Assembly: GCA_964248365.1 (NCBI GenBank)
Contig: CAXTYC010000036.1
Span: 1-52,749, forward strand
DNA from: an uncultured Chroococcidiopsis sp.
Lineage (GTDB): Bacteria > Cyanobacteriota > Cyanobacteriia > Cyanobacteriales > Chroococcidiopsidaceae
Length of the DNA: 52,749 nt
Direction of reading: 5' to 3'
Below, piece after piece: positions 1 to 52,749 of this stretch (positions are counted from its first letter, which is position 1; each line of letters opens with the position of its first letter). Both the position numbers and the translations under genes were made by a program. The notes under the pieces were generated by a model, which worked only from the letters and a program-made list of their open reading frames with translations, was not told the DNA's origin and made no database searches.

Positions 1-1239
1 CCTACGAATCGCTGAATACAGCTAGAGCGAGGGACTCCTTGCACTTGAAGTTGAATTGCCGGAAGACGCACAGTTGTGGAAAAGCGAGAATCTTGTGTAG
101 TGGCTAAAGCCCAATGTAGGAAATTGCTTTTTGCTAAATTCTTTTGAAACGTTGTGGACATGAAACTATTTGATTTTCTCAACTCTTCTTGCAGAACTAT
201 TGCTGATAAAGCACTAACCGTCATCCCTTGACCGTAGACAGGGCATAAGGCGCACACCGCATCTCCCAAAGCTACAAAACCTTGAGGCAGCAAGACTTTT
301 TCATAATGGCGTAACCTATTAGCAGTGGCTCGATGGGCATAGATAGGTGATACTGGCTCAGCCTGTTTGATTGCTTCATAAAACTTCAAGCTGGGCAAGC
401 TACGTGCAAACTCCAAAAATCCCCCATCATCTAGAGGGGGAAAATCGCGCCCATAACCGCCAAGAGTAGCTATCCATTCCCCGCCTTCAATTTTTGCTAG
501 ATATCCTAATCTCGTCCCATGCGGGGGAGAATGGGATATGAGCATTACTTTCCAGTCAGCCTGAAATGAATTTGGTTCTCGATAACGACGAGTTGCATAA
601 CCAAGGTATGGATTAACAACTGTTTCTGGTGGTGGCGTAAAACCTAGACTTTTCAACCACTGCGGTGCTTGGGAACGACGACCACTTGCATCTACTACCA
701 AAGTGGCTGACAACTGCTCTTGGGTTCCTCCACCAATTGAGCGTACAGATACTCCAGTTACATAATTGCTAGAGTTTAAAAGCAGCCCTGTGACGCGCTG
801 TTGTTCCACAATGCACATTGGGGAAATCAGATAATCTTCGTCTGATAGCAGACTCTAGTAGAGGACGGCTGCAAGTAAAGGAAACGATATCCCAGGCAGA
901 TTTCGCGTTAGCACTCCAGCCGCCGTGAATAAAATAATGAAATTCTCGCGCCCAATCAATTGTCAAAGCGCCAGCAGCCTCTAATTGGGAGCCGATACCT
1001 GGGAAAAGTTCTTCTAGTATTCTGTAACCTTTGGTAAATAAAACGTGAGGTTGAACAGATTGTGGTACACCTTTACGAGCAATAGGATTGTCAGGGATTT
1101 TGTCTGTTTCAATAATTGTGACTGAGGAAAAATGCTCAGCCAGTACTCTAGCTGCAAGCATTCCAGCAATGCTACCGCCAACGACAACAGCATTTTGTGT
1201 CTCTAGATTTTCAAATTTATTTTGGCGGACTAAATTCAT
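1..1239 (-). pseudogene. FAD-dependent oxidoreductase/monooxygenase with a frameshift at ~810 (pseudogene or sequencing error); 3' end runs off the window
   Basis: ORF 769..1239 has the Rossmann motif AVVVGGSIAG and ends aberrantly. From 809 a different frame reads VEQQRVTGLL...LVVDASGRRS...ALGDAVCALCPVYGQGMT, i.e. the DG and GD motifs of flavin monooxygenases. Confidence 0.85.
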
Positions 1240-1918
1240 CGTTCTGGAATTGGGCTAAATGTTGACGCAAGATTGCTTGAATTTGCTCTTGTACAGCTAT
1301 TTCATTCAAACTAGCATCAATCCGCACAAAGGAGTTTGGGTGTTGCGAGGCTAATTGTGTGTATCCTTGCTGTACACGGCGATGAAACGCGATCGCCTCT
1401 TGTTCAATTCGGTCAGCTACTCCCAATGAGCGCGCCCGTGCTAGACTCACCTCAACGTCAACATCTAGCCAGATTGTCAAATCACTCTCTAATCCACCTG
1501 TGGCAATAGCGTTAAGCTGATGAATTAACCAAAGATCTAAACCTCTACCATAGCCTTGATAGGCAACAGTTGAATCAGTATAGCGATCGCACAAAATAAT
1601 TGCCCCGTTATGCAACTGGGGTTTGAGTACTTCCTCTACGTGCTGCGCTCGATCTGCTGCAAATAACAGTAGTTCAGCAGAATTTGTAATTGGTTTTTCT
1701 GCTGAATAATCCAACAACAGTCCACGTACTGCTAAACCTAAAGGAGTTCCCCCAGGTTGGCGCGTGACTACCACTGTTTGGGATGGCAATATCTTTTGAA
1801 GCCATTGTCTGGCTGCGTGTATTTGCGTTGTTTTGCCAGAGCCTTCTACCCCTTCAAACACAATTAGTTTGCCACCCATTTTGGGCGATTCTACCTCACT
1901 TGATTTTGATGCTGTCAT
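1217..1918 (-). CDS. tmk: thymidylate (dTMP) kinase
   Basis: LIVFEGVEGSGKTT P-loop, ELLLFAADRAQH and CDRYTDSTVAYQG motifs. Confidence 0.96.
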   Translation of the reverse strand: MTASKSSEVESPKMGGKLIVFEGVEGSGKTTQIHAARQWLQKILPSQTVVVTRQPGGTPLGLAVRGLLLDYSAEKPITNSAELLLFAADRAQHVEEVLKPQLHNGAIILCDRYTDSTVAYQGYGRGLDLWLIHQLNAIATGGLESDLTIWLDVDVEVSLARARSLGVADRIEQEAIAFHRRVQQGYTQLASQHPNSFVRIDASLNEIAVQEQIQAILRQHLAQFQNDEFSPPK

Positions 1919-1972
1919 CTGGACAGTTGGCTATTATAGTACAGACTTATTTTTGCTGGCTGAGGAGTGCTT

Positions 1973-2317
1973 ATGGCTCGCTACACTTGTTCTTTCACTG
2001 TGGCAGTTGGTGTTGATCGTCTCAGACAATTGTTGGCAGAAATTTTACACTCGTGCAATTTGGATCTAGTGTATGACAACAGTGACTACATGATGGCGCG
2101 GGAACAGCCTGGGATGGTTCCCTTTTCCAAGTTAGTGACAGTAGAAGTACTGATTGATAAAATCACAGCTACCACAAAAGAAACACAGATAATTATAGTG
2201 GTTAAAAGTGAGGAACTAGCGCTCATGGTTGACAATCACTGTCATCGCAAATTTAACCATCTCAAGCAAACAATTTTAGAGAACTGCAACTGGCAACTAG
2301 TGGAAGTAGCTAGCTAG
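1973..2317 (+). CDS. conserved cyanobacterial hypothetical protein
   Basis: GAGGAG at 1962-1967 precedes ATG 1973; 114-aa globular-looking ORF divergent from tmk. Confidence 0.75.
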   Translation: MARYTCSFTVAVGVDRLRQLLAEILHSCNLDLVYDNSDYMMAREQPGMVPFSKLVTVEVLIDKITATTKETQIIIVVKSEELALMVDNHCHRKFNHLKQTILENCNWQLVEVAS

Positions 2318-2361
2318 CATTGGAGCGATCGCAGTGAGCTAGTTGTGTTCATAATTGAGAT

Positions 2362-2784
2362 TTACTCATCAAAATCGGGCATCATATTAGGTCCAATCAG
2401 TGTTACATCATACTCATCGAGTGGTCCCGATGGAATAGTTTCTCGTTTAAGTAGATAATAAACTGCTCGCACTCTAGGACCAAAAACAACTTCATCTTCA
2501 TCTTGCAAATCGTGTGCCTGAAGTTTGCGACCATTAATTAGTAGACCATTGGCACTAGGTTTGCCTTTAGCATCGCCGTCAACAATCCGATAATAGGAAC
2601 TCCCATCTTCCTGTGGAAGCCGGACTAATGTAGCATGACGACGAGAGACAAATTGTGAAATCAGACGAATATCACATCGGGAATCTCTGCCGATGGAATA
2701 AACAGGACCATCGAGGACGAACTCTTTGCGTCCTTGATCGTCTTCTATAATTAGTAGATGGTTCTGATTGGTTTGTGAAGCCAT
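2362..2784 (-). CDS. FHA domain protein
   Basis: IGR, VSRRHA and SANG FHA signature residues. Confidence 0.92.
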   Translation of the reverse strand: MASQTNQNHLLIIEDDQGRKEFVLDGPVYSIGRDSRCDIRLISQFVSRRHATLVRLPQEDGSSYYRIVDGDAKGKPSANGLLINGRKLQAHDLQDEDEVVFGPRVRAVYYLLKRETIPSGPLDEYDVTLIGPNMMPDFDE

Positions 2785-2877
2785 TGAATGTGGGTTGTAA
2801 TTAGTTGTTTAAGGCGCTAACGCTCTAGAACTTTTACCCTGATTAGGTGTCTGCTACTTAACCACACTCTTGAGTAA

Positions 2878-5529
2878 TCATTCTTGACCTAGTTTAACTC
2901 TGATTGACTGGCAAGCGAGCCTATTTTTTAAACGACGTAATAACAAGGAATTTGTCACTACGCTAACTGAACTAAACGCCATTAAAGCACCAGCAGCAGC
3001 CGGACTGAGGACAAACCCTGATATTGGTAATAAAACACCAGCAGCAATCGGAATTCCGCAAACATTGTAAGCAAATGCCCAAAATAAGTTTTGACGGATT
3101 TTATTAAATGTAGCTCGACTCAATTCGATTGCTGCTACAACATCGGTTAATTGAGTCCGCATGAGTACAATTTGGGCAGTTTCCATTGCTACATCTGTCC
3201 CAGCTTGTAGAGCAATTCCGACATCAGCGATCGCAAGTGCTGGGGCATCATTGATACCATCTCCTACCATTGCCACAACTGAGGGGTTAGGGGCGATTTG
3301 CTGGGGGCTAGTGGTAAGAGGCGAGAGGCGAGAGGCGAGAGGCGAGAGGTTTTTCTCACGGGGCTTCCCCTGCTCCCCCTGCTTTTCCCCTTGCAGGGAC
3401 TTGACAATCGCCGCCTTTTGATCAGGGCGAATAGAGGCAAAGACTCGTTCGATCCTAAGTTGCCGTGCGATCGCACGTGCTGCTTCTGGTGTATCTCCAG
3501 TCAGCAGTATCACTTGTAAACCCATCTGGCGCAAACTATCAACTGCTATGCTTGCCTCTGGTCTGAGGGTATCCATTACCGCTATTAATCCAGCCAGTTT
3601 ACCATTTACAGCCACGTAGACGACTGTTTTACCTTCTGCTGCCCATGCTTGTGCTTGCGCCTGTGCAGTTTGGGTGGGCAAAATTCCTTGCCCAGTTAAC
3701 CAGTCCCAGTTACCTAATAATACCCGTTCACCTGCTACCAATGCGGATACCCCTAGCCCTGCTGCTGTATAAAACTCACTAGCATTTGGGATAGATAAAC
3801 CTTGCTGCTGGGCTGACTGTTGAATTGCTGCTGCTAGGGGGTGACTTGTGCCACTTTCTGCCGCCGCCGCTAATTGAAGCAGGGCATGGGAAGCTGGGGA
3901 GGCAGGGGGAGCTGACAGAACTGAGGAATTAACTATTCTAACTTCTGACCCCTGACTTGTGACTTCTGACTCCTGACTTGTGACTTCTGCAACCGCGATA
4001 CAATCAGTAACCGTAGGATTTCCTGTCGTAAGGGTTCCAGTTTTATCAAATACTACTGTATCTAGGTGGTGTACTCGTTCTAGGACATCACCGCCTTTAA
4101 TTAATAATCCCCGTTCGGCTGCTAAGCCAGTACCAACCAAAATCGCTGTTGGTGTGGCAAGTCCTAAAGCACAGGGACAAGCAACTACCATCACAGCGAT
4201 CGCTAGTTTCAAACTCAATAGCAACGGCGATAGCTGTTGAGGAGGTGTTATATGTGCCAGGTGTTGGGTGTGCATTGTCAAGTGTTCAGAACTATACCAA
4301 TGCCCCATTGTTAAAACATCAGACCAAATGTGAGTGCCAATAAAGTACCAAAAAACAAATGTTAAAGCCGCAACTGCTAAAACACCATAGGTAAAGTAGC
4401 CAGCTACTGTATCTGCTAATCTCTGTACTGGGGCTTTGCGAGTTTGGGCTGCTTCTACTAGGGCAACAATTTGAGAGAGGGTTGTATCCTTACCTATGCG
4501 GGTTGCTTGAATAGCGATCGCCCCTGATTGATTGATTGTACCAGCCGTGACCCCCTCCCCTGGTTGCTTCATCACTGGTATTGATTCACCAGTCAACATC
4601 GATTCATCTACCGTTGTCTGTCCAGTCACCACCTCCCCATCAACAGGGATTTTCTCTCCAGGCAAAACCTGCAACCATTCCCCCACCTTTACATGAGCAG
4701 CAGGAATTTCTACACTGGAGTGTTGTCCGTTTTTAGTAGCTTTCTCTGGGTTGGCAATTAAACGGGCAAAGGAGGGTTGCAGTGCCAGCAATTGTTTAAA
4801 CGCTGCTGCTGCGCGACCTCTAGCTTGTTGCTCCAACGTCCTTCCCAGTAGAATAAAGCCCAATAGCATCACTGGCTCATCAAAAAAACACTCCCACCCC
4901 AACTGAGGAAACAGCAAGGCAACTAAGCTAGCAGTGTACGCTGTCAGGGTTCCCAGTCCCACGAGGGTATTCATATTGGGTGCATTATGCCGTAATCCCC
5001 GCCAGCCATCAACTATGATTTCTCTACCTGGTGCTAGCAGTGTTATTGTGGCGAAACCGCAATGGAGCCAGATGTTATAACTCAAAAACGGCAGATTGGG
5101 ACTACCCCACCATTGACTGAAATGCCCCGCACTAGAGAGGATTAGCAGAACAGCAGCCGTAACTAATTGCCAAAATGCAGACTGCATCTTTTGGCGATGT
5201 TGTTCATCTAAATCTATTTGAGCGGTTGTCTCTCCTAGTGTGTCAGCAGATCTAGGTTTAGACGTAAACCCTGCTGAAGTTAACTTATCAGCTATTGCCT
5301 CTGGTTCTACTGCACCAGCTTCACACTCTACAACTGCTACTTCGGTTACTAAGTTGACACAAGCATTTAGAACACCTGGATGCTGTACCAGTTGTTTTTC
5401 TACTGTTTTCACACAGCCTGCACACTTCATCCCCTGCACATCCAGGGTAATTGTCTGGGTCATCGGTGCATCTGCGGATACGTTACCTGTGGCTGCTTGC
5501 TTCAAATCAGTTGGCGGAACAAGTTGCAT
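2878..5529 (-). CDS. ctaA: Cu(I)-translocating P1B-type ATPase (CtaA-like)
   Basis: N-terminal GMKCAGC HMA, TGES, CPC, DKTGT, HP, GDGINDAP, YN and MAFSS motifs. Confidence 0.88.
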   Translation of the reverse strand: MQLVPPTDLKQAATGNVSADAPMTQTITLDVQGMKCAGCVKTVEKQLVQHPGVLNACVNLVTEVAVVECEAGAVEPEAIADKLTSAGFTSKPRSADTLGETTAQIDLDEQHRQKMQSAFWQLVTAAVLLILSSAGHFSQWWGSPNLPFLSYNIWLHCGFATITLLAPGREIIVDGWRGLRHNAPNMNTLVGLGTLTAYTASLVALLFPQLGWECFFDEPVMLLGFILLGRTLEQQARGRAAAAFKQLLALQPSFARLIANPEKATKNGQHSSVEIPAAHVKVGEWLQVLPGEKIPVDGEVVTGQTTVDESMLTGESIPVMKQPGEGVTAGTINQSGAIAIQATRIGKDTTLSQIVALVEAAQTRKAPVQRLADTVAGYFTYGVLAVAALTFVFWYFIGTHIWSDVLTMGHWYSSEHLTMHTQHLAHITPPQQLSPLLLSLKLAIAVMVVACPCALGLATPTAILVGTGLAAERGLLIKGGDVLERVHHLDTVVFDKTGTLTTGNPTVTDCIAVAEVTSQESEVTSQGSEVRIVNSSVLSAPPASPASHALLQLAAAAESGTSHPLAAAIQQSAQQQGLSIPNASEFYTAAGLGVSALVAGERVLLGNWDWLTGQGILPTQTAQAQAQAWAAEGKTVVYVAVNGKLAGLIAVMDTLRPEASIAVDSLRQMGLQVILLTGDTPEAARAIARQLRIERVFASIRPDQKAAIVKSLQGEKQGEQGKPREKNLSPLASRLSPLTTSPQQIAPNPSVVAMVGDGINDAPALAIADVGIALQAGTDVAMETAQIVLMRTQLTDVVAAIELSRATFNKIRQNLFWAFAYNVCGIPIAAGVLLPISGFVLSPAAAGALMAFSSVSVVTNSLLLRRLKNRLACQSIRVKLGQE

Positions 5530-5745
5530 AGATTCTGGGGTTTACTACAACACCTCACACTTATTCACTGTAGCGTTTCTGCTGTGAACAAAGGTTAAAG
5601 ACAGCACCTGCTACTCAAAATTTTCTTTTAGGCATAGTTTTCGCTACACATTACAAATAATCAAGGTGACGGGCTTCTATTATCCTCGTGACTACGCTCT
5701 CGCCTTGTCACCAAAAAATAGAGGTTCCGCCTCAATTAAATTAAT

Positions 5746-6396
5746 TCAATCCTCTGTTGAATCACTAGAAAGATTAAAACCAACAATATCTTCATATGCA
5801 GCTATCATTGCACATCCACTTAAAGGAGCAGTAAACAACAAACCAACTATTAGTGATAGAATACCAACTATATTAATCAATCCTAAAACCAAAATAAAAC
5901 TAAACATTGAAAACCAATTTTTTGTAATAATTTTTCTGCTTGCTTCCATCGCAGCCCAGAAAGGCATTTTCTTTTCTACTATTAATGGAATTGTAAACAT
6001 ATATGCTATTCCTAAGTAAATGCCAGGGATAAGCAAAAGAATCATACCAATAAATACAAACACAGACATTAAAATAGTTGAGAATATAACTGGTATGAAG
6101 TATTTAAATCCTCTAAAGAAATCATCAAAACTTACTTTTTTGTTTTTAGCAATCTTCACAGCAACAAAAGTAAATCCGGCATTCATTAACGCGCCAATTA
6201 CTAGACTAGCAACTTCAGTAATTTGAGGAAAAGCTTTTAGCCTTAAATTAATAGACAAAACTATAAAGAAAAAAAAGAAGAAGTTAACCCAATTTTGTTT
6301 AAATATTTCCCAACCTCGGCTGAGATATTTACCGATATTTACCTGATAGCCTTGTTGAAGTAAAGTTTCAAAGTTGTTTGGATTGCTACTATACAT
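5746..6396 (-). CDS. integral membrane protein (several TM helices), AT-rich gene
   Basis: 216-aa hydrophobic ORF with LLLIPGIYL and WAAMEASRK motifs typical of DUF975-like membrane proteins. Confidence 0.75.
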   Translation of the reverse strand: MYSSNPNNFETLLQQGYQVNIGKYLSRGWEIFKQNWVNFFFFFFIVLSINLRLKAFPQITEVASLVIGALMNAGFTFVAVKIAKNKKVSFDDFFRGFKYFIPVIFSTILMSVFVFIGMILLLIPGIYLGIAYMFTIPLIVEKKMPFWAAMEASRKIITKNWFSMFSFILVLGLINIVGILSLIVGLLFTAPLSGCAMIAAYEDIVGFNLSSDSTED

Positions 6397-6701
6397 AAGG
6401 ATTTATTTCTATAAAAAATAGGTTAATTTATTACTGCTATAATTCATATTTGCTGTTACTATACTCAGTGTTAAGTAACAAGCAAAAATGCTAGTGCTGA
6501 GCTGCTAAATATGCATTAATCTGCTAAAGATAAAATATATAGTAGCAGTGAGATTATATAAAAGTGGATAGTAATATTACGGAAGAAGAGTAGTTTATTA
6601 GTTAAACAGTAATATTACTTAAATTAATAATCAATTAAAATAACTGGCACTTAGATGTAAATGACTGTTAATAGTACCTGAATTTAGGAAAGATAAATTA
6701 A

Positions 6702-6726
6702 GTAAGGTGGGCGTTGCCCACCCTAC
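6702..6726. repeat. REP-like palindrome (GTAG family), possible terminator of the CPBP gene
   Basis: GTAAGGTGGGC-GTT-GCCCACCCTAC, immediately past the stop at 6729. Confidence 0.75.
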
Positions 6727-6728
6727 TA

Positions 6729-8345
6729 TTAACTAGAGCTGCTGCCTAAGATAAATAGACTTAGCAGTGTGCCACTATTCCAGAGGCTGTGTAGCAGCAT
6801 GGAAGAAAGGAGATTGCGCGATCGCGTATAAACTACCCCTAAAACCATTCCCAATACTGTCAGCGGCAAAATTTCAGAAAGGCTTAGGTGTGCGATCGCA
6901 AACAATAAACTACTTATCACAATTGCTCCCCATACAGGTAAGTAACGAGTCAAGGAAGGAAGCAGAAAACCCCGAAACAGGAATTCTTCAAAAAAGGGAG
7001 CAGCAATTGAGGCGGTAAAGAAGAATATACCAAGTGCAACCTGATCTTGCGACTCTAATGCTAAAGACAATAGCGGATTACTACCCCCCTGTCCTTGCCA
7101 CAATTGTTGATTAATGATCGATACCAAAACTACCAAAGGCAAGGCTACGCAATAGCCACCTAGCCCCCACAACCACCAGTAACCACGCAAATTGAGGCGA
7201 AACCAATCTTTTGGCAAAGGAAAAAATGGTTTGATAGATAGATACAATACTCCCAATCCACCCGCAGCCAATAATAGGTAATTGACTAGTACGTAGAATG
7301 CTTGCAGCCGCACATTACCAGCAGTTGGCTTGACATTTAGAAATGTAAGTGCTAATGGGATTAGTAATTGTCCCATGAGGAAAAAGCCGACGATGAACAC
7401 TTGCCAAACTGTCTCGCCAGTCCAAGGCGTTGACCAAGGAGTATCCTCGTTTTGAGCAAGTAAAGATTCTTTTCCTTTTCTTAAACGCCCACTGAGCAAA
7501 AAAATGATTAGTCCTATACCAGTAAAGCCAGCCAGTGCAGGAATGCTACCAATAATTGCTAACTTCAGTAAGGCTTGTTGTGCTGCTGCTTGTTCGGTTG
7601 CTTCAAGTTCCTCTAGTGCGTTTTGACGTTGCTGGAGTTGGTACAGTCTAGATAAAGAGCGATCGCGGAACCATCCATCTAAAGAGGCTTGAATTATCTG
7701 CTGAGCATCAGGTAACAACCGTGCCGGATCGCTCCAAAGCCCAATCAACACATTAGCCGTCTCAATTAAATTGGGGGCTGGGGGCTGGGGGCTAGGGGCT
7801 GGGGAATTTTGGTCTCCTCTGCTCCCCTGCCCTACCCTCTCCCAAGTCTTCAACGCTACATCCGTCTTCCCCTGTTGGGCTTGTAATATTCCTAGCCGCA
7901 AGTCTAGTTGGGCAATTAATTTTTCTAGTTGGTTAATTGACTGCTGCAATATTTGCTGCTGTCTAAGGCGGGAGGTGTCGGTAGTAGGAGCGATTTGTGT
8001 CTGAGGTTTAGGTGTAGCTGGGGTGGAAGGTGGTTGCGAGCGCAGTTCTTTTAGTTGTGCTTGCGCTTTGAGCAAATTCTTAATTGCCGATTCCCGTGCT
8101 GCTTGGTATTGCTCTGTCGCCGCCTCTAGGGGCTTGTCTCCTACCAGAGTATTACGAGCAGAGGATAAATTCGCGTCTCCATTGTCTTGTGGTTGCCACT
8201 GGGACGCTTGGAGCAAGAGATTCGTTTGGTAGAGTTCCAAACGACTTTCAATTTGAGGCTGTTGCCAACTTTCCCATAAAGATACCCCAGCAAGCAAGAT
8301 TGCCAATACCGTCAGCACACTTAAAATTATCCGCTTAATTGTCAT
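6729..8345 (-). CDS. CPBP-family (CAAX/Abi) intramembrane metalloprotease with a large soluble N-terminal domain
   Basis: EEFLFRG, FAIAH and HSLWN motifs; ATG at 8345 preferred over the upstream start that lies in repeats. Confidence 0.92.
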   Translation of the reverse strand: MTIKRIILSVLTVLAILLAGVSLWESWQQPQIESRLELYQTNLLLQASQWQPQDNGDANLSSARNTLVGDKPLEAATEQYQAARESAIKNLLKAQAQLKELRSQPPSTPATPKPQTQIAPTTDTSRLRQQQILQQSINQLEKLIAQLDLRLGILQAQQGKTDVALKTWERVGQGSRGDQNSPAPSPQPPAPNLIETANVLIGLWSDPARLLPDAQQIIQASLDGWFRDRSLSRLYQLQQRQNALEELEATEQAAAQQALLKLAIIGSIPALAGFTGIGLIIFLLSGRLRKGKESLLAQNEDTPWSTPWTGETVWQVFIVGFFLMGQLLIPLALTFLNVKPTAGNVRLQAFYVLVNYLLLAAGGLGVLYLSIKPFFPLPKDWFRLNLRGYWWLWGLGGYCVALPLVVLVSIINQQLWQGQGGSNPLLSLALESQDQVALGIFFFTASIAAPFFEEFLFRGFLLPSLTRYLPVWGAIVISSLLFAIAHLSLSEILPLTVLGMVLGVVYTRSRNLLSSMLLHSLWNSGTLLSLFILGSSSS

Positions 8346-8651
8346 GAAACCACCGTTATTTTTATCGCCCCTTTTGGGAATTATCGCAAGAAACAAAAGC
8401 AATTCATAATTCGTAATTCGTAATTCGGAAGGTGTAAGGCAAGAGGCAAGAGGCGATCTGCGAGAGGATTTTGGATTAAAAAAACTCCCCTCAAGCCCCC
8501 CTGCTCCCCAGCGCCCCTAGCCCCAGCGCCCCTGCCATGCCCACAGGGGGCGATCAATTGCAAATTACCAACCATAAGTGTATAATCCGCTAGGCTTTCC
8601 CATGTGTGGAAAGCTTTAATTCAAAATCGTAAATCCAAAATCTAAAATTGA

Positions 8652-9989
8652 ATGACTACTCGTGTTGTCATCGTGCGTCACGGTCAAAGCAGCTACAACG
8701 CCGAACGGCGGATTCAAGGTCGTAGTGATGCGTCCGTCTTGACCGAAAAAGGTCGTGAAGATGCCCTTAAAGTTGGGGAAGCCCTCAATAACCTTAAATT
8801 TGCTGCCGTATACACTAGTCCTCTACAACGAGCCAAACAAACAGCAGAGGTACTCAATAGCTGTTTCGCCACAGCCACCACTTTGACTGCTACAGATCAA
8901 TTGATGGAAATTGACCTACCTTTGTGGGAAGGTCTTCTAGTTCAAGATGTGCGGGAGAAATTTCCAGAAGATTACCACTGCTGGCATAATCATCCTGATG
9001 AACTAGTGATGCTAGTTCCACAATCCCAAGGTTCAAGAGAACATTTTCCCGTCCTAGCACTCTACGAACAGGCAGGGCAGTTTTGGCAAGAAATCTTGCC
9101 CCGCCATGAAGGAGAAACAATTCTAATTGTTGGGCATAACGGCATTAACCGCGCCCTAATTAGCACTGCGCTTGGAATATCGCCCAGTCGCTACCACTCT
9201 ATACAGCAGTCTAATTGTGGCATTAGTGTGCTGAATTTTGCAGGAGGGTTAGGGCAACCCGTTCAACTAGAATCTATGAATCAGGTTGCCCATTTGGGTA
9301 GGGAAGTTTTACCGTCGCTGCGACCTAATCATAATGGTCCGCGCTTATTGTTGGTGCGTCATGGTGAAACAGACTGGAATCGCCAAACCAGATTTCAGGG
9401 AAACATTGATATTCCCCTTAACGACAATGGCAGAGAACAAGCTGGCAAAGCAGCCTCCTTTCTCAAGAATGTACCGTTAGATTTTGCTTTTAGTAGCCCC
9501 ATGCTGCGTCCAAAGGAAACAGCAGAGATTATTTTGCAGTACCAGCCTAATGTCCAATTAGAATTACGAGATGGATTAAGGGAAATTGGTCACGGACTCT
9601 GGGAAGGAAAATTAGAAGCAGAAATAGAGCAGACCTACCCAGGAGAATTGCATCGGTGGCGAACAGTCCCAGCACAAGTGCAAATGCCGGAAGGAGAAAA
9701 TTTACAGCAAGTGTGGGAGCGCGCTGTAGAAGCTTGGCAATCTATTCTCGAATCAGTAGCCAATTCCAAAACAGGTTTAGTAGTGGCTCACGATGCCACA
9801 AATAAAGTCTTGCTTTGCCATATCCTTGGTTTGGCTCCAGACCATTTCTGGAACTTCCGTCAGGGGAATGGCGCAGTTAGTGTAATCGATTATCCCCAAG
9901 GAATAACTGGTTTACCCGTCCTGCAAGCGATGAACATCACAACTCACTTGGGTGGTGTACTTGACAAGACAGCAGCAGGAGCATTGTAA
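8652..9989 (+). CDS. histidine phosphatase family protein with two phosphoglycerate-mutase-like domains
   Basis: Two RHG motifs (IVRHGQS, LVRHGET) and second His in VGHNG / VAHDA. Confidence 0.92.
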   Translation: MTTRVVIVRHGQSSYNAERRIQGRSDASVLTEKGREDALKVGEALNNLKFAAVYTSPLQRAKQTAEVLNSCFATATTLTATDQLMEIDLPLWEGLLVQDVREKFPEDYHCWHNHPDELVMLVPQSQGSREHFPVLALYEQAGQFWQEILPRHEGETILIVGHNGINRALISTALGISPSRYHSIQQSNCGISVLNFAGGLGQPVQLESMNQVAHLGREVLPSLRPNHNGPRLLLVRHGETDWNRQTRFQGNIDIPLNDNGREQAGKAASFLKNVPLDFAFSSPMLRPKETAEIILQYQPNVQLELRDGLREIGHGLWEGKLEAEIEQTYPGELHRWRTVPAQVQMPEGENLQQVWERAVEAWQSILESVANSKTGLVVAHDATNKVLLCHILGLAPDHFWNFRQGNGAVSVIDYPQGITGLPVLQAMNITTHLGGVLDKTAAGAL

Positions 9990-10090
9990 ATTAGTCCTTT
10001 GTCATTTGTACCATAGTCCTAGCCTGCGGCAGGTTCTGCCAAGGCATCTACGTTCAATACCAATGACCAATGACCAATGACCAATAACCA

Positions 10091-11401
10091 ATGACGAGTG
10101 AACTGCTACAACAAGTCCGGGTAATAGATCCGGTTTCTGAAACTGATCGCCAGCCGTTAGATGTTTTGATTACTGATGGTGTGGTTAAAGCTGTACAAGA
10201 GAGAATTTGTGACTACCCAATTGACACCGAAATCAAAGATTGTCGAGGACTGGTATTAGGTTCAGGGCTAGTGGATTTATATAGCCATTCTGGAGAGCCA
10301 GGGTTTGAAGAGCGGGAAACACTAGTTTCGCTCTTGGCAGCAGCAGGGGCTGGAGGATTTACCAGGCTGAACATTTTGCCGGATACCATGCCTCCTTTGG
10401 ATAATCCAGCTAGTTTGGCAAGCCTACTTCAGAAGAAATGGGGAGATGAGGCAATGGGGAAATGGGGAGAATTATCCCCTCACCCAGTCACCCCCTCACC
10501 CCCTCATCTAGGTTTCTGGGGTGCGCTGACTGTGGGAGGAAAGGGGCAGCAAATGACAGAATTAGCAGAGTTAGCGGCTACCCCAGGTTTGATCGGCTTT
10601 GCTGATGGTCAGCCTTTGGAAAATTTGGCGCTACTGCGACGGGTGTTGGAATACCTCAAGCCTTTAGGAAAGCAGATCGCGCTTTATCCTTGTAGCCGCC
10701 AGCTAGTGGGAAATGGCGTTATGCGAGAAGGTTCTTACTCTGTGCAGTTTGGCTTGCCTGGAAATCCCGCGATCGCTGAAACAACTGCCTTATCAGCCAT
10801 CCTCGAATTAGTCGCAGCGATTGGCACGACCGTCCACATTATGCGCGTTTCTACGGCTCGCAGTGTCCAGCTAATTCAATTGGCAAAGGCACAAGGTCTA
10901 CCAATTACGGCAAGCACAACCTGGATGCATTTACTACTTGACACCAAAGCAGTAAGCAGCTATAATCCAGCATTACGACTGGAACCGCCTTTAGGAAACC
11001 GAGCGGATGTAGCAGCACTACGGCAAGGAGTACGGGCAGGAGTAATAGATGCGATCGCCATCGATCACACTCCCTACACCTACGAAGAAAAAACCGTTGC
11101 TTTTGCGGAAGCTCCTGCGGGAGCCATTGGTTTAGAGCTAGCTTTGCCGCTTTTGTGGCAGCATTTGGTAGAAACGGGCGAATTTTCAGCATTGGAACTT
11201 TGGCGCACTCTGAGTACCCGCCCAGTCCAATGTTTACAACATACTTGTGGTGCGATCGCACCACAAGAGCCAGCAGAACTTACCCTATTTGACCCCCAGC
11301 AAGCTTGGATAGTCGAAAGGCAAACTCTTAAATCCCGCTCTCACAACACCCCTTGGCTGGGACAACAAATACTAGGTCGTGTCGTCAAAACCTGGCTATA
11401 A
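10091..11401 (+). CDS. dihydroorotase-like protein with degenerate metal ligands (PyrC'-like)
   Basis: Amidohydrolase fold (GEPGFEERET, AGGFT, PPL, IAIDHTP, NTPWLG) but DLYSH, ALYP and HIMR replace the usual His ligands. Confidence 0.85.
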   Translation: MTSELLQQVRVIDPVSETDRQPLDVLITDGVVKAVQERICDYPIDTEIKDCRGLVLGSGLVDLYSHSGEPGFEERETLVSLLAAAGAGGFTRLNILPDTMPPLDNPASLASLLQKKWGDEAMGKWGELSPHPVTPSPPHLGFWGALTVGGKGQQMTELAELAATPGLIGFADGQPLENLALLRRVLEYLKPLGKQIALYPCSRQLVGNGVMREGSYSVQFGLPGNPAIAETTALSAILELVAAIGTTVHIMRVSTARSVQLIQLAKAQGLPITASTTWMHLLLDTKAVSSYNPALRLEPPLGNRADVAALRQGVRAGVIDAIAIDHTPYTYEEKTVAFAEAPAGAIGLELALPLLWQHLVETGEFSALELWRTLSTRPVQCLQHTCGAIAPQEPAELTLFDPQQAWIVERQTLKSRSHNTPWLGQQILGRVVKTWL

Positions 11402-11471
11402 CGATTTTGGAGCCTTGAATTTTAGATTTTGGATTGAATTTGCTCCTGTAACCCCTCTTCCTCTAGCCCCT

Positions 11472-12050
11472 CTAATTGAGTTCTCCAATTCGATTGGGAG
11501 GCCAGAAACGAACAACTGCTCGACCGATGATATTTTCACGCGGTACAAAGCCCCAAAAATGGCTGTCGTAGCTGTTATTACGGTTATCACCCAGCACTAG
11601 GTAAGAATCCGCAGGCACTGTAACAGGACCAAATTGGTAATGAGGCGGAGCTTCAATATACTTTTCCTGCAAGGGTTGATCGTTGATATAAACTCGCTCC
11701 CCCTTAACTTCCACCTTATCCCCAGGCAACCCAATGATGCGTTTGATAAAAGCATCTTTGAGATTAGGATTTTCCTTTTTAATATTTTCTGTGGGCGAAA
11801 ATACCACGATCTCTCCCCGTTGAGGGTTAGTAAAGTGATAACTTAACTTATCTACAATCAACTTGTCATACTTCTGTAGCGTAGGAACCATTGATTCAGA
11901 AGGAATCCAGCGAGCTTCGGCAACAAAGGTACGAATGCCCAAAGCCAAAACTATACTTAGTCCAATCGTCCTTGTTAGCTCCCCTAACCAGGAGCCTTCG
12001 TTTTCTTGGGGAGGATTGCGATCGCTTCCTTGATTTTGCAAACCAGACAT
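11472..12050 (-). CDS. lepB: signal peptidase I
   Basis: [10 protein letters not shown] (Ser), [11 protein letters not shown] (Lys), [10 protein letters not shown]. Confidence 0.96.
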
Positions 12051-12259
12051 AGATTTTGAATTACTTAATTAAAAGAAAAATGCAGGTTAATCAGCTAACC
12101 AGTTTAAAAAACTCTACTTGCTAATCTTAACTATAGAAATTGTATTCTTCGTTAAGTTGGGCTTGTAACATCTATTCAGAGGACACAGGAGACAGGAGTC
12201 AGGAGTCAGTAGTCAGTAGTCAGAAGTTGTGGAGACAGAATATTTATTTCCTTATTTCC

Positions 12260-12337
12260 CCTTGTCACCTTGTCACCTTGTCACGCCACTTTGCCCCTGC
12301 GGGGGGAACCCCCGCACGCAAGTGGCTCCCCTTGTCC
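12260..12337. repeat. small dispersed hairpin repeat nested in a CCTTGTCA octamer array
   Basis: (CCTTGTCA)x3, then GCCACTT...TGCGGGGG-GAA-CCCCCGCA...AAGTGGC, then CCTTGTCC. Confidence 0.7.
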
Positions 12338-12387
12338 TCTCCTAACCTCTAGCCCCTAGCTATAGCGCCTCTAGTCCCTCACTTACT

Positions 12388-13713
12388 ATGTCACATACTC
12401 CGGTTTTACTCATTCGCAATGCTCGCATTCTCTTACCCAATGGTAACTTTTTAGTAGGAGATGTACTTTCGCGCGATCGCCAAATTGTCCAAGTAGCCCC
12501 TGACATACCTTATCCCACTGATGCACAGGTAAGAGAAATTGACGCTACAGGTTTAACTTTGTTGCCTGGAGTAATTGATCCACAAGTACATTTTCGGGAA
12601 CCTGGATTAGAACATAAAGAAGATTTGTTCACAGCTAGCTGTGCTTGTGCTAAAGGTGGGGTGACTTCATTCTTAGAAATGCCCAATACTCGTCCCCTCA
12701 CAACTACTCAACAAGCACTAGATGACAAGCTACAACGAGCATCTCAAAAATGCTTGGTTAATTATGGCTTTTTTATTGGGGCAACGGCGGAAAATCTGCC
12801 CGATTTACTCACAGCCCATCCCACACCAGGAATTAAGATTTTTATGGGTTCGATGCATGGTGCTTTGCTAGTGGATCAAGAAGAGTTACTAGAGTCTATT
12901 TTTGCCAATGGTAAGCGCTTAATTGCTGTTCATGCCGAAGATCAAACCCGTATCCAACAACGGCGACAAGAATTTGCTGGTATTCACGATCCAGCCATTC
13001 ATTCCCAAATTCAAGATAATACTGCTGCACTGTTGGCAACCCAGTTAGCCCTTAAACTGTCTAAAAAATACCAGCGTCGCTTACATATCCTGCATATGTC
13101 AACAGCCGAAGAAGCTGACTTGCTACGTCAGGATAAGCCCCTTTGGGTGACGGCTGAGGTGACACCCCAGCATTTGTTATTAAATACCAGTGCCTATGAA
13201 AAGATTGGCACGTTGGCGCAGATGAATCCGCCATTGCGATCGCCTCACGATAATCAAGTCTTGATGAAAGCTTTGCTAGATGGCGTAATTGATTTTATTG
13301 CTACAGATCACGCTCCTCACACTTTACAAGAAAAAGCCCAAGAATACCCAAATACACCTTCTGGTATGCCTGGGGTGGAAACGGCATTACCTTTGATGCT
13401 GACTGAGGCGATTGCCGGACATTGCACAGTTGCTCAAGTATCTCATTGGATGTCAACGGCTGTAGCTCAGGCTTATGGTATTCCTAAAAAGGGCGCGATC
13501 GCTCCTGGGTATGATGCTGATTTAGTTTTGGTAGATTTGAACTCCTACCGCATGGTATTGCGCGAGGAACTATTAACCAAATGCGGCTGGAGTCCGTTTG
13601 AAGGCTGGAATTTAACTGGTTGGGCTGTAATGACTATTGTCGGTGGTCAGGTTGTTTACGACAGGGGAAAATTGAACACCGAAGTACGCGGACAAGCATT
13701 AACATTTGATTAA
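12388..13713 (+). CDS. pyrC: dihydroorotase
   Basis: DPQVHFREPG, EMPNT, KIFMG, VHAED, HILHMST, MNPPLR, ATDHAPH. Confidence 0.88.
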   Translation: MSHTPVLLIRNARILLPNGNFLVGDVLSRDRQIVQVAPDIPYPTDAQVREIDATGLTLLPGVIDPQVHFREPGLEHKEDLFTASCACAKGGVTSFLEMPNTRPLTTTQQALDDKLQRASQKCLVNYGFFIGATAENLPDLLTAHPTPGIKIFMGSMHGALLVDQEELLESIFANGKRLIAVHAEDQTRIQQRRQEFAGIHDPAIHSQIQDNTAALLATQLALKLSKKYQRRLHILHMSTAEEADLLRQDKPLWVTAEVTPQHLLLNTSAYEKIGTLAQMNPPLRSPHDNQVLMKALLDGVIDFIATDHAPHTLQEKAQEYPNTPSGMPGVETALPLMLTEAIAGHCTVAQVSHWMSTAVAQAYGIPKKGAIAPGYDADLVLVDLNSYRMVLREELLTKCGWSPFEGWNLTGWAVMTIVGGQVVYDRGKLNTEVRGQALTFD

Positions 13714-13736
13714 AAAGGCAACCAGTGAGGAATTTG

Positions 13737-13765
13737 GTACAGACTTAGCACTGCTACGTCTGTAC
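13737..13765. repeat. REP-like palindrome, possible terminator after pyrC
   Basis: GTACAGAC-TTAGCACTGCTAC-GTCTGTAC. Confidence 0.7.
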
Positions 13766-14110
13766 TTTTCGTATTTATACTGATAAATTTAGATTTTTTC
13801 TTAGCGTTGTAAAACTCTCTCCGTAAATTTACGGTGACGCAAAAAATAATTTTATGATTTTGTAATACTTAATAAGTTGACATTAATATTTATTTGTATA
13901 TCAACTTTTGGGCAGTTAATCTATTAGTTGTCTGCACATCTTTGAAAAACTGGGATCGTAGGGTGTGAATTGATCCCAGTAAGAGGATTTCCAAGATAAT
14001 TTGAGTTTTAATGCTAGCTAGCAGCTTGTATGCTACTGCTTTGCCGCTGAAACGACGGGAGTCTGGGAGCCTGTAATTTAAAGCATTTTAGGGCTAGCAA
14101 AAGTGAAGCC

Positions 14111-17100
14111 ATGACACTGCGCCAAAAAACACTGCTAATAATTGGAGTAACTCTTGTAATTCTGATTGGGCTTATATACACTACAGGGGCAACAATCTTG
14201 CTGCGTGATTTTTCCCAATTTGAGCAACGAGAAACCCATGAGCATATTAAACGAGTTCAGTCAGCTTTGTCTGATGAAATTGACTCTTTAAATCAACTAA
14301 ATCGTAACTGGGCTGGCTGGGGCGAAACTTATGAATTTATTGAGAAATCAAACAATAGATACATTAAAAATCATCTCAATAATGTTAATTTTTCTATTTT
14401 TAATCTTCACCTCATAATATACATTCAATCGTCTGGGAAAATTGTATTTGCCAGTTCTGAAAGGGGCGATCGCAAAAGCATACTAATTCATCATAAATTA
14501 AAGCAAGATTTTTCTAGTCAAAATTTTTGGACTCACTTCAATAGAAATACTTCCCTAAAAGGGATAATTTTTCTAGCCCAAAAGCCTATATTAATAGCCT
14601 CAAGTCCTATCCTGAAAAATGATGGCAGTGGTAAAAATCTAGGAACGTTAATTATGGGTCGCTACCTCGACGCTGCTGCTATCAAGCGGTTGGGTGAACG
14701 AACACATTTGTCTATTACTATGTATGCGGTTAATGATGAGAAAACGGCTGCCGAATTGGGTACGGTGCGTTCTGCGTTACTGAGAGGAAAATCAACTCTA
14801 GTACGCCCACTGAATAAACAGACAATCGCAGGATATACCCTGCTCAAAGACATTTATGGGAAACCTGCACTGATTTTGCGCGTAGCTATCCCCAGAAATA
14901 TCTATCAACAAGGTGGGGCTAGTATTCGCTATCTTATCTTGTCTGTGCTGATAGTTGGTTTAGTATTTGGCGTAGTTACTCTATTGCTGTTAGAGAAATT
15001 ATTTTTATCTCGACTATTGCATCTCACAAATCATTTGCATAGCATTAGCAATAGTAGGGATTTTTCGGCACAGTTACTGCCAAATACTGGAAAAGATGAA
15101 TTATTCCAATTAGCTGATACTATCAATATTATCCTGGCAGCATTGATAAATTCACAAAATCAGCAAAAAGAGAGGGAAGAACGTTACTACAAATACAGCC
15201 GAGTACTGGCACAGTTGACCAAGAGCCAAACCTGGGATAGCAGTGATTTAAATGCTGGTTTTCGGGAAATTATAGAGACTGCGGCTTGTACTCTTGAGGT
15301 TGAGCGAGTCAGTGTGTGGTTATATGATGGCCAAAAGTCAAAAATGCAGTGCGTCGATTTATATCAACGAAGTACTGGTCAACATTCAGCGGGTATGGAG
15401 TTGCTAGTAGCAGATTATCCTGCTTATTTCCAAGCATTAGAACAAGAGCGTACGCTCGCAACAGAAAATGTTAGCATCGACCCGATAACCAAGGAAATGT
15501 CAGAGCGCTATCTTTACCAATTCGATATCAAATCGATGTTGAGTGCATCGATTTGTCTAAATGGAAAGATAGTAGGGATGTTGTGTCATAGTCATGTAGG
15601 ATCTAACCGCCAATGGTTGTTAGAAGAACAAAATTTTGTCGGTTCATTAGCGGGTTTAGTAGCCTTGCTAATGGAAGCATCTGAGCGTAAGCGATCGCAA
15701 GTTGCTCTACAAAAAGCGTACGAGGAACTAGAAACACGAATTAGAGAACGTACTGGCGACCTGGCAAAAGCTAACGAACAATTGCAGGCACAAATTATCG
15801 AACGCCATATCGCAGAGGAAAAACTACTCTACGAGGCTTTTCATGATGCCTTAACTGGCTTACCCAATCGAGCTTTGTTTATGCAGCGGCTAGAAAGTGC
15901 GCATGAAAAGGCGAAACAAGCGGATTATTTGTTAGCAGTCCTCTTTTTGGATCTAGATCGCTTTAAGATTGTAAATGATAGCCTGGGACATTTGGTTGGA
16001 GATCAACTTTTAATAGCGATCGCTCGTCGGCTACAAACCTGTTTACGTCCAGGTGATTTAGTAGCTAGGTTGGGGGGAGATGAGTTCACCATTTTGCTGG
16101 AGAATATCAAAGATTTCAGTGACGCAACAAAGGTTGCCGAACGCATTCAACAGGAACTAACGAAGCCATTTTACCTCAATGGACACGAAGTATTTACCGC
16201 TGCTAGTATTGGCATCGCCTTAAATGATACAGTGGGCGATCGCCCAGAAGACTTGCTGCGTGATGCTGACGTGACTATGTACCGAGCAAAATCCTTGGGT
16301 AAGGCGCGATATGAAGTATTCGATTCTTCCATGCATACCCAAGCTATGACACGGTTGCAGCTAGAGAATGACCTACAAAGAGCAATCAAACGTGAGGAAT
16401 TTCGGATAGAGTACCAACCGATTGTGTCACTCAACAACGGTATGATTTATGGTTTTGAGGCGTTGGTACGTTGGCAACATCCTCTCCGAGGAAGAGTTGC
16501 GCCTACAGAATTTATTCCAGTAGTAGAAGAAACGGGCTTGATTGTGCCAATTGGCTGGTGGGTTTTACGCAAAGCTTGTATTCAAACGCGCAAATGGCAA
16601 CAAAATTTAGTTACAACCGTACCATTGACCATTAGTGTGAATTTTTCTGCCAAACAATTTTCTCAACCAAATTTAGTTGAGCAGATAGAGCAAATTCTGC
16701 AAGAAACTGGTTTAGAAGCAAACTGTTTGCAGCTAGAAATCACCGAAAGTGTCATCATTGACAACCCTACAGCTGTAGCTGCTATACTCTTGCAATTAAA
16801 AAAGCTAGGTGTTCGGCTGTACATTGATGACTTTGGTACAGGCTATTCATCCTTGAGTTATCTGCACCGCTTTCCAGTTAATGGCTTGAAGATTGACTAC
16901 ACTTTTGTTAGCAACATAGGTGTTGAGAATGAAAACACAGAACTTGTACGCACAATAGCAACAATGGCTCACAATCTGAAATTGAATGTAGTTGCAGAAG
17001 GAATAGAAACATCTGAGCAATTAGCTCAACTGAGGGCGCTGCAATGCGAATATGGTCAGGGATATTTTTTCTCTCCTCCCTTGCATCCCAAAGCCGCAGC

Positions 17101-17137
17101 AGCCTTAATTACAAAACTAGAGCATACTTCCTTCTAG
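14111..17137 (+). CDS. membrane-bound CHASE4-HAMP-GAF-GGDEF-EAL diguanylate cyclase/phosphodiesterase
   Basis: Two TM helices flanking a WAGWGETY CHASE4-type region; GAF; HDALTGLPNR; RPGD I-site and RLGGDEF; FEALVRW and IDDFGTGYSSL. Confidence 0.95.
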   Translation: MTLRQKTLLIIGVTLVILIGLIYTTGATILLRDFSQFEQRETHEHIKRVQSALSDEIDSLNQLNRNWAGWGETYEFIEKSNNRYIKNHLNNVNFSIFNLHLIIYIQSSGKIVFASSERGDRKSILIHHKLKQDFSSQNFWTHFNRNTSLKGIIFLAQKPILIASSPILKNDGSGKNLGTLIMGRYLDAAAIKRLGERTHLSITMYAVNDEKTAAELGTVRSALLRGKSTLVRPLNKQTIAGYTLLKDIYGKPALILRVAIPRNIYQQGGASIRYLILSVLIVGLVFGVVTLLLLEKLFLSRLLHLTNHLHSISNSRDFSAQLLPNTGKDELFQLADTINIILAALINSQNQQKEREERYYKYSRVLAQLTKSQTWDSSDLNAGFREIIETAACTLEVERVSVWLYDGQKSKMQCVDLYQRSTGQHSAGMELLVADYPAYFQALEQERTLATENVSIDPITKEMSERYLYQFDIKSMLSASICLNGKIVGMLCHSHVGSNRQWLLEEQNFVGSLAGLVALLMEASERKRSQVALQKAYEELETRIRERTGDLAKANEQLQAQIIERHIAEEKLLYEAFHDALTGLPNRALFMQRLESAHEKAKQADYLLAVLFLDLDRFKIVNDSLGHLVGDQLLIAIARRLQTCLRPGDLVARLGGDEFTILLENIKDFSDATKVAERIQQELTKPFYLNGHEVFTAASIGIALNDTVGDRPEDLLRDADVTMYRAKSLGKARYEVFDSSMHTQAMTRLQLENDLQRAIKREEFRIEYQPIVSLNNGMIYGFEALVRWQHPLRGRVAPTEFIPVVEETGLIVPIGWWVLRKACIQTRKWQQNLVTTVPLTISVNFSAKQFSQPNLVEQIEQILQETGLEANCLQLEITESVIIDNPTAVAAILLQLKKLGVRLYIDDFGTGYSSLSYLHRFPVNGLKIDYTFVSNIGVENENTELVRTIATMAHNLKLNVVAEGIETSEQLAQLRALQCEYGQGYFFSPPLHPKAAAALITKLEHTSF

Positions 17138-17307
17138 CTTAAAAATTACTGACGTGTATGTATATTTACGGAAACAGCCTACATTCACGGGTGATCTTTC
17201 GGTCGAAAGAAAGTAAAATCGAGCAAAGAGCGATCGCCAATCACAGAGAAATCGGCAAGTGAACCTATTTGATATAAATAAAATGTTTGTATTCTCAGAT
17301 CGACCGC

Positions 17308-17643
17308 ATGAAAACTATCATTGTGATATTAGCGACTTTGCTTATCACCAGCACATCCGCTTTTGCCGCCCAACCTGACAATCAAGTTGCACCTACTGTG
17401 TCTCGTCTTACCATCAGTGAACGCTGCGAACAGTTACAAATAAACTGTACTAAGTCAAATCAATTAGATTTAGGACGTAGGCTAGAGCCATTATATGTCA
17501 GCCGACACAACGAAAAACCACCTCAACAACGCGGTGTCAACATTTACACTACCAGTGACATTGACCTGATTGACCAAGCAATAATTAATCAGTTAGCATC
17601 CCAAAACGAAAAGCTACGCCAAGAATTGCACTCACAAAAGTAG
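17308..17643 (+). CDS. hypothetical secreted protein
   Basis: MKTIIVILATLLITSTSAFA signal peptide from ATG 17308. Confidence 0.7.
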   Translation: MKTIIVILATLLITSTSAFAAQPDNQVAPTVSRLTISERCEQLQINCTKSNQLDLGRRLEPLYVSRHNEKPPQQRGVNIYTTSDIDLIDQAIINQLASQNEKLRQELHSQK

Positions 17644-17711
17644 CAACCAACGCCTACGAAAAGGACAAAAATAGCGTTGCATTTACTAGTTTTCACAGCG
17701 ATACCTGAAAA

Positions 17712-18209
17712 CTAGGGAAAAGCTTGGGAAAGCTCATTTAATAAGTAGTCTATTTGAAAATTACCCATCGGAAAAAGCTCTACAATCCGAGCGCGATCGC
17801 CCACATAACTCAAACGTATTTGTAAATAACCAGGTGGGAGGTACTCTAATCTATCTGCCCACTCAATCGCCATAATTCCCAATACAAACTCTATGCCTTC
17901 CCAATAAGTTTCTAAATGTAACGCTGCAACTTCTTGTGGTTGCAAGCGATATAAATCTATATGATATAAAGGAAGGCGACCTTCTGTATATTCATTAATT
18001 AGGGTGAAGGTGGGACTAACAATGGGTTCAGTTATACCTAACCCCCATCCAATGCCTTGCACTAGAGTTGTTTTACCGCTACCTAAATCACCTTCTAAGA
18101 AAATTACACTGCCAGCGCCCAGAGTTCTGCCCAAACTTATACCAAGCGATCGCGTTTGCTCTACACCCACCAAAGAAAACTTAATACACTCCCCCTGCTC
18201 CCCCTGCAT
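17712..18209 (-). CDS. tsaE: tRNA t6A biosynthesis ATPase TsaE
   Basis: LEGDLGSGKTT, SPTFTL, HIDLYRL, IEW motifs; exact start uncertain because it lies in a repeat. Confidence 0.95.
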   Translation of the reverse strand: MQGEQGECIKFSLVGVEQTRSLGISLGRTLGAGSVIFLEGDLGSGKTTLVQGIGWGLGITEPIVSPTFTLINEYTEGRLPLYHIDLYRLQPQEVAALHLETYWEGIEFVLGIMAIEWADRLEYLPPGYLQIRLSYVGDRARIVELFPMGNFQIDYLLNELSQAFP

Positions 18210-18229
18210 CCTCTGCTCCCCCTGCTCTC

Positions 18230-19630
18230 TTAAGCGCCCCTAGAATACGCCTTTTGCGCTCGACCATACCATCGCAACAGCACTCCAGCCAACCGTGCGG
18301 AATCATGGCGTACCAAACCCTGTTCATCCTCATCCATCACATTAGCCATAATAATTCGCCGCTTTAGCAACGCTACATCTTCCCGATCGAGAAAGACAGG
18401 ATGGGAATTTTCCTGAGCATAGCGAATTTGGCTTTTATGAGAGGGTTGTTGCTTTTGTACCAAAACCGCACTAAATAATTGTTGCCCACAAGCAGCATCA
18501 ATTGCTCGAATATGGTCAGCAACAGTATAACCCTGAGTTTCTCCTGGTTGAGTCATGATGTTACAGACGTAAATACAAGGTATAGCGGGGCTTTCCCTAC
18601 CTTGAGACCGTTTGGCGATCGCCCTCGCAATTTCTGGGACTAGCAAATTTGGAATCACACTGGTATACAAACTGCCAGGACCTATGATAATATAATCAGC
18701 TTCCTCAATTGCTTGTATCACTCTGGGTAAAGCGGGTGGATTGGTAGGAATACAGCCAATTCTGGCAATACTGCCCCCAGCTTTAGTGATCTTCGATTCG
18801 CCTTCAATCCGACGACCGTCGGCTAATTCTGCCCATAGACGCACATCACACAGAGTTGCTGGTAGTACCTGACCTCGGACGGCTAACACATTAGAACTAG
18901 CGGCGATCGCCTGTTCTAAATCTCCAGTAACTTCACTCATCGCCGTCAGGAATAGATTACCAAAACTGTGACCTGTCAATCCATCCCCTGCCTTAAACCG
19001 ATATTGAAACAGTTCTGTTAACAGCTTCTCCTCGGAAGCTAATGCCGCTAAACAATTGCGAATATCTCCAGGCGGCAGAACACCAATTTCTCGCCGCAAG
19101 CGCCCCGAAGACCCCCCATCATCTGCTACGGTAACTATAGCCGTAATATTGGCACTGTATGCCTTCAGCCCTCTTAACAAAGTTGATAAACCTGTACCGC
19201 CGCCTATGGCTACAATTTTAGGTCCCCGATTTAAGCGGCGATAATTCAACAGCACATCAATCAGTTCCTCATCTCCATCCGACCTGAACACCTGGGTAAT
19301 TGAATCTACTGTTCGGCTTTGCCCCCAGAAAATCAATAGCAAACCGCCTAATAGCACTAAAGGACCACTGATATAGCTAGGTACGACCGTTGCGATCGTG
19401 CTTAGAAGTTCTTGAATTAACACAGTTGCATAAAAAATTGGTGTCAGCTTACTCCAAATTGCTAAACCCAAACAAGTCAGCAGTACACCACTAGCACTTA
19501 TAAGTACCCAACGTTTTACCGATAAACCAGGAGATAACCACTTAAACCATTGATTCACTCGGTAGCGAGTGCGAGTATGTGGCTCCTGCCTGAGATTTTT
19601 TAGGGCTTGTTTTATAGAACTGATTGGCAT
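18230..19630 (-). CDS. yvcK: YvcK/UPF0052 (gluconeogenesis factor, UDP-GlcNAc-binding) protein with N-terminal TM helices
   Basis: [46 protein letters not shown]. Confidence 0.93.
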
Positions 19631-19844
19631 ATTTAATATGGGGCAGGGTGATATGAGACGTTATTGCTAAAAATAGCCCAACCTTCATTCGATCTGTGAT
19701 CGGCATCGGGATTAATCATTGGGTTTCATGGCTCCGCTATTTTTTTAACCCAATTCTATGAAAATGTATAACAGACCTTTGACCAAGTAAAAACTAACTT
19801 AATATGACGACCATAGGGAAAAATAGTAATGGTGTAAGGAAATA

Positions 19845-20381
19845 GTGAAAGGAGAAAGGCGAATTTTAGGACTAGACCCAGGATTAGCAATTTTGGGATT
19901 TGGGGCAATTTGCTGCCAAACGCAAGATGCGATCGCAAGTGGGACAAAAACTAAGTCTGCCATAACTAAAGACATTGTGGTAGTACCAGTACAGCTACTT
20001 GATTTTGGCGTAATTCAAACATCTGCTGACACTGAAATCGGCAAGCGGCTTTGCACAATTTACCAAGACTTGGACACCTTGCTAAAAGAATTACAGCCAG
20101 ACTTGGTAGCAATTGAAAAGCTGTTTTTTTACCGCATGGCTAGCACCATTACTGTGGCACAGGCAAGGGGCGTACTAATGCTTGTGTTAGCTCAGCACGG
20201 TCTTCCCTACGTTGAGTTTACACCTGCTCAGATCAAACAGGCGCTTACTGGTTGGGGCAATGCTGATAAGTACGAAGTGCAACAAGCAGTAGCGCGAGAG
20301 TTGAATTTAGACTATATTCCCAAGCCTGATGATGCAGCAGATGCCTTAGCAGTAGCGCTAACAGCATGGTTTCAAATTTAG
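19845..20381 (+). CDS. ruvC: Holliday junction resolvase RuvC
   Basis: [41 protein letters not shown]. Confidence 0.96.
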
Positions 20382-20647
20382 GGGCGCTCTTGCCAGAGGA
20401 ACCAGAGGAACTAGAGGCGAGAGGCTAGGGGCTAGCCCAGCGCGTGAAAGCTGGGGGAGCTGGGGAAGGCTTGGGAAGTTACCTTTTACCTTTTCCCTTT
20501 TCCCTTTCACCTTTTCCCTTATCCCTTTCCCCTTTTTCTGCTTCCTCTCGCAAGAGCGCCCCTAATTTGTTGACAATCAATAAACTGTCTACTTGCCAAA
20601 ACACAAAAATTTTTGCTCGGTAAAATACTCTTATACAGATTATTCCT

Positions 20648-21889
20648 ATGGTTTCACTTGCTCGTAAAAACCTGTTAGAAGATATTCCTCGCTTCCTAGT
20701 AGCTCAGGCAGGAATTATGTTTGCTGTTAGTTTGGTAACAATTCAAGCTGGGATATTCAATGGATTTACTCGCTCGACTTCTCAGTTAATTAATAATTCC
20801 CAAGCTGACATTTGGGTAGCATCAAATACTTTGGTACACTCTACACTGACCCTACCCATTCCTGCAACAACCTTAAGTCAAGCTGGGCAAGTTACTGGTG
20901 TCGAAAGAGCAGAAGCATTAATTATTAGAGGAGCTATTTGGCGTTACTCTGCTAGCGAAATTAATCCAGTCAGAGTGATCGGATTTGACCCCAAGGGACA
21001 ATTGTTTGCACCAAAAAATATGATTCAAGGAAGTGTCAGTGCGCTCTCGTCGCCCTATACCGTAATCGTAGATGCAAGTAACCGGAAATCTCTGAATGTC
21101 AATCAAATAGGTAATTTAGCCCAAATTAATTCTTTACCAGCGCGCTTAGTTGGTTTAACCCAAGGAAATCGTTCAATTACTTCAGATCCTTTTGTTTTTA
21201 CCTCCTTAGACAATGCCAATGCTTATGCAAATTCTGGTCAAACTACCAGTTTGTCCTGTAAATTGCAATCCGGTTCAGAGGATATTCAGTGTACCAATAC
21301 TTTTAAGCAACTGGGGCAGGACAAGGCTTCTCCACCCAAAAAGTTAGCCGCCTCAGACACAATTACTTTTGTGTTAATCAAAGCTAAACCAGGTCAAGAT
21401 TTACAGGTATTGAAGCAAAGGCTAGAAGCCGCCATTCCTAATACTCGTGCTTTCACTCGAACCGAGTTGATTGAAAAGACTCAAAGGTTCTGGCAAAGGC
21501 GGACTGGTGTGGGATTTATCCTGGGCTTGGGGGCAGCAGTGGGTGTAATTGTGGGCGGCATTATTGTGGGTCAAATTCTCTATTCTTCCGTCTCTGACCA
21601 TCTCAGGGAGTTTGGAACACTCAAAGCAATGGGTGCGTCTGATTGGACTATATATGGTGTGATTGTAGAGCAAGCGCTTTGGATGGCTGTTTTAGGTTAT
21701 ATTCCTGGTATTATCCTTTGCTTTGGTGTGGCTGCTTGGACTTTTGCCACTCAAGGTATCGTAATTTTAATTACACCCTTGAGTGCGATCGCTGTTTTTG
21801 GCATCACGGTCGCAATATGCATCGGCTCCGCTGTGTTTGCAATTCAAAAAGTAACCCGCGTAGATCCGGCAATTGTATTCAAAGCCTGA
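20648..21889 (+). CDS. ABC exporter permease (MacB/FtsX/DevC-like)
   Basis: One N-terminal TM, large periplasmic loop, three C-terminal TMs, EFGTLKAMGA and DPAIVF. Confidence 0.92.
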   Translation: MVSLARKNLLEDIPRFLVAQAGIMFAVSLVTIQAGIFNGFTRSTSQLINNSQADIWVASNTLVHSTLTLPIPATTLSQAGQVTGVERAEALIIRGAIWRYSASEINPVRVIGFDPKGQLFAPKNMIQGSVSALSSPYTVIVDASNRKSLNVNQIGNLAQINSLPARLVGLTQGNRSITSDPFVFTSLDNANAYANSGQTTSLSCKLQSGSEDIQCTNTFKQLGQDKASPPKKLAASDTITFVLIKAKPGQDLQVLKQRLEAAIPNTRAFTRTELIEKTQRFWQRRTGVGFILGLGAAVGVIVGGIIVGQILYSSVSDHLREFGTLKAMGASDWTIYGVIVEQALWMAVLGYIPGIILCFGVAAWTFATQGIVILITPLSAIAVFGITVAICIGSAVFAIQKVTRVDPAIVFKA

Positions 21890-22076
21890 TGAGTGCAAAT
21901 CAAATAACTTTATCTACCTTTTTATATAGATGAACTTTTGAATGCATCTTCCTAAAGCTCTATCAGTATATTTAGTCAAAGCAGTAAAATATACAAACGA
22001 AATATAAATTAATAATTTGCTTCACCTGTCCAAGCTTGTTTGAAATTCAAACTTTACTCGTTAAAAATCTACAAGA

Positions 22077-22892
22077 ATGACTGTTTCTTTAACCAAATTT
22101 ACTACTTCAATTAAAAACCGCAAAAAGGCTTCTGACACCTCAATCGGTTTAAATTATCCTGAAGCTGCTATTGTCGCCTCTGGAATAGAGATGACGTTCC
22201 AATCAGGAAAACAGTATTTTCAAGTCCTGAAAGAAATTGACTTAGAAATCAAAACGGGTGATATCCAACTGTTAATGGGACCTTCTGGTTCAGGCAAAAC
22301 TACTTTGCTGTCAATTTTAGCTGGATTAATGACACCAACTAAAGGTAATGTATACCTCCTGGGGCAGGAAATTACCAGGATGTCCAGAGAAAAGCTGGCA
22401 ACATTTAGACTCCACAACGTTGGTTTTATTTTTCAGGGCTTTAATTTATTTCCAGCTTTAACAGCAGCTGAAAATGTTGAATTAGTACTGAATTTTAAAG
22501 GTATTCGTGGAGAGACGGCACACAAACAGACAAAAATGTTACTCGAACAAGTTGACTTAGGTAGCCAGGCAAATCAGAAGCCTAGCGACTTGTCTGGAGG
22601 GCAAAAACAGCGCGTGGCGATCGCCCGTGCTTTAGCTGGTAATCCCAAACTGATCATGGCAGATGAGCCGACAGCTGCTCTAGATTCTCACAGTGGGCAT
22701 AATGTAATTCAATTACTACGTGCTTTGGCAAAAGAACAAGGCAGCACTGTCCTGATGGTAACGCACGATCCTCGGATTATTGATAGCGCCGATAGAGTCG
22801 CATATCTAGAAGATGGAATGCTGGGGAAGGGGCTAGGGGCTAGGGGCGCACGTGAGGACAAGGGGACAAGGGGACAAGGGGAGAATTGTTAA
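22077..22892 (+). CDS. ABC exporter ATP-binding protein (LolD/DevA-like)
   Basis: GPSGSGKTT, LSGGQKQRVAIARAL, ADEPTAALD, VTHD. Confidence 0.95.
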   Translation: MTVSLTKFTTSIKNRKKASDTSIGLNYPEAAIVASGIEMTFQSGKQYFQVLKEIDLEIKTGDIQLLMGPSGSGKTTLLSILAGLMTPTKGNVYLLGQEITRMSREKLATFRLHNVGFIFQGFNLFPALTAAENVELVLNFKGIRGETAHKQTKMLLEQVDLGSQANQKPSDLSGGQKQRVAIARALAGNPKLIMADEPTAALDSHSGHNVIQLLRALAKEQGSTVLMVTHDPRIIDSADRVAYLEDGMLGKGLGARGAREDKGTRGQGENC

Positions 22893-22928
22893 TTCCTACT
22901 TTATCCTTCAGCCTTTATCCTTCATCCT

Positions 22929-23888
22929 TTATCCTATTGTTTTAACTATCTCTTGTAGAGTTTGTGAAACTGAACGGGGTCGCCAACCGAGTTCTTTACG
23001 GGCTTTAGCTGCATCCACACGCACACAGCGATCATAGACATAGTGAACTCTTTCCCGACTCAGGGGGGGTTGCCATTTCAATAAGCGTCCGATGGGATCG
23101 AGGATGTTTCCTGCTAGCCTGACAAGGGGTTTAGGGGCTTCGTGGGGAACTGGAATACCTGTTTCGTGGGAGAGAAGTTCAAACATTTCCCTCGTAGTTA
23201 AGTCACCAGCAGAAATGATATAGTGTTCTCCGATTGGAGCTTTTTCTGCTGCTAAAATCATAGCATTGGCTAAGTCGTCTACATGGACAATGCCAGTAAT
23301 GCGATCGCCCCCAGCCCACAACTTCAACCGCCCTTTGAGAAATTGCTGCATGACTGGACGAAAATGAGGATCGTCAGCGCCAAAAATCCCTGAAGGCATA
23401 ATGCTAACAACAGGTACTTGGGTGGCGAATTGATCTACTATTTGTTGCGCCTGGTATTTTGTGCTGTCATAGGCAGAAGAAAAGTTAGTTTGAGTGCGCT
23501 TAAAAGTTTCATCGATAACGTTGCCTCTTGTGTCGCCATAGATGCCCACTGTGCTACAATAAACAACTTTCGACACTCCTAATTCTTGGGCAACTTCCAT
23601 TACAGCGCGGGTTCCCTCTACATTCACCCGTGCCATTTCGGCGGCATTTACTAGCCCAAGCTCTACGTAAGCAGCTGTATGAAAGACTGTATCTACTCCA
23701 GACATTGCTTTTCGCAGTGCATTGCGATCGGTAATGTCTCCATATATTAACTGCGCTTGGGAATCAGCCAGCCTCGCCCTATTGCTAGATTTGCGAACTA
23801 AACCAATAACGCGATCGCCTCGAAGCTCCAAAGCCCTTACCAAATGAGAGCCTGTAAATCCATTCGCTCCAGTAACTAGCGCTTTCAT
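22929..23888 (-). CDS. NAD-dependent epimerase/dehydratase-family reductase (CerR/HpnA-like)
   Basis: GANGFTG, NVEGT, YDSTK (YxxxK); ATGA overlap with the upstream GNAT gene. Confidence 0.9.
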   Translation of the reverse strand: MKALVTGANGFTGSHLVRALELRGDRVIGLVRKSSNRARLADSQAQLIYGDITDRNALRKAMSGVDTVFHTAAYVELGLVNAAEMARVNVEGTRAVMEVAQELGVSKVVYCSTVGIYGDTRGNVIDETFKRTQTNFSSAYDSTKYQAQQIVDQFATQVPVVSIMPSGIFGADDPHFRPVMQQFLKGRLKLWAGGDRITGIVHVDDLANAMILAAEKAPIGEHYIISAGDLTTREMFELLSHETGIPVPHEAPKPLVRLAGNILDPIGRLLKWQPPLSRERVHYVYDRCVRVDAAKARKELGWRPRSVSQTLQEIVKTIG

Positions 23889-25027
23889 AAGGCTTTTTCG
23901 TATATGCGGTAAGTCTTATAAATTTTACCGCCAGCAGCTTCGATTAGTTTACGGGAGGGATAGTTGTCTTCATAAACCCAAGAAAGCTCAGCCCGTTTAT
24001 AGGGTTTACCCTTTTTGATTCCTCCTTGCATTCCCAAATAAATCAAGGCTAGAGGAACCATTTTGCGACGATACTCAGGCAGTGAACAAACGACTATAAC
24101 TCGTCCTTGATCGATTTGACGGCGATACCAGAGAAACTTAAGAATTCCTAACCAGTTCAGCTTTCCCTCAACGTGCTTGAGTGCAATGTTGTAGTCAGGT
24201 AATCCCATGAAACAGCCAATCATTTCGCCGTTGTATTCTGCGACGGGGAATACATCTGGATCTACTAAACTTTGTAGAGATTTGGCTTCTGACAAAAATT
24301 CTGACTCGGTGCGAGGGGTAAAGCTCCAGTTATTAGAAAAGGTAGTGTTAAGCAGACGATAAAGACTAAGAGCATCTTCCTCAAAAGCTTTGCCTTGGGT
24401 TCTAATTGGGCGGAAGCTAACACCAGATTTACAGGCTATTCGATAAGCTTTCTCAAATTCGGTTGGTAGGGGTTTGTCTAATGGAAAATCATAAGCGTAG
24501 GCATCTTTGGCTTTGTACCAGCCATCCTGTTCTACAAACTGTGGGTAGTAGGTTGGGTTATAGGATGTCATTACCATCGGTGGCGAGTCAAAGCCATCGA
24601 CTAAAAATAGACAATTATTGTGAGTAGACAAATCAATTGGACCCCTAACAACTGTCATACCTTGCTCTCGTAGCCACCCACTTGCCGTTTCTAGCAAAGC
24701 TTGAGCAACGTCAAAATCTGAAATGCACTCAAAAAAACCAAACAACCCTACATTCTTACCCTCTCGTTCATTCAAGCGCTGATTGACAGCAGCCACAATT
24801 CTTCCTAAAGGTTGAGGGCTGCTTTCCTCAGATAAAGCGATAAACTGCTGTAGCTTGCCATATTGAAAGAATGGATTACCCGCGTCAAACTGTTTGGCAA
24901 TGCTGCTACGAATAGGTGGAACCCAGCGAGGATCTTTGGCGTATACCCGTGCTGGGACATCCAAAAATAATTCTTTGTCTGCTGGAGTTGTAACAGCCCG
25001 TATTTGAATTGAAGTTTTCGTCAGCAC
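23885..25027 (-). CDS. bacterial ceramide synthase-like (bCerS/YghO-type) double-GNAT N-acyltransferase
   Basis: Family motifs Y..DP.WVPP, NPFF, GRI.A, FGFFEC, RGP, LVDGFD.PP, YNP.YY, LPDYN, ELSWVYEDN and YKTYRIYEK, recognised by eye. Confidence 0.8.
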   Translation of the reverse strand: MLTKTSIQIRAVTTPADKELFLDVPARVYAKDPRWVPPIRSSIAKQFDAGNPFFQYGKLQQFIALSEESSPQPLGRIVAAVNQRLNEREGKNVGLFGFFECISDFDVAQALLETASGWLREQGMTVVRGPIDLSTHNNCLFLVDGFDSPPMVMTSYNPTYYPQFVEQDGWYKAKDAYAYDFPLDKPLPTEFEKAYRIACKSGVSFRPIRTQGKAFEEDALSLYRLLNTTFSNNWSFTPRTESEFLSEAKSLQSLVDPDVFPVAEYNGEMIGCFMGLPDYNIALKHVEGKLNWLGILKFLWYRRQIDQGRVIVVCSLPEYRRKMVPLALIYLGMQGGIKKGKPYKRAELSWVYEDNYPSRKLIEAAGGKIYKTYRIYEKAL

Positions 25028-25173
25028 TTTGATTACACCTAGATTTTAGTAATTAGCTTTTAGCGATTAGCTCTTAGCTTTTAGCAACTGATTGACTAAT
25101 AAGTATTAAAGACACAAGGGAAGCTAGAAATCTCGCTACACGGCTGGGCTAACAGCTAACAGCTAACAGCTAA

Positions 25174-26454
25174 TTAAGCACTAATCATCGGTTTGTACAA
25201 TAAGTCCCTAGTTGCTACCATGCCTGTAACCAAGCGATCCATCTCTTCTTGAGTATGGAGGGCGTTAACGGTGATCCGCATTCGAGGTTTGGCAATATAC
25301 CAAATTGGCGATATCCAAATTCCGTGATTTTGCATGATTTTTCTAGCAAATATCTTGGGATTAATTTCTGACGGTAGTAGTACTGGAACTACGTTAGTTT
25401 CACCAATGGCAACAAAATCATGCTTAGCTAGACGCGATCGCAAGTATTTGGTATTCTCTTGAAGTTTTTGTACTAGTTCGGGACGCTGGCGGACTTGGCG
25501 GATACTTTCTAAAGCAGCAGCTGTGGTTGGCGGTGGCAAAGAAGCTGTGCCAATTGAAGTTGGAGAAACATTCAACAGTGGCTTTAACTCTGCTACGTGA
25601 GTACTAATCGCCGCGCCAACCGAGGCAGCAAACTTAGAGAATGTGGTCATAATTAGGGGAACAACACCCCGCTCAATTGCTTGCTGAGGTAATAGTCCAA
25701 AATGCTCGTAGATGCCTCTACCCGTTGCACCAATTGAACCGCTAGCGTGAGCTTCATCCATCACCAATACGCTGCCTTCGTAATTATGCAGCACGTCGAT
25801 CATGCCTGGCAGAGGTGCAATATCTCCATCCATTGAGAAGACTGCATCGGAAATGACTAAAATTCTGTCATCTGGACGAGCATAACGATACAGCTTGCGT
25901 GCTAAATCTTCGCTGTCGCAGTGGCGGTAAGACTTGACTCGCACACGGGGGCTATGGCTAAATACCTTACCAGAGCGCGTGCCAGCATTAACAATGGCTG
26001 AGACAATACAGCCATGATTCAGGACATCTGTCAAGATCAAAGTCTCGCGGGTGTTCTGAAATCCTGGGACGGGAATAGCCAAGTGACAGAAGGCATCCAT
26101 CAAGGCTTGCAGTGCCATCCAGGCATTTAGAAACAGCTGCGTATGTGGCAGATGCTTAAAAGCTGAAATCTCGTCTTCCAGTTGTCGGTGCAAGTCAATG
26201 CGTCCGCTCAAAACTGAGGTAGCGCTGTTAGACGTACCATACTGCAAAATTGCATCAATTGCTGCTTGCTTAACAGCTGGTTCTTGAACTAGTCCCAATA
26301 CATCATTGGTGCAGAAAGTCAAGACGTTACGCCGTTCGCCCGTAGCTGCTTCTTCAATTTCAACCCTATTACCTTGTTTTTGATGACAAATATACTCGTC
26401 GGGATCTAGCCCACTTTCATACCAACGCTGAACGTATTCTTTGACGGTTTGCAC
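25174..26454 (-). CDS. PLP-dependent alpha-oxoamine synthase (serine palmitoyltransferase/BioF family)
   Basis: ND.LGL, NHGCI, YRHCD, VFSMDGD, DEAH, TFSK (PLP Lys), RMRITV; GTG start with GAGGGGAG RBS. Confidence 0.9.
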   Translation of the reverse strand: MQTVKEYVQRWYESGLDPDEYICHQKQGNRVEIEEAATGERRNVLTFCTNDVLGLVQEPAVKQAAIDAILQYGTSNSATSVLSGRIDLHRQLEDEISAFKHLPHTQLFLNAWMALQALMDAFCHLAIPVPGFQNTRETLILTDVLNHGCIVSAIVNAGTRSGKVFSHSPRVRVKSYRHCDSEDLARKLYRYARPDDRILVISDAVFSMDGDIAPLPGMIDVLHNYEGSVLVMDEAHASGSIGATGRGIYEHFGLLPQQAIERGVVPLIMTTFSKFAASVGAAISTHVAELKPLLNVSPTSIGTASLPPPTTAAALESIRQVRQRPELVQKLQENTKYLRSRLAKHDFVAIGETNVVPVLLPSEINPKIFARKIMQNHGIWISPIWYIAKPRMRITVNALHTQEEMDRLVTGMVATRDLLYKPMISA

Positions 26455-26689
26455 GAATTTACTCCCCTCACCTTATTCTGTCGATAGCTTATTATGTCTG
26501 GCTCAACATTATATTTTCCTTCATTCAATATTTGTTATCCAGGTTTTACAAAATGCCCAATGGCAGCAGTTTTAATTATGTCTTTTAATACAAACAGCCA
26601 GTCGTGGAAGCGTCGATACTGACTATAAATCTGAGTATGGTTTAGCAGTGAGCTAGCAATGGCAGCCGACGCTGCTAGTACAGTTCTCT

Positions 26690-27835
26690 TCATCCGATTG
26701 GCTGTTCTTGGTTTAGCTGAGTTGGTTGTTGGCGATCGCGCTTCGACTTAGAATTAGGTTCCAAGTCCTGCCCCTTAATTGGCGATTGACCCAATTTTTG
26801 CATAAATTGTTCATATTGCTGGACAATTAATCGTTGAATGGCAATAATAGCTGGGTTGATTTCCACATAACGCCGTTGAGGATTGGCTAAATAGTTTCGC
26901 TGTTCGCTCTCGATCATTTCTATGTCTTGAGCAAGAAATTTCAGTAAAAAGCGCTGGAGTACACGTTGCAGCAGTGGCTTAAGCGGCTGAAGTACCCATT
27001 TGGGCAGACGGACTTGGAAAAAGAAGTAGGCAAAAGATCGAGTTTCAGCAACACCTACTGGTAGTCGCATCAAATACAGGCTAGAAATTCCTTGCAGAGA
27101 ACTGTAAAAGTGCGGGTAGCGATAATGAGTTGATACAGGTAAGGTTGTCACCTGGTCAGCTCTTTCGCTTAGTCCTAAAAACTTAGCCATGCGACCTTTA
27201 TAGGAGACTTGATATTCAGCACAAACAGATCCTTCCGTCTGTTTTAAACTAATTAGCACTGGATCGAACCAACCCTGCAAGTTTTGATGCAAGAAACCAT
27301 GAAAAACATCCATCGAGTTGTCATTGCAAATCGAAAAATGTGCTTTGATGCGGGCAGGGATAGGAACCATGAACCAGTCAGGATTATCAAATTCTGGGAT
27401 TTCGGGTACAAAGCTGCTGGCAGCGAGGGCAGGATCGCCTGGGAAAATCCAGATGATATTATATTTTTCTTGGACTGGAAAACTACGGACACAGGCGCGG
27501 GGAAGTTTTTGGGAAGGGGGGAGGTAGGGAATGCTGACGCATTTGCCAGTGCCGTCAAATTCCCAACCATGATAACCACAAGCTAGGTGACAACCTTGGA
27601 CTTTGCCTTTGTGCAGTGCGACTCCTTTATGAGGACAAACATCCTCTAAGGCGTACAACTTACCTGCTGCATCACGATAAACTGCGATCGCTTGCTGCCA
27701 AATCACGACGGGCATAATATCACCTGGCTTAAGTTCGCTTGCCCAAGTGGCAGGATACCAGTAATTTGGGTTAATACCCACCTCACGGACAGCATTCTGA
27801 ACTGTCTGACTTGTCAAGGTCGTAGCCAGTTCCAT
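26690..27835 (-). CDS. Rieske non-heme iron oxygenase alpha subunit
   Basis: CPH...CGYHGW Rieske ligands, DNSMDVFHGFLH and QD mononuclear Fe ligands; ATG 27835 with AGAGG RBS. Confidence 0.93.
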   Translation of the reverse strand: MELATTLTSQTVQNAVREVGINPNYWYPATWASELKPGDIMPVVIWQQAIAVYRDAAGKLYALEDVCPHKGVALHKGKVQGCHLACGYHGWEFDGTGKCVSIPYLPPSQKLPRACVRSFPVQEKYNIIWIFPGDPALAASSFVPEIPEFDNPDWFMVPIPARIKAHFSICNDNSMDVFHGFLHQNLQGWFDPVLISLKQTEGSVCAEYQVSYKGRMAKFLGLSERADQVTTLPVSTHYRYPHFYSSLQGISSLYLMRLPVGVAETRSFAYFFFQVRLPKWVLQPLKPLLQRVLQRFLLKFLAQDIEMIESEQRNYLANPQRRYVEINPAIIAIQRLIVQQYEQFMQKLGQSPIKGQDLEPNSKSKRDRQQPTQLNQEQPIG

Positions 27836-28120
27836 GAATTTTTCCTCTCTTGCAGCGTTTTTGACAATATTTAGCTTACCAGTCTCCCTTAAAACGCTCA
27901 AATTGTCAGCATGAATCGAGACAGCACGCTAACTGTCCACTCTTGCTGGTTGGGAAATACAGATTACTCATCTAGGTAGCTGGGGAGATGGGGAGATGAA
28001 AAGAGGGGGAGAGTGGGGGAGTGGGAGATAAATTTATATCCATATGCTCTAGCCTCTAGCCTCTAGCCTAAGCGCCCCTCTAAGCTGGTTCCTCGCGCTT
28101 CTACTATCATGTAAGTCTAT

Positions 28121-29332
28121 ATGGCTAAATTTTCAACCACAAAAATTTCGGGTTTCTCCCCAAGAGGGCGTGAACTGAGGCTATTAATATTACTAGCGGC
28201 AGGTTCTCTAACTACTATGGCAGGGGGAGTTGTAGCACCAGTTTTGCCAGAAATTGTGCAACAACTCCATCTAGAGCCAAGGCTAGCAGCCAACTTGGTT
28301 AGTATGCATTGCTTGACGATCGCCCTATTTAGTCCTCCTCTGGGCATTTTGGCTGATCGCATTGGCAGGCTGCGGGTGTTAGTAGCCTCACTGGTTCTCT
28401 ATGCAGTGTTTGGCGTAGCAGGAGCGGGGATGACAAGTTTTTTGCCCTTATTAGTATCGCGGGGATTACTAGGGGCAGCAAGTGGGGGAATTGCCGCCGC
28501 TAGCTTGGGTTTGCTAGGTAGTATGTATGAAGGTAAAGCGCGATCGCAGGCTTTGGGTTACGCCACAAGTACCCTGACGATCACTGGCATTGTCTACCCC
28601 GTCTTGGGTGGTTTAGTTGGGGCGACGAATTGGCAGTTTGCATTTTATCTTTACGGTTTAGGGCTGCCACTAGCAGGGCTTGCAGCCTTAATTTTGAGGC
28701 AACCGTCGAGCCAGAGCAAAGCGGGGACTGGCGAACCAAGTTTTATGCTAAGACAAGTTTTAGGGCATCACCAGACTTTATGGCTGCTACTGACCTTGGG
28801 TGTAGCATCAGTTGTAATGTATACCGGAGTCACCTATGCACCACTGTACTATAAACAAGTAATCAAAGCAGGACCACTCGTTAATGGTATTATTCTAGCT
28901 TCGCGCGCGATCGGTGCTGCTGCTGTATCTGCCTTTGGAGCTAGACGCTTATCCCAAAGGTTGGGTTTAGCAAAAGCTACAGCCGTCGGTTTCGGATTGA
29001 TGGGTTTAACAATAGGCATCATTCCGTTATTGCGCCAACTAAATTTGATTATGCTAACAGCAGTGCTATTTGGCGTGGGATTCGGCATTGTTCTACCTAG
29101 TCTCTACGACGCTTTAGCAAACATGGCTCCGGCAAAGTTGCGCTCAAGTGTGCTAGCAGCTGGGACAGGTGCAGGCTTTTTAGGTCAGTTCCTTTCTCCT
29201 ATTCTTCTAGGATCAGTAATAAGTCATAGGGGATTACAAGGAGTATTTTATGCCGCTGCAACTTTATCAGTTGTTGCCGGAGCATTACTGCTGTTATTTG
29301 GTAGCAAGAGATTAGAAAATCGTCAAGGATGA
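28121..29332 (+). CDS. MFS transporter
   Basis: About 12 TM helices, motif A GILADRIGRLR. Confidence 0.93.
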   Translation: MAKFSTTKISGFSPRGRELRLLILLAAGSLTTMAGGVVAPVLPEIVQQLHLEPRLAANLVSMHCLTIALFSPPLGILADRIGRLRVLVASLVLYAVFGVAGAGMTSFLPLLVSRGLLGAASGGIAAASLGLLGSMYEGKARSQALGYATSTLTITGIVYPVLGGLVGATNWQFAFYLYGLGLPLAGLAALILRQPSSQSKAGTGEPSFMLRQVLGHHQTLWLLLTLGVASVVMYTGVTYAPLYYKQVIKAGPLVNGIILASRAIGAAAVSAFGARRLSQRLGLAKATAVGFGLMGLTIGIIPLLRQLNLIMLTAVLFGVGFGIVLPSLYDALANMAPAKLRSSVLAAGTGAGFLGQFLSPILLGSVISHRGLQGVFYAAATLSVVAGALLLLFGSKRLENRQG

Positions 29333-29439
29333 AGGGAAATCAGTTACCAGTTACCAGTTACCAGTTAAGAGGAAAGGATGAAGGATAAAGGTTAAAGGAT
29401 GAAGGCGCTCATATTAAAATTTCAAATTTTACATTTCAC

Positions 29440-29521
29440 ACTTCAAACTTCATCTTTCAAACTTCACCCTTCAAACTTAATCCTTCAAACTTCACCCTTC
29501 ATACTTCAAACTTCATCCTTT
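29440..29521. repeat. heptamer tandem repeat (TTCAAAC/TTCACCC-type STRR)
   Basis: About 11 degenerate TTCANNC units; CAGTTAC repeats nearby at 29341-29367. Confidence 0.85.
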
Positions 29522-29531
29522 CAGGCTTACC

Positions 29532-31217
29532 CTAGTCATCATCTTCGGGCAACCTAAATTCTTGCTCTACCTTAAGTCCAGCTAGAAAATTCCGGTCTTC
29601 GCTAATGTGAGGAAATTTCAACTGAGAATCTGGAATTCCCTTTTCTAACTGGCGTTGACGCAGGATAGCAAAGCTCCCAGAAGACAAAATTCGCAGTCTA
29701 GGGGGTGGAATTGGATCTTTGCGACTAATTTCGTAGTGGGTGTTAGCTTCTTGGAGTCTGCGGTCAAAACTAGCTAGGAAGGCTTGGGGATCGTCAAGCT
29801 TATAACCTGGGGCTAGCTCAATGTTCGCCAGATATCGGGCGGGGAAATCATTCTCTGATAAGGTAATACAAAAATCTTCTAATGGTATGCTAAATTTCCG
29901 TTGCATGGCTTGCATTACCTGAGTAGCATGGGCTTCTGTTGTCTTCTCGGTTGTCGAAGAAATTAGCCCGCCTGTACGGTGACGAAAGACAATTAGGGGA
30001 GCTTGTTGATAAAAACCTAATACCTCGATCACATCGCCAATATCGTAACGATAGAATCCACCGTAACTAGTTATGAGGATGCGATAGCGTTCTCCTACCT
30101 TGACTTCGCTAGCCAGTAAAGTTTTAGGTTGCTCTACGTTCCACTGGTTTTCGGGAATAAATTCAAAAAATCCGCTTTCAATAGCCAGGATGCTACTATC
30201 ATTATCTACATCATGGTAGATGCCAAACATCCCTTCAGCGGATGAAAAAGCTGCGCCAAAAATGGGAGTATCTCCAAAGTAGGCTGGAAATCGCTCAAAG
30301 TAAAAGTCGGAAGTGCCACCCCTGGCATTTGCAATGAAAGAAAGATCAGACCAAGCGAGTTTGGGGGTAAGTCGTCCTTCTGATTTGAGGATTTCCCGCA
30401 GTTGATCCGCTCGAACCGGATTAGCTGACAGTTGCCGCTCTAATTTATACCGAATTTCTGGTTCTAATTCTAACCAATTGGCGATCGCTCCTTTTTCTAT
30501 ATCTCGGATCAGTTCTGAAGCATATTGTTCTAAATAGTTGCAGGTACGAAGGATCAGCATGGGGAAATTGGCAATCATTCCCCGCATCCTCGGTTCTTGC
30601 AATGCGAATAACAAACTAAGGTAGTGGCGAGTTGGACTATCTGCTACCGAGAGAGTTTCGTATGGGTTAGCAAACAATTGCTCGTAGAGTAATTTGTCCA
30701 TTTTTATCGCACCAGCACTAGCAGGTCCGTAAGGAATGTTTCCACTGGTACGCCCCCACAGTTCGGTTGAGTTGGTTACAAGCAGTTTGCCAAATTGTAG
30801 CCCTCTTGAATGCAGCGCCTCAATTAAAAAACCGATGCTAGTTAAGGTAGCCCTTCTAAAGGCATTTTGCGATCGCCTAGTGGTTGGAATCATTTTCTTC
30901 TTCCCTGTCGAGCCACTAGTCAGCGTCAAATAAACCACTGGTTGGGCAGTCAAAATATTTTGTTCGCCTTGGGCGATGCGCTCAAGTAATGGTTCATAGC
31001 TGCTATAAGGCAAAATCGGAATTCGTTCTCGAAATTGCTCAACTGTTTTGATTTCTCTTAACCGATATTTCTGCCCTAGTTCAGTATCTTGATGAGCTTG
31101 TAACAAATTGCATAAAAACTGCTCTTGCACTACCTGAGTCTGGAGAGTTTTTTTCACAAAATTTGATTTGGTAAGTCTAGCAGCACCCGTCAAAATTGGC
31201 AGTACGAAATTTGGCAT
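29532..31217 (-). CDS. GH3-family acyl-adenylating amido synthetase (paralog 1)
   Basis: LTSGSTGKKKMIP, FSSAEG, FFEFIP, FYRYDIGD. Confidence 0.93.
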   Translation of the reverse strand: MPNFVLPILTGAARLTKSNFVKKTLQTQVVQEQFLCNLLQAHQDTELGQKYRLREIKTVEQFRERIPILPYSSYEPLLERIAQGEQNILTAQPVVYLTLTSGSTGKKKMIPTTRRSQNAFRRATLTSIGFLIEALHSRGLQFGKLLVTNSTELWGRTSGNIPYGPASAGAIKMDKLLYEQLFANPYETLSVADSPTRHYLSLLFALQEPRMRGMIANFPMLILRTCNYLEQYASELIRDIEKGAIANWLELEPEIRYKLERQLSANPVRADQLREILKSEGRLTPKLAWSDLSFIANARGGTSDFYFERFPAYFGDTPIFGAAFSSAEGMFGIYHDVDNDSSILAIESGFFEFIPENQWNVEQPKTLLASEVKVGERYRILITSYGGFYRYDIGDVIEVLGFYQQAPLIVFRHRTGGLISSTTEKTTEAHATQVMQAMQRKFSIPLEDFCITLSENDFPARYLANIELAPGYKLDDPQAFLASFDRRLQEANTHYEISRKDPIPPPRLRILSSGSFAILRQRQLEKGIPDSQLKFPHISEDRNFLAGLKVEQEFRLPEDDD

Positions 31218-31492
31218 AAATTCTCTTAATAGTTACCAAGAATGCTTTTTATGAAGCAGCAACTTTTATAGATTACTGTGGGATTGTCAAGAACTAAAAA
31301 AGTAGACTGCTCCAAAACTGTACTCTATGCAACCATAATTTGTGCCATAAAACTTGACTTGTTGTGGGGCGATCGCATGGACGATACGCTTTCATTGCCG
31401 TAAACTGCTTTAGATCTAGGTCAATCTTTCCAAGATCTTGACTTTTGCTGTCTAGAGTGAAACTACAAACCAAAATGAACAGGTTTCACACC

Positions 31493-31903
31493 ATGAAAAC
31501 TTCAAGCAAAATTATTCTGGCAGCAGCTAGTGTTGGTATTTTGAGCTTGGGTGTTGATCTGCAAACTGTATATGCCATAAAGCCCCAATCTCAGGCGAAA
31601 ATAATGCCTCAGTCTCACAGCACTACACAAGTTGCCGAGCCTAGTGATGGTGATGGAGAGGAGAATGACGCTACAGAAGCTCCAGAGCAGGTGAAACAGC
31701 CTGAGCGCACTAATAGCAGTATCCCAATAAAAATACAAGAGGCAAATAATAGCACCCGAAGGCAGAATGATACCAAAAATGCTCTTGAACGGGTAAAACA
31801 CAATCAATCCCAAGCAGCGACTAATTTTAACAGCAAAAACCAAGATGATGGTGGTTATGATGCCCCTAATGATGCTGACAGTACCCATGAAGATGCACAT
31901 TAG
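31493..31903 (+). CDS. secreted low-complexity acidic protein
   Basis: Signal-peptide-like MKTSSKIILAAASVGILSLG; DGDGEEND and QDDGGYDAPND acidic motifs. Confidence 0.7.
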   Translation: MKTSSKIILAAASVGILSLGVDLQTVYAIKPQSQAKIMPQSHSTTQVAEPSDGDGEENDATEAPEQVKQPERTNSSIPIKIQEANNSTRRQNDTKNALERVKHNQSQAATNFNSKNQDDGGYDAPNDADSTHEDAH

Positions 31904-32104
31904 AGCAAAAACTATAACTTTAGCTATTGTGTCGCCTTGATTGCTTAGCTAATTGAATACCTGGTTTTGGGATTATTCTATATTCCCCGTTGAGTAATCC
32001 CAATCAAAAATCTCTGTTGAGAACTATCTATAAAAAAATCAGAGCTAGCTTTTCCACATCTACCTTTAGCAATACTTTATTAATTTTGATTTGTGAAATT
32101 TACA

Positions 32105-32319
32105 GTAGGGTGGACATTGCCCACTCTTTCTGAGAATGGTGGGCATGGGTGGCAAACTATAGCACTCTCTTTTGAATTGTGAAAACAATTATCAATTATC
32201 AATGAATAATCAACAATTGATAATTGATATAGTCATTTGTTAAGAACAAAAGACACTCGTACTATTGACGCGCTTACAACCAGCATGAAATATTTCACAA
32301 ATCCTAAGCTTTGCTATAG
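32105..32319. mobile_element. REP-like palindrome followed by a MITE-like element
   Basis: GTAGGGTGGACATTGCCCAC at 32105; bipartite inverted ends CTATAGCA-N12-TTGTGAAA (32157-32184) and TTTCACAA-N11-TGCTATAG (32293-32319) enclosing CAATTAT/AATTGAT heptamers. Confidence 0.65.
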
Positions 32320-32346
32320 CAAATTATTAATATAAAGATGACGTTA

Positions 32347-34035
32347 TTAATTATCATCCTCCGGTAGGCTAAATGTTTGCTCTACTACTAGTCCAGCTAA
32401 AAAATTTCGGTCTTCGCTAATATGAGGAAACTTCAACTGCGAATCTGGAATTCCCTTATGTAGTTGGCGCTGGCGGAGTTTAGCAAAACTCCCAGGTTCT
32501 AAAATTCGCAGTCGGGGAGGCGGAACCTCATCTCGGCGTTTAACTTCATAATTCGCGTGCATTTCTTTCAGTTTACGATCAAAGCTAGCTAGAAAGTCTT
32601 GAGGATGGCTGAGTGTTTGACCTGACGTAAGTTCAATATTAACAAGATAGTGAGCCGGAATAACATCTTCAGATAAAGTAATACAAAAATCTTCTAGAGA
32701 TAGGCTAAATTCTTGTTGGAGAGCTTGCATTACCTGAGTCACATGAAATTCATTGGTTTTCTCAGTAGTAGAAGAAAATAGTCCGCCGCGACGGTGACGA
32801 AATACGAGCAGGGGAGTTTGTTCATAGAATCCCACTACTTCCACAACATCGCCAATATCGTAACGGTAGAAACCGCTATAATTTGTCATCAATATTCGAT
32901 AGTATTCTCCTGATTTGACTTCCTGAGCTAATAAAGTTTTAGGATGTTCTACTTCCCACTGCTCTTGTGGGATAAATTCAAAAAAGCCGCTTTCAATTGC
33001 TAGAATGCTGCCATCGTTGTTCAAAGCGTGGTTAATTCCAAAAGTACCCTCTGCCGATGAGTAAACTGCACCAAAACCTGGGGTGTCTTCAAAGTAGCTG
33101 GGAAATCTTTCAAAGTAAAAATCTGACGTGCCACCACGAGCAGTTACAACAAATGATAAATTTTTCCAAACCTTTTTTGGTGTAAGTTTTCCTTCTGATT
33201 TACAGATTTCTTTTAATTGCTTAGCTCGGAAGGGATTAGCTGTCAAACGCTGCTCTAAAAGAATTTTCAGTTTTGGTTCCAATTTTAACTCTTTTGCTAT
33301 AGTTCCTGTTTCTAAATCATAAAGCAACTCTTCGGCATACTGCTCTAAGTAACTACAGGTTCGCAAAACAAGCATAGGAAAATTGGCTCCCATTCCTCTG
33401 GTTTCCGGCGCTTGCAAGGCAAATAGTAGACAAAGATAATGGCGAGTAAAACTATCAGTTGGTAGTAAGGTTTCGTAAGGATGGGCAAATAGTTGCTCGT
33501 AAAGAAATTTACCCATTCGCAACACTCCCACGCTGGCTGGACCATACTCAATACCGCCACTGGTGCGCCCCAAAACTTCTACTGAGTTCGTCGCTAAAAG
33601 TTTACCAAATTGTAGTTCTCTTGCTTGTAATGACTCGGTTAAAAATCCTATGCTGGTTAAATTAGCTTGTCGCAATGAGTTGTAAAATCGCCGCGTGACC
33701 GGAATTATTTTTTTCTTGCCAGTTGAGCCACTAGTGTGGTTGAAATAAACTACCCGCTCGGCTGTGAGAATATTTTTTTCACCTTTGGCAATGCGTTCTA
33801 TATAAGGTTCATAGTTACTGTAAGGTAAAACAGGAATCTGCTCTCGAAATTTATCAATAGTTTTGATATCCTTAAGTTTATATTTGTTACCTAGTTCTGT
33901 ATTTTTATGAGCTTGTAACAACTTGACTAAAAACTGCTCCTGCACTGTCGGGCAATAGCGAGTTTTTTGGACGAAATTCACTCTAGCTCGTTGAGCAATA
34001 GTCGATAAAATTGGTAGCAATAAATTTGCTATCAT
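32347..34035 (-). CDS. GH3-family acyl-adenylating amido synthetase (paralog 2)
   Basis: HTSGSTGKKKIIP, YSSAEG, FFEFIP, FYRYDIGD; collinear with paralog 1. Confidence 0.93.
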   Translation of the reverse strand: MIANLLLPILSTIAQRARVNFVQKTRYCPTVQEQFLVKLLQAHKNTELGNKYKLKDIKTIDKFREQIPVLPYSNYEPYIERIAKGEKNILTAERVVYFNHTSGSTGKKKIIPVTRRFYNSLRQANLTSIGFLTESLQARELQFGKLLATNSVEVLGRTSGGIEYGPASVGVLRMGKFLYEQLFAHPYETLLPTDSFTRHYLCLLFALQAPETRGMGANFPMLVLRTCSYLEQYAEELLYDLETGTIAKELKLEPKLKILLEQRLTANPFRAKQLKEICKSEGKLTPKKVWKNLSFVVTARGGTSDFYFERFPSYFEDTPGFGAVYSSAEGTFGINHALNNDGSILAIESGFFEFIPQEQWEVEHPKTLLAQEVKSGEYYRILMTNYSGFYRYDIGDVVEVVGFYEQTPLLVFRHRRGGLFSSTTEKTNEFHVTQVMQALQQEFSLSLEDFCITLSEDVIPAHYLVNIELTSGQTLSHPQDFLASFDRKLKEMHANYEVKRRDEVPPPRLRILEPGSFAKLRQRQLHKGIPDSQLKFPHISEDRNFLAGLVVEQTFSLPEDDN

Positions 34036-34304
34036 TTCCTCGCACCTATAGGAAGACTAGTGTATTTACGTAATAGCTCTAATGAATGTAGGTGAAATGT
34101 GGATGTTCCTTGTGAAAAATGAGGTAACAAGAATTTTTATTTCAGTTTTGGCATATTTTACTATAGCGATCGCAAGAGTGAGCAGGAATAGAAAACAAAA
34201 TATTCGCCACACTAAAAATATGTTGTAAGATTACCATCTAATCAAATAGGATATAAAAATATAAATTGTGGGTTGCCAGATAGAAAAGGTGTGATTGAGG
34301 AGGA

Positions 34305-34796
34305 GTGATGCCCGCTTTAGGTGTAGGCTGTTTTATTCTGGCGTTTGTCTTTGCTAGTTTAGTCGAATATTGGCTACATCGCCTAATGCACGTCTCGCCA
34401 CGAATTGGCGAACGACACCGCGATCATCATCGCCGCAACGAAGGACAAGGCGTGATTTGGGAGTTTCGGGATTATGTTCAGGGTAGCTCTATAGCGATGT
34501 TTGCTATGTTCTTTTACTCGCTAGAAGCTGGTATCGGCTGGTTTTTGGGAGCGTTATGCTTTGCTGCTTTTTCTGCCTATGCTCATCAATTGCAGCATGA
34601 GAATCCGACAAAGTGCTTTTGGATGAAGATGCCAGTCCACTACGTACATCATAAATACGGTATGTGGCATCACAACTTTGGTTTAGCCGTAGACTGGTGG
34701 GATCGGGTTTTTGGTACTTACAAGCCTGTGGAATGGCTCACGCAAGAGGAACTTAATCAGCCTGAACGGAGTTATTTGCAGTTGCGTTGGTGGTGA
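34305..34796 (+). CDS. fatty acid hydroxylase / sterol desaturase family protein
   Basis: Four His boxes HRLMH, HRDHH, HQLQH, HYVHH plus NFG...WWDRVFGT; GAGGAG RBS. Confidence 0.92.
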   Translation: MMPALGVGCFILAFVFASLVEYWLHRLMHVSPRIGERHRDHHRRNEGQGVIWEFRDYVQGSSIAMFAMFFYSLEAGIGWFLGALCFAAFSAYAHQLQHENPTKCFWMKMPVHYVHHKYGMWHHNFGLAVDWWDRVFGTYKPVEWLTQEELNQPERSYLQLRWW

Positions 34797-34934
34797 CAAA
34801 GGGTGGCTAGTGGAACCAGTGGCTGGTGGCTAGAAAACTAGTTTACCAGGCTGAGCTTGGTCACGTTAGTTACTCAGCTAGCGCCTAGTAACTAGGATTA
34901 TGACCCTGGTAAGTAGGATTATCTAAGATGGCGT

Positions 34935-34967
34935 AAAAAAAACAACAGCGGCGAGCGCTGTTGTTTT
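34935..34967. terminator. bidirectional intrinsic terminator between the convergent desaturase and clpC genes
   Basis: AAAACAACAGCG-GCGAG-CGCTGTTGTTTT perfect 12-bp stem with A and T runs. Confidence 0.8.
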
Positions 34968-35019
34968 ATAGTATTCCTCTGGCTATCAGGGAGAGCCTGG
35001 TAGCAAGGTATAAGCAATA

Positions 35020-37506
35020 TTAGCCTACTGATGAGAGTAACAACTGCTTCTGTTCAGACTTGACTACCTTGACTTGACCTTTATCATCAACGTCAACAAA
35101 GGCTGTGTCACCTTCTTTGATTTGACTGGACAACATTGCTTCAGCCAAGGAATCTTCTAAGAGTCGCATAATCGCCCGACGTAGGGGTCTAGCACCGTAG
35201 CTGGGGTTATAGCCTTCTTCTACCACCAAGTCTTTGAAGCGATCGCTCACTTCTAGGGTAATAGCTCTATCCGCTAAACGGGTGGAGACTTCGCGTAACA
35301 TAATGTCAGCGATTTGCTTCACTTCTTGCTTGTTTAGCTGACGGAAGACGATGATTTCGTCTAGGCGGTTGAGGAACTCAGGGCGGAAGTGTTGCTTGAG
35401 TTCTTCATTCACTAAAGAGCGAATGCGCGAGTAGTTAGCACCAGAAGAATTGTTGGACAACTCAAAGCCAAGTCCACCGCCGCCTTTCTCAATCACTCTA
35501 GAACCAATGTTAGAGGTGAGAATTATTAGCGTGTTCTTAAAGTCTACTGTGCGTCCTTTGGCATCAGTCAAACGACCGTCATCCAACAGTTGCAGCAGCA
35601 TATTGAACACGTCGGGATGTGCTTTCTCGATCTCGTCGAACAGCACGACGGTATAAGGTTTACGACGCACTGCTTCGGTTAACTGACCACCTTCGTCATA
35701 ACCCACATAACCAGGAGGCGAACCAATCAGCTTAGAAACAGTATGACTTTCCATGAATTCCGACATATCTAGCCGGATCATTGCTTCCTCGGAACCGAAG
35801 AAGTAGGAGGCGAGGGCTTTAGCCAATTCTGTCTTACCTACTCCAGTAGGACCAGAGAAGATGAAGCTAGCAATGGGTCGGTCGGGACTCTTCAAACCTA
35901 CTCTTGCCCGACGAATTGCTTTTGATACTGCTGTAACTGCTTCCTCTTGACCAATGAGTCGCTGATGTAGGGTGTCTTCCAAGTGCAGCAACAACTCAGA
36001 TTCAGATTCAGTCAGCTTGTTAACAGGTACGCCTGTCCATGAAGAGACAATGTGAGCGATGTCTTCTTCATCAACAACAGGTACGTTTTTGACAGTTTGT
36101 GCCTCTTGCTTTTTGTTTTCGGCGATCGCCTGCAATTGTTTTTCAATTTCTAGCTCACGATCGCGCAACTTACCAGCGGTATCAAAATCTTGCGCTTTGA
36201 CTGCTGCTTCTTTTTCTTTTGTTACTTTGTTCTGCTCTTGCTTGAGTTCCTTAACTTCCGATGGCTGCTTTGAGTTTCTGAACCGGACGCGAGAACCAGC
36301 CTCATCGATCAAGTCAATTGCCTTATCGGGCAAAAAGCGGTCAGAGATGTATCTATCTGAGAGTTTAGCCGCAGCTTCTAGGGCAGCATCAGAGATTTGT
36401 ACTTTGTGGTGTTGCTCGTAGCGATCGCGCAATCCATGCAAAATCTCGATGGTTTCCTCTACCGTTGGCTCACCCACCATAATTGGCTGGAAACGACGCT
36501 CTAAAGCTGCATCACGCTCGATGTGCTTGCGGTATTCATCCAGGGTAGTTGCGCCTAAGCACTGTAATTCACCTCTTGCCAATGCTGGTTTGAGCAGGTT
36601 AGCAGCGTCCATGCCGCCTTCTACTCCACCTGCACCAATCAAGTTGTGGATTTCATCTATCACTAGGATGATATTACCAGCCGAGCGAATCTCATCCATG
36701 ATTGCTTTGATGCGCTCTTCAAAGTCACCACGATAGCGAGTACCTGCTACTAAGGAACCCATAGCTAGGCTGATGACTTGCTTGTCTTCGAGAATATCGG
36801 GAACATCTTGATTGACAATGCGCTGAGCTAAACCTTCTGCGATCGCTGTTTTACCAACTCCTGGCTCTCCAATCAAGACAGGGTTATTCTTAGTCCGGCG
36901 ACCCAAAATTTGTACTGCACGTTCAATTTCTTTGTGACGACCAACTACAGGGTCAAGCTTACCTTCAGCTGCCAGACGAGTTAAATTAGTGCCAAATTCG
37001 TCTAAAGTCGCTGTCTTGGTATTGGAATTAGCGCCACGTCGCTGTTGTCTACCAGTACCTGCAACGGTTGCTACTTCTCCCAGCTTGCGAATCACCTCGC
37101 CACGGGCAAGCTCTGGGTCAACATCCAAATTTACTAGTACTTTCGCTGCTACACCTTCTCCTTCGCGGAGTAATCCTAATAACAGGTGTTCAGGTCCAAT
37201 GTAATTATGTCCCAACCCACGAGCTTCTGTGAAAGCTTGCTCAAAAACGCGCTTAGCTTTGGGAGTAAAGGGAATTTCAGATGGAACAGGACGATTTCCC
37301 CGACCGATAATTTTTTCTACTTCTTTGCGGGCATTTTGGAGAGTAACACCCAGCTCGGTTAGCACCTTAGCTGCTACTCCCGTGCCTTCTCCAATCAATC
37401 CTAGTAGAATTTGCTCGGTTCCTACAAAATTATGTCCCAGACGACGTGCCTCTTCCTGGGATAGCATTACTGCTTTAATGGCTTTATCTGTAAAGTGTTC
37501 AAACAT
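35020..37506 (-). CDS. clpC: ATP-dependent Clp protease ATP-binding subunit (ClpC family, probably a paralog)
   Basis: MFEHFT N-domain repeats, GEPGVGKT and GPTGVGKT Walker A motifs, UVR coiled coil, LGF ClpP-docking loop. Confidence 0.93.
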
Positions 37507-37789
37507 TAACGGGCTACCTCTACCGAGCTGTTTGAGAAATAGGTGAAATATTGTCACCCCTACATAAACTTTTATGTAGTTTCTTCAGCTAATGTATCTT
37601 TTTCAAGTATAAGTCAGCAGTGGGAAGAGCCGTAATAGACAGGGTGTAGTAGCCGTCTTTTATAGGGGCTAGGGGCTTTGGCGTAGGGGATAGGGAGAGA
37701 GAGGGGGAGAGTGGGAGCAATGAACAATGAACAATGAACAATTGATAATTGATAATTGTTTGCTTTTCCCTTTTCCTAGTCCCCAGCCC

Positions 37790-40138
37790 CTAGTCCCCAG
37801 CCCCTAGATTAAGAGGTAGTTTAACTACAAATGTTGTGCCGCTGTCTACTTCACTCTTGACAAAAATCTGACCATTGTGTAAATCTACAGACTTTTTCAC
37901 AATGGCTAACCCTAGCCCTGTACCTGAGATTGTACCAACATTGCTAGCTCGATGAAAAGAATTAAATAGTTGTGTTTGATCTGCTTGTGGGATACCAATA
38001 CCTTGATCTTGAATTTGGAAAATTGCGGCTTTTTGTTCTGGAATGAATTCAAACTTGACAGTACCACCAGAGGGCGAATACTTAATTGCATTTGATAGTA
38101 AATTAGTGAAAATGTGCCGCAACAGTTTTTCATCCATACAAGCATTGGCACATTTACCCGCAGTGCGCAAGACAATTGTATGATTTTGGGCAGCCAGTTG
38201 CATCTCTTCCACCAGTTCTCGACAAAATTGTACTAAATTCAAGGGTGTGGGGTTAAACTCTAGTTTGCCTGCTTCGGCTTTACCAATTAACAAAACATCG
38301 TTCAACAATCCAGTCATGTGTTTGACAGCTATTTGAATTCGCTGGAGATGTTTGAGTTTTTTTTCTTCACTCCATATACTGCCGTAATCTTGCAGTAACT
38401 CAGCAGAAGATAAAATCGTAGTCAAAGGTGTGCGGAACTCATGAGATGTCATCGAGACAAAACGGGATTTTAATTCATGAAGTTCCTTTTCTTTTTCTAG
38501 AGCGTGGCGAATGTCTGCTTCTGCTTGCTTACGCTCAGTAATGTCGCGCACAATAGCCATGACTTGATCTTCAGCACTAATAGCGATCCGTGCTTCATAG
38601 TCAAGCAAATTGTCATTTACCAACATTTGGTACTCAAAGATTTGAATGTCTTTGTTTGCAAGTACTAGCGAGATGCTTTCCATCAGCGGTTGAGCCACTT
38701 CTATTGGAAACACTTGCTCGACTTTTTTGCCCACTACGCGATCGCGTAAGGGCAAAATATTGTCCTTGGCTGCTTTATAATTGACGATCGCGCCGTCTTT
38801 GCTAATGTGAAATATTGAATCTGGAATTGCATTGAGCAAAGCTCGATTGGTTGCTACGCTGGCTCGCAGCGCTTCTTCTGCTCGTTTACGTTCTGTAATT
38901 TCTTTCCTTAGTTGCTCGTTTGCTTGGCTTAGTTGGGCTGTGCGTTGTGCTACTCTAATCTCTAGTTCGTCATAAGCCTGTTGCAGTAATGCTTCAACTT
39001 GTTTGCGCTCGGTGATGTCACGGACAATAGCCAAGACTTCATCATTACCACTGACAACAATCCGCGCTTCTTCCTCCCAAATTTGACCATTGATTGGTAG
39101 CTTATATTCAAAAATTTGGGGTTTCCCCGTCGAGAGAGCTAGCTTTACATAATGCATTCTTTGCTGCGCTACTTCTTGTGGCATCGTATCATACTCATTT
39201 GAGCCTAACATTTGACTATTAGTTGCCAAACTCTCGCTGTCTTTGGCTGGTATGTAGTCTAGATACGTACCATCTTTACTAATTCGCAAGATTAAATCTG
39301 GTATAGCATTGAGCAAGGCGCGGTTTTTAGCTTCACTTTCCCGTAGTGCTATCTCTGTCTGCTTGCGTTTAGTAACATCAACAACGTAGCTTCTGATCAA
39401 ATCGCTTTCGGCAATGTAGTGAACAGATTGTTCAAAAATACAGTCAGCGACTTCAACCTCACGAACAAAAAATTTTTCCTTGCCACTGCGAACTGTTGAT
39501 ACTATTCCTGCTAAAATTGGATGTCGCAGCTTAGCTTCTCTAATATCTGGAAATTGTGTAACTGCTGCTGGATTGAGATAGGTAATCGCTCCCGATAAGT
39601 CTATTTCCAAAATTGGATTAGACAGCAATTCAGGAAAGGAAGCTAGTCGAACCAGTGACGATTCAGTAGAAGTTTCCAGTTGACCTGGAAATACAAGTTT
39701 TTTTTCAATAACATTACTTCTTAAGTTTGTCAAGACTCCAGTCACGTCATCAGCTTGAGTGTTTCTCACCCATTCTGTATTTGGTAGGTTGGCGTTATTA
39801 CAGTACCTAGCATTGACTTCCCCGCCAAAGACAATCAAATCCCCATGTTTGAGATCGTGGGAGAAGCAAGTTTGACTGTTAACTTCTATACCATTGGTAC
39901 TACGCTTGCCTTGTAAGTTACCATCAATCAGCCGAAAAAAATGACTGTCAGTGTCGGGAGTTGTCATTCTCAGCAAGATGGCGTGCTGACGAGAAACTAA
40001 CATCGAATACAGCACAATAGTGTTGGTAGAGTCTCGACCAACTGTACAGGTGGTAGCTTCTAGAATAACGGTGCGTTGACCTTGATTGTCTTCAATCTCT
40101 AGCCAATGCTGAATTTGCTGATTTTCTGCCTCTAGCAC
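37790..40138 (-). CDS. FHA-PAS sensor histidine kinase
   Basis: FHA (VGR, VSRQHA, STNG), several PAS/PAC units, H-box SHEFRTP, NLLSNAIKY, DQGIG, GTGLGL. Confidence 0.93.
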   Translation of the reverse strand: MLEAENQQIQHWLEIEDNQGQRTVILEATTCTVGRDSTNTIVLYSMLVSRQHAILLRMTTPDTDSHFFRLIDGNLQGKRSTNGIEVNSQTCFSHDLKHGDLIVFGGEVNARYCNNANLPNTEWVRNTQADDVTGVLTNLRSNVIEKKLVFPGQLETSTESSLVRLASFPELLSNPILEIDLSGAITYLNPAAVTQFPDIREAKLRHPILAGIVSTVRSGKEKFFVREVEVADCIFEQSVHYIAESDLIRSYVVDVTKRKQTEIALRESEAKNRALLNAIPDLILRISKDGTYLDYIPAKDSESLATNSQMLGSNEYDTMPQEVAQQRMHYVKLALSTGKPQIFEYKLPINGQIWEEEARIVVSGNDEVLAIVRDITERKQVEALLQQAYDELEIRVAQRTAQLSQANEQLRKEITERKRAEEALRASVATNRALLNAIPDSIFHISKDGAIVNYKAAKDNILPLRDRVVGKKVEQVFPIEVAQPLMESISLVLANKDIQIFEYQMLVNDNLLDYEARIAISAEDQVMAIVRDITERKQAEADIRHALEKEKELHELKSRFVSMTSHEFRTPLTTILSSAELLQDYGSIWSEEKKLKHLQRIQIAVKHMTGLLNDVLLIGKAEAGKLEFNPTPLNLVQFCRELVEEMQLAAQNHTIVLRTAGKCANACMDEKLLRHIFTNLLSNAIKYSPSGGTVKFEFIPEQKAAIFQIQDQGIGIPQADQTQLFNSFHRASNVGTISGTGLGLAIVKKSVDLHNGQIFVKSEVDSGTTFVVKLPLNLGAGD

Positions 40139-40727
40139 TTTATATACTTAAATATCTGAGTTATGGGGGGTGTTACTATATATTCTTCCCAATCCCAACT
40201 ATAAAAGTTTAAGGTAACTTTGGGTAGAAAATACTTTGTTAAGTTAGTAGCTGGCTAATATTCAGGTAGTAATACGGTGCTTCAGAGCATAAAAGATGTT
40301 TTAATTGCACCGAAATGAGCTAATGCAGGCTAAATTGCCTAAAAACTGCTTGACATTAACAATACTTTGGGTCATAACTTTCTTAAGCTTCGCTAACGCA
40401 ATGCCTAAGTTAAGTATAATTTTTTAATAAATCTGTCTTTACCTCTTCTTTCTCGGCTCTTGAAACCAGAGATTTATAAACTAATCGTCATTCCTTTTGC
40501 CGATGTGTCATGTGTGTTAGGCACAGCCGCATATGTGAAGTGCTTGGTTTTGAGTGCATTACCAAGAGCGAAGACTGCACTCGAATATGGTGCAACGCCT
40601 TCATACTCGCATTTCTTATCATTTTAGATGCCCGAATTGTTAAACAGACATCAACAAATGATTTAAGTATTCTAACTGTTGCGATCTCAAAAAGATTTTG
40701 CGCTCTTTGATTCGGTTGAACAAAAAA

Positions 40728-40755
40728 GTAGAGACATGAATAATCATGTCTCCAC
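40728..40755. repeat. REP-like palindrome (GTAG family)
   Basis: GTAGAGACATGA-ATAA-TCATGTCTCCAC. Confidence 0.75.
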
Positions 40756-40920
40756 GTCTTCAGTAGTCGGCACTCATTACTTTTGTGAAGCTTTTAGCTC
40801 CCATCTAAACGTTAGACTTCTTGCAAAAACCACTCGTATTTTCTAGGTGCAAAGTATTTGAACAGGATTGTCCCTTTGCTCCCCTGTTGTCTATACGAGA
40901 AATCTATCACAAGAATTGTA

Positions 40921-41238
40921 TTATCTCTGAGGAGGTTCTTCGCCTTGTATATACATTGGCGGTTCAATGGCAAAGTTATCTAACCTACCAGATTCATCAA
41001 TTACGTAACCATCTGTAGTAGTGAAACCCTCTCCTTCCTCTTCTTCTTGTTCTTCAAAAGCTTCTAGCTGTTGTACGTCCAACTCTACGTTGGTATTACC
41101 AGGAATTATCGCATCGGGAGCATTAACTGCTGTTGTTTGTGCTGTTTGCACTCCTATATGATTGTCTCCTGGTGCGCCTCTTCCAGGTTCAGCTTCTCTT
41201 GGATCTTCTGGTAAAACTTGCTTTTCTTCGTTAGCCAT
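40921..41238 (-). CDS. acidic soluble protein with a Psb34/Ssl1498-like motif
   Basis: GAGGA RBS before ATG; C-terminal DESGRLDNFAIEPPMY. Confidence 0.75.
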   Translation of the reverse strand: MANEEKQVLPEDPREAEPGRGAPGDNHIGVQTAQTTAVNAPDAIIPGNTNVELDVQQLEAFEEQEEEEGEGFTTTDGYVIDESGRLDNFAIEPPMYIQGEEPPQR

Positions 41239-41568
41239 AAGAATAATATCCTCAATGCTTGACTTTTAAAACAGCAGTCTGTATTAAAGCATTTACAAAC
41301 TTCTACAAACTGTTTTACTGCTCAACTTTTCGCCAGTTTGGTATCAAAATATCTGGTTTTGTAGCAAGCTTGTCTCTTTCGTGAGGATTAAATTACCAAG
41401 ACGCAAGGAAGAGATTGAGAATAATTCGTAATTCGCAGGGCGCGTAATTCGGAAGGCATAAGGCTTGAGGCCTGAGGCGAGAGGCCTGAGGATTTTAGAT
41501 TGACAAGGAGAGGGGGGGGAAGCTGGTTGACTGACAAAACTCTTAAAGCCCAATCCTCATATTGCCAT

Positions 41569-41690
41569 CCCGCCTTGGATTCAAATCCAAGGCTCGTAGC
41601 ACAAGTGGGTTGAAACGGACTACCATCAAGGGTTGTAGTCGGTTTGAACCGAATGCGCGCCATGAGCCTGTCACTTGAGTGACAGGCGGG
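41569..41690. repeat. compound palindromic REP/REPIN-like element
   Basis: Terminal hairpins GCCTTGGAT-TCAA-ATCCAAGGC and GCCTGTCACT-TG-AGTGACAGGC around inverted arms GGTTGAAACGGACTA / TAGTCGGTTTGAACC. Confidence 0.8.
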
Positions 41691-41791
41691 TGTGAAGGGA
41701 TCTCAAAAGATTTGTTAGTCTAATCAGGGGGGGAAGCCTACACTATACCCCTTGTCCCCTTGTCTCCTTGTCCTCTCCTAGCCCCTACTAT

Positions 41792-42811
41792 TCAAATATC
41801 ATCGCCTGGGAAGAAGTTTCCCAAAACTGCTGCTAATCCTAGTCCTACAACTGCCAAAGCACCCCACTTCAACGGTGGATTCATATCGAGCCAGTCAGTA
41901 AAGGTTGGTATTGTCAAGTTGTCAAAATCTCCCTTAACTTTGTCGTAGCCTGGGATAGGCTCGTAGAGATTGTCTGGTGCGTCTTCAGACTTTGGCTCAT
42001 TGGTACGCTGCAACGGGAAGGCGACGAGCGCCAATATATTATCTACTAACCCAGGGGATATTCTTTGCATTACATCCAATACCCTACCAACATCCCCAGC
42101 GATAAAGTCACGAGTTGGATGTTCAGCAACATAAAGGATGGCATCAGCAACAATGCTCGGATCGTAGTATGGTGGTATACCTGTCGGCTTTACACCGAGC
42201 TTGGTGCGTACTTTATTGTAGAATGGCGTGTTGATGACCGAAGGTAAGATACTCGTGACACTGATGGGGATGCCTTCGTGTTTTAGCTCGACGCGCAGAG
42301 ATTCCAGAAATCCTTCTACACCATGCTTGGCTGAAGAGTAGGGACTTTGCAAGGGTAATGAGCGTCTGCCTTCCATTGAGGAGATATGAATGAGCGCTCC
42401 CCGTCCTTCGCGTTTAAGATGAGGTAGGGCTGCCATTGCTCCATACACTTGCCCCATTAAGCTAACGTCGATGACGCGCTTAAATTCCTCTGGGGTGATT
42501 TGTTCAAATGGGGCGAGGATTCCCGTAGCGGCGGCGTGTACCCAAGTATCGAGTCTACCGTACACTTGGACTGTTTTATCTGCGATCGCCTTTACCTGCT
42601 CGAAATCGCTCACGTCTGCAACTATATATGTTGCTTCACCGCCAGATGTCTGAATCTCATTTACCAAGGATGCTAAACCCGGCTCACTTCGGGCGGCTAC
42701 GACTACTTTTGCCCCTTTGCTGGCAAACTTCAGGGCTGCTTCCCGCCCAATGCCGCTGGAAGCTCCCACAATTGCGACAATTTGTTGATTGATTGGCTTG
42801 AGCTGTGTCAC
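41792..42811 (-). CDS. SDR-family oxidoreductase
   Basis: GASSGIG, YSSAK; GTG start with AAGGAG RBS. Confidence 0.93.
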   Translation of the reverse strand: MTQLKPINQQIVAIVGASSGIGREAALKFASKGAKVVVAARSEPGLASLVNEIQTSGGEATYIVADVSDFEQVKAIADKTVQVYGRLDTWVHAAATGILAPFEQITPEEFKRVIDVSLMGQVYGAMAALPHLKREGRGALIHISSMEGRRSLPLQSPYSSAKHGVEGFLESLRVELKHEGIPISVTSILPSVINTPFYNKVRTKLGVKPTGIPPYYDPSIVADAILYVAEHPTRDFIAGDVGRVLDVMQRISPGLVDNILALVAFPLQRTNEPKSEDAPDNLYEPIPGYDKVKGDFDNLTIPTFTDWLDMNPPLKWGALAVVGLGLAAVLGNFFPGDDI

Positions 42812-43327
42812 TGTTACTCCTTAAATTACTCTTTGTGCTTCTGCCTTGCTCAGGGGGAAGTTGAGAGTCTTTTTTCAAAAAATGAACTTTTATTAACTAG
42901 CTTAATTAAGCCAAAGTGTGCTTACCTCAGTCGTTGGGTTGACTAAAGACTCATGAGGAGAAGCAAGCACCTATACTTGTAGATAATTTTGTCAAGCACC
43001 CATCTTGGTATTTCTATATTCAACTTGGCAATTTTAAATTTTTCTACTTAATAAATAGTTAAGATATGCGCGGTTTTAAATAAGCAGCCAACTAGCTATT
43101 AGCTAACAGCTTTTTGCTGATTCATCTAATTTTTTTATAAACATTTTTCAACCTATAAATTTTGTTTTATGTGGGCTAAAACTAATTAATAAATGCCCTG
43201 GCTGGGCATTGTATATGCCAGCAAGACAAAGTTTAATACTTACATCTAGTGTTTGAAATTTGTGCGAACAGCATAAATTTACTTCTCAAAGATTGGATGT
43301 AAAAAAAGTTACTAAAGGTATATTCAG

Positions 43328-44080
43328 ATGATTACAAAACGGTTAAGAGAGTTGGTGTTGGGTTTGGCAATTTTACCAATGATTGCTTCTCCTGTTTTGG
43401 CTCATAGTATCTGGATTGAGAAAGGGGAAAACCAGGGAGAATACAAGATTTTGTATGGACATCCCGAAGAGAGTGGACCAGAGGCATACGATTCGATTAA
43501 GTTCCAAGAGGCTACGGCGTATGATGGCAATGGAAGACCTTTGCCGCTTTCAGTCAATCGAGAATACGACGGTGTAACTCTTGTTTCTGAGAGAAACGTT
43601 GCTGTAATAACTGCCAGTCATAACAATGGCTACTTTATTCGTCTGGGAGAAAACGAATACAAAAACGTATTCAGACCAGAGGCTTTAGAGGCGAACAATG
43701 AGGAGACTACAATCACTCATACATATAAGTATGCTAAGGCTTTCTATGAACAATCTCGCCTATTTCCTCAACGTTTCGGTTTGCCACTAGAAATTATCCC
43801 GCGACAAGATCCCTATACCGTTAGCGCAGGAGATAAGCTAGAGATTCGAGTATTATATCAGGGTAAGCCACAAGAGGGCGTTACTGTTGAATATGCAGGA
43901 GGAGAACCAGTAACAACGAATGCACAGGGCGTTGCTTCCGTCACTCTTAAAGAGGAAAAAGTGCAAATCATCGAAGCGGAATACAGGATGCCCTCAACCG
44001 ATGATCCTGCTACGGATGAAATTAGTTATGCCACAACATTAACCATAGATAGAACAGGCAATAGTAACTCTCAGCGCTAA
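43328..44080 (+). CDS. DUF4198-family periplasmic protein (Ni/Co uptake-associated)
   Basis: Signal peptide ending VLA-HSIWIE, YGHP, KYAKA, LEIIP, VLYQGKP, TNAQG. Confidence 0.85.
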   Translation: MITKRLRELVLGLAILPMIASPVLAHSIWIEKGENQGEYKILYGHPEESGPEAYDSIKFQEATAYDGNGRPLPLSVNREYDGVTLVSERNVAVITASHNNGYFIRLGENEYKNVFRPEALEANNEETTITHTYKYAKAFYEQSRLFPQRFGLPLEIIPRQDPYTVSAGDKLEIRVLYQGKPQEGVTVEYAGGEPVTTNAQGVASVTLKEEKVQIIEAEYRMPSTDDPATDEISYATTLTIDRTGNSNSQR

Positions 44081-44092
44081 AAGAGCGACATT

Positions 44093-44602
44093 TTACCCCT
44101 GCTTAACTAAGGCACGAAAGCGAGGCTTGAGCAATTGTCCCCACAGCTTGTTATAAGGATGAACTTTTGTTGTGGGGCTGTTATTTTTGTATACTGGACG
44201 TTGTTCGTTAGCCCATTGAAAGATACTGCCTTCAAGATTGTAGACTTGGGAAAATCCTGCCTGTTGCAACTGCTGGGCAATTCTGGCACTACGATAGCCA
44301 ACTGAGCAGTAGACAACGATGGGCGTATGCTTTGAAATGGCGATTGTCTCTAGATTAGGATTATAAGGCTCGATACGCTCTGCTTGTTGGAGATGGCTAA
44401 GTTCATACTCTGGCTGGCTACGGGCATCAAGTAGGATAGGCTTCTGTTTGCTAGAAGCATCAAGCCACTGTGCTAACTCTTTTGTAGTGAGCGAGGTAAC
44501 AGAGGGATATTCTCGGCTAATTAGACGTTTAATGATCTTAAAAGCAAGCGATCGCCAGTTCAATTCATAATTCATAACACATAATTCATAATTTTTCCTC
44601 AT
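44093..44602 (-). CDS. rhodanese-like domain protein (start uncertain)
   Basis: LLDAR...EY..SHL, VVYCSVGYRS, YNLEGSIFQW; the N-terminus lies in AATTCAT heptamers. Confidence 0.88.
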   Translation of the reverse strand: MRKNYELCVMNYELNWRSLAFKIIKRLISREYPSVTSLTTKELAQWLDASSKQKPILLDARSQPEYELSHLQQAERIEPYNPNLETIAISKHTPIVVYCSVGYRSARIAQQLQQAGFSQVYNLEGSIFQWANEQRPVYKNNSPTTKVHPYNKLWGQLLKPRFRALVKQG

Positions 44603-44686
44603 CCCTATTGTTGCGAAAAGTTTAAAATGTTTAGAAGCTAGCACAAGTATTGTTGTAATATTTGGCAACGTGACGAAGGAGAATTC

Positions 44687-45070
44687 ATGTTTGAATTTCA
44701 TACCTTAGCTGAGTTCTCACGCACTCATTGTGTCAGCATTTGTGCATTTCTAGTTCCAGCTAACTTGATTGCTACCTCAGCAACAATAATTTTTACCCTA
44801 CTGCGTCGCCCACCAGTACAGGTTTGGCAAGCGGCTGCAATTGCCAGCATTTTTGCTTTATTGATGATATGGCACGTATATACATGGTTTCAAGCTGGAG
44901 TAGTTATGGCTCCCACATACATCCTGCTATGGCTAGGAAGCAGTTGTCTTTTGACTAACTTGGGCGCAATTATTTTACTCAGACGCATGATCAGAAAAAT
45001 GATATTAGTTCAGATTTTGCACTACTACTTATCCTTGCCTTGCCTCAACATTCTCGTAGCTAGGCGATAG
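44687..45070 (+). CDS. conserved cyanobacterial membrane protein
   Basis: AAGGAG RBS, ATG, three to four hydrophobic helices. Confidence 0.75.
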   Translation: MFEFHTLAEFSRTHCVSICAFLVPANLIATSATIIFTLLRRPPVQVWQAAAIASIFALLMIWHVYTWFQAGVVMAPTYILLWLGSSCLLTNLGAIILLRRMIRKMILVQILHYYLSLPCLNILVARR

Positions 45071-45250
45071 CTGTGCTACAAGGCGCTAAAAATCTAAAAC
45101 TTCCTGTTATCAAAATCAGGTGCAACATTTTAAAGCAATCCTAATTTTGTCAGTAATAGCTTTTGATTAATTAATAATCTGTATTTGGTAATTGGTAGTT
45201 GCAGGTTGCTATTTAAAGCTATTAATATTAAATGAAAGGATAGAGATAGC

Positions 45251-45808
45251 TTGGCTAAAAAATTAGACAAAATTATTGTTGTCGATGTTGAATCAACTTG
45301 CTGGCAAGATACACCGCCCGATGGACAAGAAAGCGAAATTATTGAAATTGGTGTTTGTACAGTTGATGTTATTTCGGGAAAAAGGCTTGAGAAAGAAAGT
45401 ATCTTGGTGAAACCCGAAAAATCAAGAGTAAGTGAGTTTTGTACACAGTTAACTACTTTAACCCAGGAGCAAGTAGAAAAAGGTATCTCCTTTGCAGAAG
45501 CTTGTTCAATTCTGAAAAAGAAATATTTATCACAGCAGCGAGTTTGGGCAAGCTACGGAGATTATGACCGAAGGCAATTTGAAAGGCAATGCCAATCTCA
45601 AAAGGTTAGTTATCCTTTCGGTTCAAGACATATCAATATTAAAACTCTTTTTGCTATTATTCATGCTCTACCTTATGAAGTTGGGATGGCAGAAGCATTA
45701 GAAAGACTCAATTTGCCTCTCGAAGGTACGCATCATAGAGGTGGGGACGATGCTTGGAATATTGCAAATATATTGTCAGAATCCCTAGTTAAATTAAGAG
45801 GTAAATAA
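45251..45808 (+). CDS. DEDDh 3'-5' exonuclease (KapD/ERI-1-like)
   Basis: VVDVESTC, EIIEIG, YGDYD, HHRGGDDA. Confidence 0.92.
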   Translation: MAKKLDKIIVVDVESTCWQDTPPDGQESEIIEIGVCTVDVISGKRLEKESILVKPEKSRVSEFCTQLTTLTQEQVEKGISFAEACSILKKKYLSQQRVWASYGDYDRRQFERQCQSQKVSYPFGSRHINIKTLFAIIHALPYEVGMAEALERLNLPLEGTHHRGGDDAWNIANILSESLVKLRGK

Positions 45809-45825
45809 TAGCTAATAGTTATTAT

Positions 45826-46341
45826 ATGTTAATAATTCGTTCTGAGACAATTGAAGACTATGATACTATTTTTGAGGTAAATAAGCTAGCATTTGGGCAA
45901 GAAAACGAAGCTAGATTAGTTGAAAATATTCGTCAATCAGCTAACTTTAATCCCCAATTATCTTTGGTAGCGGTGAAAAATAGCAAAGCAGTTGGACACA
46001 TTTTGTTTAGTGAGGTAATTATTCAAAGTCAAAAGGGTGACTTTTGGGCATTAGCTCTAGCACCTCTAGCGGTTTATCCAGAATACCAAAATCAAGGCAT
46101 CGGTACTCAACTTGTACAACAGGGTTTGAAGCAGTGCAAAACTTTAGGGTACAAAGCTGTAGTAGTTATTGGTCATCCAGCCTACTATAGTCGCTTTGGG
46201 TTTTCTTCTGCTAAAGCTAAGGGATTGTTATCACCTTGGTCAGTACCAGATGAGGCATTTATGGTACTTGAACTTATGCCAGGAGCAATGGATCAAATTA
46301 GCGGCATGGTTAGATATTCATCAGCGTTTGATGAAGTTTAG
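45826..46341 (+). CDS. GNAT N-acetyltransferase (YhbS-like)
   Basis: VGHILFS, LAPLAVYPEYQNQGIG, GHPAYYSRFGF. Confidence 0.93.
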   Translation: MLIIRSETIEDYDTIFEVNKLAFGQENEARLVENIRQSANFNPQLSLVAVKNSKAVGHILFSEVIIQSQKGDFWALALAPLAVYPEYQNQGIGTQLVQQGLKQCKTLGYKAVVVIGHPAYYSRFGFSSAKAKGLLSPWSVPDEAFMVLELMPGAMDQISGMVRYSSAFDEV

Positions 46342-46372
46342 AAGGAATGGGTGGTTCCTAATATAGGAATAA

Positions 46373-46578
46373 CTCAGATCTTGCACCTGTTGCAACAACC
46401 GCCTGTCACTTAAGTGACAGGCTGATAGCCCTCACCTGTTGAAACGGGTTCAAACCTGCATTTGCGAGTCTACTTTAGTAGACTTTTCTTCTACTGTCGG
46501 TTCCTTAAAATTAATTCCAAAGCTGACTATTGCGCTAATTGAGCCTGGGGTTTAAACTCCAGGCTGCAAGATCTCAGA
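46373..46578. mobile_element. MITE-like element containing a compound REP-like palindrome
   Basis: 10-bp inverted ends AGATCTTGCA (46376) / TGCAAGATCT (46565); internal palindromes GCCTGTCACTTAAGTGACAGGC, AGTCTACTTTAGTAGACT and GCCTGGGGTTTAAACTCCAGGC. Confidence 0.7.
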
Positions 46579-46583
46579 ATAAG

Positions 46584-48401
46584 TTAAATTCCGTGACTTT
46601 TACCAATTACCCAATGTCGTCGAAAGAAACGGGCTAAAGCTGACTCTTCTAGAGATAAATAAATTGGGCGACCATGAGGACAGGTACGGGGGTTACGGGT
46701 GCGTTGCCACTGATTTAGTAGAGTCTGCATTTGATCTAAATTTAGTGTTGTACCGTTACGGATAGCACAGCGACAAGCAGTTGCTACCTTCGCTGTTTGT
46801 AAGTCACCTCCCAAGCTAAGTTCTAGAAGTGCGTCGGCATAGTCGTCTCGCTCAAGTAGCATTGCAGGGGCGTTGCGGACTGCCCATAATTGTTGACCAA
46901 AAGGATCTACTTCTAAACCCAGGCGTTGAAGTTGGGATAATTGTGCTGGAGATAAATTGTTAAGAATTGTTGGGGGTTCTAAGGGAACTAGTTGCCAGCG
47001 ATCGCACAATTGCTCATACAACACTCGCTCATGGGCGATATGCTGTTCTACGAGCCACATTCCACCAGGATGCTCAGCCAAGATATAAGTATTGTGAACC
47101 TGAGCGATCGCTTTTAAGCAGGGGTGAGGCAGGGAAGAATTCTCCTCCTGACTCCTGACTCCTGACTCCTGACGTGTGGCTCCTGAATCTTCTGATTGTG
47201 GTTGAATTGAGCGACGTGTACCGTAGATGCCTTTTTCTTCTGCTGCTTTGATTAACTGGCACACCCGTGAATTGTGGAGAGCCTCTGGAACAAGAGCTTC
47301 ACTAAGACGAAGGGCTTGCTCAATTACATTTTGGATTTGTTCTTGCCAGTAACTTAAGTAGTGTAGATATATCTCTGACTTGGCAGGCTGACGGTTCCAG
47401 TTTACCAGGTGAGGAGCAATGCCAAGATGCAGGAAACAAACTGGATAGCGATCGCGTGGTAATGTCCGCGCCGTTGCCGTTAGTATCGTTTGTTCTAGTT
47501 CCTGCGACTTGATCATCCTACCATTGACTGCCACCCGCACCCAATCTGGACGATGACGATGACACCTATCAGGTAAACCTAAAACCAAAGTCAGTGCTGA
47601 GGTGTTAGTAGCTGTGTCAGTGTATTGAGTGGCTAAAGAGGATTTCTCCTCTGCCCCCCTGCCCCTGGGCAGCTCTGCCCCTCTGCCTCCCATCTCCCCC
47701 TCACACTTAGGAGTCGCCACCTCAACCTTCAGGTGCTGCAAATCACTTAAACGCACCATCCGCAGCAGCTGAGGTAGTAAATGCCCAGTGGTTGCACCTG
47801 GACAGAGGGTGAACCATTCGCGGTCATTTTGCCAGACTTGCCAGGTAACATGGGGATGACACAAGGCAATTTGCCCAATTGTAGCTTGTACCGCTTTCAT
47901 TTGTTGTGCTAGTGGGGGCAATCCAAGACGGCGTTCAACCCAAGCGGCAAATAAATTTGATACAGTGACAACTGTACCAGGAGCGATCGCCACTGTTTCC
48001 ACTTCAACCGCCTCTCCTTGAGAGCCATAAACAACGCGCCAACCAACGGAAGCGCCCTTGCGACTCAAAATTTCTAAAGAGGCTAGTTGGGCTAAACTAT
48101 GCAATGCTTCGCCGCGAAATCCTAGACTACTAATCTTCCACAAGTCTTCACAGCTACGAATTTTACTGGTGCTATGGGCAGCAGCGGCAAGTTTTAGGTT
48201 AAGTAAGTCCATACCGCAGCCATTATCAGCTACCCGCACCCGCCACAAATCAGGGTATACGTGAACCACAATGCGGGAGCAACCCGCATCGATGGAATTT
48301 TCTACCAGTTCCCGTACTACAGCTGCTAGAGAGTCAATTACTTCTCCAGCCGCGATTAGATCTATGACTTCTGTTGGTAAAGGTTTAATACTAGATTTCA
48401 T
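46584..48401 (-). CDS. mutL: DNA mismatch repair endonuclease MutL
   Basis: IAAGEVI, ELVENSIDAG, DNGCG, LGFRGEAL, EQHIAHER, ACR, CPHGRP. Confidence 0.97.
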   Translation of the reverse strand: MKSSIKPLPTEVIDLIAAGEVIDSLAAVVRELVENSIDAGCSRIVVHVYPDLWRVRVADNGCGMDLLNLKLAAAAHSTSKIRSCEDLWKISSLGFRGEALHSLAQLASLEILSRKGASVGWRVVYGSQGEAVEVETVAIAPGTVVTVSNLFAAWVERRLGLPPLAQQMKAVQATIGQIALCHPHVTWQVWQNDREWFTLCPGATTGHLLPQLLRMVRLSDLQHLKVEVATPKCEGEMGGRGAELPRGRGAEEKSSLATQYTDTATNTSALTLVLGLPDRCHRHRPDWVRVAVNGRMIKSQELEQTILTATARTLPRDRYPVCFLHLGIAPHLVNWNRQPAKSEIYLHYLSYWQEQIQNVIEQALRLSEALVPEALHNSRVCQLIKAAEEKGIYGTRRSIQPQSEDSGATRQESGVRSQEENSSLPHPCLKAIAQVHNTYILAEHPGGMWLVEQHIAHERVLYEQLCDRWQLVPLEPPTILNNLSPAQLSQLQRLGLEVDPFGQQLWAVRNAPAMLLERDDYADALLELSLGGDLQTAKVATACRCAIRNGTTLNLDQMQTLLNQWQRTRNPRTCPHGRPIYLSLEESALARFFRRHWVIGKSHGI

Positions 48402-48651
48402 ACGATCCAGTTTAAAGGAGGGGAGCTTAAGAGAGATGGGGGAGCAATCTTATCGCAGGGTTTGCTGGGGGAGAAAATGATTTAACTTTTCAATCAGCGA
48501 CAGGACTGGCTGTAAAATATGTTTTGCTACAAATATTTGAGTTCCCAACTGTTCCTCTAGCAGGAAATTTTGTACGTTCTTTCTTTAGAAAGATCGATTA
48601 AAGTTGTATTCCTTGGTACATTGCTTAAACAGAATTAAGTTAGGAATTATT

Positions 48652-49104
48652 ATGAGCAACAATCCTTTAAGCAACATTGTTCCCCCTCAGCCACCAATTG
48701 ATGCACAATCTAATGCTCATGAGCTTAAATCTCGTCTGGAATGGGGTGAACCAGCTTTTACAATTCTTGATGTACGTAGCCGAGAAGCATACAACGACGG
48801 TCATATTATGGGAGCGATGCCCATGCCTATGGATATGTTAGAACGGGTAGAGCCTACCCTAGCTAAAAGCCGCGATATTTACATCTACGGCGAAACAGAT
48901 GAAGAAACTGCCCAAGTAGCTCAAAAACTCCGTGCTGATGGATATGTACACGTATCAGAATTAAAAGGTGGTCTGCCAGCATGGAAAGCGATTGGTGGTC
49001 CTACTGAAGGCGTTGTTGAATCCAGAACTCCCGCTGGTGCAGATGACTACAACGTTGTAGCTCGCTTACAAAATCACGCGGAAACTCAGAAAAAAGACGT
49101 GTAG
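48652..49104 (+). CDS. rhodanese-like protein lacking the catalytic Cys
   Basis: ILDVR...GHIMGA and LKGGLPAW, but IYIYGET at the active loop. Confidence 0.88.
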   Translation: MSNNPLSNIVPPQPPIDAQSNAHELKSRLEWGEPAFTILDVRSREAYNDGHIMGAMPMPMDMLERVEPTLAKSRDIYIYGETDEETAQVAQKLRADGYVHVSELKGGLPAWKAIGGPTEGVVESRTPAGADDYNVVARLQNHAETQKKDV

Positions 49105-49213
49105 TTATTTGTGATTGAATGATAAGTGGTCAAGAGTCAACAGTCAAGAGTCAACTACAAAGGACAACAGACGAAGGATTTCTTACTACTCACTACCCAA
49201 TAATAAAAAACAC

Positions 49214-49252
49214 TCCCACCGAGAAAATATTTCAGGTGGGATATTTATTTTA
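49214..49252 (+). terminator. possible intrinsic terminator
   Basis: TCCCACC...GGTGGGA stem followed by a T-rich tract. Confidence 0.45.
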
Positions 49253-49499
49253 TATTCAATCTGTGTATAAATAAATTGCTAGGTAAATATTTTATCAGAA
49301 TAAATAGCAGATTGTAAAAAAAAATTATTACATTGTAAGAAATATTATAGAAGGCGATCGCTACTAATGTTTTGCAGCAGCAAAACCGGATCGGAACACA
49401 AAAGGGGCGATCGCAGGCTGCGACTGTAGATTACCCAATAGAGTCACTATGCTGTGTAAACTAGACAAAAGCGTGTGACTAAAATGTAGGAGTAAAATA

Positions 49500-49811
49500 A
49501 TGCCTGCGGCAGTAGGAGTAATTGAAACGCTGGGTTTTCCGGCTGTGTTAGCAGCAGCAGATGCAATGGTTAAAGCTGGCGCAGTTACAATCGTATATTA
49601 CGGGATGGCGGAAAGTGGTCGATTTCTAGTTGCTATTCGGGGGAGAGTGGCTGAAGTGAACACCGCTGTAGCGGCGGGAATTGCGGCCGGAGAACAAGCT
49701 TATGGTGGTCAAGTCATCACTCACTACATTATTCCCAATCCCAGCGAAAATGTAGAAACTGTTTTGCCCATCGAATACACTACAAAAGTCGAACAGTTCA
49801 GAATGTTTTGA
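49500..49811 (+). CDS. ccmK3: carboxysome shell protein CcmK3
   Basis: BMC domain AVGVIETLGFPAVLAAADAMVK with AESGR pore loop; first gene of a tandem pair. Confidence 0.88.
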   Translation: MPAAVGVIETLGFPAVLAAADAMVKAGAVTIVYYGMAESGRFLVAIRGRVAEVNTAVAAGIAAGEQAYGGQVITHYIIPNPSENVETVLPIEYTTKVEQFRMF

Positions 49812-49984
49812 GATCACCCACCTGCTTTTGACATTACTGACACAAAGCAGGAAAAAATTTTAACTCCTTGGCGCTCGTCCATTGTGATAGTAGCGCGATC
49901 GCTTTGTCAAAATGTATAGTGGGTGTTCGTAGAATTATTTCTTAGCTATACACAATAAATTGTTTACTTTATAGGAGATTGCCA

Positions 49985-50320
49985 GTGCCACAAGCAGTTG
50001 GATCGCTTGAAACGAAGGGTTTTCCGGCTATGCTAGCAGCAGCAGACGCAATGGTCAAAGCCGGACGAGTGACAGTAGTTAACTATATTAGAGCTGGTAG
50101 CGCTCGCTTTACAGTTAACATTCGAGGTGATGTTTCTGAAGTGAAAACGGCGATGGCAGCGGGGATTGATGCCGTAGAAAAAGTTTACGGCGGTACGCTC
50201 GAAACTTGGGTAATCATTGCCCGTCCCCATGAGAACGTGGAAGCAGTTCTGCCAATTGCCTTTACTGAAGAAGTCCAACAGTACCGCGATGCAGTGGAAC
50301 AACCCATAGTCCGTAGGTAA
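49985..50320 (+). CDS. ccmK4: carboxysome shell protein CcmK4
   Basis: BMC domain with YIRAGSARFTVNIRGDV; AGGAG 7 nt before GTG 49985. Confidence 0.9.
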   Translation: MPQAVGSLETKGFPAMLAAADAMVKAGRVTVVNYIRAGSARFTVNIRGDVSEVKTAMAAGIDAVEKVYGGTLETWVIIARPHENVEAVLPIAFTEEVQQYRDAVEQPIVRR

Positions 50321-50325
50321 TTGTT

Positions 50326-50371
50326 AGCTATTAGCTAATAGCTAATAGCTAATAGCTAATAGCTAATAGCT
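50326..50371. repeat. heptamer tandem repeat (GCTAATA)n
   Basis: Five GCTAATA units directly upstream of the glycosyltransferase. Confidence 0.9.
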
Positions 50372-50374
50372 TTT

Positions 50375-51109
50375 ATGGTGTCTCGCGTCTCTATTATTAT
50401 TCCGGTTCTGAATGAAGCAGGTTATATAGGGCGTACCTTACGTCAGTTGAATATCCTCGATCCTCCCGCTTGGGAAGTATTAGTAGTCGATGGTGGCAGT
50501 GAAGATGCAACGATCGCGATCGCATCAGGTGCAGGAGTAAATTTAATACTTTCCAACGAACGCGGACGAGCAGTACAGATGAACACTGGATCTTTCGCCG
50601 CAACCGGAGAAATTCTGTGCTTCCTACACGCCGATACTTGGGTTCCTGATGACTTGGTAGCAGTCATTGAGCAAACTTTAGGCGATCGCACAGTCGCAGC
50701 TGGGGGGTTTATCTCCCTCATGGCAGGTGCAAAGAATACACGGTGGGGAGTATCGCTGCATAACTACCTCAAAACTTACTACGCCCCACTGCTTTTTCGC
50801 CCTCACTTGTTTTTTAGAGGATTGCGCTTGCTATTTGGCGATCAGGTAATATTCTGTCGCCGTGTCGATTTTTGGGAGTGTGGTGGTTTTGATGTCAGCC
50901 TACCAATTATGGAAGAGGCTGATTTATGCTTGAAACTGGTGCGACGTGGACGTATTCGACAAGTAAACCGAATTGTCCAAAGTTCTGATCGCCGCGTAGC
51001 TCATTGGGGTTTTTTCAAAGCAACAGCTATATACATTTACATCGGCTTTTTATGGGGTATTGGTGTCTCGCCAGCATACCTCAAGCGATTTTATGAGGAC
51101 ATTCGATAG
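50375..51109 (+). CDS. GT2 glycosyltransferase (TIGR04283-like)
   Basis: SIIIPVLNE, VVDGGSED, GRAVQMNTG, FLHADT, FGDQ, IMEEAD, SSDRR. Confidence 0.9.
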   Translation: MVSRVSIIIPVLNEAGYIGRTLRQLNILDPPAWEVLVVDGGSEDATIAIASGAGVNLILSNERGRAVQMNTGSFAATGEILCFLHADTWVPDDLVAVIEQTLGDRTVAAGGFISLMAGAKNTRWGVSLHNYLKTYYAPLLFRPHLFFRGLRLLFGDQVIFCRRVDFWECGGFDVSLPIMEEADLCLKLVRRGRIRQVNRIVQSSDRRVAHWGFFKATAIYIYIGFLWGIGVSPAYLKRFYEDIR

Positions 51110-51398
51110 TAATTTGTAATTATGATGTGCTTGCCTTGATTGGAAGAGCTAGCAGAGTGTGATTATCTGTTTGTAATGACACTCACAGTTATTAAGACAA
51201 AAACTAAATAAGCTCAAACTAAAGATTTATTTCTATAAATCATCTCGAATCCATCTAAACCCTAGCTTCATTACTGTATAGAATTTACCTAATAATCCAA
51301 CTATACACAATTATGTAAATTATAAAACTATCAAAATATAGAGGTTATTTATTAATAATAAATTTATATTGGTTAATAGTTCTTAAAAAGTGAAATAC

Positions 51399-51818
51399 AT
51401 GGCTGACATTGTTGATACTGCCGTTAGCGCTGGCTCTTTCAATACACTAGTTGCGGCAGTCAAGGCGGCCAATCTGGTAGATACTCTCAAAGGTCCAGGT
51501 CCATTTACCGTCTTCGCACCTACTGATGATGCATTTGCTAAGCTACCAGCAGGTACAGTAGACGCATTGCTGAAGGATATTCCAAAACTAAAGAAGATTC
51601 TGACGTATCACGTCGTTTCAGGAAAAGTAATGGCTGCTGACGTAGTGAAGCTAAAGTCGGCTACCACAGTTGAAGGTTCAGATGTAAAAATCGATGCTTC
51701 CAATGGTGTCAAAGTAAATGACTCCAATGTCGTGACACCTGATGTTGCTGCTGACAACGGCGTTATCCACGTCATTGACACTGTGCTGCTTCCCGTAGAA
51801 GTTTCTACGAAGAAATAA
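51399..51818 (+). CDS. fasciclin (FAS1) domain protein
   Basis: [29 protein letters not shown]. Confidence 0.95.
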
Positions 51819-51821
51819 GAC

Positions 51822-51859
51822 TTATGGGGAAGCAACTATCTTTAGTCGCTTCCCCATAA
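51822..51859 (+). terminator. stem-loop terminator after the fasciclin gene
   Basis: TTATGGGGAAGC...GCTTCCCCATAA perfect 12-bp stem just after the stop. Confidence 0.7.
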
Positions 51860-52749
51860 ATGTTTATACGTGTCTTGCGCACTTGTTCAAACTCAGTTAT
51901 TATATCTTCCAAACCGTTGCAAAGGGCAAGTGTTAAACAAGCAAATTTACCGCAAGCCAGTAACTGACAAGTAGCGATACGACAATCAGCCACAAAATAA
52001 ATCTGTTCTCAGGTATAAAACGCATAAAAAGTTGGTTGATGATATTTTGGTTTAATTTAGGACGGATATATTTGCTCACTAATTAAATTTGCAAGCAGTA
52101 TTTGTCCGTCTGACTCTTCTCATGTTATGTATTGCCTACAAACAAGGCATCTATCAGTGGGATAATTTTTGCTTGACAAAAGCTAGTAAATAAGATATAG
52201 AGGAAATCGAGTAACTGGTAAGTAACAATAGATGAAGCAATCGCTTACCATCTGATAACTAACTACAAAAAAGCTTGGCATGGACATTTTGCTGATGTTA
52301 ACGTCTAGTAGCTCACTAGCCGTAGGATTTAAACATCTGTCAAACATTGTAAACTTATGTAACGTAAATTCTCAAAGCCCTTGTTCTACGGTTGTTTCAC
52401 TTCCGAACTTCGGTATCTCCGTGGGCGTGAAAACATTCCCAAAAAAAATTGAAATTGGACAAGGAGGAAGTAGTAAATATCGTAGAGAGTTGATTTTACT
52501 GTATTCAAGTTGGATTGATTTTTTACCATTTATGGGTAAGTTGAAAAACTATAACAGCAATCATTGTAATAATTCTTCATCCTATCTCCGATTTTGCCCT
52601 TATCTCGGCTTATACCCAATGCCAAGTCGCTCAAAAGTTTAGTCATTACAGATGCATAATAGTAAACTAATATGCACTACATCTAGCAAAAAAAAAGGCG
52701 TTGCATAATGGAAGAATGAACTGTCTTCATTGTGCATCTACAAAAACTA

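Follow-up and report, generated by a model that had tools for sequence, protein, structure and literature searches.

We found that a set of genes co-inherited among a minority of cyanobacteria, here represented by an uncultured Chroococcidiopsis sp. (GCA_964248365.1, contig CAXTYC010000036.1), probably makes, modifies and exports a ceramide-type lipid via a non-Spt starter enzyme, a reading to which we give a probability of about 60%. The window, i.e. the whole stretch of 52,749 nt that was analyzed, carries the gene block at positions 20648..34796. What the analysis established is which genes these are, that their active sites are intact, where they fall in phylogenies and that they are co-inherited. 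The preliminary description of this DNA had proposed a ceramide-like cluster with an Spt-bCerS-CerR-like core; the acyltransferase, the gene order, the co-occurrence of the genes and the distinction from BioF held up, while Spt and CerR membership and an argument drawn from Nostoc did not.

Gene content and order of the block

All open reading frames attributed to the block were recovered at the positions claimed for them, and every label is backed by Pfam or NCBIfam except that of the GNAT acyltransferase, which had no family match. Four consecutive genes occupy the minus strand, namely an extended SDR of the epimerase/3-beta-HSD type (22929..23888, PF01370), a YghO/bCerS-like tandem GNAT (23885..25027), an alpha-oxoamine synthase (AOS; PLP-dependent; 25174..26454) and a Rieske non-haem iron oxygenase (26690..27901, PF00355 and PF19112), for which an alternative ATG at 27835 gives 381 aa. 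The reported ATGA overlap between the GNAT and SDR genes is present, TCAT on the plus strand at 23885-23888 being ATGA on the minus strand. On one side lie plus-strand genes for an FtsX/MacB-type (DevC-like) ABC permease (20648..21889, PF02687 and PF12704) and a DevA/LolD-like ABC ATPase (22077..22892, PF00005). The other side holds an MFS transporter gene divergent from the Rieske gene (28121..29332, plus strand, PF07690), two minus-strand genes for GH3 acyl-acid amido synthetases (copy A, 29532..31217, PF03321/23571/23572; copy B, 32347..34035), which are tandem duplicates with 69% identity, and a plus-strand gene for a small protein of the fatty-acid-hydroxylase/sterol-desaturase family (34305..34796, PF04116), in which the four His boxes were indeed found.

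All nine gene types come together again in 7 of 80 named AOS loci, with the Rieske gene reduced to a 55-aa fragment in one of them. Together with the genome-wide co-occurrence described below, this recurrence argues that the arrangement is not due to chance. A promoter/terminator scan against shuffled sequences gave no excess (38 vs 27.5 +/- 6.6 and 12 vs 15.4 +/- 4.6, respectively).

Between the two GH3 genes lies a plus-strand ORF (31445..31903) for 152 aa of low complexity with a hydrophobic N-terminus and no Pfam match. It had no matches in the 80 AOS loci and is probably outside the pathway; a partial paralogue occurs on contig C55. A neighboring B12 radical-SAM gene was likewise discarded as a pathway marker, with matches in 80 of 200 genomes and in 80 of 85 within the class.

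The oxoamine synthase

The AOS, to which we would assign the first step of the pathway, has the fold and the PLP and catalytic residues of its family intact. N50, H147, D233, H236, T271, K274, R391 and R393 are invariant in 238 orthologues, as is the T-F-S-K motif. Its closest PDB sequence match is the SPT of S. multivorum (E 7e-41), and its predicted structure (pLDDT 94.5) is equidistant from SPT, ThAOS, KBL and ALAS.

Assignment to Spt itself, as implied by the Spt-like label in the preliminary description, is unsupported on several grounds. The scores against the NCBIfam Spt models (179/640, 168/500 and 117/670 bits) are all below cut-off, and the best E against four Spt references, 2e-49, is weaker than the E <= 1e-70 to known Spt asked for in PMC11334938, where 273 references are used. 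The AOS is excluded from the Spt clade in both a 97-row FastTree phylogeny (SH 99) and a 19-row IQ-TREE phylogeny (98/96); in both, its orthologues form a clade of their own, the position of which as sister to Spt is weakly supported in the latter (65/73). At the position of Ser81 in Spt, the 238 orthologues have Cys (143), Thr (77) or Ala (18) and never Ser, and six further pocket residues deviate from Spt as well. This position, Ser81 in SmSPT and Val79 in ThAOS, governs amino-acid selectivity (PMC10196870, PMC11906848).

The claim that the enzyme is not BioF fared better, on genomic evidence. Its top NCBIfam score is to bioF (TIGR00858, 238/426 bits), below cut-off, and a separate true BioF, which scores 459 bits, above the TIGR00858 cut-off, and is 30-33% identical to the AOS, is encoded on contig C47. 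Spt queries match this BioF ahead of the AOS.

Acyltransferase and reductase

A full-length relationship to YghO/bCerS was confirmed for the GNAT. It is 29% identical to E. coli B YghO over 381 columns (E 2e-54) and 36% identical to its counterpart in a Rubrobacter operon, and it passes the published bCerS cut-off (E <= 1e-30, coverage >= 50%, database size 1e8) with E 6e-49 to E. coli YghO and 5e-68 to Rubrobacter. For the YghO of E. coli used as reference, ceramide synthase activity is itself only a prediction. The structural model (pLDDT 84.6) has tandem GNATs as its top Foldseek matches, and the tandem GNAT fold is a feature of the bCerS/YghO family; a PDB sequence search gave a best E of only 0.56. 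In the tree, the GNATs of cyanobacteria group by themselves (100/100) and lie outside the proteobacterial/actinobacterial clade (98/95), to which they are joined only at 83/84. YghO-type GNATs also exist elsewhere without an AOS nearby. From its homology, the GNAT may be the N-acyltransferase of a 3-keto amine. Atlas look-ups returned only generic names, both for this protein and for the amidohydrolase discussed below.

The SDR, its gene coupled to that of the GNAT, carries the GxxGxxG and YxxxK motifs and is a putative 3-keto reductase. It is 24% identical to the E. coli B epi and 32% to the SDR of a Streptomyces operon. Against four CerR references the best E values were 1e-21 (Streptomyces) and 5e-12 (E. 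coli B), missing the cut-off of E <= 1e-30, and the protein is closer to HpnA/SdmB (SdmB model 145/600 bits) than to CerR. The label CerR is therefore replaced by that of a generic extended SDR, which is all that the sequence supports.

Transporters and tailoring genes

The exporter had been described as MacB/DevC-type. The pair is of FtsX/MacB type, although the more specific DevBCA affiliation was lost: the permease scores 155 bits against the devC model (cut-off 290), the ATPase 253 bits against TIGR02982 (devA; cut-off 296), and no membrane-fusion gene was found beside the pair in the window, ruvC rather than devB being located upstream. In most of the permease loci retrieved, the ATPase gene follows that of the permease. 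A check for the MFS gene was positive in all 14 AOS-positive genomes included, and in none of five AOS-negative ones.

The Rieske gene occurs in 69 of 80 AOS loci; its best NCBIfam match is SdmA, below cut-off at 238/600 bits. Both GH3 proteins have three GH3 domains, and in copy A three nucleotide motifs are intact, judged by patterns that we take to define nucleotide binding. The match to plant GH3 reached E 8e-42, and the scores against the OlsH model NF052613, 80 bits for copy A and 87 for copy B out of 620, are below cut-off. Two copies were found in 7 of 30 GH3-bearing relatives and one in 23; the second copy and the Rieske gene are dispensable in many genomes. Several GH3 labels from the neighbor clustering appear to be single-linkage artefacts and were left out. 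The window's genome also has genes for an amidohydrolase, with DitZ as best PDB match and a resemblance to small-molecule decarboxylases/hydrolases, and for an Mpo1-like protein, both on contig C4. Other lineages instead have an OlsC/LpxO-like protein and a JmjC hydroxylase. By family, the accessory genes are lipid-modifying ones, i.e. OlsC-like, Mpo1-like and GH3, for which OlsH is the precedent.

Genome-wide co-inheritance

The claim that the flanking genes co-occur with the core across cyanobacteria was borne out both in the 80 loci and in the 85 genomes of the window's class that were included in a sample of 200. The AOS was found in 16 of these 85 and was absent from 69; the genomes counted here are not independent samples. 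AOS, GNAT and SDR occur in exactly the same 16 of the 200 genomes, the SDR gene being unlinked from that of the AOS in seven. GNAT and SDR were thus present in all AOS-positive genomes and in 0/69 of the AOS-negative ones in the class (for the SDR, also 0/184 of all other genomes). An orthologue of the permease was found in 16/16 and 2/69, respectively, also where the genes lie dispersed over the genome, which makes it a candidate exporter and obligate partner of the AOS-GNAT-SDR core. GH3 (14/16 vs 0/69) and Rieske (11/16 vs 0/69) orthologues followed the same distribution, and within the class the amidohydrolase orthologue (12/16) occurred only alongside the AOS. The hydroxylase had orthologues of 71-87% identity in 15 of the 16, and AOS-negative genomes had just a paralogue of 51-57%, in five of 69. 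In a second sample, of relatives, the GNAT was found in 31 of 32 genomes with AOS and in none of eight without, and GH3 likewise in none of these eight. Presence in the window's own family was 24/24 genomes, at 71-94% conservation.

On three of the four points named in the preliminary description as able to overturn its idea, namely co-occurrence, grouping of the GNAT and bioF identity, our analyses did not refute it.

Comparison with known systems

With the Spt-bCerS(CerS)-CerR route of Caulobacter (CC_1162/CC_1154/CC_1164) and E. coli B (ECD_02854/02850/02852), the window shares an AOS, a YghO-type tandem GNAT and an extended SDR, as well as nearby hydroxylases and an ABC exporter, while it adds GH3, Rieske, MFS, Mpo1-like and amidohydrolase genes. 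The LptF2G2 exporter of the ceramide route (10.64898/2026.04.12.717747) is replaced in the window by the FtsX/MacB-type pair. Proteobacterial sphingolipid loci have accessories of a similar kind, with a desaturase and LptFG beside bCerS, and an Asp-hydroxylase that shares 43% identity with its cyanobacterial counterpart. AcpR/AasR of the rhodobacterial ceramide locus had no match on the window's contig or among the recurring neighbors, and only distant matches elsewhere in the genome.

The gene order Spt-bCerS-reductase, which had been likened to the known route, is the same in uncharacterised plasmid spt-bcerS-SDR operons of Rubrobacter radiotolerans and Streptomyces sp. NBC_01001, where the gene ends overlap too. 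In a plasmid search, genes of these actinobacterial operons were the best matches for both the AOS (34%) and the GNAT (36%). Their AOS, however, falls inside the Spt clade and retains G-S-R, neither of which is true of the window's AOS, and the operons have none of the window's accessory genes.

OlsH, a bacterial GH3, uses a free fatty acid to form an amide (PMC12493201). The OlsH route with OlsC/OlsD/OlsE has the GH3, OlsC-like and di-iron hydroxylase families in common with the AOS neighbors, but the window's GH3 proteins score far lower and are AOS-linked, and no OlsI-type acyltransferase was found among the recurring neighbors. An AOS outside the usual operon can also make long-chain bases: Pseudomonas SgaB, from a PKS cluster and not an spt-bcerS operon, has SPT activity in the PKS-fed SgaAB sphinganine pathway (PMC12134224). 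The window has no PKS and does have bCerS-like and SDR genes. Cyanobacterial BioF of the Npun_R3567 type shares the AOS fold, its counterpart in the window's genome being the gene on contig C47.

Proposed pathway and alternative explanations

The reactions, substrates, step order and product of the pathway that we infer are as follows. The AOS would condense a small amino acid, whether Ser, Ala or Gly, with an acyl thioester under loss of CO2, the donor probably being housekeeping acyl-ACP, as the cluster has no dedicated carrier or ligase. The bCerS-like GNAT would then N-acylate the aminoketone and the SDR reduce the ketone, after which the ABC pair of FtsX/MacB type, together with the MFS transporter, would remove the product from the inner membrane. 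Hydroxylase, Rieske and GH3 may serve in optional tailoring or recycling of the core's product, GH3 by joining a free acid into an amide at the expense of ATP, with Mpo1-like and amidohydrolase genes, or OlsC/LpxO-like and JmjC hydroxylase genes, as alternative further participants. CpgABC-type head-group genes and LptF2 were not found with Roseomonas queries.

Four other explanations were weighed. The one that survives best, with perhaps a chance in four, is that two pathways share the locus, AOS, GNAT, SDR and ABC pair making a ceramide-type lipid and GH3, hydroxylase, Mpo1-like protein and amidohydrolase making or turning over a separate, OlsH-like N-acyl amino-acid lipid without ever acting on the ceramide. 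As regards the core, it is compatible with the pathway proposed above. One genome (G038) has the core and no match for GH3, hydroxylase, amidohydrolase or Mpo1, the accessory genes of two others (G025 and G035) form a separate block distant from the AOS, and OlsH on its own can turn free fatty acid, with ATP, into N-acyl-ornithine. Set against this, accessory orthologues without AOS were found in none of the 69 class genomes, nor GH3 in the eight relatives; this one-way dependence on the AOS is what is predicted for a downstream module.

Somewhat less plausible, and in our view unlikely, is that the same chemistry starts from an acyl donor of short or medium length and yields an N-acyl aminoketone or amino alcohol that is small and diffusible, serving as signal or specialised metabolite; the MFS transporter would export it, and GH3 would conjugate or inactivate it in the way that the plant enzymes treat hormones. 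The AOS structure, which is as near ThAOS, KBL and ALAS as SPT, would accommodate such a product, as would GH3 proteins nearer the plant hormone-conjugating ones than OlsH, the type of amidohydrolase and the missing head-group genes. Within the YghO/bCerS family, however, the member that has been characterised works on a long-chain lipid, the accessory hydroxylases come from acyl-chain-modifying families, and the conservation and family-wide presence look like those of an envelope function.

A hopanoid or triterpenoid modification, with Rieske, SDR and sterol-desaturase-like protein acting on the ring or side chain and AOS and GNAT adding an N-acyl amino side chain, seems improbable. Best NCBIfam matches to SdmA (Rieske) and HpnA/SdmB (SDR), the DitZ match and a squalene-hopene cyclase encoded in the genome are in its favor, but the SdmA and HpnA/SdmB scores are far under cut-off, HpnA is also the top match for SDRs from Spt operons, the Rieske gene is absent in 5 of 16 genomes that retain the core, and shc is on a different contig. 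Finally, it is very improbable that the AOS serves as housekeeping BioF or Kbl beside unrelated neighbors, for despite a top NCBIfam score to bioF, a JGI label of glycine C-acetyltransferase and a statistically unrejected clade with BioF (p-AU 0.14), the true BioF is encoded elsewhere, most sampled cyanobacteria are missing the AOS, and it is strictly co-inherited with GNAT, SDR and permease.

Implications for cyanobacterial sphingolipids

According to PMC8895605 (2022), no cyanobacterial sphingolipid enzymes had been characterised, and the model strain was concluded to make no sphingolipids. The gene tested there, Npun_R3567 (394 aa), groups with cyanobacterial BioF, and no other AOS is reported there for that genome. 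The Nostoc punctiforme lipidomics had been invoked in the preliminary description as support for a non-canonical product; as a BioF-clade gene was tested, the negative result instead fits absence of the pathway. Surveys could miss the AOS, because Spt queries match BioF first and the AOS lies below the usual cut-off. Our analysis names likely cyanobacterial sphingolipid enzymes, and points to carriers of the orphan AOS, rather than BioF-only strains, as the relevant ones.

If the ceramide-type pathway is real, the AOS clade would have a new specificity, sphingolipid export a non-Lpt route and cyanobacterial GH3 proteins a role, and many terrestrial and mat cyanobacteria would have a possible lipid biomarker. 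More tentatively, and with the odds against it, the AOS may be an independently derived long-chain-base synthase using a non-Ser amino acid, giving with the bCerS-like enzyme, GH3 and hydroxylases a new class of 1-deoxy or amino-acid-conjugated, hydroxylated sphingolipids, with an FtsX/MacB-type pump as their exporter. In that case about one fifth of the sampled class genomes, many of them of lineages from soil crusts, rock and mats, would belong to sphingolipid makers that surveys with Spt thresholds do not see. Moorea producens, a reported cerebroside source (from field-collected material), was absent among the named rows examined. Two loci named Scytonema (L043 and L063) carry the AOS.

Gene content and distribution

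Every gene listed in the preliminary description of the cluster (20648-34796) was found in its place, with labels backed by Pfam/NCBIfam. On the minus strand a Rieske oxygenase (26690-27901), an alpha-oxoamine synthase (AOS, 25174-26454), a bCerS-like GNAT (23885-25027) and a short-chain dehydrogenase/reductase (SDR, 22929-23888) follow each other; Rieske and AOS are 235 bases apart, AOS and GNAT 146, and GNAT and SDR share a 4-base ATGA overlap. Around them lie an ABC permease and ATPase (20648-21889 and 22077-22892, plus strand), an MFS gene (28121-29332, plus strand), two GH3 genes (copy A, 29532-31217, and copy B, 32347-34035, minus strand) and a four-His-box hydroxylase (34305-34796, plus strand), in a source genome of 5.58 Mb and 43% G+C. 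The GH3 copies, 69% identical, are a tandem duplicate, and two copies were found in 7 of the 30 GH3-bearing relatives. Between them is a plus-strand ORF (31445-31903) for an acidic, low-complexity protein of 152 aa with a hydrophobic N-terminus and a partial paralogue on contig C55. Heptamer tandem repeats, common in intergenic gaps in cyanobacteria, occupy most such gaps of the cluster (20482-20536, 22899-22935, 25040-25173, 28047-28069 and 29341-29515). AT-rich near-palindromic ATTATC/GATAAT repeats, which we take to resemble a Fur-type box, stand at 32190-32225, downstream of GH3 copy B and upstream of the end of the 152-aa ORF. A Rieske paralogue (37%), of a type also present in genomes without the cluster, is located on contig C4 (8026-9066, minus strand).

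The phylum was sampled with 200 genomes, 85 of the same class and 115 of other classes; an AOS orthologue was found in 16/85 and 0/115, respectively. These 16 genomes span ten families, four outside the order of the source genome, while three well-sampled families of that order had none (0/26, 0/11 and 0/10). SDR occurred in the same 16 genomes and in 0/184 others, far from AOS or on another contig in seven and about 9 kb off in one more. GNAT (61-80%) was likewise found in these 16 and in 0/69 AOS-negative class genomes, with matches of 28-34% in 11 genomes of other classes. The hydroxylase orthologue was present in 15 of the 16, with a paralogue only (51-57%) in 5/69 AOS-negative class genomes; GH3 in 14 and 0/69, with 26-33% matches in 20 other-class genomes; and the Rieske orthologue in 11 and 0/69, with a paralogue (36-39%) in 8/69. 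MFS was found in all 14 AOS-positive genomes tested and in 0/5 AOS-negative ones. Among the 40 nearest genomes, 8 of them common to the phylum sample, 32 had AOS, and of these 31 had GNAT and 30 GH3, both absent from the eight AOS-negative relatives; GNAT was missed in a single AOS-positive relative, whose genome is 73% complete and has its AOS at the end of a contig. The sampled genomes are kin, and the counts are given without a P value. Since close AOS-negative relatives lack the partners and more distant AOS-positive genomes have them, a score threshold does not explain the pattern. The preliminary description had taken these genes for one unit, and co-occurrence across cyanobacteria supports this, with GNAT, SDR and permease in 16/16 AOS-positive genomes. 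The permease was also found in 2/69 AOS-negative class genomes (G188 and G210; loci L137 and L138), which keep a cluster-type permease with no AOS, GNAT, SDR, MFS or Mpo1 match; a recent loss of the pathway is possible there.

Accessory genes and proposed pathway

AOS neighborhoods were compared in the best 80 of 270 confirmed loci. Forty-one of these 80 extend 8 kb or more upstream and 5 kb or more downstream; among them, Rieske was found in 38, MFS in 26, GNAT in 21, GH3 in 20, SDR in 19, hydroxylase in 11 and permease in 10. Further genes recur near AOS in the best 80 of 270: an OlsC-like Asp/Asn-beta-hydroxylase (294/450 bits) in 15 loci, a JmjC cupin in 12, an amidohydrolase in 11, an Mpo1-like protein in 10 and a B12 radical-SAM gene in 6. 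Hydroxylase, Mpo1 and amidohydrolase mostly form a single run across loci. In the source genome, the Mpo1-like, amidohydrolase and B12 radical-SAM genes form one minus-strand run on contig C4 (80152-83775; L114:6150-9776), and because the first two directly follow the cluster hydroxylase in relatives, we regard this run as a detached part of the system. The amidohydrolase was found in 12/16 AOS-positive genomes and 0/184 others, and Mpo1 tracks it (5/5 amidohydrolase-bearing genomes, 0/4 AOS-positive genomes lacking it, 0/6 AOS-negative genomes). It occurred in 0/15 loci bearing the OlsC-like gene (best 80 of 270), a locus-level count only, which suggests two accessory variants. In five Phormidesmis-type loci (L046, L047, L052, L056 and L059), one or two Pfam-negative genes, of 180 and 295 aa, separate Rieske and AOS; both are found together on contig C10 of the source genome. 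Contig C28 has a DUF2141 match (70398-70655), a family also seen in a Roseomonas sphingolipid locus (L160).

We put the probability that the cluster makes a ceramide-type lipid at roughly 0.6. AOS would perform the condensation, GNAT the N-acylation and SDR the ketone reduction, and the ABC pair would export the product. Placing N-acylation ahead of ketone reduction follows Caulobacter, where this order is described as debated (PMC11324152). No AcpR/AasR-like gene was found in the cluster, so housekeeping acyl-ACP is the likely acyl donor of AOS; Aas-based recycling of acyl-ACP is reported from cyanobacteria (PMC9386255). The accessory gene set points to acyl-chain chemistry, given the reported roles of yeast Mpo1 in 2-hydroxy fatty acid shortening during phytosphingosine breakdown (PMC10398889), of OlsC, OlsD and LpxO in 2-hydroxylation of lipid acyl chains and of OlsE as a di-iron hydroxylase (PMC12971839), and of OlsH, a bacterial GH3, in forming N-acyl-ornithine from free fatty acid and ATP (PMC12493201). 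With such a GH3 precedent, the GH3 arm could make a separate amino lipid, which is compatible with the core and which we consider a one-in-four sort of chance. Accessory genes were never found without the core, and GH3, hydroxylase, amidohydrolase and Mpo1 are all missing from genome G038, which does have the core; a downstream arm that tailors or recycles the product would show this pattern. A small exported metabolite as the product is rather unlikely.

Candidate acyltransferase and reductase

bCerS was reportedly defined in a 2022 paper, and the GNAT had been assigned to this type. A family search (Pfam/NCBIfam) gave no match for it; the structures matched by its predicted model (pLDDT 84.6) are tandem GNATs. 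The assignment was upheld by an end-to-end alignment with E. coli B YghO (29%, E 2e-54) and by an E of 6e-49 at the database size of PMC11334938, which passes the bCerS cut-off reported there. This YghO is described as a homologue of Caulobacter CC_1154 and a possible N-acyltransferase (PMC9386255). The best plasmid matches for GNAT (36%) and AOS (34%) were adjacent genes of one Rubrobacter operon in the order AOS-GNAT-SDR, an order also found, with overlapping gene ends, on a Streptomyces plasmid. A tree of 19 rows placed the cyanobacterial GNATs in a clade of their own, outside a proteobacterial and actinobacterial group and joined to it at no more than 83/84, and YghO/bCerS family members also occur without AOS nearby; homology is thus no proof of ceramide synthase activity. 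One other-class genome (L129:5575-17937, G112:C14) has a YghO-type GNAT (30%) with no AOS match within 20 kb, among genes whose translations read as AMP ligase-, MMPL-type exporter-, PEP-utilising-enzyme-, UbiA- and HMG-CoA-reductase-like proteins; this locus looks like a different lipid pathway with the same acyltransferase family. Apart from its main cluster, G003 has another GNAT copy (78%; L132, G003:C13:73129-74265), with no more than a 36-residue SDR fragment after it.

The SDR belongs to the extended class and keeps its motifs intact. The view of it as CerR-like held as regards this class and the coupling to GNAT, but it fell below the CerR cut-off and shares 24-32% identity with four operon SDRs; position and co-inheritance suggest a role as ketone reductase. 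Its best family is HpnA, as it is for the operon SDRs, and triterpenoid tailoring by the cluster appears very improbable.

The alpha-oxoamine synthase

The AOS was below the cut-off of every AOS family model. Its closest PDB sequence match was the S. multivorum SPT (SmSPT; E 7e-41), and its predicted model (pLDDT 94.5) is equally near to SPT, ThAOS, KBL and ALAS. The best Spt reference matched it at E 2e-49, and Spt references match the BioF of the genome ahead of it; BLAST-based surveys for Spt would therefore overlook the gene. In a search of 1.84 billion representatives, a few full-length relatives (37-62%) stood above the generic AOS background, one labelled as a Pseudomonadota MAG; 1114 clusters among 8000 candidates scored matched at E <= 1e-100. 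Identifiable AOS-bearing records were cyanobacteria. The exceptions were a small number with the label 'uncultured bacterium' and a probably misbinned one, L078, a contig titled Tatlockia sp. (MAG) with cluster order and flanks as in Aliterella-type cyanobacterial loci. Another record, P0177 (88% identity), has an apparently non-photosynthetic candidate name and may be a similar case.

AOS orthologues grouped together (100), and the Spt clade (99 in a 97-row FastTree; 98/96 in a 19-row IQ-TREE) excluded them. A sister position to Spt, seen in the 19-row IQ-TREE only (65/73), is tentative, as a clade with BioF was not rejected either (p-AU 0.14). Invariant in 238 distinct orthologues were N50, H147, D233, H236, T271-F-S-K274, R391 and R393. 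By alignment with SmSPT, the pocket differs in Tyr54->Val, Arg82->Ser, Phe83->Val, Phe113->Trp, Met271->Ile and Phe272->Gly, with a PATP-type loop shorter by 4 residues; the smaller residues at the Phe83, Met271 and Phe272 positions may widen the acyl site. SmSPT Ser81 is reported to touch the substrate via water (PMC10196870), and in ThAOS the residue at this position is reported to steer amino-acid choice (PMC11906848). Among the 238 orthologues this residue is Cys in 143, Thr in 77 and Ala in 18, with Ser in none, and serine as substrate cannot be assumed. Judged by sequence, the enzyme is active-looking and neither BioF nor typical Spt. The earlier label of Spt-like oxoamine synthase thus stands in part, with intact catalytic residues and a separate AOS on contig C47 that passed the bioF cut-off on one side, and the place outside the Spt clade and the missed cut-offs on the other. 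That it is a housekeeping enzyme can practically be dismissed, next to this separate bioF.

Relation to known systems

The cluster would act in the manner of the bacterial ceramide pathway, but of its core proteins GNAT alone qualifies by sequence as a member of the known family, and AOS and SDR do not. LptFG paralogues are reportedly used in the Caulobacter ceramide system (10.64898/2026.04.12.717747); Cpg-type head-group and LptF2 genes were not found with Roseomonas queries. The literature searched, mostly outside subscription papers, on cyanobacterial serine palmitoyltransferase/ceramide, bCerS/CerR, lipidomics and GH3 did not describe the cluster, which would represent a variant of the bacterial ceramide pathway with no earlier description found there.

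Lipidomics of N. punctiforme, in which no sphingolipids are reported as detected, had been put forward as fitting a non-canonical product. The gene tested encodes a 394-aa protein grouping with cyanobacterial BioF, and no other AOS is reported there (PMC8895605), so the case lends no support to such a product; with a BioF type only, missing sphingolipids are as predicted from the absence of the present system. Ceramides are cited there from Scytonema julianum and Moorea producens, the cerebroside of the latter being described as derived from field material (PMC6272925), and AOS is present in Scytonema-named loci.
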